NCBI GenBank assembly: GCA_963734495.1
Contig: CAVTHK010000002.1
Coordinates: 32,001 to 96,000 of the forward strand
Direction of reading: 5' to 3'
Source of the DNA: an uncultured Spirochaetota bacterium
Lineage (GTDB): Bacteria > Spirochaetota > Spirochaetia > SZUA-6 > CAVTHK01
Length of the DNA stretch: 64,000 nt
The position numbers and the translations under genes were made by a program. The notes beneath the pieces are model-generated. The model was not told the DNA's origin and did not search any database. It was given only the letters and a program-made list of their open reading frames with translations. Position 1 is the first letter of the stretch. Each line of letters opens with the position of its first letter. Positions 1 through 64,000 of this stretch are shown here, one piece after another.

Positions 1-371
1 GCAGGCCCGCGTTCATCGCGGCCGGTGCCTGCGGGGCCGCGCTGTACGGCGTCATGGCCCTTTCGCCGCCGATCGGTGCCGTGCTCGCCGCGTACGTCCT
101 GGCCGGCCTGCTGCAGAGCGCCTGGGTGGTGGGCAACAACATGACGATGGAGTTCGCCCCGCCGGGGCGCACCGCGACCTACAGCGCGGTGGTGTTCTCG
201 GCCATGGCGCCCGTGCGCATCGCGGGGCCGCTCCTGCTGGGAGTCGTGGCCGACGCCGTGGGGACTCCGCCCGTCTTCCTGCTCGCCGCCGTTTCGAGCG
301 CGGTTGCGCTTTTCCTCGCCGCCGCCCGCTTGGAGGACCCGCGTCGCGCGCAGCGGGTCACTGTATCATAA
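1..371 (+). CDS. MFS-type transporter, C-terminal part (truncated by window start)
   Basis: Hydrophobic helices with the MFS-like loop EFAPPGRTATYSAV and GPLLLGVVADAVG; stop at 371. Confidence 0.65.
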   Translation, partial: RPAFIAAGACGAALYGVMALSPPIGAVLAAYVLAGLLQSAWVVGNNMTMEFAPPGRTATYSAVVFSAMAPVRIAGPLLLGVVADAVGTPPVFLLAAVSSAVALFLAAARLEDPRRAQRVTVS

Positions 372-402
372 TGCTACAGAGGAATTGTGTCATAATGACG
401 CT
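361..402. promoter_or_regulatory. Two tandem palindromes, putative enhancer (UAS) sites for a sigma-54 activator
   Basis: CTGTATCATAATGCTACAG (361-379) and TGTGTCATAATGACGCT (386-402) share a TCATAATG core; centres are 24 bp apart and ~100-125 bp upstream of a -24/-12 element. Confidence 0.55.
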
Positions 403-489
403 GGTTTGGCCCTGACCCGCGAGTCGGTTGGGGAGGCGTCCGGCGGATATCTTCCTTCATATTAAAGAGATAGATCGATCACGAGCCGT

Positions 490-505
490 TGGCACGGTCT
501 CTGCA
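490..505 (+). promoter_or_regulatory. Sigma-54 (-24/-12) promoter of hsp20
   Basis: TGGCACGGTCTCTGCA versus consensus TGGCACG-N4-TTGCW: one mismatch, correct GG-N10-GC spacing, 46 nt before the ATG. Confidence 0.7.
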
Positions 506-551
506 TATTCACTGATAGCTGGAGGGCAACCCCTTCCAAGGGAGGAATACC

Positions 552-971
552 ATGAAGAGTCTGATGACCTACAACCCGAGCTCGCTCATCGACAGGGCGT
601 TCGACAGCTTCTTCGACGATGCGTTCGCCTGGGGCCGCAGCAACAGCCACCGCGCGGTCGACATCCGCGAGGAGGACGGCGCCTACGTGGTCGAGGCGGA
701 GATCCCCGGCCTGACCGAGAAGGATATCGAGGTCAAGGTCGAGAACGACCTGCTCACCATCGCCTCGAAGAAGGAAGCGAACCGCGAGGAGAAGAAGGGC
801 GGCTATCTGCTGAAGGAGCGCCGCAGCGAGAGCTTCGAGCGCACCTTTGTCCTGCCGGCCGATGTCGACCGGGAGAAGATCGAGGCCCGCTTCGAGAACG
901 GCCTGCTCGTTCTCTCGCTTCCCAAGAGCGAGGCGGCCAAGCCCAAGCAGATTGAAGTGAAGAAGGTCTGA
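552..971 (+). CDS. Hsp20/alpha-crystallin small heat-shock protein
   Basis: AVDIRE...AEIPG...FERTFVLP.DVD.EKIEARFENGLLVLSLPK and C-terminal IEV motif; RBS GGAGGA. Confidence 0.95.
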   Translation: MKSLMTYNPSSLIDRAFDSFFDDAFAWGRSNSHRAVDIREEDGAYVVEAEIPGLTEKDIEVKVENDLLTIASKKEANREEKKGGYLLKERRSESFERTFVLPADVDREKIEARFENGLLVLSLPKSEAAKPKQIEVKKV

Positions 972-996
972 CGCGGGCGTCGCGCCCGCAGCTTGA

Positions 997-1026
997 GGAC
1001 CCCGGCCCGCGCCGGGGTCTTTTTTT
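997..1026 (+). terminator. Rho-independent terminator after hsp20
   Basis: GACCCCGGC-ccgc-GCCGGGGTC followed by T7. Confidence 0.85.
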
Positions 1027-1041
1027 CCCCCGCGCCCTGCC

Positions 1042-3160
1042 CTAGAGAGCCGGCTTTACGACAATGCGGTCGGTGCCCGCCGTGCCTTCCTCGCAGACGA
1101 AAGCCAGCGCCCCTGACGGAGGCGCGCCGGCGGCGGCTTCGAGCGTGACCTTGCCGTCGACCACGCCCCGGAGGCTCTCGCCCCGCGCCCGAAGGACGAG
1201 CGAGTGCGTCGAGCCGGCCGGGCAGGGGCACGGCGCCTCGGCCAGGACGCGGCGCTCGCGGTCAAAGACGCGCACGAGGCGGGCCATGCCGTCGTCGCAC
1301 AGGAGGAGGGCAGCGTAGCGCCTCAGGCCCTGGACGCGCACCGCGATGCCCGCAGAGCGCGCCATGTAGACCGTGAGGTCGGTCGACGCCTCGTAGTCCC
1401 GCCAGTCGCACCCTCCCTGGATGAGCAGTCCGGTCCCGCGGTTCTGCGCGCAGCGCAGCGCCTCCTTGCGTCCGCTCATGAAAGAGCTCATCGCGTCCGC
1501 CCATGCCCGCCGCCAGGCGGTCCCTCCGCCGGCCTGCGGGCCGAGGACGGTGTCCGGCTCCCCGCTCCAGGCGAGGCGGTCCAGGTAGAGGGTCCCGGCC
1601 GCGCCCTTTTCCCCTGCGATCTCCAGGCCGACTTCGTAGATCGGGGCGCTTCCCGTCTCGGGCACGCGCCAGGCCAGCCGCTCGCGCGAGCCGGGGCCCA
1701 CGCTCGTCGCCGGGCCGCGGTGGAGCAGGGGAGCGTCCGAGGGGCCGTAGACCCTCACGTAGAGGCTCGCCGCCACGGCCCCCGCGTTGCCCGGGTCGGC
1801 CTCGAGATCCGCTTCGAGGAGCTGTCCGGGGTACAGGGCAGGGCACGCCTGCAGGCCGTAATGGCCCGGGATTGCCAGGTCGAAAGGAGGGATGAACACG
1901 GGGGTGCCCGCGCGGGCCGCCACGCCCGGCCGCCAGCCCGCGATAGGCGAGCGCGAGGCTGCGCCGGCCGATGCCGCTGTGGCCCGCGACGTTGGCGACC
2001 GAGAGCGTGCCCCTCGCCTCGGGCGCGTCGTCCGGCCGGAACCCCTGCACCGAGCCCGGGGAGCTCGAAGTGGAAGCGGGCGCCGCCCTTGGGCGCGCAC
2101 CACTCGCCTGCCGGCGCAGCGGCGCTGTCCGCTGGCGGCGATGCGGCAGGCTTCGGTCGCGGCGTCGGTGATCGTGCGGCCGCCGTCGGCCGTGGTCACG
2201 TAGAGCCGGTCGGCCACCGGGCCTCGCCAGTCGGGCCCCGCGTCGATGCCCGCGAGGCCGTTCTTGATGCCCATCAGGCAGCCCGCGTTTCCCGAGTTGC
2301 AGTCGGTGTCCCAGCCGCAGGTGTTGACGATCGAGAGCGTCTTCTGGAAGTCGTCGTCCGCCGTAGAGCAGCCCGAGCACGATGACGCCGTGGTTGGGGA
2401 CCATGTGGCAGTTGCCCGGGTAGCGCTCGTAGTTGTAGCTCCCGCGGAAGCGGCGAAAGCCCGCGTGCCAGTCCGGCTCCGCGGCGCGGATCTCGCGCAC
2501 GTCGCCGATCATCCGGGCGATGACGGAGTCGCGCGGGATCAGGCGCAGCGCGCCGTCGAGCAGCCGCTCCAGGTCCCGCTCGACGAAGGCCAGCGCCTCC
2601 ATGGCGGCGATGACCTGCGCGCCGTAGACGGCCTCGCCGTCGTGGCTGACGCAGGCGGCGCGGCGGGCCAGGTCCGCCGCCAGCTCCGGGTCGCCGGGCG
2701 CGACCATCGCCCAGCCGTCGATAAAGATCTGCGCGCCGATCTGCTCGGCGACGATCGGGCCGTTGAGCGCGATGGAGCCGCTGCGCGGCGCCTCGATCCC
2801 TGCGGCCAGGCGGAGAAACGCGGTGTGCTCCGTGGAGTTGCCCATCCCGCCCCACCACAGGATCGTGCGGCCCTCGATGATGTAGTTGAGCCAGGCGTCG
2901 CCGATCTGCGCGGCGGTCAGGCCCGGCGGATTCCCGTTGTCCGCGAGCGCGCGGACAAAGGCGAAGGTGCCGCTGATGTCGTCGTCGGTGACGATCAGCG
3001 GCTTGCCGAGCCGCTCGTGCACGTAGGTGCGCACCTCGCCGAGCTCGGCGAGGATCCGCTCGTAGAGCCAGCCCTCGAACGGGCGGCCGAGGTAGACGCC
3101 GATCATCTTGCCGAGCACGCCGGCGTAGACGCGTTCCAGGTAGTCGACGGGGAGCTTCAA
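1042..3160 (-). CDS. ADP-ribosylglycohydrolase family protein with long C-terminal extension (frameshifted ~2360 and ~2120)
   Basis: YLERVYAGVLGK..G...GRPFEGW, TDDD, SHDGEA, and GWDTDCN in an adjacent frame; C-terminal part in ORF 1042..2274. Confidence 0.8.
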
Positions 3161-3315
3161 GCGAGCCTCCTTGTTCCGGGCGCGGCTATTGTCGCCGCCC
3201 GAGAGGCGCGGCGCAAGAGCCGGCGGCGCGGCCTACTCCACCGACGCCAACGCTGCTGCCGCTCGGCCCGCCCGGGGAGCGGCGCACCCCCGCATCAGCC
3301 TTCAATTTTGTTCCC

Positions 3316-3360
3316 ATTAGCCTTCCCTAAATTGACATTTTTCCCGGGCATCACTACACT
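3316..3360 (+). promoter_or_regulatory. Sigma-70 promoter with adjacent DtxR/MntR-like palindrome
   Basis: TTAG-ccttcc-CTAA (3317-3330) abuts TTGACA(3332)-17 bp-TACACT(3355), upstream of the DtxR-family gene. Confidence 0.55.
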
Positions 3361-3385
3361 CGGGCTTCGAGGCTGAGCAAGGATC

Positions 3386-4100
3386 ATGACCTTCAGCCGG
3401 TCGATCGAAGACTACATCAAGGCCATCTACGAGCTTCATGGCACCGACGCGCGCGTGAGCTCCACCGCGCTGGCGGACAAGCTGGGCGTGACCCCGGCCT
3501 CCGTGACCGGCATGGTCAAGCGCATCGCGCACGAGCGGCCCGACGTGATCGACTACACCCCGCACCACGGGGTCCTGCTCACCACCGAAGGGCGAAGCGA
3601 TCGCGCTGCGGATCGTGCGCAGGCATCGCCTCGTGGAGCTCTTTCTGTGCACGGACGCTCGGCTACTCCTGGGACGAGGTCCACGAGGAGGCCGAGAGGC
3701 TCGAGCACGTCGTTTCCGAGCAAGCTCGAAGAGCGGATGGCGAGCTACCTGGGCCATCCCTCGGTCGACCCTCATGGCGACCCCATCCCGACCAGCGAGG
3801 GGACGGTGGCCACGCCCGGGCCACCAGCGCGCTGAGCGGCCTCGAAGAGGGGCAGGACGGCGTGCATCCGCCGCGTGGCCAGCAGCGACGACAAGCTCCT
3901 GCAGTACCTGAGCGACATCGGGCTCGTGCTCGGCGCCCGCGTGACGGTCAGGGAGAAGGCGCCCTTTGGCGGTCCGGTCCACCTCGAGCTGCACGGCGAC
4001 GACGGGGACGGTGACGCGGGTCATCGGCCGCAACGTGGCGGAGCAGATCTTCGTCGACGTTTCCCGGCCGGTTGCGCTCCTGAGCCGACGGTTTGTCTGA
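3386..4100 (+). CDS. DtxR/MntR family metal-dependent repressor with FeoA-like C-terminal domain (several frameshifts)
   Basis: SIEDYIKAIYEL, LGVTPASVTGMVKR, RRHRLVELFL, LGHPSVDPHGDPIP and LLQYLSDIGLVLGA..EKAPFGGP spread over three frames. Confidence 0.85.
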
Positions 4101-4196
4101 CTGCTTTCCTGACACCGCGGCGCGGTCGGATCGCCGTTCGCGCGCTTTTGCGGCGGTCCGGCGTATGGTAGCATGGCGAGCGGAGGTGCCCCACAG

Positions 4197-4924
4197 GTGA
4201 TCACGCTTCCGATCGCGAAACGCAGCAGGACCTACCAGGTCAGTCCCACAAAGATCATCGCCCTCGGCCTGAACTACCGGGAGCACATCGCCGAGAGCCA
4301 TTCCGTGCGGGTGCAGGGCTTTACCAACGAGGTTCCCGACGGAGCCCGTGCTGTTCCCCAAGACGCCGAACGTCCTGGTGGGTCCCGGCGAGCCGATCGT
4401 GATTCCGTCGTTCCTCTCCCGGTACAGGTTCGAGAGCCCCAGAGTCGACCACGAGGCCGAGCTCGCCTCTGATCGTCGCCGACCGCTGCAAGAACGTCCC
4501 CCCCGAGCGCGCCTTCGACCACATCCTGGGCTATACGTGCATGAACGACGTGAGCCAGCGCAATGTCCAGACGGGCGACCGGTCGGGCTGGTACCGCGGC
4601 AAGAGCTTCGACACGTTCGGGCCGATCGGCCCGGTGGTCGTCCTCGCGGAGGACATCGGCGACCCGCAGAACCTGAAGATCCAGTGCCGGCTCAACGGCA
4701 AGGTCACGCAGTCTTCGAACACCTCGTTCATGATCTTCCCCATCCCCGAGATCCTCTCGTTCGTCTCGCACAACTTCACACTCGAGCCCGGCGACATCAT
4801 CATGACCGGCACGCCGAGCGGCGTGAGCCCGCTGCGCCACGGCGACGTCGTCGAGGTCGAGATCGAGAAGATCGGGGTGTTGAGCAACCCGGTGGTGGAA
4901 GAAGGCCGGGCAGGCGGCACGTGA
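4197..4924 (+). CDS. Fumarylacetoacetate hydrolase family protein (frameshifted ~4340 and ~4470)
   Basis: KIIALGLNYREH, DHEAEL, NDVSQR, GKSFDTFGPIGP, LEPGDIIMTGTPSGV. Confidence 0.88.
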
Positions 4925-5751
4925 ACGCGGCACGCCCGGACCTGCGCTTCCCCCACGGAGCGGACACGCGGACCACCGCGCGGGAGCGTGACCGGGCGGC
5001 CCGGCGCGGCGGCCGCCGCGAGGGACGCGTCGACGTGGCCGACCTGATCCTGGAGCAGCTCGATGCCTGCGGCGCCCGTCGCGTCCTCGACCTCGCCTGC
5101 GGCGGCGGGGAGACGCTCCTCTTCCTCGCGGCTCGAGCGCCGGCGGTCCGCTTTGCAGGCATCGCGCCGCAAGCCGACCTGGCGCGCCGCGCCTCGGCGC
5201 TCCTCGCCCGCGCGGGGCTCGGAGAGCGGTGCCGCGTCGTTGCGGGCGACTCCGCCGCGGCGGAGCCCCATGAGCAGATCGATGCCTGGTGGGCGGCCGG
5301 GACGGCCGCGCGGGAGCTCGACCTCGCCTACGCCGTCGGCAGCTTCGCCGACGCGCGCGACCCGGCCCAGCTCCTCCCGCGGGTCTCCCCGCGCCTGCGC
5401 GCCGGCGGGCGGCTGCTGCTGTGCGGCGACTTCGCGGTGACGCCGGCGAGGACGCCGGCTGAGCGGCGCTGGCTGGAAGAAATCCGCGCCGGCCGCGGCG
5501 GCCGCGCGCTGCTGCGGCGGACCGCCGTCGAGAGGCTGGCCTCGGCGGCCGGCCTCAGGCTGGTAGAGTGCCGGGATCTGACAAGCGAGCGAGGACCGCG
5601 GCGCGTCCGGCTGCGTGCCGCGCTGGCCGCGGCGGGGCGGATGTTCGGCGCCCGCTCGCGGTTCTGGGAGCGCCGCGTCGCGGCGGACGCGCTGCGGCGC
5701 TGCCTGCAGTCGGGCGCGGCCCGCACCCTCTTCATGGTGCTCACGCGATGA
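4921..5751 (+). CDS. Class I SAM-dependent methyltransferase
   Basis: VLDLACGGG motif I and LRAGGRLLLCGD; GTGA overlap with the upstream stop. Confidence 0.7.
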   Translation: MNAARPDLRFPHGADTRTTARERDRAARRGGRREGRVDVADLILEQLDACGARRVLDLACGGGETLLFLAARAPAVRFAGIAPQADLARRASALLARAGLGERCRVVAGDSAAAEPHEQIDAWWAAGTAARELDLAYAVGSFADARDPAQLLPRVSPRLRAGGRLLLCGDFAVTPARTPAERRWLEEIRAGRGGRALLRRTAVERLASAAGLRLVECRDLTSERGPRRVRLRAALAAAGRMFGARSRFWERRVAADALRRCLQSGAARTLFMVLTR

Positions 5752-6695
5752 CCGTGCTGCGCGCCGCCCGCGTGCTGGCTGCGGTCGCCGCCGCGGGCGG
5801 CATGGCGGGCGGCTGCGCGAGCGGGCCGGAGGCCGCGGACACGGCGTCCAGCCCGCCCCTTCCCTGGACCTCGATCCGCCTCGACGCCCCGGCGGGAGAC
5901 CTCGCGCTGCTCGACATCGGCAGGCGTGATGCCGCGCTCACTCTGCTTGCCGCTCATGGCTGGGCCGGCTCCGGCCTGCAGTTCGCGCCGCTGGCCGCGG
6001 AGCTCGACGGGAACCTGAGGGTCATGGCTCCGGATTTTCCGGGAACGGGAGCCTCGAGCCCGGCCGCGGACGGGCGATACGGCATGGACCTCTTTGTCTC
6101 GGTGCTGAGCCGGCTCGTCGAAGGGACCGGCCCGGTCGTCCTCGTCGGACATTCTCTGGGCGCCAAAGTCGCAGCCGCGTTCGCGGCGCGTTACCCGGAG
6201 AAGGTCCTCGCTCTCGTGCTGATCGCGCCGTACGGGCTCGAGGGGCAGGAGGGCGTGCTGCTGCGCTTTCTGGCGCGCCACCCCGGCCTGGCGAGGCTCG
6301 CCGCGGGCCTCAACAACCGCCTGGCCGTCCGGCTGGGCGAGCGCCGCGTCTACTACGACCGGGAGCGCGCCCCGCGCGCGATCACGGAGCACACGACGGC
6401 GAGCCAGCTTTCCCGCTCCGGCCGGGCCGCCCTTGCCGCCGTGTCGACGGCCATGATCGGCACCGACCCCATCGACACGCTGCTGCCGTCGCTTCCCCAG
6501 CCGACGCTGATCCTGTGGGGCCGCGAGGACCGCGTGATGCCGTCGTCGGCCGCGGCCCGCTACGCCGCCCTCATGCCGCAGGCGCGGCTCGTGCTGCTCG
6601 ACCGCTGCGGTCACGTGCCGATGATCGAGAAGCCTGCCGAAACCGCCCGCGCGATCGAGGCGTTCCTTCGGGAGCAAAGGCTGCTGGCGCCGTAG
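5748..6695 (+). CDS. Alpha/beta hydrolase, probable lipoprotein
   Basis: HGW, PDFPGTG, GHSLG nucleophile elbow, WGRED and GHVP; N-terminal signal ending AGGC. Confidence 0.85.
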   Translation: MTVLRAARVLAAVAAAGGMAGGCASGPEAADTASSPPLPWTSIRLDAPAGDLALLDIGRRDAALTLLAAHGWAGSGLQFAPLAAELDGNLRVMAPDFPGTGASSPAADGRYGMDLFVSVLSRLVEGTGPVVLVGHSLGAKVAAAFAARYPEKVLALVLIAPYGLEGQEGVLLRFLARHPGLARLAAGLNNRLAVRLGERRVYYDRERAPRAITEHTTASQLSRSGRAALAAVSTAMIGTDPIDTLLPSLPQPTLILWGREDRVMPSSAAARYAALMPQARLVLLDRCGHVPMIEKPAETARAIEAFLREQRLLAP

Positions 6696-6726
6696 AGGGG
6701 GCGCGAGCCAGCCGGCCGCCCGTCGC

Positions 6727-7838
6727 TTACTCGGGCTGGGCCGCCCGGGGGGGCCTGCGGCGCCTCCGCGGCGGCTTCTTGGGGGCCGCCTCCGACCCGG
6801 CGCACGTAGTAGTCGAGCTTCTCCACCTTGGTCTCGACCACCCCGCGCGTCTCGGCCGCCTGGACGAAGGCCTTGAACTGCCGGAAGCCGAGGTCGCGCA
6901 GCCTCACGCCCCGCTCGAGGAGCTTGCGGCTGACCTCGGAGAACTCGTGGAAGTCCGATCGCGCTGCGTGCCGTCGAGGTCGCGCAGCACCTGGGTCAGC
7001 GCGCTCGAGGGCGCTCTGCAGGCGACCCCTTGCGCTCCGGGTACTTCGGGCCCGGGAACAGCAGCGTCTGCCGGTCCTTGTCTTCGATGCGGATGTAGCC
7101 GGCCTTGGCCGACTCGCTGACAAAGTCGCTCCAGCGACGGAAGCCGAGGTCCCGCTCGCGGAAGTTCGGGTTCAGCATCTCGAAGCGCACCTTGACCGAG
7201 CCGGGGTTCGGGCTCTTGCCCTCTTCGATCATGACGCTCGCCGCCTCGGCCAGGCACTGGAACCAGTAGTCGTGCGCCCGCGTCGACGGAGGAGCGGCGG
7301 GCCCCGGCGCCTGCGTCGTGGCCGCCTGCGCTGCCGCCTGGGCCGCGGGGGCGCCGCGCGGCTCGCGGGGCTCGTCCTCCTGCTCCTCGCCTCCCGGCAT
7401 CAGCTCGCGGTAGTCCTTGAACGAGTCCGCCACCTCGAGGAGGTCCTGCGCCGCGTTCTTCAGGTCGCAGACGATGTGGATCTGCTTGCCCGCGCGCCGC
7501 AGCGCCACCACCAGCGGCCGGAAGTCGCTGTCGCCCGTGATCAGCACGAACGCGGCGATGTGGCCGTAGACCGTCATGGTTTCGAGCGCATCGGAAACGA
7601 GCTGCATGTCCGCGCTCTTCCTCTGCGCCCGCTCGCGCGGCACGTGGACGAGGTAGAAGGACTGCCTCGCGAGCTGCGGCGCGAGCCTCTTGAAGTTCGG
7701 CTTGCTCCAGTCGCAGTAGGCGCGGGACGACGTCACTCGCCCGAACGACGTCGCGTAGTCGATGAGGGCATCGAGAAAGAGGGAGTTGGCTCCCGGGCTC
7801 ACGTTTTCGATGTCCCAGAGAATACAGACGTTTTCCAC
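6727..7838 (-). CDS. NYN-domain (PIN-like) protein with C-terminal OST-HTH/LOTUS domains (frameshifted in the 3' part; end approximate)
   Basis: WDIENV, KSADMQL..D, LITGDSDF; two FRERDLGFRRWSDFV / LRDLGFRQFKAFV LOTUS-like repeats. Confidence 0.8.
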
Positions 7839-7987
7839 GGCTCCACGGTATGCTGCCGGGGAGCCCGAGTCAAGGACAGGGGCGTTCCCTGCGTTCCCTC
7901 AGGCCCAGGCCCGCTGACGCGCGCGCCGTGACGCTCTGTGACGCTCCGTTGCCCGGCGCGCGGAATCCTCCCTATAATGGCCTTCGG

Positions 7988-8755
7988 ATGCACCTGTTTT
8001 CGCGCTCCTTCGGGGGGACCGGCCGGCCGATCGTGATCCTGCACGGGCTCTTCGGCTCCTCGCGCAACTGGGCCACCACGGGCCGGGCGCTCGCGGCCTG
8101 GGGGGCCGTGTCCGCCCTCGACCTGCGGAATCACGGCGACTCGCCCCACAGCGACTCGCACACGCTGGCCGACATGGTCGGGGACGTGAGGGAGTGGCTC
8201 GAATCGCGCGGCGGGGAGCGCCCCGTTCTGATCGGCCACTCCATGGGCGGCCAGGTGGCCATGGCGCTCGCCCTGCGAGTCGCCCGAGTCGGTGGCGGGC
8301 CTCGTCTCGGTGGACATCGCGCCGCGCGCCTACGCCGAGGACCACGCGGCGGAGCTGGCCGCGCTTTCGCTCGACGTGTCGCGCCTCTCCAGCCGCGGCC
8401 AGGTCGATCGCGCGATGGCGGCCGGGTGGCCGATCCCGGCGTTCGCGGCGTTCCTTGCGATGAACCTCGAGCGGTCCGGCGACGGCTTCCGATGGCGGCT
8501 CAACGTGGAGGCGCTCCGCCGCGCTCGCGTGACCGCCGCGGTCCCGGAGCTCCGCGGGCGCTACGGCGGGCCCGCGCTGTTCCTGGCCGCCGGCCGCTCG
8601 GGATACGTGACCCCCGCGGACCACGAGCTGATCCGCGGCCTGTTCCCGGCCGCCGAGATCCGCGTGATCGAGGACGCGGACCACTGGGTGCACGCGAGCG
8701 CGCCGCAGGCCTTTGTCGCCGAGGTGAGCGCGTTTCTCCAGAGGATCAAAGGTGA
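7988..8755 (+). CDS. Alpha/beta hydrolase, YbfF-like esterase (frameshifted ~8280; stop uncertain)
   Basis: ILHGLFGSSRNW, DLRNHGDS, GHSMGG, VDIAP, DHWVH. Confidence 0.8.
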   Translation: MHLFSRSFGGTGRPIVILHGLFGSSRNWATTGRALAAWGAVSALDLRNHGDSPHSDSHTLADMVGDVREWLESRGGERPVLIGHSMGGQVAMALALRVARVGGGPRLGGHRAARLRRGPRGGAGRAFARRVAPLQPRPGRSRDGGRVADPGVRGVPCDEPRAVRRRLPMAAQRGGAPPRSRDRRGPGAPRALRRARAVPGRRPLGIRDPRGPRADPRPVPGRRDPRDRGRGPLGARERAAGLCRRGERVSPEDQR

Positions 8756-8876
8756 AGGCGGGGCCCCGCGGGACACGACGTCTCGCGGGGGCGAAGGGAC
8801 CGGGCGGGACGAAGCGTCTCGGCAGGACAGGCGGCCCGCCGGGGCGAAGGGACTGGGCGGGACGAGGAGGCCAGGC

Positions 8877-9846
8877 TTGGCTGAAAAGTGCATCGTCGGA
8901 TTCGACATGGGCGGGACCAAGCTGGCGGCAGCGGTCGTCGACCGGAACCTCAAGGTGGTCGCGAGGGCGCGCGAGCGCACCGGCGCCGAGGACGGCCCCG
9001 AAGCCGTGTTCGAGCGGGTGGTGAGCGCGATCCGCCAGGCGCTCTCGACGGGCCGAAGGGAAGAAGGTGAGCGCCATCGGCATCGCCGTCCCCGGACCTC
9101 TCGACCGGAAGAAGGGCATCGTCCTCGAGACTCCGAACCTCGGGCTGCGCCGCTTCCCGATCGTGGGCCGTCTCTCAAAGGAGTTCGGCGTGCCCGTGCT
9201 CCTGGAAAACGACGTGAACGCGGGGGTCTACGGCGAGTACTGCGCCGGCGCGGCGCGCGGCTATCGCCACGTGGTCGGCATCTTCGTCGGGACGGGGATC
9301 GGGGGCGGTCTGGTCCTCGACGGGAAGCTCTACGTCGGCGGGACGGGCAACGCCGGCGAGATCGGCCACATGATCATCCAGACCGACGGCCCGCTGTGCG
9401 GCTGCGGCCAGTACGGGTGCGTGGAGGCCCTCGCCAGCCGCACGGCCATCGCGAAGGACGTCGTGGCTCTCGCGGGGGCCGGCTCGGCTCCGGCGCTCCT
9501 CGCGGCGGCGGGGACCGACATCAAGGAGATCCGCAGCGGAGCCCTCGCGCGGGCGGTGGAGAAAGGGGACAAGGGCGTGCGCCGCGTCATCGAGCGGGCG
9601 GCGCATTTCGTCGGCATCGCCATGGCCAACTGCGCGAACCTCCTCGCCCCCGAGGTCATCGTGCTCGGCGGCGGCCTGATGGAAAAGCTCGGCAGCCTCT
9701 TCGTAAGGGAGGCTGAGCGCTCGATGCGCGAGCACGCGATGCCGAGCCTGATATCCGGCACGAAGGTCGTGCTGGCCACCCTCGGCGACGACGCCGTGCC
9801 GATCGGCGCCGCGGCGCTGGCGCGAGGCTCCCGTGAAGGGGCTTAG
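8877..9846 (+). CDS. ROK family sugar kinase (frameshifted ~9060)
   Basis: GFDMGGTK, ENDVNA, GTGIGGG, GEIGH, CGCGQYGCVE; RBS GAGGAGG before TTG. Confidence 0.88.
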
Positions 9847-11401
9847 GGCCGGGTCGGTCCGCGCGGGAGAGACGCGCCTGGTGGCGGTGATCGACATCGG
9901 CGCCATCGGCATCCGCATCCTCGTGGCCGAGATCCAGCCGACGGGCGAGTTCCGCGTGGTCGACCGCTCGGAGCGGCCCATGGGGCTCGGCCGCGACGTG
10001 TTCACCAACGGCCTGATCAGCCGCGAGGCGATGGCACAGTCGCTCGAGATCCTGCGCCGCTTCCGCGAGATGCTCGACGGCTGGAAGATCGCGAGGCGCG
10101 ACATCCACGTGATCGCCACGAGCGCGCTGCGCGAGGCCCGCAACCGCGACACGTTCGTCGACCGCGTCGAGCTGCGCACCGGGTTCAAGATCGGCATCAT
10201 CGAAGGGGTGGAGGCCAACCGCCTCACCTACATCGCGGTGCGCTTCGCCCTCGGCGAGCAGCAGGCGCACCTCGCCCGCTCCAACTCGATCATCATCGAG
10301 GTCGGCGGCGGGACCACCGAGATCATGCTGCTCGAGCACGGCCACATGGTGTCCGCGCACAGCCTGAGCGTGGGAACGGCGCGGATCGAGCCGCAGCTCG
10401 AGAGCGTCTTCGGCAGCTCCGACCAGCTCCTGCGCTTTCTCGGGGAGAACGTGCGCACGACGACGGAGATCCTGAACTCCGAGCTGCGCCTCAAGAGCGT
10501 CCGCAACTTCATCGCGGTCGGCGGGGACGCGCGGATGGCGGCCCAGCAGGTCGGCGAGCCGATCGGCGAGCACATCTCCGTGATGTCGCGGGAGGCCTTC
10601 GAGAGCTTCTACGAGCGGATCCAGGCCCTCAGCGTCGACGGGTGCGTGCGCGAGCTGAGCATCCCGTACGCGGACGCCGAGAGCCTCATCCCGGCGCTGA
10701 TGATCTACCGGATGCTGCTGCATCGAGACCGGCGCGACGCGGCTCATCGTGCCCGACGTGAGCATCCGCGACGGCGTGCTGCTCAGCCTGGCGCGCGGCC
10801 CGGACCCCGACCTGCAGCGGGAGTTCAACGACGCAGGTGGCCGCGTCGGCCATCAGCCTCGGCCGCAAGTACCGCTTTGACGAGCGGCACGCCCGCCACG
10901 TCGCGCGGCTCGCGCTGCGGCTCTTCGACGAGCTGCGGGCCGAGCACGGGCTCGACCCCTTCCACCGCGTGCTCCTGCGGGTGGCCGCGCTCCTGCACGA
11001 CATCGGGACGTTCATCGCGGCGACGGGGCATCACAAGCACGGGCAGTACCTCGTGGCGAGCTCCGAGATCTTCGGCCTCGACCGCGAGGACATCGCCGTC
11101 GTCTCGAACGTGGTGCGCTACCACCGCAAGTCGATCCCCGCGCCCACCCACGTGAGCTTCGTGTCCCTGCCCCGCAGCCGCAGGATCGTCGTGATGAAGC
11201 TCGCGGCGATCCTGCGCGTCGCCGACGCGCTCGACCGGGGCCACAAGCAGACGCGTGCGGGGCTTCGGCATCGAGAAGCGGGACGACGAGCTCGTGCTGC
11301 ACTGCAACGCGCAGGGCGACACGTCGGTGGAGCAGTTCGGCATCGCTCGCAAGGCCGATATGTTCGAGGAGGTCTTCGGGATGAAGGTGGTCGTTCTGTG
11401 A
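9833..11401 (+). CDS. ppx: Ppx/GppA exopolyphosphatase with HD domain (frameshifts ~10730, ~10830, ~11250)
   Basis: VIDIG, IATSALREARNR, EVGGGTTE, HARHV, LLHDIG, RYHRK, LRVADALD. Confidence 0.85.
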
Positions 11402-13492
11402 GCGCCGTGCGCCTGTTCGATCGCGAGCTGTCCTGGCTCGAGTTCAACGCGCGGGTCCTCGACGAGGCGGCCCAGGGCCGGGTGCCGCTGCTCGAGCGGC
11501 TGCGCTTTGCCGCCATCTGCAGCACCAACCTCGACGAGTTCTTCATGATCCGCGTAGGCGCCCTCAAGCGGGCGCTCGCCGCCGCGCCGCACGAGGGCTA
11601 CGGGGAGCTGCTGGACCGCGTGCGCATGCGCGGGGCGCAGCTGTCGCAGGGACTGGCGCGGCTGTTCGTCGACACGCTCGCGCCCGAGATGGCCGCGCAG
11701 CACATCCGCTGGTTCCCCCGCGCCGAGCTCGGGCCGCGGGAGATCGGGCCGCTGCAGGCCCATTTCGAGCGGGAGGTCCTGCCGGTCCTCACGCCCGTGC
11801 GGGCCGCCGCCGACGGGGAGCTCCCGTTCGTGTCGGGGCTGAGGCTCCACGTGCTCTTCCGCCTGGAATCTCTCGAGCGGCCGGGGGAGCCCCTCTACGC
11901 CCTCGCGCAGCTGCCGCCCGCGCTGGACCGCGCGGTGTGGATCTCGCGGAGCGCAAAGAGCTGCGCGTTCGCGATGCTCGAGGACGAGATCCTGCTCGGC
12001 GCCGCGCAGCTCTTCCCGGGGCACATCGTGCGGGATTCGATCCTCTTCCGGGTCACGCGGGACGCGGACCTGCCGGTCGACGAGCAGCGCGACCAGGATT
12101 TCGTCCGGGCCATGGAGGAAGTGCTCGCGAGCCGCGGGCGCAGCTTCCCGGTCCGCCTCGAGACCGTCGGGGGCGGCGACGACCTGCGTGAGCTGCTGCG
12201 GCAGCGGCTGGGCCTCGACCCGCAGGACTGCCGGTCGAGCGACGCCCCGCTCGACCTCGGGTGTCTCAGCGGCTTCGCCTCGCTCGACGGGTGGAAGGCG
12301 CTCCTCAACGAGGAGTGGCCGCCGTTCACTCCCCCCGCGCTTCGCGGCGGTGAGCCGATCTGGGACCTGCTCAAGAAGGGCGATATCCTTCTCCATCACC
12401 CCTACGAGTCCTTCGAGCCGGTCGTGCGGCTGCTGTCCCAGGCGGCCGACGACTCGCACGTGCTCGCCATCAAGATGACCCTCTACCGGACCAGCGGCAG
12501 GTCGGCCCTCGTCGAGGCTCTCGCGCGCGCCGCGGCGGGGGGCAAGCAGGTCGTCGTGCTGGTGGAGCTCAAGGCGCGCTTCGACGAGGCGCGCAACATC
12601 GAGTGGGCGCGCCGGCTCGAGCGGGCGGGCGTGCATCGTGATCTACGGGATCGCGGGCCTCAAGGTCCACGCCAAGGCGCTGCTGATCGTGCGGCGGGAG
12701 GCCGGAGGCGTGCGCCGCTACCTGCACCTCGGGACCGGCAACTACAACGAGCGGACCGCGCGGATGTACACGGACTTCGCGCTGCTCACCGCGCGCGAGC
12801 AGCTCACCTACGAGGCGGCGCTCTTCTTCAACGCGATCACGGGCTACTCGTCCGTCCCCGTGCTCCGCAAGCTGGTGATGGCGCCGCACGCGATGAAGAG
12901 CCGCGTGATCGAGCTCATCCGGCGCGAGGCCGAGCGCAGCTCGCCCGCCGCGCCCGGCCGGATCATCGCGAAGATGAACTCGCTGTGCGACCCGGAGGTG
13001 ATCTCCGAGCTGTACGCCGCTTCGAGGGCCTCGGTGCGCATCGACCTGATCGTGCGCGGCATCTGCACGCTCGTGCCGGGAGCGCCGGGGATGAGCGAGA
13101 CGATCAGCGTGATCAGCATCCTCGACCGCTTCCTCGAGCACAGCCGCATCCTCTTCTTCGCCAACGGCGGGGCCGAGGAGGTGTACCTCTCGAGCGGAGA
13201 CTGGATGCCGCGCAACCTCACGGGCAGGGTGGAGCTGATGTTCCCGGTGGAGCAGCCGGACCTCCACAAGCGGCTCGTGGAGGTGCTCGAGGGGTATCTC
13301 GCCGACAACACCCAGGCGCACTCACTCGCCGCCGACGGCCGCTACACGCGCCGCCGCCCGGGCCCCGGCGAGGAGCCGATCCGCTGCCAGGCCGTGTTCT
13401 ACGAGCGCGCGCGCCGCCGCGCCGAGACCTCCCCGATCGAGCCGCTGCGCGACCTCGTGGTGCGCCGGAGGCCGCCGGCGGTCTCTCGCTAG
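11398..13492 (+). CDS. ppk1: Polyphosphate kinase 1 (frameshifted ~12635)
   Basis: RELSWLEFNARVL, NLDEFFMIRV, LHHPYESF, IKMTLYRT, ELKARFDE, KVHAK, HLGTGNYN, RFLEHSR, SGDWMPRNL. Confidence 0.93.
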
Positions 13493-13506
13493 ACGCCGGC
13501 TCCGGC

Positions 13507-15093
13507 TCAGTCGGGGAGCATCACGCCGGGGTTCAGCAGGCCGGCGGGGTCGAGCGCCTCCTTGACGCGCCGCATGGCGTCGATGGCGCCGTCGTCGTAC
13601 TGGATGCGCATGAACTCGCGCTTGAGGCGGCCGATGCCGTGCTCGCCCGGCGACGCTCCCGCCGAGGGCGACCGCCGTGCGGGCGAACTGCCGGTAGAGC
13701 GCCTTGCCGCGCGCCATCTCGTCGGCGGAGCGGGGCACGATGTTCACGTGCACGTGGCCGTTGCCGATGTGGCCGAAGATGTAGTGCTCCAGGCGCTCGG
13801 CTTCGAGGCCTTCGCGGTAAGCCGCCATCATCCGGCCCAGCGCCTCGCGCCCGACGGCCATGTCGGTGCCGATCTTCGTCAGCTCCGGGAGGGCGCGCTT
13901 GCGCTCGGAGACCAGCGCGTTGATGCGCTCGGGCAGCGCGTGCCGGAACTTCTTCATGGCCTGGAGCTCCTGCGGCTCGAAGCCGGCCCAGACGTCGTCC
14001 GGCGGGATGCCGCAGGCGCCGAGGGGCTTCTCGAGACCCGCGACGAAAGCATCCACGTCGGCTTCGTCGCCGAACGACGCCTCGACGTAGAGCACCGCCC
14101 GCGCGGAGTCCGGTATCTGCGGCACTCCGCTCGCCTCGCGCGCGGCGTCGCGGTAGGCGCGCAGCAGGTCGAGGGAAGGCGCGTCCATGTACTCGAGCGC
14201 GGTCGGCGCGAGACCGGGCTCCGCGCCGATCGCCGTCAACGAGCTGCTCGGCGGCCTGCTCGCTGCGGGCGAACACGCACAGGCCCACGGTGCGCGCCGG
14301 GACCGCGAGGAGGCGCACCTCGACCTCGGTGACGATCGCGAGGGTGCCTTCGCCGCCGATGAACAGGTCGATGAGGTCCATGTCCGGGCTGAGGAGGTAG
14401 CCGGCGGTGTGCTTGGTGGCCGGCTGCGGCACGGCGGCCGCCACGACTTCGAGCGCGCCGCCGACTTCGCGCTCGATCCGGAGCCGACCCGCGGCCGCCC
14501 GGCTCTCGCCGCGCGCGACGCGCAGCCTGCTGCCGTCGGCGAGGACCACGGTCAGCGACTCGACCCACTGCCGGGTCGGTCCGTAGCGCGAGCGTGCGGG
14601 CGCCGCTGGCGTTGGTCGCGACCGTGCCGCCGAGGGTGGCCGAGACCTCGGTCGGGTCCACGGGGTAGAAGAGCCTGTCCGGGCCGGGGAGTCCCGCCGC
14701 GTCCCCGCGGCGCAGCCGTTCCTGCAGCTCCTCCAGCCTGAGGCCCGCGGCGACGGTCGCCGTAAAGCACCGCAGACGCTCGTTCCACCGCACGACGGGC
14801 TCGGCCTTGAGGGAGTCGAGCGAGAGGAGCGCACCGCCCGGCTGGGCGACAGCGCCGCCGACGATGCCGGTTCGGCCGCCGGAGATCACGAGCGGGAGGC
14901 CGCTCTGCGCGCACTCGGCGACCGCGGCCGAAGCCTCGGCTGTGGTGCGCGGAAGGTACAGGGCTGCCGGCACGCCCGCGGTGAGGCGCGACTCGTCGGT
15001 GAGAAAGGAGCCGTAGGCCTCGCGGATCCGCGCGCCGTCGCGCTCGGCCGGGCAGGGCCCGCGGGCGGCAGCCAGGGCAACGAGTTCCGACAC
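13507..15093 (-). CDS. FAD-binding oxidoreductase, GlcD/D-lactate dehydrogenase-like (frameshifts ~14590, ~14240, ~13650)
   Basis: SGGRTGIVGGA, YPVDPTE.SATLGG.VATNASG, LFIGGEGTL, FGHIGNGHVHVN, C-terminal EHGIG and DP.GLLNPG. Confidence 0.82.
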
Positions 15094-15238
15094 GATTCCT
15101 CCGACTTCGGACTATAGCGGGGCGCGCGGGAGGGCAACAAGGGCCGCCCGCGGCTGCACGGCGCGCCGGCCGCCTTGCCGTCGCGCGCGGCCTGTTGCTA
15201 AGCTCATACCCGTCGACTCTTTCGACGCGGAGGCTCGC

Positions 15239-15781
15239 ATGAAGGACATCTACGTTCTGCTCGCCGAATACAACGCCTACGTCAACGGGGTGCTGTACGG
15301 CCTGCTGGAAAAGGTTCCGCCCGACCTCGTGACCAGAGATGCGGGGTCCTACTACGGCTCGATCCTGGGCCTGCTCAATCACGTCCTGCGCTCGGACCTG
15401 GGGCGGCTCAGTCGCTTCCGGACCGGCCTGCAGGGTTTCCGCTCCCTCGCGACGGCGGCCATCGACTTCGACCCGGCAGCCGCGCCGAAACAGCTCTACG
15501 ACAACCTCCCGGACCTCTGGAAGCGCCGCAAGCAGGTTGACGACGTGTTCAAGGCGTTCGCCGCAGAGCTCACGGACGACGCGCTGCGGCGCGAGGTGAC
15601 GTCCACGAACCAGAAAGGCGAGCAGGAAAGCTTCGCGGTCTGGGAGATCCTGCTGCACCTGTTCAACCACCAGACCCACCATCGCGGGCAGGTCTCTCAG
15701 ATCCTCGACGCCGCGGGCGTGCAGCACGACTTCTCCAACATCATGACCGTGTTGAGAATGCGGAAGGCCACGAAGCGCTGA
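15239..15781 (+). CDS. DinB family protein
   Basis: YNAYVN, GSILGLLNH, LHLFNHQTHHRGQV. Confidence 0.88.
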   Translation: MKDIYVLLAEYNAYVNGVLYGLLEKVPPDLVTRDAGSYYGSILGLLNHVLRSDLGRLSRFRTGLQGFRSLATAAIDFDPAAAPKQLYDNLPDLWKRRKQVDDVFKAFAAELTDDALRREVTSTNQKGEQESFAVWEILLHLFNHQTHHRGQVSQILDAAGVQHDFSNIMTVLRMRKATKR

Positions 15782-15795
15782 GGGGCTCGACGGAC

Positions 15796-15829
15796 AAACA
15801 AAGGGCCGCCGGGAGGTCCGGCGGCCCTT
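15796..15829. terminator. Hairpin between convergent genes (terminator, U-tail on - strand)
   Basis: AAGGGCCGCCGG-gaggt-CCGGCGGCCCTT, preceded on + by ACAAACA. Confidence 0.7.
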
Positions 15830-15892
15830 CGCGAAGATCCGATGCGTGCGGCACGGGAGCGCCGGCTGTGACCCGCCGCCCCTGCATCTGAT

Positions 15893-16993
15893 CTATGCCT
15901 GAGCCTCCATGTCGGCGACGACCGCCTTCATTTTCTTCAGCTCGTTGAGCGCGGCCTTGTACAGCCCTTCGGCCGCCTGGCGCGCGGTGCGCTTCGCGAC
16001 CGTGTAGGGGTCGTTGACCACTTCCTCTTCGATCACCTTGACCCACTCGGCGGGCACCGCCTGGATGCCGCGCAGGGCGCCGGCCAGGCCGCCGGCGATG
16101 TAGGCCTTGCAGTCGGTGTCGCGGCCCAGGTTCACCGCGTAGAGGATCGCTTCCTTGGGCTGGCCCTTGGAGACGGCGAAGCAGGCCAGGCCTCCGGTCA
16201 GCATCTCGACGGCGTTGGACATCCGCTTGCCGCGGTAGAAGTCGTCGAAGAGCGGCCGCAGCTCCTTCCAGTCCTTGACCTTGTGCGCCCACTCCTGGCC
16301 CATCTCGACTTCCTTGCGCGGGACCGCGGTCAGCTCGGAGAGCGCCTGCGCGATCACGCTCTCGACGGTCGCGCGCGGCTTGAGAGCCTCGGCGCACGCG
16401 GAGGCGATCGCGGCCGCGACCTCAAGGGCGTAGTTGCCGGGCACGCCGCGCACGTCCTTGATCCTGCCGACGTCGTAGGCGTCGGCGGCCGCCGCGGCGG
16501 GGTTGCACGCGTTGACCATGCCTATGTTGTGGATCATCTTCGAGGTGCCGATCAGCGCCGGCCACGACGCGTGTGTCCCGACTTCCCACGGAGGGACTCC
16601 GGCCTTGATCGAGTAGTAGATGATCTGGTCCTGGGGGCCGAGCAGGTAGCCGAACTTGCTCGGGTCGATGTCGGTCGCCCAGGTCTCGGCCAGGTCCCAC
16701 ACGGTGATGCGGCCGTTCTTCTTGAGGATGGCGCTGGTGGCCAGGCGGTGACGCTCCTGTCCGTCCTCCGTCATCCCGGGGGGCCGGTGGTGCGCGTGAT
16801 AGATGAACGGGTGCCCCAGGCTGGTGTCGGAGGCGCGCTGGCGGGCCTCTTTTTCCTGCGGAAGCATCTTGTCGACGAACCCCCACTTCTCGTCGATCTC
16901 GCGGTAGGTGTAACCCTCGGTCACGTCGCCCATCGAGTTGGCGATGGTGCAGGCGGCCTCGCAGCCGTAGATCTTGTCGAACAGCTTGGACAC
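15893..16993 (-). CDS. ADP-ribosylglycohydrolase family protein
   Basis: DKIYGC...NSMGDVTEG, GMTEDG and AVNLGRDTDC..YIAGGLAGALRG..AVP.EW; GTG start after an AGAGGAG RBS. Confidence 0.85.
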   Translation of the reverse strand: MSKLFDKIYGCEAACTIANSMGDVTEGYTYREIDEKWGFVDKMLPQEKEARQRASDTSLGHPFIYHAHHRPPGMTEDGQERHRLATSAILKKNGRITVWDLAETWATDIDPSKFGYLLGPQDQIIYYSIKAGVPPWEVGTHASWPALIGTSKMIHNIGMVNACNPAAAAADAYDVGRIKDVRGVPGNYALEVAAAIASACAEALKPRATVESVIAQALSELTAVPRKEVEMGQEWAHKVKDWKELRPLFDDFYRGKRMSNAVEMLTGGLACFAVSKGQPKEAILYAVNLGRDTDCKAYIAGGLAGALRGIQAVPAEWVKVIEEEVVNDPYTVAKRTARQAAEGLYKAALNELKKMKAVVADMEAQA

Positions 16994-17049
16994 TCTGTGT
17001 CTCCTCTCCCTGTGCTGCTTTTGCGGCGCGGCGCAAGCCGCGCCTCTCG

Positions 17050-18087
17050 TCAGTCGCTGTTGCTGTTGTAGTCGATGGACCGCGCCCCGTCCGCGCGCCG
17101 AGTCGCCGCCTGCGACTTGAGGCTCGCGGCGCCACCGGCCCGCCACTGGTCGACCAGCTGCTGCATCCGCGGCGTGAGGTGCCGAGGCACCTTCGGGATC
17201 GGGCAGATGCGGAGGCAGTCGCCGCGCACCGGCGAATCGGGCAGTCCGTCGCGCCTCCGGCGGCAGAGCTTCGGATCGGTCATCGCCGGCGTGTCGATAA
17301 AGATGCGGTTGTGGTCGTCCTTCGCGAGCGACCGGTACTGCTTCTGGCTCGCGTCGTCGCGCAGCCAGATGCAGCCCGCGACGCAGGTCCGGAGGCACAG
17401 GAGGCACTTGTCGCGGAGGCAGATGGGCTCGGTGATCAGCGGGTCCGGCTCGAGGTCGGCCTCGGTGATGATGGAGTTCCACCGCTGCCGGGGGCCGAAC
17501 TGGCGCGTGAGGACGATGTTGTTGTAGCCGAACTCGCCGAGGCCCGCGCGGGTCGCCGCATGGCGGTGCGAGAACGAGCCGAAGGTGTAGCCGAACGGCG
17601 ACCGCTTCTTCGACCAGGAGGGATCTTCGCCTTCCCAGATCTCGGAGTCGGTGAGGCCCTCGACGTGGGGATGAAGACCGGTGGTCGGAAAGACCATGGC
17701 GTCCTGGCCCTCGCTCAGCAGGTACTGGCCGACGAGCTGCGCGATGTGCTCGAGCATCAGGTCGTGCATCATGTGCCCGACACGGTTGTAGAGCATCTCC
17801 ATGTACGGGTACTTGACCCGGTTCGGGATCATGTCGAGCTCGCGGACCGCGAGGTTCGCCGGGGCCTCGACGACCGGGTTGAGGATCGGCATCCCGATCG
17901 ATATGACCGACCGCGCCTCCGGCAGGAAGTCCTTGGGGTGGTGGCCGGCCGGGGCCTTGTCGTTGACCGGCGGCATCGGGTCGAAGCGCTCCACCGGGGC
18001 CACGCCTACGAGGACGGCGCCGTAGCGGCGGGCCACCTCCTTGACGTTCGCCGTCAGTGTCTGGCGGCTCATCTTCTTCCTGGGCAC
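17050..18087 (-). CDS. QueG/reductive-dehalogenase-like 4Fe-4S protein
   Basis: GAVLVGVA, P.DFLPEARSVI, FSHRHAATRAGLGEFG.NNIVLT..FGPRQR...IIT, CLRDKCLLCLRTC...C and C...GDCLRICP; RBS TAGGAGGATTC before GTG. Confidence 0.75.
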   Translation of the reverse strand: MPRKKMSRQTLTANVKEVARRYGAVLVGVAPVERFDPMPPVNDKAPAGHHPKDFLPEARSVISIGMPILNPVVEAPANLAVRELDMIPNRVKYPYMEMLYNRVGHMMHDLMLEHIAQLVGQYLLSEGQDAMVFPTTGLHPHVEGLTDSEIWEGEDPSWSKKRSPFGYTFGSFSHRHAATRAGLGEFGYNNIVLTRQFGPRQRWNSIITEADLEPDPLITEPICLRDKCLLCLRTCVAGCIWLRDDASQKQYRSLAKDDHNRIFIDTPAMTDPKLCRRRRDGLPDSPVRGDCLRICPIPKVPRHLTPRMQQLVDQWRAGGAASLKSQAATRRADGARSIDYNSNSD

Positions 18088-18122
18088 GAATCCTCCTACG
18101 ACCTGGCGTTTTCGCAAGGTCC

Positions 18123-18148
18123 AAGGCCCCCTGTGCTCAGGGGGCCTT
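18123..18148. terminator. Intergenic hairpin (terminator or mRNA stabiliser)
   Basis: AAGGCCCCCTG-tgct-CAGGGGGCCTT. Confidence 0.5.
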
Positions 18149-18155
18149 CTGTTGC

Positions 18156-19043
18156 CTATTCCTTGAGGCTTCCCAGCAGCATGCCTTTCACAAAGTAGCG
18201 CTGGAGGAACGGATAGAGCACCGTGATGGGCAGGACGGCGATGATGATCGTGGCGTACTGGATCGTGACCGCGATCATCTCCTCGTCCTTGCCGAGGTCC
18301 GAAGAGCTTATCATCGAGCTCATGTTGTTCGCGATCAGGATCTCGCGAAGGATGAGCTGCAGGGGGTAGAGCTGGCGTTCCCGCAGGTACACCATCGCCC
18401 AGAACCAGGAGTTCCAGTGGTAGACCCCGTAGTACAGCAGCATCACCGCGATGACCGGCATCGCCAGCGGGAAGTAGATGCGGAAAAGGATGAGGAAGTC
18501 GTTGCAGCCGTCGAGCTTGGCGGACTCCTCCAGGCTGTCGGGCATCTGGGCGAAGCCCGTCCTCATGATGATGAAATTGAAGGTCATGATGGCGTTGGTC
18601 AGGATCAGCGGCCAGCGGGTGTTCAGCATGCCCATCGCCTTGACCAGCAGGTAGAGCGGGATCAGGCCGCCGGAGAAGAACATGGTGAACACGATCATCT
18701 TCATCACGATCTCGCGCCCCCAGAGGTGGCGGCGCGACAGGGCGTAGGCGGCGAACGAGGTCAGGATGATGTTGAGCGCCGTCCCGGCGACCACGTAGAA
18801 GATCGTGTTGAAGTACGCAATGCCGATGATCGGGTTCTCGAACACCCGCTTGTACGCGGCGAACGTCCAGTCTTTGGGCCACAGCAGAGATCCGCGGGCG
18901 ACCGCCACCACGTAGGGCGAGCTGAGCGAGGCCACCAGAACGTACCAGAACGGGTACAGCATCAGGATGCACAGGACGACGAGGACCACGTAGTTGACGG
19001 AGTCGAAGATCCGCCCGCTGACGCTGCTGTAGTATCGGCTCAC
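18156..19043 (-). CDS. Carbohydrate ABC transporter permease (LplC/YtcP-like)
   Basis: FTMFFSGGLIP.Y, PDSLEESAKLDG, WNSWF, YPFLQRYFVKG. Confidence 0.93.
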   Translation of the reverse strand: MSRYYSSVSGRIFDSVNYVVLVVLCILMLYPFWYVLVASLSSPYVVAVARGSLLWPKDWTFAAYKRVFENPIIGIAYFNTIFYVVAGTALNIILTSFAAYALSRRHLWGREIVMKMIVFTMFFSGGLIPLYLLVKAMGMLNTRWPLILTNAIMTFNFIIMRTGFAQMPDSLEESAKLDGCNDFLILFRIYFPLAMPVIAVMLLYYGVYHWNSWFWAMVYLRERQLYPLQLILREILIANNMSSMISSSDLGKDEEMIAVTIQYATIIIAVLPITVLYPFLQRYFVKGMLLGSLKE

Positions 19044-19053
19044 CTCGCACCCC

Positions 19054-19998
19054 CTACCAAAGGCTCGTCTCGCCGGTGCGCCGCGCGAGCTTGTTCACGG
19101 AAATCAGCAGCGCGAAGTTGATGGCGGCGTTGACGAAGCCCACCGCCGTGCTGTAGCTCCAGTCGGCCTGGATGAGCCCGCGGCGATAGACGAACGAGCT
19201 GATGACGTCCGCGGTCTCGTAGGTGAGCTGGTTGTACATCAGGATGATCTTCTCGAAGCCGACCGTCATCATCTGCCCGATCCTCATGATGAACAGCACC
19301 ACGGTCGTCGGGAGCAGCCCCGGGAGGCTGACGTGCCACATCTTGAGCCAGCGCCCCGCCCCGTCGGCCTCAGCGGCCTCGTAGAGCTCCTGGTTGATGC
19401 CGGCCAGGGCGGCGAGATAGATGATCGAGCTCCACCCCGCCGTCTGCCACACGTTGGAGCCGACGTAGAGAGTGCGGAACCACTTGGGCTCGGCGAAGAA
19501 CGGGATCGCCTCCATTCCCATCCCGATCATCACCCGGTTGACCACGCCCTCGCGGCTGAGGAAATCCATCATCAGCCCTACGATGACGACGAGCGACACG
19601 AAGTGGGGCAGGTAGGTGATCGTCTGCACGGTGCGCTTGAACGGCATGTTGCGCATCTCGTTGAGCATCAACGCGAGGATGATGGGGGCAGGGAACTGGA
19701 AGATCAGGTTGTAGACGTTGATGATCACGACGTTGCGGATCAGACGCCACGCGTACACGCTGTTGAAGAAGCTCTCGAAGTGCTTGAAGCCCACCCAGGG
19801 GCTCTTCCAGATGCCCAGCGACGGGACGAAGTCCTGGAAGGAGATGATCAGGCCGTACATCGGCGCGTAGTGGTAGATCAGGTAGTAGCCCACGACCGGG
19901 ATCAGCATCACGTACAGGTACCGGTTGCGGGAAAGCTCTTTCCGGGCTCGGTCGACGAAAGCCGAGGACAGTACAGTCGACCCATGCGTGGTAGCCAA
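19054..19998 (-). CDS. Carbohydrate ABC transporter permease (LplB-like)
   Basis: SPWVGFKHF, QTITYLPHFVS, GWSSIIYLAAL..I..ELYEAA..DGA. Confidence 0.93.
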   Translation of the reverse strand: MATTHGSTVLSSAFVDRARKELSRNRYLYVMLIPVVGYYLIYHYAPMYGLIISFQDFVPSLGIWKSPWVGFKHFESFFNSVYAWRLIRNVVIINVYNLIFQFPAPIILALMLNEMRNMPFKRTVQTITYLPHFVSLVVIVGLMMDFLSREGVVNRVMIGMGMEAIPFFAEPKWFRTLYVGSNVWQTAGWSSIIYLAALAGINQELYEAAEADGAGRWLKMWHVSLPGLLPTTVVLFIMRIGQMMTVGFEKIILMYNQLTYETADVISSFVYRRGLIQADWSYSTAVGFVNAAINFALLISVNKLARRTGETSLW

Positions 19999-20070
19999 GA
20001 AACGACCTCCTCAACTGCCCTTTTTTGATGATTGCGGCCCGGCCTGACCAGTGACGATCGCTGCAGCAGG

Positions 20071-20120
20071 GCGTTATAACAGTCCGCGCGGTTATAGCAC
20101 GAGCGCGCGACCGATGTCAA
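20071..20120 (-). promoter_or_regulatory. Sigma-70 promoter of the permease operon with downstream GTTATAAC operator
   Basis: On -: TTGACA-18 bp-(TGc)TATAAC, then CTGTTATAACGC (20071-20082). Confidence 0.7.
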
Positions 20121-20270
20121 ATCAATAACTCGCGTTCTCGCGTCCGGGGCGGGGCTGAATGGACCGCGTCGTGCGTCGGGACGGAGCCGCTCGGACGCTG
20201 CCAGGCGTCCGAGCCGCGGCGGGGCCGCCTTGGGGATTGCCGAGCTCATTCGGCCCCTCGCTTCGCCCCC

Positions 20271-20305
20271 AAAAAAGGAAGAGCGCCGGGCTGCCGGCGC
20301 TCTTC
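20271..20305 (-). terminator. Rho-independent terminator after the solute-binding protein gene
   Basis: GAAGAGCGCCGG-loop-CCGGCGCTCTTC with T6 on the - strand. Confidence 0.8.
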
Positions 20306-20331
20306 GGCTCGTCTCGATTCAGACGTGCGTG

Positions 20332-21981
20332 TCAGAACTTGGGAATCGGCCGCTTGTCGTAGCGCTCGAGGGCGCTCTGCATGATCTCGATCGCGCGCGC
20401 GACGCCCATGCTGTTGATCTTCTGGAGATACGCGTTGAAGTTCGCCAGCGGCTCGGCGCCGACGATGAACTTGGCCAGCATCTCGTCGCGATAGGTGCCG
20501 ATCTCGCTCATCAGGGACGCCATCTCGCGGGACTGCTCCACCGTCGGAGTGACGGAGGGAAGCACGTGGCTGTGGTCGGCCGTAGCCTGCAGCATCTTGC
20601 CGCTCTGGGTCTGCGCATCCAGGGCCATCGTCTGCTCCCAGTAACGCGCGTCCTGGATCCACATGCGTCCGCTTCCGCCGTCGGGCGCGTACTTGCTGAG
20701 CGCGTTGACGGTCCCAAGGCCCTCCGGGTTCTTCATGATGAGATCGGTGTACTTCGGGAACCCGTTGACCCAGTTATAGGTGAGGCCCACGATCCCGAAG
20801 TTCCCCAGATTGTGGCCGTCCTCGGTCCACCAGAAGTTGAGCCACTGCAAAGCTTCGTGCGGGTGCTTGCTCTTGGCGCTGACCGCGCCTCCCGAGCCCT
20901 GGAAGGCGCTGAACGCGCTGACGTCCATGTTGTAGCTCTTGCCGTCCTTGGCATAGGGCCAGGGCGCATCCATGAGCGTGAACTTGGGGTTATTCTTTTT
21001 CCCGAGGGGAGTAAAGCCGCCCATCTCGGAGTTCAGGCGTCCCCAGAAGCCCCCGACGCGGCCCTCGGCGACCATGCTGCGCACCGAGTTGTAGTCGCGG
21101 CTCACCCAGTCCTTGTCCATCAGGCCGTTCTTGTACCAGCGGTTCATGACCGTCAGGTACTCGAGGTACTGCGGCTCTGCTGCGCCGAAGTGGACCTTCC
21201 CGTCGACCTGGTAGAAGTTGTAGTCCATGCCCCAGGCGCCCATGAAGTTGCGGATGCCTTCGATGTTTTTGTACTGCGAGCCCGTGTTCAGGACCGCCCA
21301 GGGGATGATGTTCGCCCCTCGGGTCTTGAACGCGGCGAGGACCTTCTCGAAGTCATCGATGTTCTTGGGCATCTGCAGGTTCATTTCCTGCACCCAGTCG
21401 TAGCGAAGCTGCGGACCGTTGAAATAGCGCTCCCACTCCTCCGACTTGTCCTTGATCCACGTGCGGAGGAAAGGCACCACGTACAGGCTGCCGGCGTCCG
21501 TCACGACCTGTTTGCCGATGTCCGCGCGATTGTTGAGAAATTTCGCCAGGTCAGGCGCGTCCTTGGCAACCATGGGGTTGAGCTTCAGGATCACCTTGTC
21601 CGCGATCGCCTTCTCCGGACCGCCCGGGAACGCGTTGAGCCAATCCCAGGAGATAATGTCCGGAAGATCGCCCGATGCGATCATCAGGTTGAATGGCTCC
21701 TGGGCCTGGTTCTCCGGCACCTGGATCCACTTGATCTTGATTCCCGTGTACTTTTCCGCCTCCGCCCAAGCCGGGACATCCGCATGGCCGGCCCGAGTTG
21801 CCGCTGTCCTGGCCGAGAGTTGGCACCAGTAGCTGATCTCCATGCCGTCGGCGATCCAGTGCGGCTTGCCCGCCGGCTTCTGGGTGGCGGCGGCCGATTT
21901 CTCCTGGCCTCCCGCGGCCCACAGCAGCGCCGTGGACGCCAACAAGGCCAGAACCAGTGCGAAGGTGCAGAATTTCTTCAT
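20332..21981 (-). CDS. Carbohydrate ABC transporter extracellular solute-binding protein (LplA-like)
   Basis: Signal peptide then AAGGQEK; FNLMIASGDLPDI, RYDW...NLQMPK..DDF..VL.AFK, KFIVG.EPLANF. Confidence 0.9.
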   Translation of the reverse strand: MKKFCTFALVLALLASTALLWAAGGQEKSAAATQKPAGKPHWIADGMEISYWCQLSARTAATRAGHADVPAWAEAEKYTGIKIKWIQVPENQAQEPFNLMIASGDLPDIISWDWLNAFPGGPEKAIADKVILKLNPMVAKDAPDLAKFLNNRADIGKQVVTDAGSLYVVPFLRTWIKDKSEEWERYFNGPQLRYDWVQEMNLQMPKNIDDFEKVLAAFKTRGANIIPWAVLNTGSQYKNIEGIRNFMGAWGMDYNFYQVDGKVHFGAAEPQYLEYLTVMNRWYKNGLMDKDWVSRDYNSVRSMVAEGRVGGFWGRLNSEMGGFTPLGKKNNPKFTLMDAPWPYAKDGKSYNMDVSAFSAFQGSGGAVSAKSKHPHEALQWLNFWWTEDGHNLGNFGIVGLTYNWVNGFPKYTDLIMKNPEGLGTVNALSKYAPDGGSGRMWIQDARYWEQTMALDAQTQSGKMLQATADHSHVLPSVTPTVEQSREMASLMSEIGTYRDEMLAKFIVGAEPLANFNAYLQKINSMGVARAIEIMQSALERYDKRPIPKF

Positions 21982-22057
21982 GCAGCTACCTCCTTGCAGT
22001 TATCGCGCTGTCACGAGACCGACAGCAGGTCGTCCGGAGCGAGGCCTCCGCGACTTA

Positions 22058-22103
22058 GTGTTATAACACCCCAAATGCTCGCACGAGAGGCGACTGATGT
22101 CAA
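22058..22103 (-). promoter_or_regulatory. Perfect palindrome GTGTTATAACAC (operator) downstream of a TTGACA -35
   Basis: 12-bp perfect palindrome at 22058-22069; TTGACA on - at 22098-22103. Confidence 0.75.
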
Positions 22104-22153
22104 GCAAAAACAAGGCTCGCGTAAGGTCGCGGTTCGGCGGGCGCCGAGGCGCC

Positions 22154-22795
22154 TCACTCCCGGATGAGACCGGAGAAGTAGATGTGCTCGCGCATGGCCT
22201 TTTCGGCGACGTCGGGGTCGCGCGACGCGATGCCTTCCACGATCTGCATGTGAAGGTCCGCCGGGATCGGGACCCGGGCGAGCTTCTGGGTCCGCACCGA
22301 ACGCTGAAGGATCTGGAACAGGTTGATCCTGTGCAGGGCGCTCTCGAGCGAGGGCCGGCTGGTTGCCTGGGCGAGCGACAGGTGGAAGCGGTAGTGGCGC
22401 TGCCAGAACGTGTCCTCGTCCTCAGGGGCGCGGGACGTGGCGTCCAGCTCGCGGGCGTAGTAGCGGAGCTGGTTCTCCTGCTCGCGCGTGAGATGCTTTG
22501 CCAGAATCCGGACGACCTGGCACTCGACGGCCTCGCGCAGGGCGAACCGGTCGGCGATCGTGTCCTCCGTGAGCTGGATCACCTTTGACCCGAAGTAGGG
22601 GAACGACTCGACCAGCCCTTCGTCTTCGAGGCGGTGAAGCGCCTCGATCACCGGAATGATGCTGACGCCTGTCAGCTTGGCCATTTTGCGCCGGGAAAGC
22701 TTGGCGCCCGGAGGCAGCTCGCCGCGGATGATCTTGCGGCAGATGATGTCGTACGCCAGGTTCGCTGCGGTCGTAGGGGGCGAGGTGATGCTCAT
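22154..22795 (-). CDS. GntR family (FCD domain) transcriptional regulator
   Basis: IIRGELPPGAKLS..KMAKLTGVS..PV.EAL.RL..EGLV; FALREAVE, FH..LA and H..IVEGI..RD...AE.AMREHI. Confidence 0.92.
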   Translation of the reverse strand: MSITSPPTTAANLAYDIICRKIIRGELPPGAKLSRRKMAKLTGVSIIPVIEALHRLEDEGLVESFPYFGSKVIQLTEDTIADRFALREAVECQVVRILAKHLTREQENQLRYYARELDATSRAPEDEDTFWQRHYRFHLSLAQATSRPSLESALHRINLFQILQRSVRTQKLARVPIPADLHMQIVEGIASRDPDVAEKAMREHIYFSGLIRE

Positions 22796-22881
22796 GCAGG
22801 CTCTCCCGTGCCGGCAGGGCCAGCCGGCCTGTCGCAGCCTCTCCTTGTGAAACAGGCGCTGAAAAGGCGGTCGATCCACGA

Positions 22882-22911
22882 AGTGTAGACCGTTATAACA
22901 GGTGGCGTCAA
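22882..22911 (-). promoter_or_regulatory. gntR promoter with GTTATAAC operator inside the spacer (autoregulation)
   Basis: On -: TTGACG-ccaccTGTTATAACGgtc-TACACT. Confidence 0.7.
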
Positions 22912-23177
22912 GGATCCGCGGGCGCTTGCGCGAACGCTCACCGTTAAACAGCGACTTGCCCTGATACTTCCGTCTGATGCCCCATCGCATGCCCGGCGGC
23001 GGAAATTTTGACTTCCCGGGTCAGCGATGCTATACCGGATCGTCGCGAAAGCGGCTGCGCCAGGACGGGCCCTCCCCACCGACAGCCCCGCCGAGGACAG
23101 GGGGCGAAGGGGGCCGGGGACTTGGCGCGCCCCCGAGGACGAGGGGGTCCACGACACGCCAGGTGATAGGAGGATTC

Positions 23178-23885
23178 ATGGCCAAGAAACTCGACGCGAG
23201 CATACTGGAGAAGTACAAGGGGCTGCGGGTGACCGACGTCTGCGACGGCATGGACGCGCTCGGGATGCAGGACATCGGGCTGGTGGACCGCGAGATCCAT
23301 CCGCTCTGGCGCGACATCGAGAACTTCACGCATCGGGTGTACGGGCTCGCCCACACGGTGCGCTTCGTGCCCACCAACCGCAAGAAGCCCGACTACAAGC
23401 CCGAAGGCTTCGACGACTTCAAGAAGTGGGGCTACGGCCTGGCCAAGGGGCCCTTCACCGACCAGATCAAGAAGGGCGACATGATCGTCATCGACGGCGA
23501 GGAGATCGGGAGCGTGGGCTACATCGGCTCCAACAACGCGTTCAGCTGGATCGCCGCGGGCGCCGTCGGCGTGGTGACCAACGGCGGCTGCCGCGACACT
23601 GATGAGCTGATCAAGCAGAAGGTGCCCGTGTATTCGCGCTACATCAACCGGACGATCCGCCCCGGCCGGCTCGAACTGGACACCACCAACGTGCAGCTCA
23701 ACATCGGCGGAGCGCTCGTGCGCCCCGGCGATCTCGTGGTGGCCGACGGCGATGGCGTCGTCGTCGTTCCGGCGGAGGTGGCGGAGGAAGTGTGCAAGTG
23801 GGCCTGGCATGTCGCCAACGACGACAAGGAAGGACGCAAGAAGATCTACGAGAAGCTGGGCAGGCCGCTGGACTGGACGGTGTAG
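23178..23885 (+). CDS. RraA-like / HMG aldolase family protein
   Basis: LRVTDVCDGMD, GLAHTVRF, GDMIVID, GAVGVVTNGGCRD, VRPGDLVVADGDGVVVVP. Confidence 0.88.
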   Translation: MAKKLDASILEKYKGLRVTDVCDGMDALGMQDIGLVDREIHPLWRDIENFTHRVYGLAHTVRFVPTNRKKPDYKPEGFDDFKKWGYGLAKGPFTDQIKKGDMIVIDGEEIGSVGYIGSNNAFSWIAAGAVGVVTNGGCRDTDELIKQKVPVYSRYINRTIRPGRLELDTTNVQLNIGGALVRPGDLVVADGDGVVVVPAEVAEEVCKWAWHVANDDKEGRKKIYEKLGRPLDWTV

Positions 23886-23972
23886 AGGGTAACTGCGCGC
23901 GCCCGAGTCGGGCGGCCGGGAAGGACGAGCCTGGTGCGAGAGCACCGACCTGGTCGGATAGGAGGAGGAGTC

Positions 23973-25951
23973 ATGGCACGCACATTCTTGCGGATAGCGG
24001 CGCTTCTGGCGCTCGCACTCGTGGGCTCCGCCGTCTTGTTTGCCGGCGGGCAGCCGGACAAGCAGGGCGCGACGCCTTCGGCAGCCGCGGCCCCCGCGGC
24101 CAAGCCGGCGAAGTTCAAGGAGGCGCCCGAGCTGGCAGAGCTCGTCAAGGCGGGCAAGCTGCCTCCGGTGGAGCAGCGGCTGCCGGAGAACCCGGCGGTC
24201 GTCAAGCCGATCGAGCAGATCGGCGTCTACGGAGGCGCCTGGAAGTTCTTTATCGACAGCCAGAGCCGCCTCGTGGACGTCGGGGAGTTCACCGACATCG
24301 GCCTGCTGCGCTGGAAGCGCGACCAGAGCGGACCCGAGCCCTGCATGGCGGAAGGCTGGGAGGTCAAGGACGGCGGCAAGGAGTTCGTGATCAAGCTGCG
24401 AAAGGGCCTCAAGTGGTCGGACGGCCACCCCTTTACGGCCGACGACGTCGTCTTCTGGTGGGAAGACATCGTGATGAACAACGAGATCTACCCGATCAAG
24501 CCCTACTACATGTTCACCGCGACCCAGAAGCTCGGCACTGTGGTCAAGAACGACGATTATTCCGTGAGCTTCAAGTTCCCCGAGCCGCACGGCATGTTCA
24601 TCCTCTACCTGACAAAGGAGATCTGGACCTTCGCGCCCAAGCACTACGTGAGCCAGTTCCTGCCGAAGTACACGCCCAAGGAAAAGCTCGACGCAATGGC
24701 GAAGGAGAAGGGCTTCAAGACCTGGATCGATCTCCTGCGCTACAAGTTCAACACGTTCGGTCCGGGGGCGACGGGAGGCATGAACAACCCGGAGCTCCCG
24801 GTGATGTTCCCGTGGATTCCGACGCAGGAGCCGCCGAGCGAGAGGTTCATCTTCAAGCGCAACCCCTACTTCTACAAGGTCGACACCGACGGCAACCAGC
24901 TGCCGTACATCGACCAGGTGGACGTGCGCGTGGCGACTGCGGAGGTGATGAACCTCAAGATCATCGCCGGAGAGCCCAACTTCCAGGTCTCGCAGGCAGC
25001 AGGCCTTCCAGGAGATGCCGCTGTACATGCAGTACGCGGAAAAGAACGAGTACAACGTCTACCAGTGGGGCGACCTGCAGATCTCGGAGTGCGCGCTCTG
25101 GCCCAACCAGACGACGCCCGACCCCGTGGACCGGCAGATCTTCCGGGACGTCCGCTTCCGCCGCGCCCTGTCGGTGGCCATCAACCGGGAGAAGATCAAC
25201 AAGACCCTGTACATGGGACAGGGCAAGCCGACGGCCGCGACGTTGCCCCCGGTCGAGAGCAAGATCTACAAGGACTCCTACGCCACCGCCTACACCCAGT
25301 ACGACCCGGCGCAGGCCAACAAGTGGCTCGACGAAATGGGGCTGACGAAGCGCGACGCCGACGGATATCGGCTCAAGCCCGACGGCAAGCGCGCCGCGTT
25401 CGTCGTGGAGGTGCCCGCCCCGCGCCTCGGCATGATCGACAACCTGAACCTCATCAAGGACGACTACAAGGCGATCGGCATCGAGATCATCATCAAGCCC
25501 GAGGCCGAGAACCTGTGGAGCACGAGGAACACGGGCAACCAGTTCCAGATCGCCGGCTGGCCCATGGGCAAGTCCGCGACGGAGACGGACCTCGTCCCGA
25601 TCAACAACAACACGCGACTGGGGAGTCGCCTGGGGGATCTGGTACAACACCGGCGGCAAGCAGGGCGAGGAGCCGCCCGCGCAGATCAAGGAACTGCAGG
25701 CGGCCTGGAGCGAGATCCTCGCCAACACCGACGAGAAGGTTCAGCTGGCTGCCTACGCCAGGATCCTGCAGTCGAACGCCGACAACGTGTGGGTCATCGG
25801 CGTCGTCGGGCCGGTGCCCAAGCCGATCATCGTGAAGAAGTGGTTCCACAACGTGAAGAAGGACGGCGTGTGGAGCTACCACCACGGCAAGTTCATCGGC
25901 TGCACCGAAGTCTACCAGTGCTGGATCGAGAAGGCGCACCAGGGACAGTAG
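23973..25951 (+). CDS. ABC transporter substrate-binding protein, family 5 (frameshifts ~25005 and ~25620)
   Basis: EAPELAELVKAGKLPPVEQRLPENP, LRKGLKWSDGHPFTADDV.F, RNPYFYKVDTDGNQLPYID, FRRALSVAINR. Confidence 0.9.
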
Positions 25952-25961
25952 TCGTCGCTCA

Positions 25962-25989
25962 GCCCCGCGGGCCTCGAGGCCCGCGGGGC
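25962..25989. other. 28-bp perfect palindrome between the SBP and permease genes (likely mRNA stabiliser)
   Basis: GCCCCGCGGGCCTCGAGGCCCGCGGGGC. Confidence 0.55.
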
Positions 25990-26017
25990 CTCATCTCACG
26001 GACGGACGGATAACGCG

Positions 26018-27010
26018 ATGGTGCAGTACGTCCTGAAGCGCCTGCTCTTCTGATGGTTCCGATGCTCATCGTGATCTCGATGTTCGTCTTCGTGCTGATC
26101 CAGCTCCCGCCCGGGAGCTTCGTCGACAGCCTGGTCATGCAGCTCGCGGCGCAGGGCCAGGAGGTCAGCTCCGACGTCGTGCGCAGCCTCGAGACCCGCT
26201 ACGGGCTGGATCAGCCGATCTACGTCCAGTACTGGCGCTGGGTCTCCGGCTTTCCCCGCGGGGACTTCGGCGCCTCGTTTCTCTTCTGGGGAAAGCAGAC
26301 CTGGGACATCATCAAGGTCTACCTCGGGCTACACGATTCTCATCGCTCTGACCACCGAGCTGTTCATCCTCGCCGTCGGCATCCCGATCGGGATCTACTC
26401 GGCCACCCACCAGTATTCGTTCGGCGACCACCTCTTCACGTTCATCGGGTTCGCGGGCCTGTCGATCCCGGGCTTCCTGTTCGCCCTCATCATGATGTTC
26501 GTGGCCTACTTCGTGTTCGGCATCCCGTCGGTCGGCGGCCTGTTCTCCGACCGCTACCTCGACGCGCCCTGGAGCCTCGGCAAGCTCGTCGACCTGCTCT
26601 CGCACCTGTGGGTGCCGATCGTCGTGCTCGGGCTCGAGGGCACGGCCGGCACGATCCGGCGGATGCGGGGCAACCTCCTCGACGTGCTCAACATGCAGTA
26701 CGTGGCCACGGCGCGGGCCAAGGGCCTGGCCGAGCACACGGTCGTGTACAAGCACGCGGCGCGCAACGCGATCGCGCCGATCATCATGGCCCTCGGGCTC
26801 TGGTTCCCGCAGCTGCTCTCGGGTGCGACGATCGTATCCGTGGTGCTGTCGCTTCCGACTCTGGGGCCCGTGCTCCTGCGGGCGCTGCAGATGCAGGACA
26901 TGTACCTTGCGGGGACCATCCTCTTTTTTCAGTGCGGGATGCTGCTGATCGGCAACCTGATGGCCGATGTCGCCTTGGCCTGGCTCGACCCCAGGGTCGA
27001 GCTGGACTGA
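26018..27010 (+). CDS. Dpp/Opp-type ABC permease, DppB-like (frameshifts ~26050 and ~26330)
   Basis: MVQYVLKRLL, IQLPPG, YGLDQP...QY, MRGNLLDVL..QYV.TARAKGL, WLDPRV. Confidence 0.88.
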
Positions 27011-27023
27011 AGGAAGCCGACGG

Positions 27024-28154
27024 ATGGTCAACCTGCTGCGCCGGCGCAAGGCTCCCCCCGAAGCATCGCCCCAGCCCATGCGCGTGGGCCTCTCCCAGTG
27101 GGACCTGATGAAGCTGAAGTTCCGCAGGGACTCACTCGCGGTGATCTCGCTTTGGGTCGTCGCGGCCATCTATGTCCTGATCGCGTTCGCGGACTTCTTC
27201 TCGCCGTACCCGATCGGGAAGAAGGACGAGGACTACACCTACGCGCCGCCCATGCGGGTCCGCCTGTTCCACGAAGGCCGGCTCTCCGCTCCGTTCGTCT
27301 ACGGATACAAGTACGAGATCGACCGCAAGACGTATCTCCGCAAGTACGTCGCCGACACGAAGCAGCGCTACCCGCTCCGCCTCTTCGTGCGCGGCGAGCC
27401 CTACAAGCTGCTCGGGCTCATCCCGGCGCGCCTCCGTCTCTTCGGCACCATCGATGGCGGCGTGGTCTTTCTCCTCGGCACCGATCGCTTCGGGCAGGAC
27501 ATCTGGAGCCGCATCCTGGCGGGTTCCCGCGTCACGCTGACCGCGGGCCTTCTCGGGGTCGCGATCAGCGTCGTGCTCGGCTCGATCCTCGGGACGCTCT
27601 CCGGGTTCTACGGCGGGGCCATCGACAACGTCCTGCAGCGCGTCATCGAGTTCCTCCGCTCCTTTCCGCAGATCCCTCTCTGGCTCACGCTCGCCGCCGC
27701 GCTGCCTCCGACGTGGAGCTCGATCCGCATCTACTTCGGCATCGTCACGATCCTGGCGTTCCTCGGGTGGACCGGGCTCGCGCGCGAGGTGCGGGGTAAG
27801 GTGCTCACCATGCGGGGCGCGGAGTACGTGATGGCGGCGCGGGCCGGCGGGGGCTCGCACTGGTACATCATCACCCGGCACATGATGCCCAACGCGCTCA
27901 GCCACATCATCGTGGTGGCGACGCTCGCGGTCCCCGGCATGATCCTGGGCGAATCGAGCCTCAGCTTCCTCGGCCTCGGCATCCAGCAGCCGATGACCAG
28001 CCTCGGCGTCCTGCTGCAGGAGGCGCAGAACGTGCGGACGATCGTCAACTACCCCTGGCTGTTCACGCCCGCGGCAGTGATCATCGTCTCGATCCTGGCG
28101 TTCAATTTCCTGGGCGACGGGCTGCGCGACGCGGCCGACCCTTACTCCCACTGA
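27024..28154 (+). CDS. Dpp/Opp-type ABC permease, DppC-like
   Basis: LLGTDRFGQDIWSRI, ESSLSFLGLG, FNFLGDGLRDAADPY. Confidence 0.93.
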   Translation: MVNLLRRRKAPPEASPQPMRVGLSQWDLMKLKFRRDSLAVISLWVVAAIYVLIAFADFFSPYPIGKKDEDYTYAPPMRVRLFHEGRLSAPFVYGYKYEIDRKTYLRKYVADTKQRYPLRLFVRGEPYKLLGLIPARLRLFGTIDGGVVFLLGTDRFGQDIWSRILAGSRVTLTAGLLGVAISVVLGSILGTLSGFYGGAIDNVLQRVIEFLRSFPQIPLWLTLAAALPPTWSSIRIYFGIVTILAFLGWTGLAREVRGKVLTMRGAEYVMAARAGGGSHWYIITRHMMPNALSHIIVVATLAVPGMILGESSLSFLGLGIQQPMTSLGVLLQEAQNVRTIVNYPWLFTPAAVIIVSILAFNFLGDGLRDAADPYSH

Positions 28155-28164
28155 AGACGGCGGC

Positions 28165-29159
<995 letters not shown>

Positions 29160-29163
<4 letters not shown>

Positions 29164-30203
29164 GCGAGGCGATCCTCGAGGTCTCCGGTCTCAAGAAGCA
29201 CTTCCCGATCCGCAAAGGTCTCCTGCGCAGGACCGTCGGCCTTGTCCGGGCCGTCGACGGCGTGAGCTTCGACGTGCGGCAGGGGGAGACGCTCGGCATG
29301 GTCGGCGAGAGCGGCTGCGGCAAGACGACGACCGGCCGCTGCATCCTGCGGCTGTACGAGCCCACCGCGGGCGCGATCCGCTTCCGCATGGACGGCGATC
29401 TCGCGGACCTCGCGGGCCTCGACGAGCGGCGGATGAAGCGCGCGCGCCGCGAGCTGCAGATCGTGTTCCAGGACCCGTTTTCGTCGCTCGACCCGCGGAT
29501 GTCGGTGCGCGACATCATCGCGGAGCCGCTGCTGCTGCACGGCGTCGGCGACCGCAGGGAGCGGATCGAGCGCGTGGCCGCGCTCATGGAGCGCGTCGGG
29601 CTCGACGCCGCGCTCATGAACCGCTACCCGCACGAGTTCAGCGGCGGGCAGCGGCAGCGGATCGGCATCGCGCGCGCGCTGAGCCTCAGCCCGCGCCTCA
29701 TCGTCTGCGACGAGCCGGTCTCGGCGCTCGACGTGTCCGTGCAGGCGCAGGTGCTGAACCTGCTGATGGACCTGCAGGACGAGCTGGGCCTCACGTACCT
29801 GTTCATCGCCCACGACCTGTCCGTCGTCGAGTACATCAGCGACCGGATCGTGGTGATGTACCTCGGCCGCATCGTCGAGTCGGCAGCCTCCGACGAGATC
29901 TACCAGGCGCCGATGCATCCGTACACCGAGGCGCTGCTCGCGGCGATCCCGGTAGCTGACCCGCGCGCGCGCCGGGAGCGCAAGCCGCTGGAGGGCGGCG
30001 TGCCCAACCCGGCGGCGCCCCCGCCCGGCTGCCATTTCCACCCGCGCTGCCCCTATGCGCGGGACGTCTGCCGGGCGGAGGCGCCGCCGCTGCGCGCGCT
30101 CGGCGGCGCGCGCGCGGCCGCCTGCCACTTTGCCGGCGAGCTGACGCTGCGGGGCTTCGTGCCGCCGAAATCGAGCGGGCTCTACGGGGCGGCGCCGGCC
30201 TGA
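29160..30203 (+). CDS. Dpp/Opp-type ABC ATP-binding protein, DppF-like
   Basis: [40 protein letters not shown] overlap. Confidence 0.95.
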
Positions 30204-30228
30204 AGGTTCCGACCGAAAGGGGAGCGTG

Positions 30229-31981
30229 ATGGTGAAGACTCACGTCTGGGAAAAGCAGGAGATCGTGCTCGAGGCTGCAGGGCAGCTACGCGAACCCTTA
30301 CACCGACGTCGAGGTGTGGGTCGACCTTGAAGGACCCGGGTTCCGCAAGCGCTGCTGGGGCTTCTGGGACGGCGGGAGCACGTTCTGCGTCCGCGTGCTG
30401 GCCACGGCGCCCGGGAGCTGGAGCTGGAAGAGCGGCTCGAGCCCCGCGGACAAGGGGCTCGCGGGGCAGAAGGGCTCGTTCGAAGCGGACAGCTGGGGCG
30501 CAGAGGAGCTCGAGGCGAACCCCAACCGCCGCGGCTTCGTGATCGCCACGGCCAACGGCCACGGGCTGCAGTACTCCGACGGGACCCCCTTCTACCTGTT
30601 AGGCGACACGATGTGGGCGATCCCGACCTACCGCTTTCCGTGGTACGACGACGACCGCGAGCGCCCCGTCGGGCCCGGGATGGGCTTCAAGGACATCATC
30701 CGCTACCGCAAGCGGCAGCGGTTCAACAGCGTGGCGATCCTCGCCTGCTTCCCGAACTGGGACCGCGACGGCAAGCCTGCGCGCATCGTCACCGACGACG
30801 GCATCGTGATCCGCGCGGCCTGGCCTTCGCCCGACGGCAGCGCGAAGGACATGCCGAACGAAGGCGGCCGCGCCTTCCTGTTCCCTGGCAAGGTGCCGGG
30901 CTACGAGCTAGTCTTCCCCGACGTCGATCGGCTCAACCCCGAGTACTTCAGGTACCTCGATCGGAAGATGGACTTTCTGCACGAGCAGGGCTTCGTGCCG
31001 TTCCTCGAGATCGTGCGCCGCGACGCGACGCAGCCCTGGAAGCGGTACTACAAGTGGCCCGACTCGTACGCGCGCTACATCCAGTACGTGTTCTCGCGCT
31101 ACCAGGCGCACAACGTGGTCCTGAGCCCGATCCACTTCGACACGAAGAAGGACTCGCTCCCTCCCCGCGATTTCAACGAGCCATGCAACCTGGCGCACCG
31201 GAAGTACGGGCCGCCGCCCTTTGGCAACCTCGTGTCGACCAACGCGGGGCCGTCTACGCTCTCGCAGTTCGGCCACGTGAGCGACGACGCGCCGTGGCTC
31301 ACGCTGCACCAGATCGGCAACATGCGCGAGCACGACACCTACTGGTACCTCACGGAGATCTACCGCAAGGAGCCGCCGGTCCCGGCGCTCCACGGCGAGC
31401 CGTACTACTCGGGGTGGGGGACGCAGGTCGAGTACTACAAAGACTTCGCGATTGCGGGCAACACGCCGAAAGACGACCGCTACGTGCGCTCCGGCATGTA
31501 CGGGAGCTTCCTGTCGGGAGGGCTGGCCGGCTACATCTACGGCTGCACGGGCCTCGTGCGCGCGGACATCGAGCCCGAGGTGCCCACGAAGATCTGGGAC
31601 GGCCTGCAGTGGAGCAGCGCGAGGATGACGGCGATCTTCCGCGGCTTCGTCTTCTGCGAGGGCGCCCGCTACAAGGACCTCGAGCCGGACGCGGACCTCG
31701 TGTTGCCAAGTCGCAATCACGAGCTGCGCAGCTTCGACGGCTGGGCCTACTGCGCCCGCACGGCCGAGCGCGACCTCATCCTGCTGTACTTCGAGAAGGG
31801 CATCCGCGCCGGCACCGTCCGCGCGGCGCGCCACGACAGCCGGTACAAGGCCGACTGGTACGACGTGCGCACCGGTCGCTGGATCGACGCCGGGACGCTC
31901 GCCTCGGACGACCTCGAGATGATCCGGCTGCCTGCCAAACCCGACGACGAAGACTGGGCGCTGCGGCTCAAGCTGGTGTGA
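30229..31981 (+). CDS. DUF5060/DUF4038 (apiosidase-like) glycoside hydrolase family protein (frameshift ~30285)
   Basis: HVWEKQEIVL..ANPYTDV...GFWDGG, DGTPFYLLGDT.W, R..QRFN, NPEYFRYLD.K, PALHGEPYY, C-terminal DWALRL. Confidence 0.72.
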
Positions 31982-32025
31982 GGTGCGCCCGCCCGCGCCC
32001 GGGCGGGCGGCAGCCTTCCTTCAAT

Positions 32026-32805
32026 TTATTTTCCGGTGATCTCACCGATCGCCTTTTTCCAGGTCGACGCGAGGATGGCGACGTCGTGGCCGAGCTCGAC
32101 CATGCGGAAGCCCATCTCGGTGTAGTGCTTGTACTCTTTGGCGAACGGCTCGCCGAGGGGGAGCGAGACCCACTTGCTGCGCTTCGCGGCGATCTCGCAG
32201 ACGCGCTTCATCGCGTCCTGCACCTTGGCGTCGTTCTTGCGCGGCTCGCGATAACCGAGAGACATCGAGAAGTCCGACGGCCCGAAGAAGACGTAGTCGA
32301 GGCCGTCCATGGCGCAGATCTTGTCGAGGTCCTCGACGACCTCCTGGTTCTCGACCATGATGCCGACCATGAGCTCCGAGTCGCACCAGTCGACCCAGCT
32401 CTTGCCGCCTGACAGGCCCCAGCGGCCGGCCGGCGTGAACGTGTTGTAGCCGCGCACGCCCTTGGGGGCGAAGCGGGCGGCGCGCACGATGTCGCGCGCC
32501 TCCTCGTAGCTCGTGACGTCGCAGACCAGGATCGCGTCGGCGCCCGCCTGCAAGGCCTTGGAGATCAGGTAGGGCTGGCCCTTCTCCACGCGCACGAGCG
32601 CGGAGGTGCCGCCGATCTGGCAGCCGCGGATCATGTTCTCGAGCGCCTCATCGCGGCGCCACGAGTACTCCGTGTCGATGCGGACGAAATCCAGCCCGAC
32701 GTAGCCCGCGACCTCGCAGACGGCCGGGCTGAACGTGTCGAGGCACGTGCCGATGGCCACGCGGCCTTCCTTCAGCGTCTTCCTCAGCTTGTTCTGGCGT
32801 TCCAT
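32026..32805 (-). CDS. HpcH/HpaI class II aldolase family protein
   Basis: NKLRKTLKEG, GLDFVRIDTE, RFAPKGVRG, MVEN, DYVFFGPSDFSMSLG. Confidence 0.9.
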   Translation of the reverse strand: MERQNKLRKTLKEGRVAIGTCLDTFSPAVCEVAGYVGLDFVRIDTEYSWRRDEALENMIRGCQIGGTSALVRVEKGQPYLISKALQAGADAILVCDVTSYEEARDIVRAARFAPKGVRGYNTFTPAGRWGLSGGKSWVDWCDSELMVGIMVENQEVVEDLDKICAMDGLDYVFFGPSDFSMSLGYREPRKNDAKVQDAMKRVCEIAAKRSKWVSLPLGEPFAKEYKHYTEMGFRMVELGHDVAILASTWKKAIGEITGK

Positions 32806-32885
32806 GCTCTCTCCTGGAAACTGCGAATTTTGCATCCGACGCTTCTTTCGCGCGCGCTCGGCTATGCAACGGTCGAGCCGCGAAA

Positions 32886-32917
32886 GCGTTATAACACCCT
32901 TGGATGGGATAATCAAG
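32886..32917 (-). promoter_or_regulatory. Aldolase promoter whose -10 overlaps a GTTATAAC operator
   Basis: On -: TTGATT-17 bp-TATAAC; palindrome GCGTTATAACAC at 32886-32897. Confidence 0.7.
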
Positions 32918-33211
32918 GTGAAGAAGGAAGGCTGCTGCCCATGGTCAGCTGCGTTTCCCGTGGGCCCGGACGGGCCCGCCCGTCCGCGGCTGAAGCGATC
33001 GTCCGGCATGAGGGCGTCCACGGCTGTCTCGCCCGGCCGCAGCCCTGGATGGCAGCCGCCAGCTCCTCTCGGCGAAAGAGGCGGTGGCGGGTCAGGAAGG
33101 CCTCGGTCATGGTGTCCGATCTCCGTAACCTGCAACTATTCACACGTTTCGGAGATCGGAAGCAAGTGCCGCTCTTTGTCCTACGTGGCTGGCCGGACGC
33201 TTCCGCGGAAG

Positions 33212-35211
33212 GTGCGCCAGGCAAAGCCTGGGTAAGGAGGACGCCATGTGAGAACGTGACTGAAACCTTACGGAGGAACCCGGCGGGACAACCCCGCCCG
33301 GCAAAGGCTGGCGACCAGCCGGAACCGAGTGTTGCGTGGTACGGGGGTAACCCCGGCTGCGAAGCGTACACAGGGAGCGTGCAGGCCGTGTGATTGAGCC
33401 TCGAAATGAAACTGATTGCGGGGGCCGTCGTGGTTTTCTGAGCGGCGGCAGCACCGAGGTGCCGCAATCGCCTGGCACCGAGGCCCTACCGGGGTCGAAG
33501 AGCACGGCATACACGCACAGGGGTTCCCCAGGAACCTGGGAGGTCCTGTCGTCTCCATCGCTGGAGAGCGGGAAGGGCGCCCGCACAACAAAGAGCCCAG
33601 GCCCCACCTCGGCGCGCTCGACACGGTGGGGAGCGAAAGGGACGAGCGCGCGATGGTAAGCGCCGTGCGAAGGCAACGAAGCGCGGCGGGAAGGGCGGCA
33701 GGAAGTCGGAGCTCTCCACCGTACCTGTGAAGCAGGGGAACCAACCCGAGGGACCCTGTGGAGGGAGAGGGGAGCCGGGCTACGGAACCACTGGAGGGAA
33801 AGATGCAGGGAACACCGAGTCCCACAAGCGTCTCAACGAGACTACAGCGGGTAGCGGAACTGGCGAGGAAAGCACCGGAGATGGTGTTCACGACCCTGGC
33901 CCATCACATCGACCTGGAGCTGTTGCTGGAGGCCTATCGGAAGACCCGCAAGGACGGGGCGCCCGGCATCGACGGCCAGACGGCAACCGAGTACGCGGTG
34001 AAGCTGGAGGAGAACCTTCGGTCGCTGCTGGATCGGTTCAAGTCGGGCGCGTACCGAGCGCCGCCGGTGCGGCGGGTGTACATCCCCAAGGCGGACGGCA
34101 AGACGCTACGGCCCATCGGGATACCGACCTTCGAGGACAAAGTCCTGCAGAGGGCGGTGACGATGGTGCTGGAAGCGGTCTACGAGCAGGACTTTCTGGA
34201 CTGCTCGTACGGCTTCCGACCGAACCGGTCGGCCCACCAGGCGCTGGAAGCGCTATGGCAGGGACTGATGGACATGGGCGGTGGCGTGGTGATCGAAGTG
34301 GACATCAAAAGCTACTTCGACACGATTGGGCACCAGCACCTTCGGGAGTTCCTCGACAAGAGGGTGCGAGACGGAGTGCTCCGTCGAGCGATCGACAAGT
34401 GGCTGAAGGCAGGGGTGTTTGAAGACGGCAGCGTGCATCGCGCCGAGGAGGGAAGTCCCCAAGGAGGCGTGGTGTCGCCGCTGCTGGCGAACATCTACCT
34501 GCACGAAGTCTTGGACACGTGGTTCGCAGCGACCGTGGTGCCTCGCCTGCGGGCGAAGGCATTCATGGTCCGCTATGCGGACGACGCGGTCATCGTGCTT
34601 GCCTCCGAGGAGGACGCACGCAGAGTCATGGAAGTACTGGGCAAGCGGTTTGCTCGGTACGGCCTGACGCTGAATCCGACAAAGACCAGGATGGTGAACT
34701 TTCGCCGACCTGGAAGGGGCAAAGGTCCCTCTGGACCGCCGGTGGGAAGTTTCGACATGCTGGGCTTCACCTGGTTCTGGGGGAAGTCCCGCCAGGGGAA
34801 GCCCGTCGTCAAGCGCAAGACATCGTCCAGCCGTTTTCGCCGAGCGCTCGGCCGTATCGCTGACTGGTGCCGCCAACACCGGCACGAGCCCGTGGCCGCA
34901 CAGCACTTCGACCTGTGCCGGAAGCTTCAGGGGCACTACGCGTATTACGGTATCACTGGGAACGTGCGCGCCCTGAGTCGCTTTCTCCACGAGGTCGAGC
35001 GTGCATGGCGCTACTGGCTGAACCGTCGGTCAGCGCGAGCCAAGATGGTATGGGAACGCTTCCGTCGGCTGTTGCAGCATTACCCGCTGCCGCCGGTGAC
35101 GAATCGTGCACAGCGTCTACCGTATCGCAGCGAGCCCGTAGACTGAGGAGCCGGATGCGGGAAATCCGCACGTCCGGATCTGTGGGAGCCGCGGGGGGCA
35201 ACCCCCGCGGC
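33212..35211 (+). mobile_element. Group II intron, IIB-like RNA without endonuclease domain (3' end 35211-35217, uncertain)
   Basis: 5' GTGCG at 33212; candidate EBS1 TTTCTG (33435-33440) in a stem-loop pairs with the exon end CGGAAG; domain V GAGCCGGATGCGGGAAATCCGCACGTCCGGATC (35148-35180) with AGC triad; domain VI hairpin with GCAA loop; internal RT ORF. Confidence 0.92.
33803..35146 (+). CDS. ltrA: Group II intron reverse transcriptase/maturase
   Basis: [70 protein letters not shown], domain X (LQGHYAYYG); no HNH domain. Confidence 0.96.
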
Positions 35212-35265
35212 CGCGACGAATAGGAACGATAACGCGAATCTTGCCGCCCCTCTGCGCGAGATAGC

Positions 35266-35283
35266 GACGCTTCCGCGGAAGCG
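35266..35283. repeat. Palindrome CGCTTCCGCGGAAGCG; its 16-mer GACGCTTCCGCGGAAG also lies directly before the intron (33196-33211)
   Basis: Exact 16-bp match at 33196-33211 and 35266-35281. Confidence 0.85.
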
Positions 35284-35330
35284 CATGCGGCATCCACCTC
35301 CATCGGTCGGGCTGGTGCCGCGGCTTTGAG

Positions 35331-35386
35331 TTGACAGGCGACCGCGGAGGGGCTATAAGGACAGCCGCATCCGAGTGTTATAACGG
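35331..35386 (+). promoter_or_regulatory. Sigma-70 promoter with downstream GTTATAAC operator
   Basis: TTGACA(35331)-17 bp-TATAAG(35354); GTGTTATAACGG at 35375-35386. Confidence 0.78.
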
Positions 35387-35436
35387 CCAGCGGGGGACCG
35401 TTCGATCGTGCAAGTCCCGGCATGGGAGTGGGTTAC

Positions 35437-36510
35437 ATGGCAGACATGCTGCTGAAGGTGAAGCCGGCGCGCGAGTTCTGCGAGCGCGCGTTCGAGGCCG
35501 CGGGGCTTCCACGCGAGGACGCCGCGCTCGTGACCGACAACCTGATCCAGGCGGACCTCCGCGGGCTCGGGTCGCACGGCATCTCGCGGGTGCTGGTCTA
35601 CGTCAATCGCCTCCGGGGCGGCTGGGTCAACACCCGGCCGAACATCAAGGTCCTCCACGAAAAGCCGGGCCTGCTGCACCTCGACGGCGACAACGGGATG
35701 GGCGCCGTCGTCGGCGCCCGCGCCATGGACATGTGCATCGAGAAGGCGGCCCGGGCCGGGTCCGCGACCTGCTCCGTGCAGAAGGCGAACCACTTCGGCA
35801 TCGCCTGGTTCTACACGCAGCGGGCAGTGGCGCGTGACATGGTGGGCGTGGCCGCCTCCAACAACCCGCCGAACATGGCGCCGTGGGGCGGCATCACGCC
35901 GATGATCGGCACGAACCCCTTCAGCCTCGCCGTCCCGGCGGGAAAGCACAGGCCGATGGTGCTCGACATGTCGAGCAGCATCGTGGCGCGCGGCCGCATC
36001 AACGTGGCCGAGATCGAGAACAAGCCGATCCCGCTCGGGTGGGCGATCGACCGCGACGGCAGGCCGACGACCGACGCCGTCGAGGCGCTCAAGGGCTCGG
36101 TCCTGCCCTTCGGGCAGCACAAGGGCTACGGGATCGCGCTGATGGTCGACGTGTTCTGCGGCGTGCTCAGCGGCGCCGCGTTCAGCAATCACGTCGGGCA
36201 GCTCTGGGGCAACACGCAGAGCGTGCAGGACATCGGACTGTACTTCTTCGTCATGGACCCCGGGGCGACGATCGGAGCCGCGGGGTTCAAGGCGAGGATC
36301 GACCAGCTCATCGACGAGCTCAAGGGGTGCGAGCCGGCCGACGGCTTCAAGCAGGTGCTGGTGCCCGGCGAGATCGAGTTCGCCAACGAGGCGGCCAACG
36401 CGAAGCGCGGCATCGCCATCGGGCCGGGCGTGCTGCGGGACCTCAACAGCCTCAAGAAGGACTATCGCATCGACTTGAACCTCGAGGAGCACATCAGCGC
36501 GCCGGCCTGA
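35437..36510 (+). CDS. Ldh_2 family (malate/L-lactate/ureidoglycolate-type) oxidoreductase
   Basis: ADLRGLGSHG..R, DGDNGMG, NHFG, GTNP, LDMSSS, LPFGQHKGYG, VLVPGE. Confidence 0.92.
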   Translation: MADMLLKVKPAREFCERAFEAAGLPREDAALVTDNLIQADLRGLGSHGISRVLVYVNRLRGGWVNTRPNIKVLHEKPGLLHLDGDNGMGAVVGARAMDMCIEKAARAGSATCSVQKANHFGIAWFYTQRAVARDMVGVAASNNPPNMAPWGGITPMIGTNPFSLAVPAGKHRPMVLDMSSSIVARGRINVAEIENKPIPLGWAIDRDGRPTTDAVEALKGSVLPFGQHKGYGIALMVDVFCGVLSGAAFSNHVGQLWGNTQSVQDIGLYFFVMDPGATIGAAGFKARIDQLIDELKGCEPADGFKQVLVPGEIEFANEAANAKRGIAIGPGVLRDLNSLKKDYRIDLNLEEHISAPA

Positions 36511-36554
36511 GCCGGCGCCAAGGCCCGCGGGGCGCTGCACGAAGAGGGGGAAAC

Positions 36555-37649
36555 ATGACTTCGCGCGAACGAGTGCTCAGCGCGCTCGCATTCGAGGAGC
36601 CGGACCGCGTCCCGGTCGACTACAAGGTACGGCGCGACGTGAGCGAGAAGCTCGCCGCCCACGTGGGGGCGGCCGACCAGGAGCAGCTCTACCGGCGGCT
36701 CGGCATCGACTTCCGCAGCGTGGGCGTGCGGGAGCATCACGCGGCCTTCGAGGCGCGCACGACCGGCGCCCTCGGCGGCAGCATGGAGAAGCGCGGCAAG
36801 CGGTTCGTGTTCCGCGCCGACGGCGCGTACGAGGACGCCTGGGGCATCGCGTTCCGGCCCGGCGCCGACGGGATCTACGAGCAGTGGGTCTCCGGCCCCT
36901 TCGTCGCCACCGACGACCTCGACAGCTTCGCCTGGCCGGGCATGGACGTCTTCGACTCCGTGGAGGCGGTGAAGCGCCGCGTGGCCGCCTGGGGCGGCGA
37001 ATACGCCATCGAGGCTTCGGTCAACTACCCCTTCAAGATCTGCTGGCAGATGAGGGGCCTCGAGAACTTCCTCTGCGACACGCTGCTCGAGCCCGATTTC
37101 GCCCGGGCCCTCTGGAAGAGGGTCGCCTCCTACGAGCAGGAAAAGGCCGTGCGCGCGGCCTCGGCCGGAGTCGACGTCGTGGCGTTCGTCGGCGACATCG
37201 CGATGCAGAACCGCATGATGCTCAGCGTCCCCGCATGGAGGGCGATCGACAAGCCGCTGTTCGCGGGCATGATCGCGGCGGTCAAACGGGCCAACCCCTC
37301 GGTCCGCATCATGTACCACAGCGACGGCGACCTGCGCGAGATCATCGACGACCTGATCGAGGTCGGCGTCGAGGTCCTCAACCCGATCCAGCCCGAATCC
37401 ATGAACCCGGGCGAGCTCAAGCGGCGCTACGGCCGGCGGCTGGTGCTCAACGGAGCGGTGTCGATCCAGAGGACGCTTCCGTTCGGCTCGGTCGCCGACG
37501 TGCGCGCGGAGATCCGCTCGCTGATCGACGAGTGCGCGCCCGGAGGGGGCTTCATCCTCGCGCCTTCGAACCACATCCAGGCCGACGTCCCGTTCGAGAA
37601 CACGCTCGAGGTCTACCGCGCCGCCGGGTCGATGCAGGGGCAGGGCTGA
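36555..37649 (+). CDS. Uroporphyrinogen decarboxylase / MtaA-CmuA superfamily protein
   Basis: MTSRERVL.AL..EEPDRVPVD, MRGLENFL, GDIA.Q, YHSDG, LNPIQPE, GGGFILAPSNHIQ.DVP.EN. Confidence 0.88.
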   Translation: MTSRERVLSALAFEEPDRVPVDYKVRRDVSEKLAAHVGAADQEQLYRRLGIDFRSVGVREHHAAFEARTTGALGGSMEKRGKRFVFRADGAYEDAWGIAFRPGADGIYEQWVSGPFVATDDLDSFAWPGMDVFDSVEAVKRRVAAWGGEYAIEASVNYPFKICWQMRGLENFLCDTLLEPDFARALWKRVASYEQEKAVRAASAGVDVVAFVGDIAMQNRMMLSVPAWRAIDKPLFAGMIAAVKRANPSVRIMYHSDGDLREIIDDLIEVGVEVLNPIQPESMNPGELKRRYGRRLVLNGAVSIQRTLPFGSVADVRAEIRSLIDECAPGGGFILAPSNHIQADVPFENTLEVYRAAGSMQGQG

Positions 37650-37747
37650 ACCGTGCCGCGCCCGGCGCTCGGGGCCGGACAACCCTCGACGACCGGGACG
37701 CCGTGATATAGTATGGGCACCCGAATGCGTTTCCCGTGGAGGCGTTC

Positions 37748-39181
37748 ATGAATTTCCCCTGGCGGATCTTCATCGATCTGGGGATCATCTCCGTCGCGCT
37801 CCTCATCTCCACGGTGATCCGCGCACGGGTGCGCTTTTTCCAGCGCTACCTGATCCCCAACTCGCTCACCGCGGGGTTTCTGCTGCTCTTCTTCTACAAC
37901 TACGGCGCCCCCCACTTCGGGCTCGACATGAACGGGCTCGGGGCGCTCGCCTACCACCTGCTGAACATTTCGTTCGTGGCGATGGTCTTGCGGCACCCCG
38001 CGCCTGCCGGCGGCCGCGTGCGTCGGCGCGCCTTTGGCATGGCGGTCGGCCTCATCTCGCAGTACGCGGTGCAGGCAACCCTCGGCCTGGTGCTGACGTT
38101 CGTGTTCATCTGGACCATCATGCCCAACCTTTTCCCCACGTTCGGGTTCTTCGTGCCGCTCGGCTTTTCGCTCGGGCCCGGCCAGGCGTACGCGATCGGC
38201 GCAGGATGGGAACGCTTCGGATTCAAAGGCGGCGGCAGCATCGGGCTCACGTTCGCGGCGCTCGGCTTTCTCTGGGCCTGCTTTGGCGGCGTGCCGCTGC
38301 TGAACATCGGCATCCGCAAGGGCTGGATCAGCGGAGAGCGGCTCAAGGGCGAGGTTGCCACAAGGGGCATCTATCCCCGCGGCGGCGAGTTCCCGGTCGG
38401 CTCGCGCCTGACGACCGAGAGCGAGGCCATCGACACGATGGGCATCAACCTCGCGGTGGCGCTGTTCGTCTACCTCCTGAGCTATCTGCTTCTACAGGGC
38501 ATCACCTGGCTGCTTTCGCTCGCCGGCAGGGCCGGGCAGGACCTCGCGGTGAGCCTGTGGGGCATCGCGTTCATCTTTGCCGCAATCGTCGCCATGGTGG
38601 TGCGGGCCATCATGACCGCCACGCGCACCGACCACGTGCTCGACGACGGCACCCTCACGCGCCTCTCCGGAGCGGCGGTCGACCTCATGGTGGCCGGCTC
38701 GCTCGGCGCGGTCTCGATAGTAGTCGTGATCGAGTACTGGCTCCCCATACTGGTGATGTCCACGCTCGCTGGATTTCTCGCCGTCGTGATGCTGCCTTGG
38801 ATGGGGTCGCGCATGTTCGACGACCACCATTTCGAGCGCATGATGATCATATACGGTTGCGCCACGGGCACCCTGGCGACGGGCCTGGCGCTGTTGCGCG
38901 TGGTGGATCCGGAGTTCGAGAGCCCCGTCGCGACCGACTACATGTACTCGTCGGCCCTCGTCTTTGTCCTTGTCATCCCGATGATCATCATGATCAACCT
39001 TCCCGCGTACGGCTACACCCAGCATCAGCCGATCTACTACTGGGTTTCCCTCGCGATCTGCGTCGCGTACATGATCTTCTCGGCGATCGGCTATCAGGTG
39101 CTTGCGCGCCGAAACGCCTACCGCGAGCCATCGAAGCTCTGGCTGGCCCGCGGCGCCCGCCGCCCGGGCAAGGAGGGCTGA
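37748..39181 (+). CDS. Sodium:glutamate symporter (GltS-like) family transporter
   Basis: FFQRYLIPNSL.AG, LGFSLGPGQA, YGCATGT..TGLALLRVVDP; multiple TM helices. Confidence 0.78.
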   Translation: MNFPWRIFIDLGIISVALLISTVIRARVRFFQRYLIPNSLTAGFLLLFFYNYGAPHFGLDMNGLGALAYHLLNISFVAMVLRHPAPAGGRVRRRAFGMAVGLISQYAVQATLGLVLTFVFIWTIMPNLFPTFGFFVPLGFSLGPGQAYAIGAGWERFGFKGGGSIGLTFAALGFLWACFGGVPLLNIGIRKGWISGERLKGEVATRGIYPRGGEFPVGSRLTTESEAIDTMGINLAVALFVYLLSYLLLQGITWLLSLAGRAGQDLAVSLWGIAFIFAAIVAMVVRAIMTATRTDHVLDDGTLTRLSGAAVDLMVAGSLGAVSIVVVIEYWLPILVMSTLAGFLAVVMLPWMGSRMFDDHHFERMMIIYGCATGTLATGLALLRVVDPEFESPVATDYMYSSALVFVLVIPMIIMINLPAYGYTQHQPIYYWVSLAICVAYMIFSAIGYQVLARRNAYREPSKLWLARGARRPGKEG

Positions 39182-39184
39182 TCC

Positions 39185-40087
39185 ATGTCGCAGCCCCGCT
39201 CCCTGCCGCCGCCCACGGTCCTCACCCCGGCTGCCGGCGCCCCGACCGCCGCCGGCGCGGTCGCCGGCGCCGCGAAGCTCTACGTCCGCTGCGACGTCGA
39301 GGGAGCCAGCGGCGTCGTGAGCCCCGAGCAGGCCCGCGGGGCGGAGCAGGCCTTTGGCAGGCGCATGCTCATGGCGGACCTCAAGGCGCTCATCGAAGGT
39401 CTCCGCCAGGGCGGCGCCAGCGAGGTCCTTGTCTACGACGGTCACGACCAGGGCCTGAACGTGGACCCCGGCGAGCTGCCCCCCGGCGTGATGCTCATCA
39501 GCGGCCGGCCTCCCTATCGCCAGGACTGGAGCGGCGGGCTCGACGACACCTTTGCGGGCCTGATCCTCCTCGGCGCGCACGCGGCCGCCGGGACCGAGGT
39601 CGCGCTGCTCCCGCACACCTACGACGCGGACATCGTGGCGCTGCGGGCGAACGGCAGCGAGCTCGGCGAGATCGGGCTCGAGGCGGCGATCGCGGGCGAC
39701 CTCGGCGTGCCGCTGCTCATGATCACGGGCGACTCCGCGGCCGTGGCCGAGGGGTGCGCCGTCGCGCCCGAGGCGCTCGGCGTCGTCGTCAAGGAGGCCG
39801 TCGACCGCAGGGGCGCGCTCTGTTACGCGCTTGCGGTGACCACCGACCTGATCCGGAGGGCGGCGCAGCAGCTCGCCAAGGACCCCCCGCGCGCGACGCC
39901 GTTCAGGATCGAATCCCCGGTGACGCTCGAGGTCGAGCTCGCCCCGGGCCAGCTCCTCGACAGGATGCGCGAGCTCTTCCCGCGCGACGTCAAGGGGGAG
40001 CGCAAGGTCCGCATCAGGGGAAACACGGTGACCGAGGCCTGGGCCGGGTTCCAGGGCCGCTGGATGCGGGCGGTGCGTCGTACGTAA
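39185..40087 (+). CDS. M55 family D-aminopeptidase (DppA-like)
   Basis: KLYVRCDVEG.SGVV, VLVYDGH, GAHA.AGT, HTY, GEIG, GVPLLMITGD. Confidence 0.85.
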   Translation: MSQPRSLPPPTVLTPAAGAPTAAGAVAGAAKLYVRCDVEGASGVVSPEQARGAEQAFGRRMLMADLKALIEGLRQGGASEVLVYDGHDQGLNVDPGELPPGVMLISGRPPYRQDWSGGLDDTFAGLILLGAHAAAGTEVALLPHTYDADIVALRANGSELGEIGLEAAIAGDLGVPLLMITGDSAAVAEGCAVAPEALGVVVKEAVDRRGALCYALAVTTDLIRRAAQQLAKDPPRATPFRIESPVTLEVELAPGQLLDRMRELFPRDVKGERKVRIRGNTVTEAWAGFQGRWMRAVRRT

Positions 40088-40096
40088 ACTCCAGGC

Positions 40097-41615
40097 ATGA
40101 CCCTGCCTGCTCTCCGCGGAGCGATCGGCTCCGACCCGTCGCTCATCGAACGCTGCAGCCGCGACATGAGCCGCTACCGCGTGCGGCCTCGCCTGGTCGC
40201 CTCCCCCGCGGACGAGGGGGACGTGCTGCGCCTCCTCGCCTACGCGGCGGAGGAGCGCGTGCCGGTGACCTGCCGCGGCGCCGGCTCGAACCTGTCGGGG
40301 TCCGCGGTCGGCCCCGGCATGGTGATGCTGACCGATCGCATGAGCGGCCTGCTGGCGATCGGCGCGAGCAGCGCGACCGCGCAGCCCGGCATCAAGTACG
40401 AGCAGCTCAACCGCCTCGCCGCGGCCAAAGGCCTCGCGCTTCGCTACGACGTGAGCTCGGGGCACTTTTCGACGATCGGCGGCAACATCTCGACCAAAGC
40501 GGGCGGCCTGCGCAGCGTCCGCTACGGGAACGTGGCGCGCTGGGTCCTCGGCGTCCGCTTCGTCTCGCCGGAGCTCGGCGTCGTGGACACGCGCGTTGGG
40601 GTCCCCGCGCCCCTGGCCGCCGCCCTGCAGGCGCTGCGCTCCGATCTCCTGGCCGACGCAGCCGGCGCGGACCGCGCTGGCGCGCCGCGGCTCGCTCAAG
40701 ACGGCAAGCGGCTACAACCTGCGCGGGCTGGTCGACGCCGCAACTCCCGAAGCCATGGTCGCGCAGCTGATGGTCGGCTCGGTGGGGACGCTGGGCGTGC
40801 TCACCGAGGTCGAGGTCGCGCTCCTCCCCGCGCCGCGCGCTCAGATCCTCCTCGCCGCGTTCTTCCAGCGGCTCGAGGACGCCTGCGGCCTGGCGGCCGA
40901 GCTCGCCGCGACGGGGCCCTCCGCGCTCGAGGCGATGGACGACGAAGGGACCCGGCTGCTCCTGGCCCTGGCGCCCGCCGGCGATCTGCCGGCGGCCGCC
41001 GATGCGGGCGCGGTCCTCCTGGTGGAGCACGAGGAGTCGGCCGCAGGATCGCCCGGCGCGGTCCCACCGGATGCCGAGGCTGCGCTGCGCATCCTCAACG
41101 CGCGCGCGCTTGCCGTCTGGCGGGTGCCGCCGTCCGCGGCCGAATCCGTCTGGAACGTGCGCTGGTCCATGCTCACCTCGATCCGCCGGGCGCACGAAAC
41201 CGACGACCGGCGCTTCCTCTCGTTCGTCGACGACCTCGCCGTTCCCATCGGGGCGCTCGGGTCCTTCCTCGAGGAGGTCACGAGGATCTTTGAGGCTGAA
41301 GGTATGCGCTCGGTCATCTACGGCCATCTCGGCGAGGGCAACCTTCACATGAGACCTCTGATCGAGAGGCAGGGCTGGCGCGAACGGGTCCACCGCGTGG
41401 CCGACCGCTGCTTCGAGGCCGCGCTCCGGCGGGGCGGCACGCTCACCGCCGAGCACGGCTCCGGCCGCAACCGCGCGCCCTTTCTGGCCCGCGAGTGGGG
41501 GGAGCGGCTGTACGGCTACTTCGGGAGGGTCAAGACGATCTTCGACCCCGGCGACCTGCTGAACCCGGGGGTCATGTTCTCGGATCGCGACTTCACGGAG
41601 GAGCTGGAGTTCTGA
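40097..41615 (+). CDS. FAD-binding oxidoreductase, GlcD-like (frameshift ~40670)
   Basis: RGAGSNLSG, TIGGNI, KTASGYNL, VGSVGTLG, YGHLGEGNLH.RP, AEHGSG..R, FDPGDLLNPG. Confidence 0.85.
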
Positions 41616-41785
41616 CCCTGGCTGCCGCGCCGTGGATACGGGTCCGGCAGGGCGCGGGCTGATGCGCCGTGATGGACCGGCCGCCGCCTTCGAGGAGGCG
41701 GCTCCGGCAGCCCCTCGGGGGGCTGGGCAGAAAGGCCGCAGATGTCGATAATAGAAGGAACCACGAGTCGAAGGAGCTCTCACCT

Positions 41786-42379
41786 ATGAAGAAACTTGCG
41801 GTTCTCGCCGTGCTGGCCGTCGCGCTGGTCCTCACGGGGTGCGGAAACCCGCCGAAAGCCGACATCGACGCGGCCAAGGCGGCCTACAGCGCGGCCGTGG
41901 CGGCTCAGGCCGAAGCCTTTGCTCCCGACGCATTTGCGCGCGCCAAGGCCGCGATCGCCGCTCTCGATGCCGAGGTGGCAGCCCAGGCCCGTAAAATCTT
42001 CAAGGGCTACGACAAGGCGAAGAGTCTGGCCGCGGCCGCGCGCAAGGCCTCGGACGACGCCCGCGCCGCCGCGGAAACGCGCAAGACCGAGCTGAAGAAC
42101 GAGCTGCCCAGGACTCTCGCGTCGCTGCGGGACGGCGTGAGGACAACCCAGACCAAGCTCGCGGGCGCCCTCGCGATCCGGGGCATCAGCCTCGACGCCG
42201 CCGGGGCGAGGAACGACCTGGCCTCCGTCGCGCAGCTGCTGACCCAGGCGCAGAGCGACCTCGACGCGGGCCGGCTGGCCGACGCTTCAACGAAAGCGAA
42301 CCAGGCCCGTGACCTGCTCGCCCGCGTGAACAAGACCATCGACGACGCCCGCGCCGCCGCTACCGTAAAGAAGAGGTAG
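41786..42379 (+). CDS. Helical lipoprotein (DUF4398-like)
   Basis: MKKL-hydrophobic-LTGC lipobox; Ala-rich coiled coil with A..FAPD.F..A. Confidence 0.6.
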   Translation: MKKLAVLAVLAVALVLTGCGNPPKADIDAAKAAYSAAVAAQAEAFAPDAFARAKAAIAALDAEVAAQARKIFKGYDKAKSLAAAARKASDDARAAAETRKTELKNELPRTLASLRDGVRTTQTKLAGALAIRGISLDAAGARNDLASVAQLLTQAQSDLDAGRLADASTKANQARDLLARVNKTIDDARAAATVKKR

Positions 42380-43595
42380 CAGGCCCCTGCCTTCGGGCGC
42401 AGTCGCCCCCCGCGAGGGCGCGGCCTTCCCGGGCGCGCTCTCGGGGGGCGCGCCCGGCGCGGGCGGCGCCGTTGCGGGCGCCTCAGCCGGAACCACGTTC
42501 TGATAGTACGTCGGGTCCGCGCGCAGGAGCGCCGCCTTGAGCAGGCGCAGCCTCACCACCACGCTGCCCTGGTCCGCCGGGTACCAGAAGAAGCGGTGCC
42601 CGTCGTTTCTCCAGTAGCGCGGCTCGACCTCCCCCCTGAACGGCGGCCTCACCTGCTGCAGCCACTTCAACGAGGGATCGCGCAGGGTCGCCTTCGGATT
42701 CTCGAACCGTATGACCGAGTCGTGGACCCCGCGCTCGTCCGCGGGCGCCCAGTCGGTCGACTGCACGTAGCGGATCGCGCCGGTTCCCAGGTCGATGGAC
42801 TGGATGACGGCCGAGTGCTTGAACGTACCGTCCGTGCCGCGGAACAGGATGATGTCGCCCGGCCTCAGGTCCTCTATCCGCTCGCTCGTGACCTCGGTGT
42901 ACCGGTTGCGGGGGTCGAGGAACGACAACCCGACGTACTGCGCGGCCCGCGACGGCGCCACGGCCCAGGCGCGCCCCAGCTCGACGTCCGCGTCGACCCC
43001 GTGCGCGAGCATCACCGCCTTCTCGATGTCGTAGACGAACCCCGCGCAATCGACCCCGAGGCCGGCGACCGCGTACAGGTAGTTGTAGACGTCGGTCTGG
43101 CTCACCGTGCCGCCGAAGCGCAGCACATGGACGCGCGTCTCCGTGCCGGGGTAGGGCCCCATCTCGAGCAGCCCGAGGAGCTTGGGGTCGTACGAGACGG
43201 TGTAGCCGCGCCGCTCGAGGTCGAAGATCACCGCCTGCTCCCGCGGCTCCATCAGCCGCGTCACGTACGCGCGGAACGCGTCGGAGGCCAGGACGGCGTC
43301 GATCAGGGGCCAGAGCTGCTCGGGGGCGCCTTTGGCTCCGAGCACGAACTCCTGCGTGTAGCCGGGCGTGCCTTCGCGCTCGCCGTTCATCCCGAAGGGC
43401 ATGCGCAGGGTCATCGCCTGGCCGCCGATGCGATAGAGCTTGAAGAACCTGCGATACGCGGTATCGATCAGCCGCTCGACGGTCGCCTCGACGGGCCCCT
43501 TGACCCGCGCGGGCGCCGGGGCGGCGGGGGCGTCGGCCTCCAGTCGAGCGAGCAGCAGCAGGCTCGAAAGCCAGCCTGCCGAAGGTGCGCAGCAT
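42287..43595 (-). CDS. Probably secreted protein with NlpC/P60-like domain (frameshift near the start ~43570; 3' end overlaps the convergent gene)
   Basis: GLGVDCAGFV and DLRPGDIILF...HSAV match the NlpC/P60 Cys/His motifs; RBS GGAGAAGG before ATG 43595. Confidence 0.6.
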
Positions 43596-43867
43596 GCCTT
43601 CTCCCGTGGCGCGATTATGCCCGCCGCCGCCGCGCGCGTCCACAGGCCGGGACGGGCCGGAACGTTGCCGCCGGCGCCGCGAATGGTGTTGACCGCGCCT
43701 GACGGGCAAAGATACCTTACAAACCTGAGGGGAGAACGCCGGGCTGCGCCCGGGCCGGCCTGACAGGCGGCCCGGCCGGGGTATGCCCGGCGGAGCCCCT
43801 CGATACCAGCAGGCCTGGCCTCGACGGCCGGGCAGCCTCGCCCCGGGCGGCCAGGCAGGGAGGCACT

Positions 43868-44782
43868 ATGCCGGCACGATCCAGCTGGAAAGGATTCCTC
43901 AAGCTCAGCCTGGTCTCGGTCCCGGTCAAGGCTTACACCGCCAACGCCACCGGAAGCGAGATCACGCTGCACCAGCTTCACTCCAAGTCCCACACCCGGA
44001 TCCAGTACAAGAAGGTCGCGCCCGGGGTGGGGGAGGTGGGCGCCGAGGAGATCGTCAAGGGCTACGAGTACGCCAAGGGCCAGTACGTGGTCATCGACGA
44101 CGACGAGCTCGACAAGCTGCGCACGGAGAGCGACAAGTCCGTGCGCATCGACGGGTTCATCAAGCCGCAGCAGGTCGACGGCATCTACTACGGGGGCCGC
44201 ACCTACTACCTCACGCCGGACGGGGCGGTGGGGCAGAAGCCCTACACGCTCCTGCTGCGGAGCATGGAGGCCAACGGGGTCTGCGCGATCGCCGAAGTCG
44301 TGATCTCCCAGAGGGAGCAGGTGGTGCTGCTGCGGCCGGTGGACGGCGTGCTCGCCATGACGGTGCTGAACCGGCACGACCAGGTCAAGCTGGCGTCGGC
44401 CTTTAAGGATGAGATCCAGGAGAGCCCCGCCACCGAAGCCGAAGTGGCGCTCACAAACACGCTCATCAACGCTTCGATGATCCAGAGCTTCGACTTCGCG
44501 CGCTATCGCGACACCTACAAGGACAAGCTCACCAAGCTGATCCAGCTCAAGGTCGAAGGGCAGGAGATCGTGCAGGTGCACGATCCGGAGGAGCCCAAGA
44601 TCATCAACCTCATGGAGGCGCTCAAGCGCAGCGTCGCGGAGGCGCAGGCCGCGGGCGCGGCCCGGGAGGCCGGAGGCAACGGCAGCTCGAGCGAGGCGGA
44701 CAAGGCCGACCTCAAGCAGGCGCCCAGCGCAAAGGCGCGGAAGACCACGCAGACCACGCAGAAGAAGAGGAAAGTTGGATAG
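43868..44782 (+). CDS. ku: NHEJ DNA end-binding protein Ku
   Basis: RSSWKG.L..SLVSVPVK.Y, RIQYKK, EIVKGYEY.KGQYV, YYLTPD, YRDTY...L..LI..K, IINLMEALKRS, basic C-terminal tail. Confidence 0.95.
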   Translation: MPARSSWKGFLKLSLVSVPVKAYTANATGSEITLHQLHSKSHTRIQYKKVAPGVGEVGAEEIVKGYEYAKGQYVVIDDDELDKLRTESDKSVRIDGFIKPQQVDGIYYGGRTYYLTPDGAVGQKPYTLLLRSMEANGVCAIAEVVISQREQVVLLRPVDGVLAMTVLNRHDQVKLASAFKDEIQESPATEAEVALTNTLINASMIQSFDFARYRDTYKDKLTKLIQLKVEGQEIVQVHDPEEPKIINLMEALKRSVAEAQAAGAAREAGGNGSSSEADKADLKQAPSAKARKTTQTTQKKRKVG

Positions 44783-45737
44783 AGCAGGCGGCGACCGGCT
44801 CCCGCGGTTCATCCCGCCGATGCTCGCCGTCCTCGGCGAGCCGTTCGATTCCGAGGAGCACCTGTACGAGGTCAAGTGGGACGGCATTCGCGCGCTCGCC
44901 CTGGTCGAGCGCGGCGGGCTGCGCCTGCTCAGCCGAAACGAGCAGCCCCTCGCGTCCCGCTACCCGGAGCTGGCGGAGCTGTCCGCGCTCCGCCCCGGGG
45001 TGGCGCTCGACGGCGAGATCGTGGCGCTCCGCGACGGCAAGCCCGACTTCAACGCGGTCCTGCGGCGCGGGGGCCTGGGCAGGGGCAAGCGATGGGGTCC
45101 GCCCGAGTCGTCCGGCCGGGATGCGGCCGGCGACGCCCCGGTGACGTACGTAGCCTTCGACATCCTCTACAAGGACCACGGGACGCTGATGCCGCTCCCG
45201 CTCGAGGAGCGGCGCAAGCACCTCGAGGAGCTGCTCGCGCCCGCGATCTCGCCGCGGCTCGTGCTCTCGGAGGGCGTGCGCGGGGCCGGGACCGCGCTCT
45301 ACCGCGAGGTCTGTGAAAAAGGGCTCGAAGGCGTCGTCGCCAAACGGCTTGCGAGCGCCTACGCGCCGGGCAAACGCAACGGCGCCTGGGTCAAGATCAA
45401 GCGCCGCCTCCGCGCGGTCTGCCTGGTCATCGGGTTCCTGGAGAAAGAAGGCCGCGACTTCCAGTGCCTCCTGGTGGCCACGAACCAGGTCCCGGGCGCC
45501 GATCCCGAGCCCGGCCCGCTGCGTTACGTGGGCCGGGTGGGCGGAGGGTTCAGCGAGGCCGTGCGGCGGCGGGTCAACGAGCTGATCTGGCCGCGGATCG
45601 TCCGCTCGCCGATCGTCCCCTGCCCCGAGCGGGGCGTGTGGATTGAAGCGGCCCTGTTTTGTACTGTAAGCTTCGCCGAGCTCACCGAGGCCGGCCTGCT
45701 GCGGGCCCCGGTGTTCGAAGGACTGGTCGAAGCGTAA
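44775..45737 (+). CDS. Stand-alone ATP-dependent DNA ligase (LigD ligase-domain/LigC type), catalytically intact
   Basis: PPMLA; motif I EVKWDGIR, III LDGEIV, IIIa AFDIL, IV EGVVAKR, V WVKIK; OB fold YVGRVGGGF...LRAPVF. Confidence 0.92.
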   Translation: MDRAGGDRLPRFIPPMLAVLGEPFDSEEHLYEVKWDGIRALALVERGGLRLLSRNEQPLASRYPELAELSALRPGVALDGEIVALRDGKPDFNAVLRRGGLGRGKRWGPPESSGRDAAGDAPVTYVAFDILYKDHGTLMPLPLEERRKHLEELLAPAISPRLVLSEGVRGAGTALYREVCEKGLEGVVAKRLASAYAPGKRNGAWVKIKRRLRAVCLVIGFLEKEGRDFQCLLVATNQVPGADPEPGPLRYVGRVGGGFSEAVRRRVNELIWPRIVRSPIVPCPERGVWIEAALFCTVSFAELTEAGLLRAPVFEGLVEA

Positions 45738-45740
45738 GCG

Positions 45741-46908
45741 ATGGAGGGCAACGATTCTCTTGCCGGCCGCGAGCTGGCGTTCACGGGTCGCCTCGTGTCC
45801 ATGACCCGGGCGGAGGCGATCGAGCGGCTCGCGCGAGCGGGGGCCCGGTGCGTCCGGACGCCCACCGAGTCGACCGACCTGCTGGTCGCCGGTCAGGCGA
45901 GGGGGCCGCTCCTCGAGGACGGCGGCCTCGCGGGCAACCTGGCCCGCTTCCGCGAGCTCAAGGAAGACGGAGCTTCGATCCGGCTCATCGAGGAGACCGA
46001 GCTCCTGCGGCTGCTCGGCGTCCCGGAGGAGATCGAGGACTTCACCCGGCTCTACACCACTGTGCAGGTCAGCCGCATCGTCGACGCGCCGCTCTCCGAA
46101 GTGCGCGGGTGGCTGCGCAACGGCCTGATCCAGCCCGCCCGCGTAGCCAAGCGCCTCGCGTGGTTCGAGTTCCGCGACATCGTCCACGCCCGCTCGCTCA
46201 GCCGCCTCGCGGCGTCGGGGATCCCGGCCGCGCGCATCCGGCGCAGCCTGGGCGAGATCTCGCGGTGGCTTCCCGACGCGGACCGGATGATCGGCCGCAT
46301 CGAGGCCTACGACCGGCGGCTGCGGGTGCGCCTGCAGGGCGGGGGCTGGGCGGAGCCGAGCGGCCAGATGCTGCTGGATTTCGCGGCCGAGCGCGGCGGC
46401 GAATCGCGCGTGGCCGTTTTCCCGCGCGGGCAACGCGGAAGCGCGGCTCGACACCGCGCCCTGGTTCTACCAGGGCGTCGCAGCCGAGGAGCGCGGCGAC
46501 CTGGAGGGCGCGGCCGAAGCGTACCGGCGCGCCGCCGGCGCCGTCCCGGAGCCCGAGACGTGCTTCAACCTCGGCAACGTTCTCTACGACCTCGGCCGCG
46601 AGGTCGAGGCCGCCGAGCGGTACCTGCAGGCGATCGAAGCGGACCGCGACTTCGCCGAGGCCTGGAACAACCTCGGCAACTCGATGGCCGCCCTGGGAAA
46701 GCTGGAGGACGCGGTGCACGCCTACGAGACGGCGCTGGCGCTCGAGCCCGCGTATGCGGACGCGCACTGCAACCTCGCGGCCGTGCTGGAGCGGCTCGGC
46801 CGGCCGGCGCAGGCGCTCGAGCACAGGGCCTCTTGCGAGAAAGCCTACCCGACGCGGCGGCACCTCGAGCTGCTGCACGGCGGAGCTGCGGACGAGGGCG
46901 AGGAGTAG
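45741..46908 (+). CDS. BRCT - MerR-type HTH - TPR multidomain protein (frameshift ~46435)
   Basis: BRCT: LAGRELAFTGRL.SMTR.EA...L...GA......TDLLVAG...IRLIEE.ELLRLLG; MerR HTH: YTTVQVSRIV......VRGW.RNGLI.P...F.FRD; TPRs: FNLGNVLY.LG, AWNNLG, YADAHCNLA. Confidence 0.8.
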
Positions 46909-46926
46909 GCGGCTCTTCCGGGGCGG

Positions 46927-48943
46927 CTACAGGTACCTGCTCAGCGCCGCAATGGCGGGCGCAAGGTCCTGCGGCTTCGAGAGCGAGGGCCGGAACAGGT
47001 CGCCCGTGCGCTCGACGCGGGCGGGCGCGTTGGCGAGCGTGAAGTCCGCGACGCGGAAGTCGCTTTCGAGCTCGTCCCACTGCAGCGGCATCGAGACGGA
47101 GGCTGCTTCCACCGGGCGCACCACGTAAGGCGGCACGACGGTCTGCTCCCGCCTGTTCTGCAGGAAATCGACGTAGACCTTGCCCTCGCGCCGGCCGATC
47201 ACGCGCTCGACCGTGGCGATGTCGCCGTGGTCGCGCACCAGCAGGCGCGCGACGGCTTCCGAGAACATGCGGCTCTGCTCGTACGTGTAGCCCGGCGCGA
47301 GCGGGATGAACACGTGAAGCCCCGATGAGCCCGACGTCTTCAGGAACGGCTCCAGCCCGAGCCCGCGCAGAAGCTTGCCCGCCTCCCGCGCGATCTTGAT
47401 CACGCTCGAAAAGGGAGCGTCCTTGGGGTCGAGGTCGAGGACGGCCCAGTCGGGCGAGTCGAGGCTTCCGCGACGGGAAAACCAGGGGTGAAGGTCGATG
47501 CTCCCCAGGTTGATCAGGTGCAGCAGGGTGCGCCGGTCGTTGCAGACGATGTAGCGCGCCGGCTCCTCTCCCTCGCGGGCCACGTCGGCCGTCTCGACCC
47601 AGTCGGGCAGGCCGTCGGGGAGCGCCTTCTGATAGAAGGACTTGCCGCGGATCCCGTCGGGCCAGCGGTACATGTGCAGCGGCCGCTCCCGCAGGTACGG
47701 CAGGATGTGGTCGGCGATCCGGTCGTAGTACGCGTACAGGTCCGCCTTGGTGTAGCCCTGCTCCGGCCAGTACACCTTTCGGGGATTCGTGAGGGGCGAC
47801 GGCGCGGGCGCTGCCGCCGCGCGGAGCGCGGCCTTTGTCCGCTTGCGTCCCGTGACGGCGATGAGCCGCCAGTCTTCGGAGCGTCCCGCGCGATACGGGC
47901 TTTCGGCGCGCTTGGCGACGATCGCCGGCAGCCCCGCTCCTGCGGCCGCTTCGGCGAGCTCCGCCCCTCGCTCGGCAATCGGGTCGACCGGCAGCACGTG
48001 AGGCAGCTCCGGAAGCAGGTTGCGCAGGGCGGCCTTTCGCTCCCGCAGCGGCAGCCCGCGCAGGTCCCACTCCTCGGCGTAGAGCACGTCGTAGAGGTAG
48101 AGCAGGATGCCCTGCCCGTCGCCCGCGAGCCTGGCGTCGAGGGCCTCGCGGGAGGGGCGGCCTTGGGCATCGAGGGCGACGAGGACGCCGTCGAGGAGCG
48201 CCGTCTCGGCCCGGACGGACTCGAGCTCCTTGACGATGCGCGGCAGGAGCGGCGCCAGGTCCTCCTTGTCCGCGCTGAGGCTCGGCGCTCGACCCTTCGA
48301 TCGCCGCGAGCACCCTCCTCCCGACAAAGCCGGGCTCGAACATCCAGGCGGGGTCGGAGAAGGGCTCGAAGCCCTCCGCCGGCTCCATCAAGCCGGGCTT
48401 GCGGGGGGCCGGCGCGCGCCGCGCCCGCGAGAGGTCGACGCCGGCGAACAGGTCGCTGCCCGAGCCCGCGTAGCGGTCGCGCGCCTTGAAGAGCAGCCAG
48501 TCCCGGCCGCCTTCGCGCTTCGTCTGCACGAGGTGCCACTCCCCGCGCAGCCGGCGGCCCTTGAGCACGAGCTTGAGCTCCCCTTCGGCAAGGGCCTGGG
48601 TGACGTCCTTGCTCCGGAGCAGCTCGTAGTCCCCCGTGTCCCAGATCTGCATGGTACCCGCGCCGTACTCGCCCGTGGGGATGACGCCGGAGAAGGTCTC
48701 GTACTCGAGGGGGTGGTCTTCGGTGCGGACCGCGAGCCGCTTGTCCGCGGGGTCGTACGAGAAGCCTTTGGGCACCGCGAACGAGGCGAGGGCTTCGCCC
48801 GCCACGAAGCGGAAATCGTAGTGAAGCCGGCGCGCCTCGTGGCGGTGCACGACGAAGACCGGCCGGAGCCGCTGCTCCGCGGCCGGCTCCGGCTCGGGCG
48901 TCCTCGAGAAATCGCGCTTGCGTTTGTATTCCGCGGTCCCCAT
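46927..48943 (-). CDS. ligD: LigD-like protein: phosphoesterase - degenerate ligase - primase/polymerase (frameshift ~48290)
   Basis: PE: YKRKRDF..TPEP, HEARRLHYDFR, AVPKG, EDHPLEY, GEYGAG; POL: LTNPRKV, TKADL..YY, RWPDG, FYQK, DLDP, KTSG..GLH, VDFLQN; the middle domain is ligase-like but lacks KxDG. Confidence 0.9.
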
Positions 48944-49035
48944 GGCCGCGGTCAATGTAACCGCCGGATGAGCGCGTTTCCAAGCGGGAACCCGGGCTTG
49001 ATCACCGCCCCGTCGCTGCGCTATCTTCTGAGGCG

Positions 49036-49284
49036 ATGCCGATCTACGAGTACATGTGCCGCGAGTGCGGCACTCGCAACGAGTTCCTCGAAGGCGTGAC
49101 CAGCGAGAAGGTGGACAAGGTCTGCTCCGAGTGCGGGAGCGGCGATCTCACCAAGCTGATTTCGATGGCGGCCTTTACCGTCGCCGGCGGCCATTCGTCG
49201 GCCGAGGGCGCCTGCGCCTGCGGCCACGAAGGCCACGGTCCCGAAGGCGGCTGCTGCGGCGGGGACTGCGCCTGCAACAACTGA
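49036..49284 (+). CDS. FmdB family zinc-ribbon protein
   Basis: MPIYEY.C..CG...E...C..CGS..L.KLIS; Cys-rich tail. Confidence 0.88.
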   Translation: MPIYEYMCRECGTRNEFLEGVTSEKVDKVCSECGSGDLTKLISMAAFTVAGGHSSAEGACACGHEGHGPEGGCCGGDCACNN

Positions 49285-49301
49285 GGCTCGCGCCGGCGGG
49301 C

Positions 49302-50234
49302 CTACAGGTACTCCGCGAGCGCGGGGTCCATCTCTCCGTAGTCGCCGCGCGCGAGCAGCGTCTCGAGCGCGGCGGGACCTGTGGGCTGCGTCGCGCCGCG
49401 CTGGGCGGCCACCAGCGCCCCCATGGCGTTGCCGCGGCGGCAGGCTTCCTTCAAATTTCCATTCCTCAATAGCCCGTCGAGAAAGCCCGCGGTGAACGCG
49501 TCGCCGGAGCCCGTCGTGTCGACGAGCCTGACGCGGAACGCTGGGCAGTAGGTCTTCTCGCCCGCGCGCGCCGCGGCGTAAGCGCCGCCCGCCCCCATGG
49601 TCACGAGGCAGTACTCGAGGTCGCCCCGCTCCATCAGCGAGTCGACCCGCTCAGGGATCGATCGCCCGCGGAGGCCGAGCATCGTCGCGAGCGCGGCGAG
49701 CTCGTCGTGGTTGAGCTTGACCACATTGCTGCGGGCGAGCGACTCAACGATGACGGCGCGGCTGTAGCACTCTTTTCTCAGGTTCACATCATAGAGGGCG
49801 TAGCGGCCGCGAAAGCGCGAGAGCATGCCGGCGAGCGTCGCGCGCGAGCCCGGAGTGCGCTGCACCAGCGTCCCGAAGCAGAGGCAGTCGGCCTCAGCCG
49901 CGAGCTGCTCGAGCGCGGCGTCGAGGTCGATGTGGTCGTAGGCGGCCGGAGAATTGATGGTGAAGTCAGGGTTCCCGGCCGCATCGACGAAGACCTTCAC
50001 GGTGCCCGTGGGCCACGCGGGCTTCCGCTGGATGAACGTCGTGTCCATGCCGAGCGCCGTCATCTGCGCCAGGGCCCGGTCGCCGAGTGAGTCGGTGCCG
50101 AGCGCGCTCACCATCGCGGCCCGGTGCCCGAGAGAGCCGATGCGGTAGGCGAAGTTCAGCGGCGCGCCGCCGAGGACCGGGCCGTCCGGCAGCAGGTCCC
50201 AGAGAGCCTCGCCAAAGGCGACGACTTCGGCCAT
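49302..50234 (-). CDS. PfkB family carbohydrate kinase (fructokinase-like)
   Basis: FGEALWD, GGAPLNFA, DVNLR, KLNHDE, DTTGSGDAF.AG. Confidence 0.92.
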   Translation of the reverse strand: MAEVVAFGEALWDLLPDGPVLGGAPLNFAYRIGSLGHRAAMVSALGTDSLGDRALAQMTALGMDTTFIQRKPAWPTGTVKVFVDAAGNPDFTINSPAAYDHIDLDAALEQLAAEADCLCFGTLVQRTPGSRATLAGMLSRFRGRYALYDVNLRKECYSRAVIVESLARSNVVKLNHDELAALATMLGLRGRSIPERVDSLMERGDLEYCLVTMGAGGAYAAARAGEKTYCPAFRVRLVDTTGSGDAFTAGFLDGLLRNGNLKEACRRGNAMGALVAAQRGATQPTGPAALETLLARGDYGEMDPALAEYL

Positions 50235-50248
50235 CGCGCGCCTCGGCC

Positions 50249-51196
50249 TCAGCCGCGGGCCGTCAGCCCGGCCGCGGCGAGGATCCCGCGGATCGCCTCT
50301 TTGTCCTTGTCCTCGGCCGGGAGCAGTGGACGGCGGGGGAAGCCTCCGCGGTAGCCGACCATGTCCATCGCGGCCTTCAGGCCGGGCACTCCGTAGGTCG
50401 CCGTGATCGCGTCGTTCAGGGCGAAGACGCGCAGCTGCAGCGCCCGCGCCTCGTCGTGCCTGCCCGCGGCGACCGCTTCGACGATGGCGACGCTCTCGTC
50501 GGGCGCCACGTTGGCGAGCGCCACGACGCCGCCGGTCGCGCCCAGCGCGCACCCGGCGTACAGGACGCTCGCGGTGCCGACGAGCACCGCGAAGTCGGGG
50601 CTCACGCGCCTGATGATGTCGGCGAGCTGCGGCACGTTGCCGCTCGAGTCCTTGATGCCCTTGATGTTCGGGTGGGTCGCGAGGCGCGCCACGAGGTCGG
50701 CGCTCATGTTGACGCCGGTGAACTTCGGGACGTTGTAGAGGAGGACCGGCACCGGGCTCGCGTCGGCGACCTCGCGGAAGTAGGTCTCCATCCTCTTGTC
50801 CGAGAGCTTGTAGTAGTGGGGCGTCACGACGAGGACCGCGTGCGCCCCGGCTTCGGCGGCGAGCCGGCTCAGGCGGATCGTCTCGCGCGTCGACTCGCAG
50901 CCCGTGCCGCCGATGACCTGCCTGCCTGGTTCACCAGGCCTGCCCGGGGCGCCGGCTCCGGGCTTGCCTGGCTGACCGGGCTTGCCGGGAGCCGCCGCCT
51001 CCACGACCGTGCGCAGCACGGCGATCTTTTCTCGTTCGTCCATAAAGACGTTCTCGCCGTTCGACCCGAAGACGACATAGCCGGCGAGCTTCGTGCGGTT
51101 CCAGCGCTCCACGTTGAACCGGAGGGCGGCGTGGTCGATCTCTCCGGCCGAGTCGAAGGGCGTGGCAATGGGGGGATAGACTCCAGCAAAACGCAT
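50249..51196 (-). CDS. Dihydrodipicolinate synthase family protein (HOGA-like)
   Basis: GVYPPIATPF, GSNGE, GTGCEST, LYNVP, GIKDSSG. Confidence 0.9.
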   Translation of the reverse strand: MRFAGVYPPIATPFDSAGEIDHAALRFNVERWNRTKLAGYVVFGSNGENVFMDEREKIAVLRTVVEAAAPGKPGQPGKPGAGAPGRPGEPGRQVIGGTGCESTRETIRLSRLAAEAGAHAVLVVTPHYYKLSDKRMETYFREVADASPVPVLLYNVPKFTGVNMSADLVARLATHPNIKGIKDSSGNVPQLADIIRRVSPDFAVLVGTASVLYAGCALGATGGVVALANVAPDESVAIVEAVAAGRHDEARALQLRVFALNDAITATYGVPGLKAAMDMVGYRGGFPRRPLLPAEDKDKEAIRGILAAAGLTARG

Positions 51197-51294
51197 GATT
51201 GTTTATAGGCGCAGCGCCGCCGCCGCGTCAACCTGAATGCTTGCAGCGCCGCGGCCCTGCGACTACACTGCCCCCCGACGACAGGGGGGCAACA

Positions 51295-52245
51295 GTGGCT
51301 GTTCTGATCACGGGCGGTGCGGGATTCATCGGCGCGGCGCTCGCCGAGCGTTTTCTCGGCCAGGGCTACGAGGTCCTCGCGTTCGACGCCGTCGACCCGC
51401 GTGAGCCGGTCGCTCGCCGCTGGGGCGGCAAGGTGACATTCGTCAAGGGCGACATCCGCGACCGCAAGCTGATCGCCTCGCTCGTCGAGCGTTCGGGCCG
51501 GAAGGACCCGATCGTGCACCTGGCGGGGATGCTCACGGCCGGGTGCGACCGTGACCCCGAGGCGGCCATGGCGGTCAACGTCGGCGGCTGCTTCAACGTC
51601 CTCGAGGGCGCGCGCGAGAACGGGCTGCGCAGGGTCGTGCTGGCCAGCACGATCGGCGTGTACGGAAGGGGCCTGCCGCAGCCCATCGAGGAAACCATGG
51701 CGACCGAGCCGGACGGCTGGTACGGGCTGACCAAGGTCATGTGCGAGCAGCTCGGGCTGCTCTACAACCGGCGGCACGGGCTCGACTTCCGCGCCACGCG
51801 CTTTGCGGCCGTCACGGGCGCCGGGCGGGTCGCTGTCGGGTCCGCGAGCCTCTTCACGTCGCTGATCCCCGAGCGGGCCGCCCTCGGTCAGCCCTACGAC
51901 ATCGAGGTCTCCGAGGACACGAGCTACCCCGTCGTCTATCTCAAGGACGCAGTGGAGGCGCTGTACTGCCTCGCCACCGCCAGGGAGGCGCCGCGGCGCA
52001 TCTACAACGTGGCCTCGGGCAACGTCGTCGTTTCCGAGATGATCGCCTACATAAGAAGGTCATCCCCGGCGCGAAGCTTCACCTTCAAGCCAGACCCCGT
52101 GATCATGCAGGTGGTGAGCGGCTACAAGGAGTGGGAGATCAGCTGCAAGCGCATCGCGGAGGACCTGGGCTGGAAGCCGGCCTACGCCGTGCGCGCGATG
52201 GTCGACGACATCGTCGCCACCGCGCGCGCCGGCGCGGCGGGCTGA
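51295..52245 (+). CDS. NAD-dependent epimerase/dehydratase
   Basis: LITGGAGFIG, HLAG, VNV.G..NVLE, YGLTK. Confidence 0.9.
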   Translation: MAVLITGGAGFIGAALAERFLGQGYEVLAFDAVDPREPVARRWGGKVTFVKGDIRDRKLIASLVERSGRKDPIVHLAGMLTAGCDRDPEAAMAVNVGGCFNVLEGARENGLRRVVLASTIGVYGRGLPQPIEETMATEPDGWYGLTKVMCEQLGLLYNRRHGLDFRATRFAAVTGAGRVAVGSASLFTSLIPERAALGQPYDIEVSEDTSYPVVYLKDAVEALYCLATAREAPRRIYNVASGNVVVSEMIAYIRRSSPARSFTFKPDPVIMQVVSGYKEWEISCKRIAEDLGWKPAYAVRAMVDDIVATARAGAAG

Positions 52246-52285
52246 AGCGGTCCGCGTGCGCACGCTCGCCGCGGCAGCCCGAGGC

Positions 52286-53023
52286 CTACGGTCTCCGGGC
52301 AAGCAGGTACAGCACTTCGCCCCTGCGGGTGAGCGGGATCACCGCCTCGCGGTAGTACCCCTGGACCGCGGCCGGGTCCACCTCGATCCTCACCGTCACG
52401 TTGACCCGCGCCTGCAGCGACGCGGCTTTCTCGCCGACGCGGTCGACGATCCTGAGCTCGACCTCCGGCCGCGTGAGGCGCGCTTCGAGCGCCGCGGTGT
52501 CGCGCGCAGCGATGAGCCGGCGGTAGCCCTGCGGGTCGGAGCGGTATTTCGCCTCGGCCACGTACATGGCGCCGAAATGGATCCTCCGGCCGATCGCCTG
52601 CAGGGCATGGACGTCGTGCTCGACGCTCGAGCCGTACTGCGCGTCGTCGCCGGCCGCGCAGATGCGCGGGATGAGCGCGAGGTAGCTGGCCCGGATGTCG
52701 GCGCTCAGGTTGACCGCCTCGAGGTCGTCGATGGCCAGCTCGTGCTCCGCGAGCACCACGCGCCGCCTGGCCGCCGGAAGGCCCGCGGTAAAGGGGCGCT
52801 CCTCCGGCACCCGGAAGCGGCCGAACACGGCATCCATCTCCTCGTGGTAGCGCAGCCGGAGCTCGAAGAGGCTCTCCTCGCCCGCGCCCTCGAAGCCGCT
52901 GCGTCCCCGCTCGTACACGACCCGGTTGGCTCGAAACTGAGCCCGGTCGATGAGGCGGAGGATGATGGTCTCCTCCAGCCCTTCGAGGCGCGCCGCGATC
53001 CGGTCGAGGTCCAGCGGAGTCAT
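52286..53023 (-). CDS. Chorismate mutase, ARO7/eukaryotic-type AroQ
   Basis: LDL..I...L..LEETII..LIDRAQF..N, RF..PEE.PF, YGSS...D...LQAI.RRIHFG..VAE.K, LT...VE..I..R, VIPLT...EV.YLL. Confidence 0.82.
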   Translation of the reverse strand: MTPLDLDRIAARLEGLEETIILRLIDRAQFRANRVVYERGRSGFEGAGEESLFELRLRYHEEMDAVFGRFRVPEERPFTAGLPAARRRVVLAEHELAIDDLEAVNLSADIRASYLALIPRICAAGDDAQYGSSVEHDVHALQAIGRRIHFGAMYVAEAKYRSDPQGYRRLIAARDTAALEARLTRPEVELRIVDRVGEKAASLQARVNVTVRIEVDPAAVQGYYREAVIPLTRRGEVLYLLARRP

Positions 53024-53101
53024 GGCCGCATTCTACGTTCGGGGTGCCCGCTCTGCAATCGCTGCTTTCCGTCCCGGCCGCGCTCTCCGTATCTTGTCCG
53101 C

Positions 53102-53795
53102 ATGACGCTCCGCATCGGGACCAGCGGCTACAGCTACAAGGAATGGAAGGGGACCTTCTACCCCGAGTCCCTCAAGGCCAACGAGATGCTGGCGTTCTAC
53201 GCGCAGCGGCTCGGCACGGTGGAGATCAACAACACCTTCTACCGCATGCCGACGCGAGCCCTGCTCGAGGGCTGGAGCCTCCCGGGTTCCCGACGGGTTC
53301 CGCTTCGTTCTCAAGGTCGCGCAGAAGATCACGCACTTCAAGCGCCTGAAGGGAGCGGAGGAGGAGACCGCCTATCTCGTCGAGACCGCGGGCGTGATGG
53401 GCGCCAAGCTCGGCGCGCTGCTCGTGCAGCTGCCCCCCAATTTCGCCAGCGCCCCCGAGCGCCTGGAGGCGTTTCTCGGGCTGCTGCCGGCTGGAATGCG
53501 CGCCGCGCTCGAGGTGCGCCACGCTTCGTGGAAGAACCCCGAAGTGCTCGCCCTGCTCGAAAAGCGGGGCGTCGCCCTCGTCACCAGCGAGACGGACGAG
53601 GGTCCCGCCCCGGAGCTGACCCGGACCGCGCCCTGGGGCTACCTGCGGCTGCGGAGGTCTTCGTACACGCCCGAGGAGCTCAAGGAGTGGTCGAAGCGCA
53701 TCGCGGGCCAGGGCTGGGACGAGGCGTTCGTCTTTTTCAAGCACGAGCAGATCGCCCCCGACCTCGCGCAGAAGCTCGCCGGGGTCGCGGCCTGA
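53102..53795 (+). CDS. DUF72 domain protein (frameshift ~53280)
   Basis: IGTSGYSY.EW.G.FYP, TVEINNTFYRMP, LVQLPP, EVRH.SW, YLRLR, VFFKHE. Confidence 0.88.
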
Positions 53796-53814
53796 GGCGG
53801 GCGCCGCGCGCGCC

Positions 53815-54675
53815 CTACACGCCGCCGTACGCGGAAAAGCCGCCGTCCACGGGTATGATCGCCCCGGTCACGAAGGCGGATGCGTCCGAGACCAGCCACA
53901 GCAGCGTGCTGATCAGGTCCTCGGGCCTGCCGAAGCGGCCGAGCGGCGTGCCGTTGAGGATGCGCTGTCCGCGCGGCGTCATCTCCCCCGTCTTCTCGTC
54001 GGTCAGCAGGAAGCGGTTCTGATGGGTGAGGAAGAAGCCCGGCGAGATCGCGTTCACCCTGATGCCCATCTTCGCGAGGTAGACCGCGAGCCACTTGGTG
54101 AGGTTGTCGGTCGCCGCTTTGCCCGCCGAGTACGCGATGGACTTGGTCAACGGCCGCACGGCCCCCATCGACGAGATGTTGACGACGCAGCCGGCCTTCT
54201 TCTCGACCATGGGGCGCAGGAAGACCTGGGTTGGAATGAAGGCTCCCACGAAGTTGAGGTCGGTGATGCCGCGGAAGGCGTCGAGCGGGATGTCGAAGAT
54301 GCTGCGCACCCCTTTCTCGAGGTCGCCGGGCTCGAGGAACTCCTTGCCGGTCGAAGCCTGAGGCGATGCGCCGCCGGCGCCGTTGACCAGCACGTCGACG
54401 GTGCCGAAGGCTTCCAGCACGCGGCCGCAGGCCGCCTCCGCGGAGCCGCGGTCGAGCACGTCGCACACGACGGCCAGCGCCTCGCCTCCGCCGGCGCGGA
54501 TGGCGGAGGCCACCTCTTCGGTGTTCTGGATGCGGCGTCCGAGCACTGCGACGCGGGCGCCGGCTTCGCCCAGGGCGCGGGCCATGGCCCCGCAGAGCAC
54601 GCCGCCGCCGCCTGTGACGGCGCACACCTTGCCCTCGACGCCGAACATCTTTCCCGCAAAGTCGTTCCCTGCCAC
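53815..54675 (-). CDS. SDR oxidoreductase (D-mannonate oxidoreductase-like)
   Basis: VTGGGGVLC, LVNGAGG, NISSM...PLTK..AYSAGK, NAISPGFF. Confidence 0.88.
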   Translation of the reverse strand: MAGNDFAGKMFGVEGKVCAVTGGGGVLCGAMARALGEAGARVAVLGRRIQNTEEVASAIRAGGGEALAVVCDVLDRGSAEAACGRVLEAFGTVDVLVNGAGGASPQASTGKEFLEPGDLEKGVRSIFDIPLDAFRGITDLNFVGAFIPTQVFLRPMVEKKAGCVVNISSMGAVRPLTKSIAYSAGKAATDNLTKWLAVYLAKMGIRVNAISPGFFLTHQNRFLLTDEKTGEMTPRGQRILNGTPLGRFGRPEDLISTLLWLVSDASAFVTGAIIPVDGGFSAYGGV

Positions 54676-54688
54676 CCGTGTCTCCCTT

Positions 54689-55456
54689 TCAGAACCCTAT
54701 CGAGATGCCGCCGTCGACCACCAGGCAGGCGCCCGTGACGAAGCGCGCCGCGGGCGAGCACAGGTAGACCGCCGCCCAGCCGACGTCCTCCGGCTGCCCC
54801 ATGGCTTTCATGGGCGTGCGCGCGAGCACCTTGGCCTTGCGCTCCGGGTCCTTGTCGACGGTGAGCTGAAGCAGCTCCGTGCGGATCCAGCCCGGGGCGA
54901 TGGCGTTGACGCGCACCCCGCGGCCCGACCACTCCGTGGCCAGGGCCCGCACAAGGCCCAGGTAGGCGCTTTTGGCTGCAGTGTAGCCGGCCACGTAGGG
55001 GATGCCGAAGAGGGAAGCCATCGAGGCGATGAACACCATGGAGCCCTTGCCCCGTTCGAGCATCCCCCGCGCCGCCTGCCGGCTCACGGCAAAGGCGCCC
55101 ATCACGTGCACGTCCAGCACCTGCCGGAACTCGGCCTCCGTCATCTCTTCGGTGGGCTTCTTGATCGTCGACCCGGCATTGTTGACCAGGATCGCGATCG
55201 GGCCGTGCTCCGCCTCCACCGAGGCGACCAGGCCCTCGGCCGAAGCCGTGTCCGTCACATCGTGCAGGCGGTAAGCTGCCCGCGGCCCGAGCTCCGCGGC
55301 CGCTTTGCGCAGCACGTCCTCCCGCCGCGCGGCCAGCACGACCTTTTTCGCTCCTGCGGCCAGAAAGGCCTGCGCGATCGCTTTTCCGATCCCCGTGCCG
55401 CCGCCCGTGATGAGAGCGACTTCGCCCTCGAGAGAGAATGCTTCAGGGTAGTTCAT
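54689..55456 (-). CDS. SDR oxidoreductase (gluconate 5-dehydrogenase-like)
   Basis: LITGGGTGIG, LVNNAG, YTAAK, NAIAPGWI, VDGG. Confidence 0.9.
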   Translation of the reverse strand: MNYPEAFSLEGEVALITGGGTGIGKAIAQAFLAAGAKKVVLAARREDVLRKAAAELGPRAAYRLHDVTDTASAEGLVASVEAEHGPIAILVNNAGSTIKKPTEEMTEAEFRQVLDVHVMGAFAVSRQAARGMLERGKGSMVFIASMASLFGIPYVAGYTAAKSAYLGLVRALATEWSGRGVRVNAIAPGWIRTELLQLTVDKDPERKAKVLARTPMKAMGQPEDVGWAAVYLCSPAARFVTGACLVVDGGISIGF

Positions 55457-56029
55457 CCGAGGTACTGCATGATGCCGCGGCGCACCATCATCACGCCGAT
55501 GGCGCCGAGAAAAAGGTTCGTCACCTTGCTCAGCGCCCGGGTGCCCGGCTCGCCGAGGAGAGCGATCACCCAGCGGGAGGCAAAAAAGAGGCCGCCCGTG
55601 ATCAGGAGGTTCGCGACCACTGCGACCAGCGTGATCGCGAGCCCGTGCTGTTCGAACCAGAAGAAGGGTCGTCGTGAGCAGGGCCGGCCCCGCGACGAGC
55701 GGCGTCCCTAGAGGCACAATCCCCAAGGCGTCTCCGGGAAGACGGCCGGCCTTTTCCGTCGTGAGCAGGTCCATGATCGCGATGCAGAACAGGATCGCCC
55801 CGCCGGCCACGAGAAAATCGCCGACGCTGATGCCGAGGAAGGCGAAGATGGCCCGGCCCAGAAAGAGGAACCCGATCGCCAGGCCGGCCGCCGTCGTGAT
55901 CGACTGGACGATCACCCGCCGCCTGTCCTCCGCGCTCATGTCGTGCGTGAGGGAGATGTATATGGGAAGGACCCCGATCGGATCGACGGCCACGAAAACA
56001 GGGATGAAGGCGAGCAGAAGGTTCTTCAT
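55453..56029 (-). CDS. MarC family membrane protein (frameshift ~55665)
   Basis: FVAVDPIG.LP, VAGG.ILF, IVPLGTPLVAGP. Confidence 0.85.
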
Positions 56030-56035
56030 GGCAAC

Positions 56036-56070
56036 AAAAAAGGGAAGCCGGCCCACGGCCGACTTCCCTT
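56036..56070 (-). terminator. Rho-independent terminator after groEL
   Basis: On -: AAGGGAAGTCGGCC-gt-GGGCCGGCTTCCCT followed by a T-run. Confidence 0.75.
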
Positions 56071-56089
56071 CACCTTAACCGTTTCCGGG

Positions 56090-57733
<1,644 letters not shown>

Positions 57734-58092
57734 TCAGGATGCTCTTGAGTTACGGCCCCCGACACGGGACCTTTCGTGGGAAGAAGATACAACGAGCGGG
57801 CCGAGACGATCAAGATGGCGCGTTGCCTCGCCAGGAGACGTCCTCCACGGGCGAATCCTTGACTCCTCTTCTGCCTATGGTACCGTGGAGGGGTGAAGCT
57901 GCGCCCTGATCCTCTGCAGGGAGGGCTCCAACGGGTGCCCTCATCCGACAGCACCATCTACCGGTCCACCGGTCTGGATGCAACACTCAATCGCCGAACC
58001 CTGTCACAGGACTTCCATGGCCTCCGCGGTGAGTCAGCCCGGCAGACTGATAGCCGGGGTTCGGATGACAGCGACATGAGGAGGGAAGATCA

Positions 58093-58545
58093 ATGAAGTA
58101 CCGTTTCCATATGATCGGGCTGGCGCTCGGCGTCCTCGTGCTCGGGCTGGGTTGCGCGGTCATGCCCAAGACGGCCTCCGGGCCGGCCTTCGCAGCCGCG
58201 CAGGTCCCTGAGGGGAAGGCAGTGGTCTACTTCTTTCGGACCCAGAAGTTCATGATGAGCGCGAATACCATCTTCATGTCCATCCCCAAAGCGGCAAACA
58301 ACTGCTTTGGCATGGTCCCTGGCGGATACTATCCCTACGTTACGGAGCCGGGAAGACTCACCGTGGGCTTTGCGGCGCGGGATGGGGAAAAGGACTTTAC
58401 GATCGACCTGAAGGCGGGCGATGCCCGGTATGTGCAGGTTGATTTCAGCGACGATCTGGTTCCTGCGTCGTTCTACAAAGAGATCCCGGAAGCCGAGGCC
58501 GCTCCGAAAATGAGCAAATACCGCACGGTCAGTCCTTGCAGGTAG
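58093..58545 (+). CDS. Lipoprotein, DUF2846-like
   Basis: LGLGC lipobox; PEGKAVVYFFR...GGYY....PG...L.AG...YV; codon usage is more AT-rich than its neighbours. Confidence 0.65.
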   Translation: MKYRFHMIGLALGVLVLGLGCAVMPKTASGPAFAAAQVPEGKAVVYFFRTQKFMMSANTIFMSIPKAANNCFGMVPGGYYPYVTEPGRLTVGFAARDGEKDFTIDLKAGDARYVQVDFSDDLVPASFYKEIPEAEAAPKMSKYRTVSPCR

Positions 58546-58718
58546 GCCTCGCTGCCCGGCACAACTGACCGTCGCGACGTTGCCCGACGTAAGCGTTGAC
58601 CGGGCTGCGGCGCGGGCGTAGACTGGGCCTCCGATCGCGGCGCTGCGCGACGCGCGATGCCTTTCGCGGGGGCGAGGCAGTCGGCGTATTCTCCGGCTCG
58701 ACGGGGGCACCGTAGTCC

Positions 58719-59921
58719 ATGGCCAAGCAAGACATGGGCCTGCTTCAGCGCAGCCTCACCGCCGGAAGGATCTTCGAGGCGGTCCTGCGCCGCGACTGCT
58801 TTCTCCTCCTGGGGCACCAGAACCCTGACGACGACTGCATCGCCGCGCTCGTGGCCGTCGGGCTGCTGCTCAAGAAGCTCCACAAGCAGGTGCACGTCTA
58901 CTTCGGCGGGGACGTGCACGAGCACTTCGACTACCTCCTCTCCATCTGCCGCTACAACCAGATCGGGCTCGCAGGCCCCGGCGCCGCCTCAGGAGCCGGC
59001 GGCGATGCGGGCTCGGCGCCGCCGGAGGACTGCAGGTTCGACACGGTGATCATCTGCGACACGCCGAAGCCCGAGATGATCGACGCGCCCGCATGGGCGC
59101 TCCCGCTGCTCTCCGACCCGGGCGTGCTCCGGATCGAGATCGACCACCACCTCGGCGCGGACAGCGACTACATCGGCGACCCCGGCTATCGCCTGGTCAC
59201 CGAGGCTTCGTCGGCCTCGGAGCTCGTCGGGCGCCTCGCGCTGGTCCTGCGCCGCAGGCGCGACGTCCTGCTGCGCTACCAGATCCAGGACCCGTTCTCG
59301 CGCAACTTCGTCCTGGCGGTGCTGACGGGCATCATCGGCGACTCGAGGATGGGGCAGTACCTGAAGTCGCGGAGGGAAAGGCGCTACTACCGGCGGTTCA
59401 GCAGGATGTTCAACCGCCTGCTCAGCCGGCAGACCGTCCAGGAGTCCAATCTCGCGGACATGGAGCAGGTCTTCCGCGAGCTGCAGAAGCTCTCCGCGGG
59501 CGAGCAGAAGTGCTTCGAGTTCTTCCTGAGCCACAAGCGGCGTTCCCCGTCGGTCTCCTGGGTCGCGCTGAGCGAAGCCGACATGGCGGGCTTCGACTGC
59601 GACGTCGATACGACCGTGCAGGTGGCGCGGGCCGTCACCGACGTCCTCGCCGAGGAAAGCGGGAAGCTCGGCCTGGTCGCCTACTACGACGGGCCGCACG
59701 AAGGGGGCCTGGCCCAATTCCGGCTGCGGCGGAGCAAGGACTACAAGCTGTACGACCTGCGCGAGGTGTTGTCGTTCTTCGGCATCCGCAACGGCGGCGG
59801 GCACGAGGGCGCCATCGGGTTCCGCTTCCCCGCCCGTGAGGTGCCCGACATCGAGGCGAAGACGCGCGAGCTCATCGAGGGGATCGAGCACGTCCTGCCG
59901 TCGGAGACCGTGACCGGCTGA
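58719..59921 (+). CDS. DHH family phosphoesterase
   Basis: GHQNPDDDC, ICDT, IDHH, SASEL, GIIGDS, GGGH. Confidence 0.85.
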   Translation: MAKQDMGLLQRSLTAGRIFEAVLRRDCFLLLGHQNPDDDCIAALVAVGLLLKKLHKQVHVYFGGDVHEHFDYLLSICRYNQIGLAGPGAASGAGGDAGSAPPEDCRFDTVIICDTPKPEMIDAPAWALPLLSDPGVLRIEIDHHLGADSDYIGDPGYRLVTEASSASELVGRLALVLRRRRDVLLRYQIQDPFSRNFVLAVLTGIIGDSRMGQYLKSRRERRYYRRFSRMFNRLLSRQTVQESNLADMEQVFRELQKLSAGEQKCFEFFLSHKRRSPSVSWVALSEADMAGFDCDVDTTVQVARAVTDVLAEESGKLGLVAYYDGPHEGGLAQFRLRRSKDYKLYDLREVLSFFGIRNGGGHEGAIGFRFPAREVPDIEAKTRELIEGIEHVLPSETVTG

Positions 59922-59981
59922 ATCCCGCGAGCACGCGGGACCAGGACGCCTCCGCCGCTCGGGGCCTCGCCTCCCGTGAGG

Positions 59982-60629
59982 CTACTTCGGGAATGCTCCC
60001 TTGAGGTGCCCGTTGCCGCCGGCGAGCCTGCGGGCCTCGATCGTCCGCCGCACCTTCTGCAGGACCCGCTCCAGCGTCTCGACGCCGCGCTCCAGCCGCT
60101 CGCGGGTCGAGGTCGTCTCCAGCGCCTGCTGCCTTTCCTGCGCCGAGAAGCCCTCGGCCGCCGCGATCCGGAACGACAGCTCTTCCGGCGAAAGCCTCTG
60201 CAGGCCCGTGAGGTCCGCGGGCCTCCCCAGCATCCCGGCAAGCTGCACCAGCAGCGCGGTCCCCCGCGCCGCGAGGTCCGCCGGCGGCCCTTCGCCGCTC
60301 TCGGCGGAATCTTCCAGCGGCTCGGTGAGGGCCTCGATGTACGGCTTGCCTTCGCGCAGCTCGAGGATGCGGAAACGCTTCATCCCGACGGTGATGATGT
60401 CCATCCGGCCGTCGGGATAGCGGCGCAGCACCCGCCGAACAGCCGCGGTGCATCCCACGCTCTCCGTCCGCTCGCCATCGCTCAGCACCACGCCGAACTC
60501 GCTCTCACGTTCGACGCACTCGCCGATCATGAGCTTGTAGCGTTCCTCGAAGATATGAAGTGGAAGGCTCATGCCGGGCAGGAGCACGACGCTGAGGGGA
60601 AAGAGGGGAAGAGCGGCCTCGTCGGCCAT
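59982..60629 (-). CDS. LON peptidase substrate-binding domain protein (stand-alone Lon N domain)
   Basis: LPLFPL.VVL.PG..LPLHIFEERYK.MI, VGC.A, DGR.DI...G..RFRI, ERQ..LE. Confidence 0.88.
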   Translation of the reverse strand: MADEAALPLFPLSVVLLPGMSLPLHIFEERYKLMIGECVERESEFGVVLSDGERTESVGCTAAVRRVLRRYPDGRMDIITVGMKRFRILELREGKPYIEALTEPLEDSAESGEGPPADLAARGTALLVQLAGMLGRPADLTGLQRLSPEELSFRIAAAEGFSAQERQQALETTSTRERLERGVETLERVLQKVRRTIEARRLAGGNGHLKGAFPK

Positions 60630-60738
60630 CTTCCCTCCAGTATAGCGGCCCCCCCGCGCGGTCGCCAACAGAGGGGATGGCGCCACATCGGGCGCCGCCA
60701 GGCGCCCTGGTCCCCGGAGGTCCCGCGTACTCGCGGGA

Positions 60739-60822
60739 GATGGCGCAGGCGCCACCCAAGCGACAGGATGTCACGGGGGTGGCGCCGCCAGGGATGGCGC
60801 AGGCGCCACCCAGGCGACAGGA
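60739..60822. repeat. Two 30-bp direct repeats with nested inverted repeats (REP-like)
   Basis: GATGGCGCAGGCGCCACCCA(A/G)GCGACAGGA at 60739-60768 and 60793-60822; GGCGCCACCC/GGGTGGCGCC inverted pair. Confidence 0.7.
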
Positions 60823-60823
60823 C

Positions 60824-61762
60824 CTACCGGCTGACCAGCGTGCCGGCTGCCGCGAGGTCCGCGAGCCACCGCTCGATGTCGGGCGGGAGAGGCCCCAGCG
60901 GGTTGCGCTGCAGGCGCAGCGTTTTGAGCGATGCGAGCGTGGTGATCGACGCCGGCAGGCCCGCGATCCGGTTCCCGTCCAGCACCAGGTACTCCAGGGC
61001 CTCGAGGCCGCCGATGCTCTCGGGTAAACGCTCGATGCGGTTGTTCTTGCACACCAGCTCGCGCAGCTTCGTGAGCCTGCCGATTTCGGCGGGCAGCCGC
61101 TCGAGCCTGTTCTCATACAGCGACAGCTCGTCCAGGGCGACCAGCGAAGCGATGCACTCCGGAATTTCAGTAAGAAGGTTGCCGCCAAGCGTGAGCTCGC
61201 GAAGCCCGGTGAGCTCGCAGACCCAGCCCGGGACGCGGACCATGCGGTTGCCGTACAGCACGAGCCTCGTGAGGCGGCGCAGGCCGCGCACCCAGGCGGG
61301 GACGTCGGTCAGCCCGAGGCGCGACAGGTAGAGCGCTTCCAGGCGCGAGAGCTCCCCGATCCATGGGGGAAGCTCGAGCCCCGGGTTCGCGGACAGGTCC
61401 AGGCTCCTGAGGTTGCGCAGGCCGCGGATGGCGGGCGGCACTTCGGCGAGCTCCGTGCCGCCGAGGCCGAGCTCCTCGAGGTCCGGGAGGGCCCCAAGCG
61501 AATCGTCCACGCTCCGCAGCGGGTTCCCGGTGATGCGCAGCCTGCGGAGGCTGCCGAGGGCCGTCAGGCCTGCGGGGAGTCCGGTCAGGCCGGCCCCGTG
61601 GAGCTCGATCTCGGTGATCGCGCCGTCGCGCACCCGGTAGCCGAAATGATGCCAGTCGAAGGCATCGACGCGCGGCACCGGCTTCCCGATGCGGCGGGCG
61701 AGGTCGTTGAGCGCCTCACGGTCCGCCGGCGCGAGTGTCCCGCCGGCGGGCCCGTCCGTCAC
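60824..61762 (-). CDS. Leucine-rich repeat protein
   Basis: About ten 23-aa repeats LP..I..L..L..L.L..N.L. Confidence 0.9.
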   Translation of the reverse strand: MTDGPAGGTLAPADREALNDLARRIGKPVPRVDAFDWHHFGYRVRDGAITEIELHGAGLTGLPAGLTALGSLRRLRITGNPLRSVDDSLGALPDLEELGLGGTELAEVPPAIRGLRNLRSLDLSANPGLELPPWIGELSRLEALYLSRLGLTDVPAWVRGLRRLTRLVLYGNRMVRVPGWVCELTGLRELTLGGNLLTEIPECIASLVALDELSLYENRLERLPAEIGRLTKLRELVCKNNRIERLPESIGGLEALEYLVLDGNRIAGLPASITTLASLKTLRLQRNPLGPLPPDIERWLADLAAAGTLVSR

Positions 61763-63219
61763 TGCTTGACCTCGAAGTGCTCCCCGTACTTGCGCCTGTA
61801 GTACTCGAGTCGGGCCTGCAGATCGCCCTTGCGGTCGGCGCGCGCCGCTTCGGCAGCGGCGGCCGCGGGCGCAGCGGCGACAGGGACCGCGGTTTCGGCT
61901 TCGGCCCGGCCCGCTTCGACCCGCGCGGCGCCCGCCCGGTCGCGGCCGCCCTCGCCGCCGCGTCCGCGCCGCTCGCCGCGATCGCCCCGCCGCGCGAGCC
62001 CGCCGCTGCGGCCGCGGCCGCCGCGGTCATCGCGGTCGCCGCGGCGCAGCCACGAGCCCATGCGGAGCCCGCGGCTCGAGTCTACGGCGATGAGCTCGTC
62101 GGTCACCGGGCGAACCGGGATCTTCGCGCCTATGAACTTCTCGATCGCTTCCAGCCCGTAGACGAAGCGCTCGCAAGCCAGGCTCACGGCCTTGCCCTGC
62201 TTGCCCTGCCGCGCGGTGCGGCCGATGCGGTGCACATACCCTTCGGCGTTTTCGGGCAGGTCGTAGTTGACGACGAGCTCCAGGTCGTTTATGTGCAGGC
62301 CTCGCGCGGCCACGTCCGTGGCGACGAGGTAGCGCAGCCGCCCGTCCTTGATCTCGTCGATGATCTTGAGGCGCTTCTTCTGGGTGAGGTCCCCCATGAT
62401 GAACTCGACCCTGTAGCCGTTGTGGCGCAGCCGCTCCGCGACCTCGACGGCTGCCTGCTTGGTGTTCGTGAAGATCAGCGCGTTTTCGGGGTTCTCTTTG
62501 GCAAGCAGGCCCAGCAGGAGACGCAGCTTCTCGCTGCCCGACACGTGGTAGAGCTCCTGCACGACCGTCTCGACCGTGACCTGATCGGGCTCGACGAGGA
62601 TCTCCGCAGGGTCGTTCATGTGCTCCCACGCGAGGTGCGCGACGTTGGTCGACAGCGTCGCGCTGAAGAGCATCGTCATCCGCTCCTTTGGCGGCCTCAT
62701 GCCGCGGAGGATGCGCCTGAGATCCGGGAGGAAGCCCATGTCGAAGAGCCGGTCCGCCTCGTCGATGACGAAGAAGCCGAAGTCCCGGAAGTCGATCCTG
62801 CGATTCCCGCGCGCGAAGTCGAGGAGCCGGCCCGGAGTCCCGATGACCAGCTCCACCTTGCGGGCGAGCGCCTCCTCCTGCGGCCCGTAACCGACGCCGC
62901 CGAAGACGACGACGGTGCCAAAGGGGAGATGCCCTCCGAGCAGGCGGGCCTCCTGCTCGATCTGCACCGCCAGCTCGCGCGTCGGTGCGATCACGAGCGC
63001 CCGGCGCGGGTAGGGGCAGTCGGGCCGCAGCAGGTGGTGGTAGATCGTGACGAGGAACGCGGCGGTCTTGCCGGTTCCCGTCTGCGACTGGACGAATACG
63101 TCGCGTCCCGTGAGGGAATGAGCGAACGTCTCGGCCTGGACCTGCGTGCACTCGGTGAACCCGGCATCCCGGGTACCGGCGAGCAGGTCAGGGTGGAGAT
63201 CAAGTTGTGTGAATTGCAT
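61759..63219 (-). CDS. DEAD-box RNA helicase (RhlB-like)
   Basis: GF..CT.VQ, SQTGTGKT, PTREL, GTPGR, DEAD, SAT, TDVAARGLHI, HRIGRTAR; RG-rich tail. Confidence 0.93.
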   Translation of the reverse strand: MQFTQLDLHPDLLAGTRDAGFTECTQVQAETFAHSLTGRDVFVQSQTGTGKTAAFLVTIYHHLLRPDCPYPRRALVIAPTRELAVQIEQEARLLGGHLPFGTVVVFGGVGYGPQEEALARKVELVIGTPGRLLDFARGNRRIDFRDFGFFVIDEADRLFDMGFLPDLRRILRGMRPPKERMTMLFSATLSTNVAHLAWEHMNDPAEILVEPDQVTVETVVQELYHVSGSEKLRLLLGLLAKENPENALIFTNTKQAAVEVAERLRHNGYRVEFIMGDLTQKKRLKIIDEIKDGRLRYLVATDVAARGLHINDLELVVNYDLPENAEGYVHRIGRTARQGKQGKAVSLACERFVYGLEAIEKFIGAKIPVRPVTDELIAVDSSRGLRMGSWLRRGDRDDRGGRGRSGGLARRGDRGERRGRGGEGGRDRAGAARVEAGRAEAETAVPVAAAPAAAAAEAARADRKGDLQARLEYYRRKYGEHFEVKQ

Positions 63220-63339
63220 CTGTCTTGGAGGAGTGTCCTTAGCGAAGCGTGTTTCGACTAAGATAGCGCAAATGCGCGGCAGTGCCAACCGGCGCCCGCC
63301 CGCGGACCCGCCCGCCGACCCGCCGAATTGAGCGGGCCT

Positions 63340-64000
63340 TCAGCCGGTAAAGAAGAGCGCGGCGGCGCCGGCCACGGCGACCGCGGTGCCCGCCGCCGCG
63401 CGCGCGGTGATCCGCTCGCCGGTCACCAGGCGCGAGAGGGGCAGGAGCAGGATCGGCGAGGTCTGCATCAGGGTCGAAGCGACCCCGATCTCGACCCGCG
63501 CGATCGCGTAGAGCGAGAGGGCGACTCCGAGAAAGGGGCCCGCCAGGGTGCCGGCGAGGACGAGGACGGCCGTCCTCGGGACCGAGGCCGCGCGGAAGTC
63601 CGCCAGCGCGCGTCCGGATACGGCTGCCCAGAGCCCCATCCCGAAGGAGCCGGCAGTGAGCCGGACGAGGTTGGCAGCGACCGGCGACATCCCCTCCTGC
63701 AGGGCCAGCTTCGAAAGGAGCAGCCCGCCGGCCTGCCCGACGGCTCCACCGCAGGCGCAGGCCACGCCCCAGAGCCTGCGTCGCCGCGCGTGGGCGGCCT
63801 TCGCATCCGCGTCTGCGCCGGCATCGGCCGCCGGCTCGGTTCCCGCGGCGGGACCCGCCACCACCACCGCGATGCCGGCGAGCGTCACGGCGATCATCGC
63901 CGCCTTCCAGAGGCTCAGCCGCTCGCCGAGGACGACGAAGCCGAGGAACGCGCCGAAGATGGGCACCGAGGTCATGATCAGCATGGTCGTCCGCGCGCCG
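63340..64000 (-). CDS. DMT/EamA family transporter (5' end outside the window)
   Basis: PIFGA.LG..VLGERL, GVASTLMQTSPI..LPL....GERIT; hydrophobic helices. Confidence 0.85.
   Translation of the reverse strand, partial: GARTTMLIMTSVPIFGAFLGFVVLGERLSLWKAAMIAVTLAGIAVVVAGPAAGTEPAADAGADADAKAAHARRRRLWGVACACGGAVGQAGGLLLSKLALQEGMSPVAANLVRLTAGSFGMGLWAAVSGRALADFRAASVPRTAVLVLAGTLAGPFLGVALSLYAIARVEIGVASTLMQTSPILLLPLSRLVTGERITARAAAGTAVAVAGAAALFFTG

Follow-up and report, generated by a model that had tools for sequence, protein, structure and literature searches.

The locus lies in a window (the whole stretch of DNA that was analysed) of 64,000 nucleotides. The genes ku, a stand-alone ATP-dependent DNA ligase predicted to be active, and a third gene encoding BRCT, MerR-type winged helix-turn-helix (wHTH) and TPR domains follow one another on the plus strand, and ligD converges on them from the minus strand. 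The features, with the evidence by which they were assigned, are as follows.

43689 to 43718, plus strand: promoter-like site, TTGACC, an 18-nt spacer and TACCTT, about 150 nt before the ku ATG (read from the sequence)
43868 to 44782, plus strand: ku, 304 aa (Pfam Ku, NCBIfam TIGR02772)
44775 to 45737, plus strand: stand-alone ATP-dependent DNA ligase, 320 aa, adenylation and OB domains (Pfam A_M and A_C, TIGR02779)
45741 to 46430, plus strand: third gene, frame 1, with BRCT, MerR-type wHTH and a conserved LRVRL..GQ.LLDF segment (Pfam, intact orthologues)
46411 to 46908, plus strand: third gene, TPR domain in frame 2, stop codon at 46906-46908 (TPR_2 and other TPR families)
46424 to 46461, plus strand: interval holding the +1 frameshift of the third gene, one extra base, with a GGG run at 46428-46430 (orthologue frames, GC3)
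46927 to 47751, minus strand: LigD POL (primase-polymerase) domain, including the stop codon at 46927-46929 (LigD_Prim-Pol)
47752 to 48346, minus strand: degenerate remnant of the LigD ligase adenylation domain, without OB domain (weak DNA_ligase_A_M match, motif table)
48293 to 48295, minus strand: GGG run at the +1 frameshift between the PE frame and the LIG-remnant/POL frame (orthologue comparison, GC3)
48347 to 48943, minus strand: LigD 3'-phosphoesterase (PE) domain, ATG at 48943 (LigD_N)

For the ligase, TTG 44775 is the sole start codon upstream of the conserved N-terminus, and it is this single candidate that sets the overlap with ku (end at 44782) at 8 nt. The third gene begins at ATG 45741, 3 nt past the end of the ligase gene at 45737, and 18 nt separate the stop codon of the TPR frame from that of the convergent ligD. 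The first-pass annotation had reported these same three spacings, and its description of the domain make-up of the four genes is confirmed by Pfam, with BRCT alone falling below cut-off in the window. Its four-gene layout thus stands in coordinates, spacings and domains, but not in presenting the third gene and ligD as single open frames, as two +1 frameshifts had gone unreported.

In the third gene, BRCT-MerR is encoded in frame 1 and TPR in frame 2; as written, frame 1 remains open to 47042 and overlaps the 3' end of ligD. A GC3 frame plot confirmed the frame switch at both sites. The ligD orthologue L014 is a single frame of matching length, and a related short contig has one base fewer at 48296 (weak evidence, at a depth of 3). 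In a search for source reads with which the frameshifts could be compared, each sequencing run contained at most 17% of the sampled words.

If the frameshifts were real, ligD and the third gene would be pseudogenes beside an intact ku and lig. Two frame breaks inside 5.1 kb would fit such decay, as would the same-genus genome G001, in which PE, POL, Lig and Ku are broken at other sites. Against it, unrelated housekeeping-type genes in the window are broken likewise, and about as densely as the cluster itself: an SBP_bac_5 gene is split near 24970 (profile positions 2-170 and 194-352), an Abhydrolase_1 gene is split near 8270, and an FAD oxidase runs across three frames (13622-14961). Furthermore, one extra base explains each shift, with a GGG run at the ligD site and another within the third-gene interval; the GC3 coding signal is still strong in the shifted frames, and the downstream parts are stop-free with full Pfam scores. 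Genomes of few contigs and partial completeness are a pattern associated with long-read assemblies that carry indels, and the present genome (18 contigs, 83% completeness) conforms to it. Since unrelated genes of the window show such breaks too, both frameshifts are most likely assembly indels, and the organism therefore probably has all four genes intact; genuine decay appears quite improbable.

Ku, the stand-alone ligase and LigD

The ku product matches Pfam Ku (PF02735) with 150.4 bits and TIGR02772 with 256.2 bits against a cut-off of 150, over profile positions 1-259 of 259, which identifies it as a bacterial Ku equivalog. Its C-terminus carries a KQAPSAK motif, which recurs across loci, and a basic tail. 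The stand-alone ligase matches A_M (PF01068, 105 bits) and A_C (PF04679, 48.5 bits), and aligns with positions 1-293 of 302 of TIGR02779 at 217.7 bits (cut-off 227.75). Its motifs I, III, IIIa, IV and V are intact (EVKWDGIR, LDGEIV, FDILY, EGVVAKR and WVKIKR, respectively), and motifs I, III, IV and V are kept in all 46 stand-alone ligase rows from related loci. On contig C1, the genome encodes another ATP-dependent ligase whose motifs are likewise intact.

The PE and POL domains of LigD are full length (LigD_N, 135 bits, positions 1-107 of 107; LigD_Prim-Pol, 288 bits, positions 1-254 of 254), and POL contains the segments DLD, SGSSGLH and VDFLQN, which we take to be its motifs. The ligase part between the two domains matches DNA_ligase_A_M weakly, at 26.7 bits. 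Here the motif I Lys is absent (EPGFVGRR where a ligase has E.K.DG.R), motif III reads DGV in place of DGE and motif V reads WRLIAV in place of W.K.K; no match to the OB domain (A_C, PF04679) was found in the LigD pieces of the window or in the intact orthologue P0002. Two elements are retained, namely motif IIIa (FDxLY/H) and, from motif IV, the AKR; in the window the latter motif reads PAIVAKR. P0002 scores above the cut-offs for PE (TIGR02777, 188 versus 144 bits) and POL (TIGR02778, 242 versus 214.7 bits) and stays under that for canonical LigD (TIGR02776, 349 versus 373 bits); its TIGR02779 alignment is restricted to positions 10-180 of 302. The earlier claim of a LigD with a dead ligase domain agrees with the three altered motifs and the absent OB domain.

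The same condition was observed across related loci. Motif I Lys, motif III Glu and the motif V lysines are missing from 34 of 35 LigD rows, and each of the 34 lysine-less rows has a stand-alone ligase in its locus. The sole exception, L046, possesses a full A_M and A_C ligase within LigD and no adjoining stand-alone ligase. In a tree of 79 rows, 43 stand-alone ligases form their own clade (SH-aLRT 98) beside the LIG domains of canonical LigD, and 32 dead remnants form another (SH-aLRT 100), grouped with those canonical domains (95). The pairing of dead LigD with live ligase in 34 of 34 cases, together with the converse situation in L046, is consistent with the suggestion that ligation may be outsourced to the separate enzyme.

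The third protein and its genomic linkage to Ku

In the window, the third gene matches MerR_1 at 26.9 bits (cut-off 21.6), TPR_2 at 83.6 bits in three stretches, along with other TPR families, and BRCT (PF00533) at 17.6 bits, below the cut-off of 21.3. Relatives carry intact orthologues of 383 aa. At the family level, all 30 members compared match MerR_1 and 18 of the 30 match BRCT (best 1e-8), and the family profile matches the BRCTs of RFC1 (4.9e-7) and LigA (1.3e-5). Databases name members of the family 'tetratricopeptide repeat protein', 'hypothetical protein' or 'MerR regulator'.

The N-terminal part of the predicted model displays the beta-alpha-beta-beta-alpha-beta-alpha order of a BRCT fold, and Foldseek returned the BRCTs of LigA, RFC1, PARP1 and Pol mu as well as the winged helices of BmrR and GlnR. 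The T of the BRCT TG motif is kept in 23 of 30 members (replaced by A in the other 7) and the G in all 30. The excerpted text of PMC9359705 describes the RFC1/LigA/PARP1-type subclass as binding DNA with a preference for 5'-phosphorylated recessed ends. Judged by profile and model, the BRCT is of this single, putatively DNA-binding kind, unlike the tandem kind of ligase IV. As BRCT is absent from many members, DNA-end recognition through this domain cannot be essential to the family. After the HTH, the monomer model contains three short helices (144-158, 163-176 and 180-192, the last at low confidence) and no long coiled-coil dimerisation helix; TPR helix pairs follow at 228-374, with pLDDT above 90.

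A complex model of a Ku dimer with the third protein reached an ipSAE of 0.35 against 0.04 for the best control and was graded as weak support: of 80 solved complexes 58 pass the ipSAE mark, as do 2 of 110 mismatched pairs, yet those passing it at 0.60 or less comprise just 7 of the 80 and both mismatches. Runs share at least 70% of contacts, with a partner pLDDT of at least 70; the output specified no interface.

The cluster layout recurs in Spirochaetota-labelled and Planctomycetota MAGs, and tblastn recovered Ku, Lig and the third gene with a convergent PE-dLIG-POL gene in relatives from three families of the taxonomic order to which this bacterium belongs. An end-joining gene lies within the fetched flank of 44 of 61 third-gene loci, Ku being present in 38. 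The remaining 17, all from Planctomycetota or other lineages, have no Ku, ligase or LigD in that flank and are neighboured by amidohydrolase, kinase or sensor genes, and for this reason the third protein may serve some purpose outside NHEJ. Across the 41 relatives searched within that order, the third gene occurs in 13 and Ku in 12; all 12 Ku carriers possess the third gene, Ku is found in none of the 28 genomes that lack it, and the one exception to co-occurrence is a fragmented genome. Plasmids of Variovorax and Paraburkholderia carry a MerR-TPR relative 33 nt and 1 nt after a gene annotated 'Ku protein', with an intact LigD nearby. This Betaproteobacterial form is BRCT-less and accompanies a canonical LigD, which ties the third gene to Ku and not to the split of LigD functions. 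The third-protein family tracks Ku across at least three phyla, and the linkage to ku and ligD that had been proposed as a test was accordingly found in other genomes.

Upstream of ku, a TTGACN-N17/18-TAnnnT pattern was located in 16 of 20 loci, as a raw pattern-search count. A 17-nt spacer was counted in 11 loci and an 18-nt one in 5; none of 19-20 nt was encountered in the 20 loci searched, and the spacer sequences are neither conserved nor palindromic across loci. A generic scan of the window did not list the site at 43689 to 43718. GC-rich inverted repeats are present in the ku leader of some loci.

Proposed mechanism and comparison with known systems

We consider it fairly probable, on the strength of sequence and structural models, that these genes constitute a conserved four-gene NHEJ module of Ku, a PE/POL LigD, a separate sealing ligase and a Ku-associated DNA-binding adaptor. 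Ku would bind broken DNA ends, the PE domain of LigD would heal 3' ends and its POL domain would fill gaps. The central ligase part, with neither adenylation Lys nor OB domain, would be a non-catalytic remnant, and strands would be sealed by the LigD-type ATP ligase encoded directly after ku. In this adaptor role, the third protein would apply its BRCT and MerR-type winged helix to DNA and its TPR domain to a protein partner, most likely with the Ku-DNA end complex as its place of action, in contrast to a classical MerR activator of transcription. Gene content, motif states, conservation, linkage and co-occurrence are direct observations. Which enzyme ligates, and that the remnant is structural, we infer from sequence, sealing by the cluster ligase being so qualified because of the second intact ligase on contig C1; binding of the third protein to Ku and to DNA ends is likewise suggested by the domains and a weak complex model. 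The two textbook proteins would probably not suffice for end joining in this system.

Elsewhere, MerR_1 domains are typically those of transcription factors, which raises the question as to whether the third protein is instead an autoregulatory MerR-type regulator of the ku operon, outside the repair complex, with TPR and BRCT as sensor or partner-binding parts. The presence of MerR_1 in 30 of 30 members would suit such a role, as would the nearest solved winged helices (those of the transcription factors GlnR, TnrA and BmrR), the name 'DNA-binding transcriptional MerR regulator' that some sources give to relatives, the inverted repeats in some ku leaders and the 17 of 61 third genes without NHEJ neighbours. 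However, promoters activated by MerR proteins have an over-long spacer of 19-20 nt with a palindromic operator, and the sites examined upstream of ku have 17-18 nt in 16 of 20 loci and no conserved palindrome. Moreover, the third gene is the last of the operon, 3 nt past lig, its predicted monomer model shows no long coiled-coil dimerisation helix after the HTH, in a stretch that ends at low confidence, its BRCT belongs to a DNA-binding subclass known from repair and replication proteins, and the Ku complex model beats its controls, though weakly. We therefore regard regulation, with these parts for TPR and BRCT, as unlikely. A somewhat less unlikely possibility is that the LIG remnant recruits or regulates the stand-alone ligase, or binds nucleotide or DNA, the third protein being unrelated to this. 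The remnant is indeed one clade conserved across two phyla, its motif IIIa and the AKR of motif IV are kept, which argues for selection on function, and the stand-alone ligase co-occurs in 34 of 34 loci; such conservation could also reflect a mere linker role between PE and POL.

Returning to the adaptor reading, a bolder version of it, which we offer tentatively and from sequence comparison, is that Spirochaetota, Planctomycetota and some Proteobacteria use a machine of three to four proteins. Here the BRCT/wHTH/TPR factor might bind Ku and the 5'-phosphorylated end and organise the enzymes there, and the LigD pseudo-ligase might be the dock at which the healed end passes to the separate ligase, as functional counterparts of eukaryotic non-catalytic NHEJ scaffolds. 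Two departures, namely a dead-remnant LigD with a separate ligase and an unnamed family that tracks Ku, are invisible to domain-presence surveys. If the third protein acts in repair, bacterial end recognition, synapsis and hand-over between enzymes become a testable question and genome-based prediction of NHEJ proficiency would change. Cultured carriers of the BRCT-less form (Paraburkholderia terrae, Variovorax plasmids) make genetics feasible.

As in eukaryotic BRCT scaffolding (ligase IV-XRCC4, Pol mu/lambda), the genes for Ku and a ligase are accompanied by one for a non-catalytic BRCT-bearing protein, and the BRCTs of Pol mu and ligase IV are among the weaker Foldseek matches (E-values 3.7e-3 to 1.4e-2). 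The eukaryote-like BRCT assembly initially proposed is nonetheless a weak analogy: the BRCT is single and of the DNA-binding kind, with no tandem phosphopeptide- or XRCC4-binding pair, it is optional in the family and missing in many members, and no homology of the third protein to XRCC4, XLF or PAXX was seen. The BRCTs of RFC1 (2k6g/2ebu), LigA (2owo, 1l7b) and PARP1 (2cok) resemble its N-terminal 90 residues in profile and fold, with the TG motif largely kept; unlike them, the present domain is fused to a MerR-type wHTH and TPR and encoded in a Ku operon, its binding of DNA or 5'-phosphate being putative. MerR regulators (notably the minimal members GlnR and TnrA, 4r4e and 4r22; also BmrR) share the MerR_1-type winged HTH of all 30 members and match in fold, whereas here the HTH lies mid-protein, a C-terminal TPR replaces the ligand-binding domain, the monomer model shows no long dimerisation coiled coil and the ku-site spacers are 17-18 nt.

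In teaching and in models, bacterial NHEJ consists of Ku and LigD, the latter canonically a three-domain PE-LIG-POL protein such as that of Pseudomonas or Agrobacterium. The present locus is alike in its TIGR02772 Ku, full-length PE and POL, the order PE/LIG-like/POL and the adjoining ku and ligD; it differs in a LIG without motif I Lys, motif III Glu, motif V lysines and OB domain, and in the separate ligase and fourth gene conserved in the cluster. Archaeal and actinobacterial examples of split NHEJ exist. This 'nonconventional' category, in which LigD domains reside on separate proteins, is set out in the excerpted text of Sharda et al. 2020 (PMC7719229), in which lysine, BRCT, Planctomycetes and Spirochaetes go unmentioned. 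No paper was found in the literature on the combination of dead-ligase LigD, separate ligase and third gene, and this conserved arrangement appears, from its sequence, to be new in detail, the canonical Ku/LigD system being already known. Like split NHEJ, the locus has ligase activity predicted on a stand-alone LigD-type ligase beside Ku; unlike it, a three-domain-looking LigD is kept with a dead LIG remnant, and because of that appearance a domain-presence survey would score it as conventional.

Cluster layout and the frame breaks of the window

The first-pass annotation, made from sequence alone, described a split four-gene NHEJ system, and ku, a ligase gene, the third gene (encoding a BRCT-MerR-TPR protein) and a convergent ligD were all found at the positions it had assigned to them, in a window of ~70% G+C:

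43868-44782, plus strand: ku
44775 (TTG) to 45737, plus strand: stand-alone ligase, 320 aa, overlapping ku by 8 nt
45741 (ATG), plus strand: third gene, starting 3 nt after the ligase; stop of the TPR frame at 46906-46908
48943 (ATG) to 46927-46929 (stop), minus strand: ligD, convergent with the third gene

Pfam analysis of the cluster returned Ku, DNA_ligase_A_M with A_C, MerR_1 (over cut-off), TPR, LigD_N and LigD_Prim-Pol, while BRCT fell under the cut-off in the window copy of the third gene and DNA_ligase_A_M was marginal in the window LigD. The PE and POL parts of LigD attained full-length scores, and the translation contains the segments which we take to be their catalytic motifs. A generic promoter/terminator scan of 43400-49300 yielded a single promoter-like site, on the minus strand, with no terminator and no site for ku.

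All-frame translation revealed two frame changes that the first-pass annotation had not reported. The BRCT and MerR parts of the third gene lie in frame 1 and its TPR part in frame 2, the change falling within 46424-46461, and ligD changes frame at a GGG run (48293-48295), with the PE domain on one side and the remaining parts on the other; both switches were confirmed by a GC3 frame plot. One extra base accounts for each shift, and the parts downstream remain open with full scores. The 18-nt gap described between the stops of the third gene and ligD is obtained only when the third-gene frameshift is read through, and not from the sequence as assembled.

Many further frame jumps of the coding signal without a stop are visible in the frame plot, suggesting roughly ten breaks in the 64 kb, and unrelated genes are split across frames, three of them confirmed by Pfam:

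7916-8801: Abhydrolase_1 (alpha/beta hydrolase), split near 8270
13622-14961: FAD-linked oxidase, spread over three frames
24006-25927: SBP_bac_5 solute-binding protein, with a change of frame between profile positions 2-170 and 194-352, near 24970
about 40660: second FAD_binding_4 gene, split across frames

These breaks in unrelated genes point to an indel-rich assembly of the window, within a source genome of 18 contigs and 83% completeness. Public sequencing runs were searched with sampled window words, none containing more than 17% of them, and the contigs of four wetland or soil runs, compared at 88% likeness, provided only short, divergent pieces of related strains. Within these, one contig of run X2 (depth 3) has one base fewer at 48296, adjoining the ligD GGG run; at the third-gene shift site, an X3 contig carries an insertion of three bases and a contig of X4 spans 46310-46429 without a gap. 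It is also conceivable that the frameshifts are real and that ligD and the third gene are pseudogenes in this copy, and it speaks for such decay that the cluster of G001, a genome of the same genus, has frame breaks at sites other than those of the window. We nevertheless consider it very likely that the cluster frameshifts are assembly indels, and the window copy of the cluster is probably marred by assembly errors.

Conservation of the cluster and linkage to Ku

Within the same order, 13 of 41 genomes, drawn from three of eight families, encode a relative of the BRCT-MerR half. A tblastn analysis of these loci with 8 kb of flank showed that most relatives have Ku, the ligase and the third gene and, beyond the latter in convergent orientation, a gene encoding PE, a LIG remnant and POL. 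All cluster genes are intact in genome G009, whose third protein (P0001, 383 aa) and LigD (P0002, 724 aa) served as intact orthologues. The Ku family model (TIGR02772) matched 12 of the 41 genomes, every one of them a third-gene genome, and had no match in the 28 genomes that lack this gene; as these genomes are kin, this is a pattern rather than a statistic. The sole third-gene genome without a Ku match is G022, where the gene lies close to the end of a contig.

A wider pattern scan was performed with one genome per species, and the best 80 of 517 relatives were kept. Among these, more than the TPR part was matched in 62 loci (L025-L086), comprising 15 from Spirochaetia- or Spirochaetota-labelled MAGs and 47 from Planctomycetota or unclassified MAGs; L087-L104 were rejected as TPR-only look-alikes. 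With L075 left out (match 194-356 only), 61 loci were counted. The linkage to ku and ligD that the first-pass annotation had proposed to look for in other genomes was found here: among these best 80 relatives, 44 of the 61 loci have Ku, ligase or LigD within the fetched flank (Ku in 38, all three in 27), including 15 of 15 Spirochaetota loci. The 17 loci with no NHEJ gene nearby, within the same best 80, are from Planctomycetota or other genomes, some on short contigs. Five of them have neighbours unrelated to repair (an amidohydrolase in three loci, an FAD/Fe-S oxidase, a peptidase S9, a kinase-WD40 protein and a CHASE histidine kinase), and no common alternative partner emerged from these five.

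The third protein: fold, gene neighbours and possible role

An AlphaFold model of P0001, built with 40 relatives (mean pLDDT 84), displays the following order:

11-92: BRCT fold
104-176: winged helix
next: poorly ordered stretch with a conserved LRVRL..G..EP.GQ.L.DF segment, then a disordered linker
228-374: TPR domain

Against solved structures, the profile of the N-terminal half matched the BRCTs of RFC1 (4.9e-7) and LigA (1.3e-5) and also GlnR (6.3e-6), and a Foldseek search with the model of this half retrieved the BRCTs of LigA, RFC1, PARP1 and Pol mu and the winged helices of BmrR, GlnR, TnrA and CbpM. Designer PPR proteins, also matched among PDB sequences, were rejected as compositional because no stretch passes alone. 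According to the accessible text of PMC9359705, the BRCTs of RFC1, prokaryotic ligase and PARP1 form a DNA-binding subclass that favours 5'-phosphorylated recessed ends via a TG motif. In the third-protein BRCT, the G of this motif is invariant and the T is present in 23 of 30 members. In loci L020-L023 (family f7, same order), AG stands in place of the TG motif, and the linker between GQxLLDF and TPR, which is rich in Pro, Gly and Ala, is extended by 60-100 residues.

MerR_1 was detected in 30 of 30 family members and BRCT in 18, the latter being absent from many Planctomycetota members and one Spirochaetota lineage. BRCT is likewise absent from relatives on Variovorax and Paraburkholderia plasmids, where a 275-aa MerR-TPR protein is encoded 33 nt and 1 nt, respectively, after a gene annotated 'Ku protein', and where LigD keeps all ligase motifs. 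It follows that the constant core of the third protein is the winged helix, GQxLLDF and TPR, and that its constant neighbour is Ku and not the split ligase. On Paraburkholderia terrae pPT365 (L106, 1-12416), ligD, ku and the MerR-TPR gene lie amid annotated damage-tolerance genes, namely those for an error-prone DNA polymerase, an SOS response-associated peptidase and a 3'-5' exonuclease.

The third protein may be an adaptor of the Ku complex or a regulator of its operon. We favour the adaptor by a little over even odds, and offer this role as a good hypothesis. The modelling of pairs proposed in the first-pass annotation was carried out for the third protein together with a Ku dimer, and gave an ipSAE of 0.35 against 0.04 for the best control, with runs agreeing in at least 70% of contacts and a partner pLDDT of at least 70; the verdict was 'weak support', and no interface was given. 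Of 80 solved complexes, 58 attained the mark used for this score, as did 2 of 110 mismatched pairs; at 0.60 or under, only 7 of the 80 attained it, along with both mismatches. The cluster Ku proteins (L013-L067; window 44690-44779) have at their C-termini a K(Q/M)APSAK motif and, after it, a basic tail (KKRKxG), conserved in Spirochaetota and Planctomycetota loci alike; the TPR protein or LigD possibly docks on this peptide. A role as regulator we regard as rather improbable. Locus comparison, rather than the generic scan, provided a promoter-like TTGACN-N17/18-TAnnnT upstream of ku in 16 of 20 loci, a count made with no shuffle control, with a spacer of 17 nt for 11 of them, one of 18 nt for the other five and none of 19-20 nt. 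No palindrome is conserved among these spacer sequences; together with their length, this argues against classical MerR-type activation at the ku promoter, and still allows repression. The ku leader of the window is long and GC-rich (~140 nt; 43719-43867). In the leaders of some relatives (L026, L027, L017) an inverted repeat (CTGGGCGG ... CCGCCCAG) lies 3' of the promoter-like site and might form a hairpin in the RNA or bind a protein, if it is of significance at all in DNA of 70% G+C.

The divided ligase and comparison with known systems

The PE-POL interval of LigD was aligned with the stand-alone ligases. The latter keep E.K.DG.R, DGE, EG..K and W.K.K in 46 of 46 rows, two pairs of which are the same contig fetched twice; L046 was left out of these rows, its 'Lig' match being LigD's own domain. 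Three loci with frame breaks or stops (L013, L026 and L030) were removed before the motif census. In L013, from G001 (5609-10433), the breaks lie in PE, POL, the ligase and Ku, and the third gene is intact. The first-pass annotation had proposed a LigD with a dead ligase domain beside a separate ligase, and this was borne out: the motif I lysine is lost in 34 of 35 LigD rows, replaced by S, A, L, E, R, D, Q or G, and the glutamate of motif III and the lysines of motif V are missing from the same 34, the remnants retaining FDxLY/H and the AKR of motif IV. A stand-alone ligase is present in all 34 loci with a lysine-less LigD, while the only LigD with intact motifs, that of L046 (A_M and A_C domains), has no stand-alone ligase adjoining. 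The enzymatic division of labour suggested for the cluster is well supported by comparison of sequences.

In a quick maximum-likelihood tree of 79 rows, rooted on the other ligase of the source genome (one long outgroup), 32 LIG remnants form one clade (SH-aLRT 100) with a long stem, which groups with three canonical LigD LIG domains (95), and the stand-alone ligases, 43 in number, stand apart in a clade of their own (98). These separate clades indicate that the remnant decayed in place from the LigD ligase domain, possibly in a single event, and the stand-alone ligase is, judging from the tree, a distinct LigD-like lineage; we reject its origin as a recent duplicate of the LIG domain on account of the two well-supported clades. 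The source genome has a single Ku, which is a typical representative of its family, and a single LigD; besides the cluster ligase it encodes a further ligase, with 28% identity to the former:

G000:C1:484344-485126, minus strand, outside the window: second ATP-dependent DNA ligase, motifs I, III, IV and V intact

Split NHEJ with domains on separate proteins is a known category (PMC7719229), and the accessible text of that paper makes no mention of a retained dead LIG remnant or of the third-gene family; nor does that of the S. meliloti NHEJ paper (PMC6379672) mention this family or a dead LIG domain of LigD. A search of main texts outside subscription journals found nothing on the family or on a degenerate LIG domain of LigD, and the names of the family in the source databases are generic only. 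The cluster is a real, conserved variant of bacterial NHEJ, apparently undescribed so far. Its intact LigD orthologue P0002 contains no OB domain and scores 349 bits against the LigD equivalog model, under the cut-off of 373. A lysine in motif I and an OB domain are among the defining features of canonical LigD, whereas the LigD of this cluster is without both; it ought not to be classed as a ligase, though annotation models would call it one.

Follow-up and report, generated by a model that had tools for sequence, protein, structure and literature searches.

In teaching and engineering alike, bacterial end joining (NHEJ) is treated as a system of two proteins, Ku and LigD. The window analysed here, a stretch of 64,000 nt from an uncultured Spirochaetota bacterium, harbors ku, a stand-alone ligase gene and ligD, and between the ligase gene and ligD lies a further gene for a protein that combines a BRCT domain, a MerR-type winged HTH and TPRs. 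Is the product of this gene a third partner in end joining, a regulator of its neighbours or a passenger? Our main reading, to which we assign a probability of about 0.5, is that the BRCT-MerR-TPR protein is a conserved accessory factor of bacterial NHEJ that acts as a scaffold and not as an enzyme. The following features of the window are considered:

43689..43718, + strand: probable promoter of the ku operon (TTGACC and TACCTT, separated by an 18-nt spacer), found by a regex scan, 179 nt before the ku ATG
43868..44782, + strand: ku (304 aa)
44775..45737, + strand: stand-alone ATP-dependent DNA ligase (320 aa) with nucleotidyltransferase and OB domains and an intact motif I (EVKWDGIR)
45741-46908, + strand: BRCT-MerR-TPR gene as a whole, encoding the BRCT, the MerR-type winged helix and four TPRs in two frames
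45741..46430, + strand: first frame of this gene (residues 1-230) with BRCT, winged HTH, small beta segment and linker
45750..46034, + strand: BRCT domain (residues 4-98) of the RFC1/LigA class, from profile and fold matches
46047..46310, + strand: MerR-type winged HTH (residues 103-190), nearest to the minimal GlnR/TnrA type by profile, fold and charge
46317..46382, + strand: conserved beta segment RLRVRLQGGGWAEPSGQMLLDF, with G208 in 39/40 and Q209 in 40/40 sequences from three phyla
46428-46430, + strand: frame break, a GGG run at which the reading frame shifts by +1, placed by the switch of the match to the intact homologue P0001 between frames
46429..46908, + strand: second frame of the gene with linker, four TPRs with capping helix, and acidic tail
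46465-46863, + strand: four TPRs plus capping helix in the +1 frame (Pfam TPR_2)
46906-46908, + strand: TAG stop of the second frame
46927..48955, - strand: convergent LigD gene with 3'-phosphoesterase, degenerate ligase-like domain and primase-polymerase

An earlier note, made from the sequence alone, had linked the gene to end joining, and this link received strong support from comparative genomics. The neighbouring genes are a genuine ku and those of a ligase of NHEJ type and of LigD. The Ku protein matched Pfam Ku at 7.4e-44 and TIGR02772 with 256 bits (cut-off 150). The stand-alone ligase matched Pfam DNA_ligase_A_M (4.2e-30) and DNA_ligase_A_C (1.2e-12), and its 217.7 bits for TIGR02779 were just below the cut-off of 227.75. 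The ku and ligase genes overlap by 8 nt, the gap between the ligase gene and the BRCT-MerR-TPR gene is 3 nt, all three have the same orientation, and no terminator-like site was seen in 43500-47100. The three genes are probably co-transcribed. LigD matched LigD_Prim-Pol at 9.1e-86 and LigD_N at 1.3e-39. Its ligase-like domain has a motif I without lysine (EPGFVGRR) and no OB domain, and an intact LigD orthologue (L024) reads ETSFTGRR at motif I. A separate +1 frame break interrupts the LigD gene, at a G/C triplet near 48294-48296.

Profile searches, which the earlier note had named as the check on an N-terminal ~95-aa BRCT of the NAD-ligase/RFC type and on a MerR-like winged HTH, were run and supported both domains, and the fold matches agreed. 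For the BRCT domain, the single window sequence scored just below the Pfam BRCT cut-off (17.6 versus 21.3 bits). The BRCT ends of the NCBIfam models PRK06195 (E 7e-10) and LigA (1.7e-5) matched residues ~4-98, and a 40-member family profile compared with the PDB matched the BRCT domains of RFC1 (5e-8) and E. coli LigA (7e-8). An AlphaFold model of the N-terminal 231 aa had a mean pLDDT of 81, with about 86-92 for residues 4-98. With this model, Foldseek returned LigA/RFC1 BRCT domains at 1.8e-4 to 6.3e-4 (9a6z_B, 8dr5, 2ebu, 2k7f), and VIA-align returned BRCT domains with Z 8.6-8.8 and an rmsd of 2.7-3.4 Å over 76-82 residues; among the VIA-align matches was chain B, which bears the BRCT, of the heterodimeric DNA ligase of phage PR1 on nicked DNA. 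The nearest sequence and fold matches of residues 4-98 were those of the single, DNA-binding BRCT class of RFC1, LigA and PARP1. Unlike in LigA and RFC1, the domain is located at the N-terminus of a non-enzymatic protein and is fused to an HTH and TPRs, and unlike the LigA domain it carries an insert of 10-15 residues (WPL..DG).

The phosphate pocket of RFC1 consists of T/S-G after strand 1, an Arg in helix 1 and a Lys after strand 3. In the family-profile alignment the T-G...R signature was aligned with ITG...ER of RFC1. G16, S20 and M21 were found in 40/40 family members, R17 in 39/40, R23 in 37/40 and T15 in 30/40, the last position being Ala in 9/40. The position of the pocket Lys, the third phosphate ligand of RFC1, falls within an insert and is not clearly conserved in the alignment. 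The member from Sinorhizobium meliloti has a degraded BRCT signature and gave neither a Pfam BRCT nor a MerR match, so BRCT end binding may not be general in the family. The BRCT of RFC1, taken on its own, is reported to bind DNA with a recessed 5'-phosphate at about 10 nM (PMC9293004).

The winged HTH exceeded the Pfam MerR_1 cut-off (26.9 versus 21.6 bits), with profile positions 1-66 of 69 covered. The family profile matched GlnR at 1.5e-7 and TnrA at 4e-6. By VIA-align, CvkR, TipAN, CbpM and TnrA spanned Z 8.0-8.7, with CvkR at 8.7 (rmsd 1.8 Å over 58 residues). In the window's clade the net charge of the HTH is +8 over 73 residues. Over the whole HTH it is +1.2 in Alphaproteobacteria (13 sequences) and -1.2 in a Phycisphaerae-like clade (4 sequences); helix 2 carries +2.2 in Spirochaetota, against -1.5 in Alphaproteobacteria and -0.5 in the Phycisphaerae-like clade, and in the latter two groups the wing is shorter by 5 residues. 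The basic DNA-reading helix and wing are thus present in the window's own clade and not conserved among orthologues. The long dimerisation coiled-coil helix was absent in both models; they show a helix of only 7-13 residues (180-186 or 180-192), after which come short strands and a linker without order. The strands of the beta segment had a pLDDT of 84-88 in the N-terminal model and of <50 in the full-length model. GlnR and TnrA have a winged HTH of the same topology, likewise without a long coiled coil and with a partner-binding C-terminal part. They differ in that here the HTH lies between a BRCT and TPRs, the promoter of ku has a spacer of 17-18 bp, and helix and wing are not kept as DNA readers throughout the family. 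CbpM is an example of a MerR-fold protein that binds proteins.

An operon-embedded HTH-plus-TPR protein can equally be a regulator, which speaks against the scaffold. The protein would then be a transcription factor controlling the end-joining operon, a repressor or activator of the MerR/GlnR type that is modulated via the TPRs by a protein or peptide ligand, or via the BRCT by sensing of DNA ends. The MerR_1 score, the strong basic charge of the HTH in the window's clade and the fact that its nearest solved relatives are true regulators (GlnR, TnrA, CvkR, BmrR, SoxR) argue for such a function, as does a weak NCBIfam match (E 0.013) to the MerR-type heat-shock repressor HspR. HTH plus TPR is also a known regulator layout: the RRNPP-type regulators likewise combine an N-terminal HTH with TPR repeats behind it in a single chain. 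In those proteins the HTH is of the XRE type and 5-9 TPRs serve to bind a cognate peptide, whereas our protein has a MerR-type HTH and a BRCT in front.

The promoter of ku did not fit this alternative. MerR-controlled promoters typically have a 19-20 bp spacer, within which a dyad operator is located. The pattern TTGAC[ACT]-N17/18-TAnnnT was found upstream of ku in 20/22 Spirochaetota loci, with a spacer of 17 nt in 15 loci and 18 nt in 5, and none of the Spirochaetota ku promoters examined had the 19-20 bp MerR-type spacer. The spacers were neither conserved nor palindromic (≤3 of 8-9 symmetric pairs). A stricter consensus promoter scan did not list 43689..43718, and the inverted repeats upstream of ku were only GC-rich pairs as expected at 72% G+C, none of them conserved in relatives. 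Further points against a regulator are the lack of the long dimerisation helix behind the HTH in both models and the acidic or neutral helix 2 and the shorter wing in Alphaproteobacteria and the Phycisphaerae-like clade. Since the charge of helix and wing differs between clades, operator reading by helix 2 is not a conserved property of the family. In addition, the gene is last or mid-operon and translationally coupled, while genes of MerR-type regulators tend to be divergent or to come first. We consider regulation of the operon rather unlikely. The earlier note had left open an adaptor or a damage-responsive regulator; the adaptor fits better with the BRCT class, the operon embedding and a motif in the Ku tail, and the regulator is weakened by the spacers, the missing dimerisation helix and the acidic HTH.

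The about four TPRs that had been read past the frameshift were borne out, as Pfam TPR_2 matched 4 stretches in the +1 frame (E 3e-24). A model of the intact homologue showed nine helices at residues 240-380. When the full-length model was used in Foldseek, the matches were consensus TPR proteins, with a target-normalised TM-score of up to 0.94, and the TPR domain of OGT; this search returned TPR proteins only, and the BRCT and HTH matches came from the N-terminal part folded alone. The TPR part is 36% identical to designed consensus repeats.

A candidate ligand of the TPRs, recognised by sequence comparison, is the motif K-[KQ]-x-A-[PA]-S in the C-terminal tail of Ku. The tail of the window Ku contains KQAPSAK and ends with KKRKVG, and the motif is common to the Ku proteins linked to a BRCT-MerR-TPR gene. 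A[PA]S was present within the last 60 residues in 48/54 of these linked Ku proteins, and A281 and S283 of the tail were kept in at least 90% of them across three phyla; the linked alphaproteobacterial proteins contained KKPAAAS in 9/9 cases. Of 27 Ku proteins without the gene in the locus, only 3 had any A[PA]S, and none had it in the arrangement of the linked proteins. The linked Ku proteins form a clade, and a clade-specific tail motif would track the gene even without contact. A complex prediction for the Ku dimer and the full-length protein, made for one genome with 54-row alignments, gave a score of 0.30 (mark, 0.32) and speaks neither for nor against a contact. The tail motif is short, and Ala, Pro and Ser abound in the tails of Ku.

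The BRCT-MerR-TPR gene of the window is split over two frames. The earlier note had put a frameshift near 46435, and the match to P0001 (389 aa) in both frames placed the break at the GGG run 46428-46430. The first-frame part is 93% identical to P0001 over 230 residues, up to ...FPRG, and the second-frame part is 89% identical to residues 222-389. Deleting one G at 46428-46430 gives ...FPRGNAEARLDTAPWF..., collinear with P0001. Intact homologues of ~390 aa in one frame exist, the closest being 93% identical, and both gene parts share one frame in 73/80 homologous loci; programmed +1 frameshifting was rejected on the basis of this count.

The break may be genuine. In this case the gene would be a recent pseudogene or encode a truncated BRCT-HTH protein followed by a 200-residue out-of-frame tail, LigD would be broken likewise, and the end-joining locus would be decaying. 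The break is indeed present in the deposited sequence, LigD is broken as well, and short proteins with only BRCT and HTH (about 170-280 aa) occur in databases. However, both halves are otherwise intact, in proper frames without stops, and each of the two breaks is a single extra base in a G/C triplet, the removal of which restores collinearity with the orthologues. At 48296 a short-read contig of a 91%-alike relative has exactly one base fewer. Internal breaks were found in 5/80 loci, all 5 from one assembly series (26 loci, by record titles), and 0/52 other complete loci had a break in the BRCT-MerR-TPR gene. This confinement to one series is the pattern expected of a sequencing-method error. 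We therefore consider real decay of the gene unlikely and an assembly error probable, also because the adjoining LigD carries the same kind of break. It follows that the organism probably makes a full protein of the 389-aa type. No sequencing run compared with the window matched more than a 0.14 share of its sampled words, and RNA runs were absent from the matches. Contigs of four sequencing runs aligned to the stretch only as short pieces of relatives, and none spans 46428-46430 cleanly. Indels at 46403-46416 were seen in single low-depth contigs from other strains.

The gene belongs to a large family, with 3430 representatives at E≤1e-3, 838 at ≤1e-10 and 267 at ≤1e-30. Among 150 matches listed, most comprised the whole BRCT+HTH module and had a length of about 360-460 aa. 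The family is associated with ku in three phyla by gene order and by presence and absence. Among the loci of 12 relatives, ku was present in 10 and a ligase in 11. In a set of 80 loci, ku was located within 8 kb of the BRCT-MerR-TPR gene in 72 (24/28 in Spirochaetota, 10/13 in Planctomycetota, 35/36 in Alphaproteobacteria and 3/3 unclassified), and only 3/80 loci, all from Planctomycetota (L056, L062, L086), had no end-joining gene within this distance; these and the following counts come from related genomes, which are not independent samples. Three arrangements keep ku and the gene (X) together, namely ku-lig-X with convergent ligD, ku-X, and ku-X-ligD. In the 41 genomes of the window's order, the gene occurred in 13, ku in 12 and both in 12. 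None of the 28 genomes without the gene had ku, so that presence and absence agreed in 40/41, and in the one genome with the gene but without ku the gene was at a contig end. In an alphaproteobacterial family (121 genomes), ku occurred in 103 and matches extending past the BRCT in 14, one of them partial with an internal stop. All 14 carriers had ku, at a distance of 0.1-1.9 kb in 12. About 89 of the 103 ku-bearing genomes of this family lack the BRCT-MerR-TPR gene, so that end joining as such does not require it.

That the protein is a general TPR/HTH protein with a job unrelated to end joining, carried along with ku in a mobile or co-inherited block, is very improbable: the three Planctomycetota loci without an end-joining gene and the closeness of the TPR part to a generic consensus would agree with it, but the ku link persists over three gene orders and three phyla, presence and absence follow ku in the window's order and in all 14 alphaproteobacterial-family carriers ku is present, and PADLOC gave only weak matches, one of the HTH, of a generic kind, to mad1 and one of the TPR part.

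How could the BRCT-MerR-TPR protein act as a scaffold? The BRCT belongs to the class that binds 5'-phosphorylated ends and nicks and may grip the broken end or a nick; the winged helix, which is strongly basic in this lineage of spirochaetes, would add duplex binding there. The four-repeat TPR domain would hold a partner, the likeliest ligand being the K-[KQ]-x-A-[PA]-S motif that the product of the upstream ku gene carries in its disordered C-terminal tail. LigD of this lineage appears to lack the ligase lysine and the OB domain, and sealing would be left to the bare stand-alone ligase, and the scaffold would help to gather Ku, DNA end and ligase and may in this way affect repair. A more specific version is tentative. 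It proposes a three-part end-joining machine in which the TPRs dock on the Ku-tail motif, the BRCT (together with the basic winged helix in spirochaetes) clamps the 5'-phosphate end, and the ligase is recruited or positioned; such a machine would be a prokaryotic counterpart of XRCC1/XRCC4-type scaffolds. The BRCT domains of XRCC1, Lig4 and Pol mu were among the fold matches (Z 7.1-7.5 or Foldseek E 0.05), and in the eukaryotic scaffolds (XRCC1, Lig4 tandem BRCT with XRCC4, Pol lambda/mu BRCT with Ku) the BRCT is likewise a non-catalytic module associated with Ku and ligase. This likeness is an analogy alone, since the partners differ and there is no sequence kinship beyond the BRCT fold.

The canonical NHEJ of Mycobacterium, Bacillus, Pseudomonas and S. 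meliloti relies on a Ku homodimer and LigD, and the genes next to the BRCT-MerR-TPR gene are likewise ku, an NHEJ-type ligase and LigD. The window differs from the two-component system by the third conserved gene and by a spirochaete-lineage LigD with a ligase-like domain that is, judged by its motifs, probably dead, so that a separate ligase would perform the sealing. A full-text search found no literature on a BRCT-MerR-TPR protein in NHEJ; an early mention in a 2001 Ku comparative-genomics paper is possible. If true, a conserved third partner would change the view of how faithfully soil bacteria, planctomycetes and rhizobia repair breaks, how they choose ends and how they recruit the ligase. 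Such a partner would also show that bacteria, too, use a BRCT scaffold to repair double-strand breaks, and heterologous NHEJ toolkits for genome editing might gain from it.

The question is directly testable in S. meliloti, where the ku gene matching ku2 is immediately followed by a member of the family. Ku2/LigD2 is the principal end-joining pathway of this species, and plasmid-repair, I-SceI and irradiation assays are established (PMC6379672). Ectopic ku2 alone brought the repair of the ku2 mutant back to near wild type (PMC6379672), which shows that the defect lay in ku2 itself and is uninformative on the gene downstream. The regulation of ku2 was stated to be unknown (PMC6379672), and a scaffold or a regulator as the outcome would therefore alike fill a stated gap. 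Should the three-part machine exist, the gene behind ku2 would be a part that has escaped notice in the multi-Ku system studied best so far. The supplement of the same study names ligD2 (SMb20685) and ku2 (SMb20686), which have adjacent numbers, and the main text describes ku2 as downstream of ligD2 (PMC6379672). In S. meliloti 1021 the homologue is located on pSymB, directly behind the only ku that directly follows a ligD, and by this position and the locus tags of the supplement the pSymB ligD-ku pair matches the published ligD2-ku2. The homologue overlaps this ku by 1 nt.

The gene that we call X, which the earlier note described as a BRCT, MerR-like winged helix-turn-helix (HTH) and TPR protein, lies behind ku and a ligase in a locus with a G+C content of ~72% throughout:

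43868-44782, + strand: ku, the first of three consecutive genes
44775-45737, + strand: stand-alone ATP-dependent ligase, between ku and X
45741 (3 nt after the ligase) to the stop codon 46906-46908, + strand: X, in frame 0 and then in frame +1
46927-48955, - strand: LigD, convergent, its end 18 nt from the X stop

Just past the LigD start, a small Cys-rich ORF of 82 aa (49036-49284, + strand) carries 'CRECG...CSECG' followed by a C/G-rich tail and resembles a zinc-ribbon protein.

Pfam recognized MerR_1 in residues 105-170 of X (26.9 bits, cut-off 21.6), BRCT in residues 8-53 just under the cut-off (17.6 versus 21.3 bits), and TPR_2 in four stretches of the second frame (3e-24). By NCBIfam, residues 4-91 matched the BRCT end of PRK06195 (7e-10) and LigA (1.7e-5). 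A 40-member profile of X matched, among solved structures, the BRCT domains of RFC1 (5e-8) and E. coli LigA (7e-8) as well as GlnR (1.5e-7) and TnrA (4e-6). The N-terminal 231 residues of X, as encoded in the window, were modeled with AlphaFold (mean pLDDT 81), and Foldseek matched this model to the BRCT domains of LigA and RFC1 and to BmrR, GlnR, and RacA. In VIA-align, residues 4-98 aligned with BRCT domains (Z 8.6-8.8), including those of chain B of a phage heterodimeric ligase on nicked DNA and of the RFC p140-DNA model, and residues 103-190 aligned with MerR-fold proteins (Z 8.0-8.7). The full-length model of an intact homolog (pLDDT 80.5, pTM 0.75) showed nine helices, corresponding to four TPRs and a cap, and all its Foldseek matches were TPR proteins. 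Profile searches and models thus bore out the BRCT domain, the HTH, and the about four TPRs proposed earlier. At L022, a locus of the same order (G037:C1:3924581-3924949), X matches only from residue 99 on, with HTH and TPRs and no BRCT domain, and still lies directly behind ku and the ligase.

Frame 0 of X is sensible up to '...ESRVAVFPRG' and then continues into an Arg-rich nonsense tail, and frame +1 is sensible from ~46430 to the stop codon. The closest database homolog, P0001 (389 aa in a single frame), shares 93% identity with frame 0 in residues 1-230 and 89% identity with frame +1 in residues 222-389. The single frameshift, which had been estimated near 46435, could be placed at the GGG run 46428-46430; removal of one G makes the protein collinear with P0001. 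LigD has the same kind of defect: a surplus base within a G/C triplet (near 48294-48296) causes a +1 break that separates the phosphoesterase part from the remainder. One base fewer in this triplet gives the exact 16-residue spacing of the intact ortholog at the comparison locus L024, and a single short-read contig, from a relative that is 91% similar, is one base short at 48296. Of 80 homologous loci, 73 encode the BRCT-HTH and TPR parts in a single frame and two are truncated at contig ends; internal breaks occur in five, all of one assembly series by their record titles. The frame break in X is likely an assembly error, and X is probably intact in this genome.

X is a real member of a widespread uncharacterized family that is bound to ku. 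With the BRCT and HTH module as query, a search of 1.84 billion representative proteins gave 3430 matches at E≤1e-3, of which 838 reached 1e-10 and 267 reached 1e-30; the majority are 360-460 aa long and cover the module in full. Full-text search of literature other than a 2001 comparative-genomics study of prokaryotic Ku found no description of a BRCT-MerR-TPR protein. The 80 loci come from contigs of one genome per species, assigned by record title to Spirochaetota, Planctomycetota, and Alphaproteobacteria (for example Xanthobacteraceae); X has ku within 8 kb in 72 of them, and end-joining genes are wholly absent in only 3. Gene order depends on the lineage (ku-lig-X with convergent ligD, ku-X, ku-ligD-X, or ku-X-ligD), and ku and X remain together despite this. 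Among 41 genomes of the window's order, 13 have X, 12 have ku, and 12 have both, X lying at a contig end in the thirteenth, while ku is present in 0 of the 28 genomes without X; all ku/X counts in this paragraph overstate the statistical weight, related genomes not being independent samples. In 12 fetched X-bearing loci of this order, ku was present in 10 and the ligase in 11. One alphaproteobacterial family has ku in 103 of 121 genomes and X matches extending past the BRCT domain in 14 (one partial with an internal stop), plus five BRCT-only matches; each of the 14 carriers also has ku, in most cases at a distance of 0.1-1.9 kb. Since ku is common and X rarer in this family, X belongs to one Ku lineage as an optional accessory and is not a universal component. 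The occurrence in three phyla and three gene orders is a stronger argument for the link than the counts.

A tblastn search of plasmids identified full-length homologs in 90 records, including 78 Sinorhizobium megaplasmids; the annotation of these homologs goes no further than 'tetratricopeptide repeat protein'. One annotated megaplasmid record lists ligD, Ku protein, X, alpha/beta hydrolase, and exodeoxyribonuclease III, with a 1 nt overlap of X and ku. On an S. meliloti megaplasmid (L139:8085-9507), X is directly followed by a hydrolase of the Abhydrolase_11 type (5.4e-71) and by exodeoxyribonuclease III, which makes a five-gene cluster ligD-ku-X-hydrolase-xth in Sinorhizobium. pSymB of strain 1021 harbors three ku genes, two of them adjacent; the third lies directly behind a LigD polymerase domain, and the X homolog is next. 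In this species ku2 (SMb20686) is downstream of ligD2 (SMb20685), ku3-ku4 are SMb21406-21407 (supplement of PMC6379672), and Ku2/LigD2 form the principal pathway (PMC6379672). From the pSymB coordinates and these locus tags, we infer that the X homolog is the gene after ku2. The encoded protein aligns collinearly with P0001 (30% identity, E 5e-16). The 'GQ' segment and the TPRs, the latter its only Pfam matches, are retained, and the signatures of the BRCT domain and the HTH are eroded.

LigD of the spirochaete lineage consists of phosphoesterase, ligase-like domain, and polymerase (window 46927-48955; L024:9151-11175). Its ligase domain gave only a weak, partial Pfam match, motif I lacks the lysine ('EPGFVGRR' in the window, 'ETSFTGRR' in the intact L024 ortholog), and the OB domain is absent from both. 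The stand-alone ligase beside ku has an intact 'KWDG'. Judged by these motifs, sealing is probably delegated to the bare ligase, and the arrangement looks like a split or division of labor in bacterial end joining (NHEJ). An end-binding scaffold would be most useful in such a setting.

The otherwise variable tails of 54 X-adjacent Ku proteins carry K-[KQ]-x-A-[PA]-S at a conserved position, followed by a terminal [KR]K[KR]K.G. Spirochaetota have the motif as 'LKQAPSAK', Planctomycetota as 'KKMAPSAK', and Alphaproteobacteria as 'KKPAAAS', and A[PA]S occurs within the last 60 residues in 48 of the 54. Alphaproteobacterial Ku proteins without X in the locus have any A[PA]S in 3 of 27 cases and the motif arrangement in none of the 27. 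TPR domains typically bind short conserved peptides in disordered tails, and the motif is a candidate TPR ligand of X. Because Ku proteins linked to X form a clade, this is a lead that falls short of proof. Many Ku tails not linked to X (alphaproteobacterial loci L125-L132, L136, and L138) have 'GQKEMLLPI.GKK' between two basic stretches, which may be another partner-binding peptide distinguishing Ku paralogs.

The earlier note had offered a break-sensing adaptor or a regulator of the NHEJ genes. We consider an end-joining scaffold the most likely function of X (probability about 50%). Regulation is the main rival, and unlikely; it keeps some weight because HTH-TPR proteins are often regulators and the regulator of ku2 is stated to be unknown (PMC6379672). 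Against it, TTGAC[ACT]-N17/18-TAnnnT precedes ku in 20 of 22 Spirochaetota loci, including the window, and none of the spacers of these 20 promoters (17 nt in fifteen, 18 nt in five) is conserved or palindromic. MerR-controlled promoters typically have spacers of 19-20 bp with a dyad. The long MerR dimerization helix is absent from both the N-terminal and the full-length model. The net charge of the winged helix falls from +7.8 in Spirochaetota to +1.2 in Alphaproteobacteria and -1.2 in a Phycisphaerae-like clade, the latter two having a wing shorter by 5 residues and an acidic or neutral helix 2, while that of the BRCT domain shows the opposite trend (+1.8, +5.2, and +7.0). Some DNA affinity seems to be kept in the N-terminal half; to judge from these sequences, the family does not conserve sequence reading by the HTH. 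X is also last or mid-operon and tightly coupled to its neighbors. Promoter, dimerization, charge, and gene position together favor a structural role, so that the adaptor half of the earlier proposal is preferred.

Many Spirochaetota ku leaders contain a 'C..GGGAGGG' element ~10-15 nt past the -10 box (window 43719-43740; ku upstream regions of L024, L028, L031, L032, L041, and others). It is the ribosome-binding site of ku in some species and lies 80-100 nt upstream of ku elsewhere, a layout suggestive of an inserted leader.
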